Source: Nitrospirota bacterium (lineage in GTDB: Bacteria; Nitrospirota; UBA9217). From it: a stretch of DNA of 11,066 nucleotides. The position numbers were made by a program, and so were the translations under genes. Where the stretch lies: NCBI GenBank assembly GCA_029858565.1, contig JAOUEV010000089.1:1-11066 (forward strand), in the 5' to 3' direction. The notes beneath the pieces are model-generated. The model ran no database searches. It was not told the DNA's origin and saw only the letters and a program-made list of their open reading frames with translations. Each line of letters begins with the position of its first letter. The stretch's first letter is position 1. Below are positions 1-11,066 of the stretch, one piece after another.

Positions 1-290
1 GGCAGATACTTCGGCAGGGTGAACTCGATGGCGTCCTTCTCGTTGACCAGCAGGTTGATCTCGTCGACCTTGCGGGTGAACGTCGCCAGCAGCACGCCGT
101 CGGTCGTCCCGACAGTGAGCAGCAGGGCCTTCTCCTTTTTCTGCTTTGCCTCGACAATCCCCTTGACCACGACGGTCTTGCCCGCGATCCATTCAGGAAG
201 GTAGGGGCGCAGGTATCCGGGAACAAAGACCGTGCCGAGGATGCCTGCGACGATGCCGATGAGCAGTGCTGCGATGAGTGATCTGTTCAA
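1..290 (-). CDS. Hypothetical membrane-anchored protein, 3' end runs off the window
   Basis: Not in the ORF track. Manual translation from TTG at 290: MNRSLIAALLIGIVAGILGTVFVPGYLRPYLPEWIAGKTVVVKGIVEAKQKKEKALLLTVGTTDGVLLATFTRKVDEINLLVNEKDAIEFTLPKYL..., open to position 1. GAAAGGA RBS just upstream, GC3-rich codons, one N-terminal hydrophobic helix. Confidence 0.8.
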   Translation of the reverse strand, partial: MNRSLIAALLIGIVAGILGTVFVPGYLRPYLPEWIAGKTVVVKGIVEAKQKKEKALLLTVGTTDGVLLATFTRKVDEINLLVNEKDAIEFTLPKYL

Positions 291-397
291 TGGTTGATCC
301 TTTCAAAGCAAGCAGGAAGTAAGCGTGAGAAAATATTATGTCTCCTGTTCCACGTTCCGGGAACATGCCGTTCCCCGCCTCAACGCCTTCACCCCCG

Positions 398-1516
398 CTA
401 CCAATCCTGCTCCTTTGCCAGGGACACGCTGTAATCGTCGTTCACCACGAAATCGATCTCGCGCGGATCCCGCGCATCCCGCGGGTCGAACTTTGCCAGG
501 AAGCCGTCGGCCCCGGGCGACCCGTCGGGCGGGAAGAACGCGTCCAGCAGTTTGATCTGCGGCGTTGTGTCGGCATCGCCGGAAAGCATGATCTGGAGAT
601 AGACGGGATCGTACCTCAGCAGTTTTCGGAACTCGATCGTGTAGAGCGAATACTTGTGGACCTCGGTTACCCGGTTGACCGTCCGATCGTTCATCTCCCC
701 GTCTCGCGATCTCGAGTGGCTCTGGACGTGGCGTACGCGGTTCACCACCCTGCCCTTGATCGTTTTGCCCGGCGCCGCTACGGACATCAGCTCGCTCCGG
801 AAACCCTCCCGCAGTTCCGCGAACTTTTCGTCGTACCCGGTCCTGATGCGGTTCGCCAGGTACCCGCTGACGATCACGACGAGCACCATGACCACGGCAA
901 CTGCGGTCACAACCGCGGGCAGGGAATAGCCTGTCCAGGCTGTGCAGTTCTCCGATATGGCCTGGACGGTCAGGCGCGCAGGCGGGCGCTGCTTCTGGAG
1001 GTGCTCGCCCACCATCTTGAACGTGATCAGGTAGAGCATGCCGAAGGAAAAGGCGGTCACGATGAGCAGGATCGACGTCATTCGGTAGCTCTGCACCTGC
1101 AGGCTCTGATAGGTCCCGGTCAGGTACGGCCGGAAGTAGACCACGGTCTCGAAGGTGTCCTTGAACGAGCTTGCCGCCCGCGGCGGCAGATTCATCGCGA
1201 CGGCTCCATATTCCCTGTGCTGCGGCTCATAGAACATGGCCTGCTGGTCGTTCACCGGATAGCCCAGCATGGCGCCTTCGTGGGTCATGGTCATGGTGAT
1301 TGCGGTGAAAGGCGTCTGCAGCAGGGCCAGGAGCGGGACGAACCCGATCAGGAAGAGAAAGGCCCAGGCGGAGGGCCAGATGAATTCCTTCTGCCTGATC
1401 TGCGAGAACAGGACCTGCTGCACATCGAGTCCGAACAAGCGGGAGAAGACGCGCAGGACCAGATAGGCGGTTGCGACCATCACCAGGAAGACGACCAGCG
1501 CTTGCAGGCATCTCAT
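398..1516 (-). CDS. Hypothetical multi-pass membrane protein (about 4 hydrophobic segments plus a C-terminal soluble domain)
   Basis: 372-aa ORF. AAAGGAG RBS before the ATG at 1516, GC3-biased codons. Hydrophobic stretches LVVFLVMVATAYLVL, AWAFLFLIGFVPLLALL, ILLIVTAFSFGMLYLI, AVVTAVAVVMVLVVIVSGYL. No family recognised. Confidence 0.8.
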   Translation of the reverse strand: MRCLQALVVFLVMVATAYLVLRVFSRLFGLDVQQVLFSQIRQKEFIWPSAWAFLFLIGFVPLLALLQTPFTAITMTMTHEGAMLGYPVNDQQAMFYEPQHREYGAVAMNLPPRAASSFKDTFETVVYFRPYLTGTYQSLQVQSYRMTSILLIVTAFSFGMLYLITFKMVGEHLQKQRPPARLTVQAISENCTAWTGYSLPAVVTAVAVVMVLVVIVSGYLANRIRTGYDEKFAELREGFRSELMSVAAPGKTIKGRVVNRVRHVQSHSRSRDGEMNDRTVNRVTEVHKYSLYTIEFRKLLRYDPVYLQIMLSGDADTTPQIKLLDAFFPPDGSPGADGFLAKFDPRDARDPREIDFVVNDDYSVSLAKEQDW

Positions 1517-1539
1517 GAGCGCTCCTTTCGACAGGCAAG

Positions 1540-1585
1540 ATGCGAATTGTTTGAATGCAGATCAAAAGCCGTGTTCAATTCGCAT
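1540..1585. repeat. Perfect 10-bp inverted repeat upstream of the membrane-protein gene
   Basis: ATGCGAATTG (1540-1549) and CAATTCGCAT (1576-1585), 26-nt spacer containing an inner TTTGA/TCAAA pair. Confidence 0.6.
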
Positions 1586-1681
1586 GAAGCACCTTCTGGG
1601 TTAAAGATTGGCGTCTTTTCCCCAGAGTATATCAGAGCTCAACCGTTCTGGTATGCGCTGGAGGTGCCCTTTATATGACTA

Positions 1682-1695
1682 TCAGGTCTACTTTC
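1682..1695 (+). repeat. Left inverted end motif of the RAYT element
   Basis: TCAGGTCTACTTTC, 3 bp beyond the RAYT stop codon. It lacks the outer GGG seen in the other copies. Confidence 0.8.
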
Positions 1696-1698
1696 CTA

Positions 1699-2556
1699 TC
1701 ATTTCGTTTCTTTCGCGTTCACGATCCTGCTGATGGATGTGAAAAACAGCCCTAAATGTTCAGCAATCTCCCGTTGACGATAACCATGCGTTTCAACAGC
1801 TTCCCTTATCGCCTTGTTGCGTTTTGCCTTGTTCCCGCGAATCTTCTGGCTGAAGAGCCTCTCAAGTGACGGTCTGTCCGCATACCGCTGACTCCTGGGA
1901 ATTTCCGGAATGTCCCGCTGCTCTTTGAGATGGTCTCTGAATCGGTCGGCAAAGCCTTCCTCTCCGAGAAGGGCCTGACCTTTCACCTCTGTCCAGATCG
2001 TTGGCTTTCCTATGCCCCAGCTTACGAACTGGCGATACTCCTCTTCCGCCTTTCCCCGCTTCCCGCTGAACTGGCCCAGCACCCAGTCCGTTGTCAAACA
2101 GGGATGGGGCTTTGCCCGCCCGCCGGTCGCGCTATAACTTGACCATTTCCACACCTCAGGCTGTTCCACCATCCTGGCCCTGACCGGGTTCAGAACCACA
2201 TATCTGCAGACTTCGAGAAAATGGCTGTCCTTCTGGATAAGGATGGCTTTGTACCTGCCTTGGAACAGATGCCCGGTCCTGCCGTGGCGTTTGTTGAAAA
2301 GCTGCGTGTACACGCCGTTCAGCTGCCGCATGCCGAGGGCAAGGTTGCCGTCCGGGGTTTCGATAAGAAGATGGTAATGGTTGGTCATAAGGCAGTAGGC
2401 GTGGCAGATCCAGTTGTATCGCTTGTTGACGTGCTGAAGCGTGTTCAGAAAGTTCTCGCGGTCCTGATCGTCTTCGAAGACCGGTTTCTTTTCATTGCCA
2501 CGCGATGTGACATGATATACAGCGCCGGGGTACTCGATGCGGAGGGGACGGGACAT
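1699..2556 (-). CDS. REP-associated tyrosine transposase (RAYT/TnpA-REP, IS200/IS605-like Y1 HUH family) with C-terminal HTH extension
   Basis: N-terminal MSRPLRIEYPGAVYHVTSRGN, HUH motif in AYCLMTNHYHLL, GHLFQGRYK, catalytic Tyr region RYVVLNPVRA, WKWSSY, and a C-terminal HTH-like GYRQREIAEHLGLFFTSISRIV. Confidence 0.95.
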   Translation of the reverse strand: MSRPLRIEYPGAVYHVTSRGNEKKPVFEDDQDRENFLNTLQHVNKRYNWICHAYCLMTNHYHLLIETPDGNLALGMRQLNGVYTQLFNKRHGRTGHLFQGRYKAILIQKDSHFLEVCRYVVLNPVRARMVEQPEVWKWSSYSATGGRAKPHPCLTTDWVLGQFSGKRGKAEEEYRQFVSWGIGKPTIWTEVKGQALLGEEGFADRFRDHLKEQRDIPEIPRSQRYADRPSLERLFSQKIRGNKAKRNKAIREAVETHGYRQREIAEHLGLFFTSISRIVNAKETK

Positions 2557-2562
2557 GGGGTG

Positions 2563-2591
2563 ACTATAACAGAAAATTGGCAGAACGGCAA
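2563..2591 (-). promoter_or_regulatory. Predicted sigma70 promoter of the RAYT gene (leaderless transcript)
   Basis: Minus strand reads TTGCCG-17 nt-TATAGT with an extended -10 TG, then CACCCC and the ATG. There is no Shine-Dalgarno sequence. Confidence 0.7.
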
Positions 2592-2608
2592 GAAAGTAGA
2601 CCTGACCC
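2592..2608 (+). repeat. Right end motif of the RAYT element, GAAAGTAGACCTGACCC
   Basis: Inverted partner of 1682-1695. Identical copy at 7285-7301; core AGACCTGACCC also at 9913-9923 on the minus strand. Confidence 0.85.
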
Positions 2609-2638
2609 TTTTATGCGCTTATATGCGCTTATATGCGC
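2608..2638 (+). repeat. 10-bp tandem repeat x3 abutting the RAYT end motif
   Basis: CTTTTATGCG CTTATATGCG CTTATATGCG C. The last unit contains the stop codon of the neighbouring gene. Confidence 0.9.
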
Positions 2639-2946
2639 CGTCTCCTCCGCATCTGCCGGTCCAGTTCATCCCGGATACTCAGGATTCTTGTGCGTAATTC
2701 CATGCAGCGCACGGTAAACGCCCGGGTCGGCATGTTCTCGCAAATCTCGCGCCGCTCCAGGTCGTTCAAGATCAGTTGCATTCTCGTCAGCGCCTGCGCG
2801 TTCTGCTGCGCTTCCCTCAAGCCAGAGCGGCCCCCGGCATACAAGGACCCGATGGATTGCGCCAGCAGTTCGACCTGCGATTCAAGATCGCTTATCGTCC
2901 GTATATCGGGCGGCAATTCCCTATTGTGCTGTACGGAGTCCGTCAC
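2629..2946 (-). CDS. Small hypothetical helical protein downstream of cheW (about 105 aa)
   Basis: Track ORF is 2629..2982. A GTG at 2946 preceded by GGAGG is the more likely start and removes the overlap with cheW. Amphipathic helical pattern and Arg-rich C-terminus. Confidence 0.65.
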   Translation of the reverse strand: MTDSVQHNRELPPDIRTISDLESQVELLAQSIGSLYAGGRSGLREAQQNAQALTRMQLILNDLERREICENMPTRAFTVRCMELRTRILSIRDELDRQMRRRRRI

Positions 2947-2965
2947 GCCTGCTCCTCCGAGACGA

Positions 2966-3475
2966 CTATTCCTGTTGATCACCGGGCATTACAGCGGCTG
3001 TCGACAGCTCTGCAGCTGTCAGCTCGGCAGCGGAAAAGACCCGGTCGATTTCCAGAATGATGATAAACCGGTCATCCCGCCTTCCCATGCCTTTGATGAA
3101 TTCGGTCCGGAGTTTCGTTCCGATCTTCGGCGGCGGAGAGATCTGGCCCGGCTCCAGGTCAAGCACTTCCTGCACCGAGTCCGCCAGGCACCCCAGGACC
3201 GTGGTATCGTTGTCTACCGTCACCTCGGTGATGATCACGCAGGTATTTACCGTCTTCTCTGTGGTGGACATCCCGAACTTGAGCCGCAGGTCCACGACCG
3301 GCACCACGCTGCCCCGCAGGTTGATCACCCCGCGCATGAAGTCCGGGGTCCGCGGCACCTTCGTCACCGTGGTGAAGTCCAGCACTTCCCGCACCTTTCC
3401 GATGTCCAGAGCATAGACCTCTTCCGCAAGCTTGAAGGTCAGGTATTGCGTCGTTTGGATGATATCAACAACCAT
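2966..3475 (-). CDS. cheW: Chemotaxis coupling protein CheW
   Basis: QYLTFKLAEEVYALDIGKVREVL, TKVPRTPDFMRGVINLRGSVVPVVDLRLKFG, GCLADSVQEV. Start moved to the ATG at 3475, which follows an AGGAGG RBS. Confidence 0.96.
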   Translation of the reverse strand: MVVDIIQTTQYLTFKLAEEVYALDIGKVREVLDFTTVTKVPRTPDFMRGVINLRGSVVPVVDLRLKFGMSTTEKTVNTCVIITEVTVDNDTTVLGCLADSVQEVLDLEPGQISPPPKIGTKLRTEFIKGMGRRDDRFIIILEIDRVFSAAELTAAELSTAAVMPGDQQE

Positions 3476-3496
3476 AATGGCCTCCTGTGATTGAGT

Positions 3497-3577
3497 CAGA
3501 GACAAGAGACGAGAGGCAAGCGACAAATCTCCAACCTTCCCCGGCGCCTATCCTTTGCCTCTGGTCTCTCGTCGCTG
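3497..3577. repeat. Inverted pair of heptamer tandem arrays forming an intergenic hairpin between mcp and cheW
   Basis: CAGAGAC AAGAGAC GAGAGGC AAGCGAC (3497-3524) and GCCTCTG GTCTCTC GTCGCTG (3557-3577). Arms 3498-3519 and 3555-3576 are complementary at 19 of 22 positions. Confidence 0.75.
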
Positions 3578-3580
3578 CTT

Positions 3581-5269
3581 CTAGAATTTCTCGAACTCCT
3601 TATCCTTCGCATCTTCCTTCAGCGCGGCAGTCCGTCCCATCTCCAGGTGCACGCCCATCGCGGTTTTTTGCGGTCTGGCGGCGGCAAGATGGGCGATCTT
3701 CGGAACATGCTGCACATGCTTCAGCTGCCGCCGTGTCGACTCCGGAAGCGCATGGCCGTTCCCGTTCACCTTGAAAAACGCCACGATAGCCTGGAGCTGG
3801 TCCGCCTGGGACGACAGCTCCTCCGCAGTCGACGACATCTCCTCGGCGGCTCCCGCGTTCTGCTGCACCACCTGGTTCAGCTGCTGGATCGCGTTGTTGA
3901 TCTGGTCAGCGCCGCTCGCCTGTTCCTTGGACGACGCGCTGATCTCCTGCACCAGTTCCGAGGTCTTCTGGATGTCCGGCACCAGCTTGGCAAGCATCTG
4001 GCCGGCCTTGTCCGCAACGTCCACGCTCCTGACCGACAGATCGCTGATCTCGCCCGCGGCAGCCTGGCTCCGCTCGGCCAGCTTTCGCACTTCCGATGCG
4101 ACCACCGCGAATCCTTTGCCGTGCTCGCCCGCCCGGGCGGCCTCGATCGCCGCGTTCAGGGCCAGCAGGTTCGTCTGGCGCGCGATCTCCTCGATAATGG
4201 TGATCTTCTGGGCGATCTGCTTCATCGCCTCCACGGTTTCCGCCACGGCCTTGCCGCTCTCCTGGGCGTCCGCGGCGCTCTTGAGGGCTATCTTCTCGGT
4301 CTGCATGGCATTGTCCGCGTTCTGCCGGATCGTTGCGTTCATTTCCTCGACCGACGAGGAGGCCTCTTCCGTGGACGCCGCCTGCTCGGTCGTGCCCTGG
4401 GACATCTGCTGCGCCCCGGCGGAGAGCTGCTCGCTGCCCGAAGCCACGTTGCTCGCCGCGTTCTTCACGTCCGCAACCACCGCCTTCAGCTTTTCGAGCA
4501 TGTTCTTCATGGCGCCGAGCAGCATGCCGGTTTCATCCCTGCTTCTGACTGCCACGTCAACGGTCAGGTCTCCCGATGCAAGCTTCTCGGAAATCGCTAC
4601 GCCCTCGGCAAGCGGTTTGGTAATGCTCCGGGAAATAACCAGGCTTGAAGCAATGCTGATGATGATCGCCGTGACCGCCAGGACAAGCATGATCCTGACC
4701 GTGCGGGATGTCGTTGCCTCGATCAGCGGCTTCGCCTTGTCCATGGCATCCGAGGCGTCCACGGCCATTTGTTTCGCGCTTGCTTCCACCCGGTGTATTT
4801 CGTCCTTCGCGTCGCTCAGCATCTTGTTTGCGTCAGCCGCGCTTTTCACCTCTCCGCTCCTCAGCATTCCGACGATCCTGTTCATGCTGTTTTCGTACAC
4901 CAGGAGATCGGCAAGCATTGCCTTCATCTTGTCCTTCTCCTCCTGGTGGTCAGCATACTTCTCCATGTCCTTGAGCCGCTCATGAACGCTGTCGTTGTCT
5001 TCTTTCCACTTTTTCAGGTATTCCGATTCTTTCTCGCCATTCCCGATGTTCAGGAACAGGTCCTTTTCATAGCGCCGCATGGCGTTCACGTTCGCCCGCA
5101 TGCGCGATGCATGCTCCTGCATGTGCGCATCGCCCTCGAGAATGAACAACGCTGTTCCGGACACGCTCGACGCTCCCCAATACCCCACGATACTGATGAT
5201 GATCAGCATCAACAGCAGAAAACTGAAACCCACTCCCAGCCTTGCACCGATACGAAGATTGTTCAACAT
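3581..5269 (-). CDS. Methyl-accepting chemotaxis protein (two TM helices, periplasmic four-helix-bundle-type sensor, HAMP, signalling domain)
   Basis: Hairpin tip [53 protein letters not shown]...GDLT...DETGML, C-terminal pentapeptide EFEKF. Start moved to the ATG at 5269 after an AAGGAGG RBS. Confidence 0.96.
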
Positions 5270-5423
5270 GCTATTTCCCTCCTTCAACTGAATTCTCACG
5301 TCTTTGTTATTCACCGTCCGCGCGGCCCCTCGGCGCCAGGGGACCAAGAAGCGGCCCCGCACAACCAATGAATGATTCTTGAACCTGGTTACGGCAGTAG
5401 CAGTCAATAATACAGATTAATAT

Positions 5424-5440
5424 TGCACATACCGTGCCGA
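5424..5440 (-). promoter_or_regulatory. Sigma54 (-24/-12) promoter for mcp-cheW
   Basis: Minus strand TCGGCACGGTATGTGCA gives GG-N10-GC and matches the TGGCACG-N4-TTGC consensus closely. It lies in an intergenic region next to a sigma54 activator gene. Confidence 0.75.
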
Positions 5441-5499
5441 AGGGAATGAAAAGAATAACCTGTTGAAAGACAAGCGGATTCCAGGAGCGGGAAGGAGAA

Positions 5500-5551
5500 C
5501 ATTATCAGACGCAGGTGATAAAATTATCGCCGTGATAATGTAATGATAAAA
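5500..5551. promoter_or_regulatory. Candidate upstream activator/operator sites (TGATAA repeats and palindromes)
   Basis: CATTATCA (5500-5507) and TGATAATG (5533-5540) form an inverted pair. GGTGATAA-AA-TTATCGCC palindrome at 5514-5531. TGATAAAA at 5516 and 5544. Confidence 0.5.
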
Positions 5552-5592
5552 AATGCCTGCTTCTTCAGACGGGAAGGGATAGAAGGAAACGG

Positions 5593-6912
5593 TCAGTTGG
5601 TCGAAATATTCATTTTCTTTATTCTCCGGTAGAGGGTCGCCTGGGACATTCCCAGGACCTTTGCCGCCTCTACAACATTGCCGTTGCACTGCCGGAGCGC
5701 GTTCCGGATGGATTCGTATTCGTTCTGATCAGTGATCCGGCCGCTTTCCGGAACCGGCTTTGCGCTGCTCCAGAGGCCGGTGAAATGGCTTGTCCCGATC
5801 TCCCCGCCGCGCGACAGAAGCACGGCCCGCTCGATCAGATACTTGAGCTCCCGGATATTGCCCGGCCATGGATAGGACACGAGAAACTGCATGACCTCCG
5901 GCCCAAGATCGCGGTAGGAGTAATTGCACTGGACAAGAAAATGCCTGACCAGCGGGGGAATATCCTCGGGCCGGTCCCGCAGCGCCGGGATGCGCACCGG
6001 CAGAACCTGCAGCCGGAACAGCAGGTCCTTGCGGAACCTGCCGGCCCGCACTTCCTGTTCCAGGTCGCGGTTGGTCGCGCAGATCAGCCGGAAGTTGCTC
6101 ATCCGCACTCTCGTCTCCCCCAGCCTCCGGTAGGTCTTGTCCTCGATCACCTTCAGGAACTGCGCCTGGATGGACAGGTCCATATCGCCGATTTCGTCAA
6201 GAAACAACGTGCCCCCGTCGGCAGCTTCCAGCAATCCGGGCTGGTCCTTGATCGCCGTGGTGAAGGACCCTTTTGCGTGGCCGTACAGTTCGCTCCGGAG
6301 CAGCTCGCCCCGGAAACTCGGGCAGCTCACCTCCACAAGCGCCTCGTTGCGGCGGCTTCCGCTTTCGTGAATCCATTGCGCAAGAACGCCTTTTCCGACA
6401 CCGGTCTCGCCCGTGATGAGCACCGGAACGTCGTTCTCCGCCGCAATCCGGGAGATTTCCAGAACCTGCTCCATGGCTTTTGATACCCCGAACGTAAATG
6501 TTCCTCGTTCCTTCAGCAGGTCGCTGGTCCTTGCGCGGCGTCTGAGCGCCTCCATTTCAAGGCTTTTTTCAAGAAAAACCGATAATTCCCTGAGCTTGAC
6601 CGGCTTGATCAGGAAGTTGTCGGCCCCTTTCTGCATGGCTTCCACCGCCAGGGGGATGTCCCCCTCGCCCGTGACCACCACGATCGCCGCTGTCGGATTC
6701 GAGAGGCGCACATCGCCGATCAATTCTACGCCCTTGCCGTCAGGAAGATGCTGGTCGATGATCGCCGCGCGATATTCCCTGCTGGCCAGCTGCTCCCGGG
6801 CAGCGCCGACAGACATCGCGGTGGCGACGGCATACCCCTGCTCCTCCAGGAACTTCTCGAGAAGGCGCAGCATCGCTTGATCATCATCAACAACAAGAAC
6901 GTTCTTCTTCAT
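5593..6912 (-). CDS. NtrC/AtoC-family sigma54-dependent response regulator (REC-AAA+-Fis HTH)
   Basis: REC motifs VLVVDDD, IIDQHLPD, IKP. Walker A GETGVGK, loop 1 ELYGHAKGSFTTA, Walker B LFLDEIGD, FRKDLLFRL, WPGNIREL, HTH AAKVLGMSQATLYRRIKK. Confidence 0.96.
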   Translation of the reverse strand: MKKNVLVVDDDQAMLRLLEKFLEEQGYAVATAMSVGAAREQLASREYRAAIIDQHLPDGKGVELIGDVRLSNPTAAIVVVTGEGDIPLAVEAMQKGADNFLIKPVKLRELSVFLEKSLEMEALRRRARTSDLLKERGTFTFGVSKAMEQVLEISRIAAENDVPVLITGETGVGKGVLAQWIHESGSRRNEALVEVSCPSFRGELLRSELYGHAKGSFTTAIKDQPGLLEAADGGTLFLDEIGDMDLSIQAQFLKVIEDKTYRRLGETRVRMSNFRLICATNRDLEQEVRAGRFRKDLLFRLQVLPVRIPALRDRPEDIPPLVRHFLVQCNYSYRDLGPEVMQFLVSYPWPGNIRELKYLIERAVLLSRGGEIGTSHFTGLWSSAKPVPESGRITDQNEYESIRNALRQCNGNVVEAAKVLGMSQATLYRRIKKMNISTN

Positions 6913-7044
6913 ATCGGAACTGCCTCAACTGGGGATACACATCTGGACCGAAGAGCGAAATCCCTTGATCCTCGACAGGCGAATTATATCACGAAAACAC
7001 GCAAAAAGATTCTCTGCGGCAAGACAGGCTGACCCTATGGCCTC

Positions 7045-7301
7045 TCCGGGGTTTTGATAAGAAGATGGCAATGGTTGGTCATAAGGCAGTAGGCGTGGCA
7101 GATCCAGTTGTATCGTTTGTTGACGCGCTGAAGCCTGTTCAGAAAGTTCTCGCGGCCTGATCGTCTTTGAAGACCGGCTTCTTTTCATTGCCACGCGACG
7201 CGACATGATATACAGCGCCGGGGTACTCGATGCGGAGGGGAGGGGACAGGGGGTGACTATAACAGAAAATTGGCAGAATGGCAAGAAAGTAGACCTGACC
7301 C
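7045..7301 (-). pseudogene. Truncated, degenerate copy of the RAYT 5' end, promoter and end motif
   Basis: Aligns to 2351-2608 with 12 substitutions and one 1-bp deletion by manual count (about 95% identity). Start ATG changed to CTG, frameshift near 7156, HYH changed to HCH, and only about the first 68 codons are present. Confidence 0.93.
7256..7284 (-). promoter_or_regulatory. Retained RAYT sigma70 promoter facing the response regulator gene
   Basis: Minus strand TTGCCA-17 nt-TATAGT with extended -10 TG. Confidence 0.6.
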
Positions 7302-7330
7302 TGGCATGCTGCTGGCATGCTGGCATGCTG
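7301..7330 (+). repeat. 8/11-bp tandem repeat abutting the second RAYT end motif
   Basis: CTGGCATGCTG CTGGCATG CTGGCATGCTG, starting at the last C of AGACCTGACCC. Confidence 0.9.
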
Positions 7331-7343
7331 TACGCCCGCCCCG

Positions 7344-9236
7344 TCATTCCCGCTTCCCCGGCTCCTCCACGAAGTATGCCGAATCCCAGCCTGCGTCCAC
7401 GTGCTCGGGATGGTCCCGCAGCTCGGCAAGGAGCAACTGCTCGAGGTCCTCGATCTTCCGGCGCGCCTCGGTGATGTAGCCGCCGGCGTCATGGCGCAGG
7501 TGGCGGAGCTCCCGGACCGCATGTTCATCGTGCTGCCGGAAGGTCATGGCAGCCCGGTGCGCCTGGTGGGCGCGGAACCCGAGCGCGCGCAGCGTGTCGA
7601 CGCCGGCGCGGAGCGAGGTGTCGAGCGTTTCGCGGTACACGTGCTGCACGCCCGCGTCGAGCAGCTCGTAGGCCTGGGTCCGGTCCGTTGCCCGGGCAAA
7701 GAGGACCAGGTGGGGAAAGTGCTTCTTCGCCGTATGGACCATGTGGAGCACCTTCTCCGGTTCATCGACCGCGAGGACGAACACCTTCGCCTCCTCTGCG
7801 CCGGCGGCATGCAGCAGGTCGCTGCGCGATGCGTCGCCGTAGAAGACCTTGAGCCCCAGCTTGCGAAGGAGTTCGGCCTTGTCGGAGTCGAGCTCCAGCA
7901 CGGTCACGCCGATGCCGTTTGCCCGCAGCAGCCTGCCGATGATGCTGCCGAACCCGCCGAATCCCGCGATGATGACGGGGTTCTTCACATCGATGGCGTC
8001 GGCGGCGCGCTCCGCCCCGGCGCGGGCGCCGAACCGGGGCAGGACCAGCTTCTCGTTCAGCAGCAGCACGAGCGGCGTCAGGGCCATGGACAGGGCCACG
8101 GCGCCGACAAGGGGATCGGCGACCGCGGACGTCATGACCCGGTTCTGGACCGCGAAGGAGAAGAGCACAAAGGCGAACTCGCCGCCCTGGGCCAGGGACG
8201 CGGCAAAGAGCACGTTCTGGTCCGCGCCCATCCGGAAGGCCCTGCCAAGGGCCAGGATCACGAGGAACTTGACCAGGACCAGCCCGGCGACGAGCAGGGC
8301 GATCAGCATTGGCCGCGACGCGACGAGCTGGAAATCGATGGCCGCGCCCACGGCGATGAAGAACAGGCCGAGCAGCAGGCCCTTGAACGGCTCGATGTCG
8401 CTTTCGAGCTCGTGCCGGTACTCGCTGTTCGCCAGGACCACGCCGGCCAGGAACGTGCCGAGCGCGGGGCTCAGCCCGATCTTGGTCATGAGCAGGGCGA
8501 TCCCGATCACGAGCAGCAGGGCGGCGGCGGTGAAGATCTCCCGCAGCCGGGTCCGCGCGATGGCCCGGAACAGGGGCCGGACCAGGAAGAGGCCGGCGAT
8601 CACGATGGCGGTGATCACGGCCAGGACCACGAGGGTGTGGGCCCATTCGGGCAGGGTCTCGACCCAGGCGGCGGACGCGGATGCGTGGCCGGCCTGGCCC
8701 CCGGCGCCCGGGTCATTCCCGGCAAGGAGCGGCATGATCGCGAGCATGGGAATGACCGCGATGTCCTGGAACAGGAGCACCGAGAAGGTGCTCTGGCCCG
8801 CGTCGGTCCGCATCAGGCCTTTTTCGTTCAGGGTCTGGAGCACGATGGCCGTGGAGGAGAGCGAGAGGATCATGCCTGCCGCGAGCGCGGTGGGGAACGG
8901 CAGTCCCAGGGCCATGCCAACGAGGCCGATCGCGAGCGTCGTCGCAACGACCTGGAGCCCGCCCATCCCCAGGATGGGACCCCGCAGCCGCCAGAGCATC
9001 TGGGGCTGGAGCTCAAGGCCGATCAGGAAGAGCATCATGATCACGCCGAACTCGGCGAAATGCATCACGTCCTGGCCTTCCTCGCCGATCAGGCCGAGGC
9101 CGTAGGGCCCGATGATCGCTCCCGCGATCAGATAGCCGAGCACCGATCCCAGCCCGAGGCGCTTGGCAATGGGGACCGAGATCACGGCCGCGGCAAGGTA
9201 GACGAGCGCCTGAAAGAAAAAGTCTTCTCCGTGCAT
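7344..9236 (-). CDS. kefC: KefB/KefC-type potassium efflux protein (CPA2 antiporter with KTN domain)
   Basis: VPIAKRLGLGSVLGYLIAG, LSLSSTAIV, VLLFQDIA, YRHELESDIEPFKGLLLGLFF, KTN VIIAGFGGFG and VFYGDA. Start moved to the ATG at 9236 (GGAAAGGGA RBS, just after the upstream stop). KefB versus KefC cannot be resolved by eye. Confidence 0.93.
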   Translation of the reverse strand: MHGEDFFFQALVYLAAAVISVPIAKRLGLGSVLGYLIAGAIIGPYGLGLIGEEGQDVMHFAEFGVIMMLFLIGLELQPQMLWRLRGPILGMGGLQVVATTLAIGLVGMALGLPFPTALAAGMILSLSSTAIVLQTLNEKGLMRTDAGQSTFSVLLFQDIAVIPMLAIMPLLAGNDPGAGGQAGHASASAAWVETLPEWAHTLVVLAVITAIVIAGLFLVRPLFRAIARTRLREIFTAAALLLVIGIALLMTKIGLSPALGTFLAGVVLANSEYRHELESDIEPFKGLLLGLFFIAVGAAIDFQLVASRPMLIALLVAGLVLVKFLVILALGRAFRMGADQNVLFAASLAQGGEFAFVLFSFAVQNRVMTSAVADPLVGAVALSMALTPLVLLLNEKLVLPRFGARAGAERAADAIDVKNPVIIAGFGGFGSIIGRLLRANGIGVTVLELDSDKAELLRKLGLKVFYGDASRSDLLHAAGAEEAKVFVLAVDEPEKVLHMVHTAKKHFPHLVLFARATDRTQAYELLDAGVQHVYRETLDTSLRAGVDTLRALGFRAHQAHRAAMTFRQHDEHAVRELRHLRHDAGGYITEARRKIEDLEQLLLAELRDHPEHVDAGWDSAYFVEEPGKRE

Positions 9237-9250
9237 GGTTCCCTTTCCGG

Positions 9251-9871
9251 TTACTTCCTGATCACCGCGTCGAGGTCCGTGTTCAGCCGCGGGAACGACC
9301 GGGCAGCCTCCCAGTCGATCCGGTTGTCCCGGACCGCCTCGATCACCCGCCGGTAGTCGTCGGCATGGCGGCCGATCTCGGGCCCGGTCAGCTCGTTCGT
9401 GCCGTGGATCACAAAGGGCGGCAGGTATTCCATCCCGCAGATGCGCGCAAGCTGCTCCACCGGCTCGAGGTACTCCCTGATGGTGCACCGGTTGAAGCCT
9501 TCCCTGCAGAAGAGCGACTCCCGGCCGCCCGTGGACAGGGCGCTCATCAGCTTCTTTCCCCGCAGCGCGACCCCTTCCTTGCCGTAGGCCCATTTGTGCT
9601 CCAGCACGAGCTCTTCCCACATCTTGAGCAGCGCGGGGACGCTGAACCAGTAGAGAGGGTACTGGAACACGATGATGTCGTGTTGGTCCAGGAGGTCCTG
9701 CTCGCGCCGGACGTCGATGTGAAAGTCCGGATAGGCCTCGTACAGGTCGTGGAAGGTGACGCCCTCCAGGTCCCGGACGGCATGCATCAGCTGCCGGTTC
9801 ACCCGCGACTTCTGGAGCGCGGGATGGGCGAAGAGGATCAGGACAGAATGTGCGAAGGGTCGTTCGTTCAT
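9251..9871 (-). CDS. kefG: KefG/KefF-type flavodoxin-fold NAD(P)H oxidoreductase, Kef ancillary protein
   Basis: LILFAHP...SRVN, HDLYEAYPDFHIDVRREQ, IVFQYPLYWFSVPALLKMW, LRGKK, STGG. Directly upstream of the Kef transporter, as in kefGB/kefFC operons. Confidence 0.9.
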   Translation of the reverse strand: MNERPFAHSVLILFAHPALQKSRVNRQLMHAVRDLEGVTFHDLYEAYPDFHIDVRREQDLLDQHDIIVFQYPLYWFSVPALLKMWEELVLEHKWAYGKEGVALRGKKLMSALSTGGRESLFCREGFNRCTIREYLEPVEQLARICGMEYLPPFVIHGTNELTGPEIGRHADDYRRVIEAVRDNRIDWEAARSFPRLNTDLDAVIRK

Positions 9872-9882
9872 AGAGCCACGCT

Positions 9883-9923
9883 GGTCAGGTCGGTGCGGTT
9901 CTCTCCCGACCGGGGTCAGGTCT
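9883..9923 (+). repeat. Free-standing copy of the RAYT end motif plus a partial duplicate
   Basis: GGGGTCAGGTCT (9912-9923) and GGTCAGGTC (9883-9891) in the intergenic region upstream of kefG. Confidence 0.7.
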
Positions 9924-10011
9924 TTACTGTTAGCATCAATTGCCCGGTCCAGGGCACTGACTTGCTGTGAGCACCAGTTACTTCTGCCAAGGGATTCCTG
10001 CTCTTCCCCCC

Positions 10012-11007
10012 TCAGCTTCCCTCGGAAACGGTCAGATCCACCACCACGTCCCTGATGTCCTGGGCCTGGGTGCGGATATCCTTGTCCACTGATTCCCCGG
10101 GGTTCAGGCGGACCGTGAGCCCTTCCATGGTGGAGTCATCCACCCAGCCGCCGCCCTGGTTCATCTTCCATTTGACCGAGTACTTGCACCGGGCCGTTGC
10201 TGTTGTGCTGTTGTTGGTGAAGCGCACGATGATGTACTTTCCCTCGACCTTGTAGGAGGCTGAGACAAGAGCGGACGATCCGTTCTTGACCGGGTTCCAT
10301 CCCTTTTGCGCGGGAGCGGGCTTTGCTGCAGCGCTCTTTTCCTTTTTTGCTGCTGCCGGCCGCGCTTTTTCCACGGCCTTTTCTTCCGCTGTTGCGCTGC
10401 TGTCCCCTGCGGCCTTGCTTGTTCCTTTCTCTGCTGCTGCAGCCGGCTTTTTCACAGGCGCTTTTTTCTTGTCCTTTTTCTTGTCCTTTTTCTTATCCTT
10501 TTTCTTGTCAGCAGATACCTGCGGAGCAGTTGCCACGGTGATCCCTGCTGCGCTGCTCGCGCCCGGGGCGCCGTTGCAGAGGTATTCCGTGAACAGGACC
10601 TCGGCAGGTTCAAGCAGGTTGTTCCTGTTCCCGTCAGCACCGGACAGGACCTTCAGGCCGCCTGCAGGGCAGTGCGCTGTGCCTGAGGGTTCGGACGCGA
10701 TCATGACCAGCGAGAGCAGATCCCCGGGCTTTCCCTCTTCAGCGACCGGAACGCAGACCGGCTCGCCCTTCTGCACCTCGGCAGCGTCCAGAATGCCGTT
10801 GTTGTTCCCGTCGCTTCCCGAATAGATGCCGATCCCCCCGCCGGGACAGAGCTGGCTGCCTGCCGGCAGGAGCGTTGTGGTGGCTGCTGATGACGGGCCC
10901 AGTGTTGAGAGATCAGGCCCTTCAGCCCCTTTCTTGCACCCCGCGCTCGGAACGACCGTGACCAACAGAACCGCGATCAAAAGCCCGGACCCTTTTCTCA
11001 TTGCCAT
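10012..11007 (-). CDS. Putative lipoprotein with two Cys-bounded repeats, a Lys/Ala-rich linker and a C-terminal beta-rich domain
   Basis: AAGGGGGG RBS. Signal peptide ending SAG-C24 (lipobox-like). Repeats CPGGG...GSDGNNNGILDAAEV...C and CPAGG...GADGNRNNLLEPAEV...CNG. Confidence 0.85.
   Translation of the reverse strand: MAMRKGSGLLIAVLLVTVVPSAGCKKGAEGPDLSTLGPSSAATTTLLPAGSQLCPGGGIGIYSGSDGNNNGILDAAEVQKGEPVCVPVAEEGKPGDLLSLVMIASEPSGTAHCPAGGLKVLSGADGNRNNLLEPAEVLFTEYLCNGAPGASSAAGITVATAPQVSADKKKDKKKDKKKDKKKAPVKKPAAAAEKGTSKAAGDSSATAEEKAVEKARPAAAKKEKSAAAKPAPAQKGWNPVKNGSSALVSASYKVEGKYIIVRFTNNSTTATARCKYSVKWKMNQGGGWVDDSTMEGLTVRLNPGESVDKDIRTQAQDIRDVVVDLTVSEGS
10462..10509 (-). repeat. 12-bp coding tandem repeat x4 encoding (DKKK)4
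   Basis: Plus-strand units TTTTTTCTTGTC, CTTTTTCTTGTC, CTTTTTCTTATC, CTTTTTCTTGTC. Confidence 0.9.
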
Positions 11008-11066
11008 CCCCCCTTGAGATCAAGAAGTCATAATCAGCAGTTTGCGATCAGCTGCCGAGGATCTTT

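What the first reader, a model, noticed from the sequence alone, without database searches (positions are those of the whole stretch)
2592..7330. RAYT end motif is followed twice by register-locked tandem amplifications of unrelated local DNA
Seen: both copies of GAAAGTAGACCTGACCC are immediately followed by a three-unit tandem array, and the two arrays share no unit sequence. One is CTT[T/A]TATGCG x3 (2608-2637) and the other CTGGCATGCTG/CTGGCATG/CTGGCATGCTG (7301-7330). Both can be read as starting at the last C of the motif. In the second the units share a 5' boundary but differ in length (11, 8, 11). In the first the outermost unit is the end of the neighbouring gene, so the amplified DNA is host flank. 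Known: RAYTs are HUH enzymes that nick and rejoin ssDNA near REPs, and Y1 transposases do not make classical target-site duplications. Inference: repeated nicking at the motif end with strand transfer or re-priming 8-11 nt away would iteratively duplicate the flank. That would be a motif-anchored repeat-writing or diversifying activity, and I do not know of it as a characterised system.
Basis: partly seen in the sequence, partly recalled or inferred. Interest (0 to 1): 0.85.

Follow-up and report, generated by a model that had tools for sequence, protein, structure and literature searches.

The report
Transposon tips that write tandem repeats
The motif is the tip of the inverted repeat of a little-studied tyrosine-transposase element (TIRYT), and in many bacteria these tips are followed far more often than chance by short tandem copies of the next 7-11 bases, which looks like a footprint of the enzyme nicking, priming and resealing DNA.

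Summary
GAAAGTAGACCTGACCC is the outer tip of the terminal inverted repeat (TIR) of a TIRYT/TIRtron element, a RAYT-like Y1 HUH transposase gene flanked by TIRs rather than REP hairpins. Copy 1 (1679-2608) is intact. Copy 2 (7045-7301) is a 5' remnant. Both arrays start exactly at the last C of the tip.

With my own detector, arrays anchored at that C occur at:
- 4 of 45 tips in this genome;
- 17 of 130 tips in 78 loci from other genomes;
- 0.18-0.22% of control sites (odds ratio 68).

A second class repeats the last ~6 tip bases plus flank: 18 of 130 tips against 0.75% of controls. A 33%-identical clade with a different tip shows the same (11 of 39).

Units are 7-11 nt with a fixed 5' edge and a variable 3' edge. 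Several arrays parse as repeated copying of the prefix. One orthologous locus carries 2 versus 6 tip copies.

Best reading (inferred, not shown): the enzyme nicks at the tip, a polymerase extends briefly, and the strand is rejoined. This is the model already proposed for BIME amplification by E. coli TnpA-REP. The family and the model are known. I found this footprint in none of the papers I searched.

The parts
1660..1678 (+). 19-nt 'cap' joined to the 3'-side TIR in place of the usual CCC tip. It contains the stop codon of ORF 338-1678.
   Evidence: The same 19-20 nt follow ...CCTGAT at TIRs of three different subfamilies (C72, C90, C138). The sequence beyond it is unique in each. Unexplained.
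1679..1703 (-). 3'-side terminal inverted repeat arm. The core 1682-1695 is the exact complement of 2592-2605. The tip reads ...CCTGATAG instead of ...CCTGACCC, and no array follows it.
   Evidence: (inverted pair I5).
1699..2556 (-). Intact TIRYT gene, 285 aa: an N-terminal Y1 HUH domain and a C-terminal part with only weak helix-turn-helix signals.
   Evidence: Pfam Y1_Tnp E 1.4e-13. NCBIfam REP_Tyr_transpos 91.9 bits against a cut-off of 80. H60, Y61, H62 and Y119 are invariant in 13 relatives. HTH_37 E 0.023, below its cut-off.
2584..2608 (+). 5'-side TIR arm. The tip ...GACCTGACCC ends at 2608, 52 nt upstream of the start codon.
2608..2637 (+). Array 1: three 10-nt units starting at the last C of the TIR tip. 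The TIR-proximal unit has one mismatch. The outermost unit holds the last two codons and the stop of ORF 2629-2982.
   Evidence: type I, period 10, offset 0.
2629..2982 (-). Host gene (117 aa) downstream of cheW. Its 3' end is the original flank.
   Evidence: Syntenic weak homologs in G001 (E 1.5e-9) and G003 (E 7e-4). No Pfam or NCBIfam family.
7045..7249 (-). Remnant of a second TIRYT copy: only the first ~69 codons, with the start codon changed and a 1-nt deletion.
   Evidence: 95% identical to 2351-2616. The ATG is replaced.
7277..7301 (+). TIR arm of the remnant, with the same tip.
7301..7330 (+). Array 2: units of 11, 8 and 11 nt starting at the last C of the tip. It parses exactly as two successive copies of the prefix, first 8 nt and then 11 nt.
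   Evidence: peel [11, 8].
7344..9620 (-). Host Na+/H+ exchanger-TrkA_N gene. Its stop lies 13 nt beyond array 2.
   Evidence: Relatives hold only 30-32% identical proteins.

Best explanation
The motif is the outer tip of the terminal inverted repeat of a TIRYT/TIRtron element. This is a RAYT-like single-tyrosine HUH enzyme with a C-terminal DNA-binding tail.

Proposed mechanism, one round:
1. The enzyme, bound at the TIR, nicks the outward-reading strand just before the last C of the terminal C-run (...GACC|C...). It stays covalently attached to the 5' end of the flank.
2. A host polymerase extends the free 3'-OH for about 7-11 nt and displaces the protein-linked strand.
3. The new 3' end attacks the phosphotyrosine.
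4. After the next replication one extra copy of the first 7-11 flank bases sits next to the tip.

Repetition gives arrays with a fixed 5' edge, variable unit length and the newest unit nearest the TIR. A second nick position about 6 nt further in (before TGACCC, or before CGTCCCC in the other clade) gives units made of tip plus flank. This builds clusters of TIR tips.

What is shown: the anchoring, the enrichment, the prefix-copy structure, and copy-number change at paralogous and orthologous ends. What is inferred: the nick, its exact position, the polymerase step and the rejoining.
For: Family:
- Y1_Tnp and REP_Tyr_transpos hits, with invariant HUH and Tyr.
- TIRs and no hairpin.
- The tip fits the published TIRYT motif GGGGWSAS (PMC3733652 passages; PMC6006769 passages).

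Enrichment:
- This genome: 4 type I and 3 type II among 45 C-terminated tips. Controls: 29 and 172 of 16028 G[AT]CCC+ sites, and 37 and 187 of 20000 random positions.
- Other genomes: 17 type I and 18 type II among 130 defined tips (24 further ends undefined). Matched CC-anchors in the distal flanks of the same loci: 18 and 61 of 8118. Odds ratios 68 and 21.
- 31 of 78 loci carry an array.
- Second clade (33% identity, tip AACGTCCCC): 2 type I and 9 type II among 39 tips.

Anchoring: the left-boundary histogram over 175 tips has sharp peaks at the last C and at -5 to -7.

Iteration with variable length: exact prefix-copy parses are C72b [11,8], L016 [10,9], L027 [11,9] and L042 [10,10,11]. C138 parses as 9, 10, 7 by hand.

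In-situ change:
- One MAG has the same 9-10 nt tip segment once at 5' ends and 2-4 times at three 3' ends.
- The orthologous locus L067/L068 versus L072 has 2 versus 6 tip copies before the same distal flank.

No target-site duplications at full-length copies.

Precedent: TnpA-REP cleaves and rejoins ssDNA near REPs, and the same nick-prime-rejoin scheme was proposed for BIME amplification (PMC3333891 section 25; PMC8266576 passages).
Against: No cleavage, covalent intermediate or unit-number polymorphism was observed. Only contigs, not raw reads, were available.

No orthologous empty site was found for either window array.

The inferred cut (C|C, with G, T, A or C as the joining 3' base) differs from E. 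coli TnpA-REP. That enzyme cuts C|T and needs an attacking 3' C. Array 2 and the C138 array do not parse under a C|T rule.

Some arrays (L062, and array 1 because of one mismatch) do not parse as exact prefix copies.

Most tips carry no array by my criteria: 93 of 130 and 38 of 45.

Arrays also stand at gene remnants and solo tips, which requires action in trans or old events.

TIRYT enzymes have never been assayed. Their C-terminal domain gave only sub-threshold HTH hits here.
Confidence: 0.6

Rival explanations
1. Replication slippage or template switching at forks stalled by protein bound to the TIR, with no enzymatic nick and rejoining. The bound complex would set where the nascent strand slips.
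For: The enrichment itself needs only something specific at the tip. Some arrays are uniform (L047 10,10,10; L060 8,8). Some do not parse as exact prefix copies (L062).
Against: The left edge is exact to the base in most anchored arrays. Unit lengths vary within one array while the 5' edge is kept. First duplications arise without a pre-existing repeat. G[AT]CCC+ sites elsewhere are at background.
Confidence: 0.18
2. The arrays form once, as a by-product of aberrant strand transfer or repair at the moment of insertion. They are not built by repeated activity after insertion.
For: Paralogous copies with different unit numbers could each have acquired their array on insertion. No population polymorphism could be seen.
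Against: L067/L068 and L072 share the same distal flank and differ in tip-copy number, 2 versus 6. Nested parses need several successive events. Arrays stand at decayed remnants such as window copy 2.
Confidence: 0.12
3. The element prefers to insert beside pre-existing tandem repeats.
For: No empty site could be examined for the window arrays. The left flank of copy 1 carries a loosely similar 10-11 nt stretch.
Against: Units include the TIR's own last C, and in type II its last ~6 bases, which cannot pre-exist. In arrays of 3-5 units the element always sits at the array edge. The element's own shared tip segment is what is amplified in one MAG.
Confidence: 0.05
4. Assembly artefact at repeat boundaries of metagenome bins.
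For: Many copies lie at contig ends. The genome has 144 contigs.
Against: A second assembler reproduces both window arrays. Arrays occur in 31 of 78 loci from many assemblies, including contigs of 0.4-1.7 Mb. Long-period tip duplications are also seen by eye in Undibacterium isolate genomes (L058, L063), though my detector did not count them. Assemblers tend to collapse repeats rather than expand them (general knowledge).
Confidence: 0.02

Closest known systems
TIRYT / TIRtron (Di Nocera et al. 2013, PMC3733652); subclass 2.1 of TnpA-Y1 (Quentin et al. 2018, PMC6006769)
   Same: A RAYT-like Y1 HUH protein of about 280-330 aa with a C-terminal extension. It is flanked by terminal inverted repeats, not REP hairpins. 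The tip fits GGGGWSAS (GGGGTCAG in relatives, 7 of 8 positions in the window). TIR copies sometimes occur in dimers or clusters.
   Different: In the passages I read, neither paper mentions base-exact, tip-anchored micro-duplications of the flank. Within those texts, 'direct repeat' and 'target site' each occur 0 times in PMC3733652 and 'tandem' occurs 0 times in PMC6006769. Their figures and supplements were not visible to me.
E. coli TnpA-REP / REP-BIME system and its amplification model (Ton-Hoang et al. 2012, PMC3333891; Corneloup et al. 2021, PMC8266576)
   Same: A Y1 enzyme that cleaves and rejoins ssDNA next to its recognition element, at several nearby sites. The proposed model is: nick, the 3'-OH primes a host polymerase, a second cleavage or rejoining follows, and one unit is added. 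[quoted passage not shown]
   Different: Recognition there needs a GTAG-tagged hairpin, the cut is C|T, and the unit is a whole REP or BIME (tens of bases). Here there is no hairpin, the inferred cut is before the last C of a C-run, the units are 7-11 nt of flank, and the gene is multi-copy and IS-like.
IS200/IS605 (IS608, ISDra2) peel-and-paste transposition
   Same: A Y1 HUH catalytic domain. There is no target-site duplication. The cut sites lie a few bases from the recognised end.
   Different: Those elements have subterminal hairpins, asymmetric ends, one active strand and precise excision and insertion. No TIRs and no flank arrays are described in the passages read.
Rolling-circle HUH elements (IS91, ISCR, Helitrons)
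   Same: Nick-primed synthesis with a covalently held 5' end. Flanking DNA is captured when termination is imprecise (mentioned in PMC3333891 section 25).
   Different: Those are Y2 or Rep-helicase enzymes that read through over kilobases. Here the patch is 7-11 nt and stays in place.

Membership tests
TIRYT / TIRtron (TnpA-Y1 subclass 2.1) | Y1 HUH domain with the HUH motif and a catalytic tyrosine, RAYT-like rather than IS200-like | tested here: met
   Pfam Y1_Tnp E 1.4e-13. NCBIfam REP_Tyr_transpos 91.9 bits against a cut-off of 80. H60, Y61, H62 and Y119 invariant in 13 sequences.
TIRYT / TIRtron (TnpA-Y1 subclass 2.1) | Gene flanked by terminal inverted repeats instead of REP hairpins | tested here: met
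   14-nt perfect core and 22-nt imperfect inverted arms at 1682-1703 and 2584-2605. TIRs at both ends in most of the 80 related loci. The region does not fold (z -0.48).
TIRYT / TIRtron (TnpA-Y1 subclass 2.1) | TIR tip motif GGGGWSAS | tested here: met
   Relatives end in GGGGTCAG, the reverse complement of ...CTGACCCC. The window tip has three Cs, matching 7 of 8 positions. The motif is taken from PMC3733652 and PMC6006769 passages.
TIRYT / TIRtron (TnpA-Y1 subclass 2.1) | C-terminal Bac_DnaA_C, HTH_23 or HTH_28-like domain | tested here: inconclusive
   Only sub-threshold HTH_37, HTH_3 and HTH_31 hits (E 0.023-0.12) in residues 101-140 of the C-terminal 143 aa. No structure was predicted.
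RAYT sensu stricto (REP-associated, domesticated) | Flanked by GTAG-tagged palindromic REPs or REPINs that are highly repeated in the genome | tested here: not met
   No hairpin. The exact tip occurs 3 times and related tips about 50 times in 3.9 Mb. The GTAG in the window tip is not conserved in paralogs.
RAYT sensu stricto (REP-associated, domesticated) | Usually a single copy per genome (PMC5581495 passages) | tested here: not met
   At least 12 paralogous genes or fragments on 14 contigs, several at contig ends.
IS200/IS605 | Subterminal imperfect hairpins at asymmetric left and right ends, with no TIRs | tested here: not met
   Symmetric TIRs and no stable fold.
BIME-type amplification by a Y1 enzyme (mechanism, not a family) | Enzyme-made nick whose 3'-OH primes synthesis, followed by rejoining to the Tyr-linked 5' end | not testable with these tools
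   Only footprints are available: base-exact anchor, variable unit length and prefix-copy parses. Biochemistry or raw reads are needed.

The most novel reading that the evidence does not exclude
TIRYT enzymes are site-anchored repeat writers. Each nick at a TIR tip can add one 7-11 nt copy of whatever lies next to it. When the nick falls 6 nt further in, it adds a new tip, so the arrays are a running record of enzyme activity. The same reaction would then be the long-sought way in which REP, BIME and TIR clusters are born and grow, and it could be borrowed as a small protein tool that writes tandem copies at a chosen DNA address.
Probability: 0.3. Interest if true: 0.85.

Novelty: new variant of a known kind. 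Interest (0 to 1): 0.7.

Why it matters
TIRYT enzymes are widespread, but I found no biochemical assay of them in the papers I read. How RAYT-type enzymes amplify REP, BIME or TIR clusters in cells was still open in the papers I read (2012-2021).

The base-exact footprints found here do four things:
1. They predict the cleavage position of an unstudied HUH clade: before the last C of the tip, with a second site about 6 nt in.
2. They provide natural in vivo support for the nick-prime-rejoin amplification model.
3. They show a local mutational process that remodels the DNA next to host genes. In this window that DNA lies within 13-21 nt of two gene ends.
4. They offer a simple assay, array growth next to a TIR tip, which makes the question directly testable.

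Tried and rejected
Empty-site tests
- A DNA search of 41 relatives with the right flank of copy 1 hit only the multi-copy cheW part.
- Protein searches of 13 genomes found only 30-32% identical exchangers for site 2.
- The same search for site 1 found weak syntenic homologs of the 117-aa gene with different 3' ends.
- No nucleotide-level empty site exists among the genomes searched, so target preference could not be tested directly.

Reads
- Only two runs were offered, both as contigs.
- They confirm the arrays but cannot show unit-number variants.
- Record 8 has only 28 nt to the left of array 2, under the 31 advised for bridging.
- X2 holds a relative's version of the gene (13 differences), not these sites.

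Structure-by-sequence
- phmmer with the protein found 0 PDB chains. A 13-sequence profile also found 0.
- I made no fold prediction.

C|T rule
- I tried to parse the arrays with the E. coli rule (cut C|T, attacking 3' C).
- Array 1 fits. Array 2 and the C138 array do not, so I rejected it for this family.

'After each GACC'
- In the main clade both boundaries follow a GACC (AA-GACC-T-GACC-C).
- The second clade (…AACAACGTCCCC) has no such repeat, so I rejected this as a general rule.

TA or longer target-site duplications: none at C51, C123, C44 or C88.

My first motif scan was too permissive, with 1349 hits, and I replaced it with blastn-short seeds. The C105 array (tip at about 1507) was seen only and is not in the counts.

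I ran no negative control with ends of unrelated IS families.

Supplements of the papers are closed. Figure 9 and Additional files 4-5 of PMC3733652 may show TIR flanks that I could not see.


Full report
WHAT IS THERE

The 17-mer stands exactly at 2592-2608 and 7285-7301. An inverted, imperfect copy lies at 1679-1695. Between 1679 and 2608 lies one ORF, 1699-2556 on the minus strand, of 285 aa.
- It carries a Y1 HUH domain (Pfam Y1_Tnp, E 1.4e-13).
- It passes NCBI's REP-associated tyrosine transposase model (91.9 bits, cut-off 80).
- H60, Y61, H62 and Y119 are invariant in an alignment with 12 relatives.

The 17-mer is the outer end of a terminal inverted repeat. It has a 14-nt perfect core and about 22 nt in all, and it lies 52 nt upstream of the start codon. 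The region does not fold into a hairpin (z -0.48).

The second copy is only a remnant. Positions 7045-7303 are 95% identical to 2351-2609, the start codon is changed and one base is deleted.

The two copies stop being alike right after ...GACCCT.

THE ARRAYS

TRF reports 2608-2638 (period 10, 3.1 copies) and 7301-7330 (periods 11 and 8). In both, the period match breaks one base to the left of the last C of the tip (read; detector offset 0). Array 2 parses exactly as two successive copies of its own prefix, 8 nt and then 11 nt.

The outermost unit of array 1 holds the last two codons and the stop of ORF 2629-2982. That ORF has weak but syntenic homologs after cheW in two same-genus genomes, so the unit is host DNA.

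A second assembler (Logan contigs of run X1, probably the source sample) gives both regions without a difference.

IS IT MORE THAN CHANCE, AND IS IT GENERAL?

The genome (3.92 Mb, 144 contigs) holds at least a dozen paralogous genes or fragments. Their ends share ...GACCTGACCC or, in a second subfamily...AACAACGTCCC, at both ends in inverted orientation.

I seeded blastn-short with 24 tips and found 56 candidate tips. Fifty had 16 or more identities, and 45 of those end in C.

My detector looks for near-exact tandem tracts of period 6-30 with at least two copies. It recognises two classes:
- Type I: the tract can start at the last C of the terminal C-run.
- Type II: the tract starts inside the TIR and runs into the flank.

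| Set of sites | n | Type I | Type II |
|---|---|---|---|
| This genome, C-terminated tips | 45 | 4 | 3 |
| This genome, all G[AT]CCC+ sites (control) | 16028 | 29 | 172 |
| This genome, random positions (control) | 20000 | 37 | 187 |
| Other genomes, defined tips (80 loci, 50-88% identity; 24 further ends undefined) | 130 | 17 | 18 |
| Same loci, CC-anchors in distal flanks (control) | 8118 | 18 | 61 |
| Second clade (33% identity, tip AACGTCCCC; 14 further ends undefined) | 39 | 2 | 9 |

Further points:
- Among the 130 tips in other genomes, 3 had a repeat a little further out and 93 had none.
- Against the matched control the odds ratios are 68 (Fisher p 3e-22) and 21 (p 1e-16). Relatedness of loci makes these p-values too small. 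However, the units are different sequences at nearly every end.
- 31 of 78 loci carry an array.
- Both the 5' and the 3' ends of the gene are affected.
- The loci are mostly Nitrospirota, with some Desulfobacterota-type, beta-, gamma- and zetaproteobacterial bins and Undibacterium isolates.

THE SHAPE OF THE ARRAYS

The histogram of possible left boundaries over 175 tips has two sharp peaks. One is at the last C. The other is at -5 to -7, which is the T of TGACCC.

Type I units are 7-11 nt. Within one array the units share the 5' edge and differ in length. Several arrays parse as iterated exact copying of the prefix:
- C72b [11,8];
- L016 [10,9], L027 [11,9] and L042 [10,10,11];
- the C138 array as 9, 10, 7, by hand.

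The type II array of L059 parses the same way from the T (15, then 13; by hand).

Not all arrays do. L062 does not parse as exact prefix copies, and array 1 has one mismatch.

No target-site duplications flank the full-length copies.

DO THE ARRAYS CHANGE AFTER INSERTION?

In one MAG (L022, L024, L027, L033, L042) the 9-10 nt after CCC are the same at both ends of the copies. They stand once at the 5' ends and 2-4 times at three 3' ends. There, the amplified DNA is the element's own tip.

L067 and L068 share their distal flank with L072. They carry 2 tip copies, and L072 carries 6.

WHAT IT IS CALLED

This is the TIRYT/TIRtron class of Di Nocera et al. 2013: RAYT-like genes flanked by TIRs that share GGGGWSAS (passages). 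Quentin et al. 2018 place it in subclass 2.1, with a C-terminal HTH or DnaA-like domain and no REPs (passages).

The reverse complement of ...CTGACCCC is GGGGTCAG. The window tip has three Cs and so matches 7 of 8 positions.

The C-terminal domain gave only sub-threshold HTH hits here.

It is not a RAYT in the strict sense. There are no REPs, and the gene is multi-copy (compare PMC5581495 passages).

HOW IT MOST LIKELY WORKS

E. coli TnpA-REP cleaves ssDNA near REPs, forms a 5' phosphotyrosine and rejoins strands (passages). Ton-Hoang et al. proposed (section 25, read whole) that:
1. a nick gives a 3'-OH;
2. host polymerases extend that 3'-OH;
3. a further cleavage on the new strand, followed by attack on the first Tyr-5'P, adds one BIME unit.

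The footprints here are what this scheme predicts if the unit is just the first 7-11 nt after the nick. The predictions are a base-exact 5' anchor, a loose 3' edge, the newest unit next to the tip, and no need for a prior repeat.

The inferred cut is before the last C (C|C), not C|T. A C|T rule with an obligatory 3' C fits array 1, but not array 2 or the C138 array.

The second anchor, about 6 nt further in, would give the tip-plus-flank units and hence clusters of TIR tips. Di Nocera et al. noted such clusters for TIRs. They also noted that REP clusters are reiterated with flanking DNA of variable length.

All enzymatic steps are inferred.

NOVELTY

The family and the model are in print. I did not find the tip-anchored micro-duplication signature in any of the following:
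- the two papers that use the words TIRYT or TIRtron (search; passages);
- the listings;
- the passages read from PMC3333891, PMC8266576 and PMC5581495.

Figures and supplements were not visible to me.

VERDICT

I class it as a new variant of a known kind, with interest 0.7.

Noticed in passing
window 1660-1681; G000 C90 about 2138-2166; G000 C138 about 18580-18607: At three TIRs of different subfamilies the tip is cut short at ...CCTGA. It is followed by T, two variable bases and the same 19 nt, which read on the other strand look like a ribosome-binding site plus ATG. The sequence beyond is unique at each place. In the window it supplies the stop codon of ORF 338-1678. The top strand there also loosely resembles the unit of array 1.
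   Followed up: partly
L010, L013, L014, L017, L018, L021, L022, L027, L033, L039, L042 and others; G000 C66, C55, C95, C138: Many Nitrospirota copies have a similar 9-10 nt after the CCC tip, of the form TA-W-R-GGTTC, at independent sites and sometimes at both ends. It could be an extended TIR, a preferred target, or a former array unit carried along.
   Followed up: partly
G000 C105 about 1507-1575 and 2738-2846: Two tips of the AACGTCCC type face outward only 69 and 109 bp apart with no gene between them, like miniature (MITE- or REPIN-like) derivatives. The tip at about 1507 is followed by a 10-nt unit repeated 2.2 times.
   Followed up: no
G000 C40 about 45140-45350: A solo tip shows nested duplications (16 nt twice, inside 37 nt twice). 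Two further tips stand in direct orientation 69 nt apart, next to a 5'-UTR remnant of the C88-type copy with the same flank as C88.
   Followed up: no
G000 C66 about 2703 against C138 about 49: Two copies of one subfamily differ by a 10-nt insertion or deletion inside the tip, bounded by a 6-nt direct repeat. C66 and C55 carry a 4-nt insertion (TATA) within the tip.
   Followed up: no
window 10463-10509: A 12-nt unit repeated 3.9 times (TRF score 87) lies inside ORF 10012-11007 (-), which has a DUF7151 domain. It is an in-frame coding repeat.
   Followed up: no
window 338-1678 (+) and 398-1516 (-): A 446-aa ORF without any Pfam or NCBIfam family overlaps a 372-aa ORF on the other strand. Which one is the gene is open. 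No homolog was seen in the two syntenic loci examined.
   Followed up: partly
L072; L077, L084, L073: Some proteobacterial loci have 4-6 reiterated tips with differing lengths of TIR and 5'-UTR included. These are small TIR clusters that resemble BIME arrays.
   Followed up: partly
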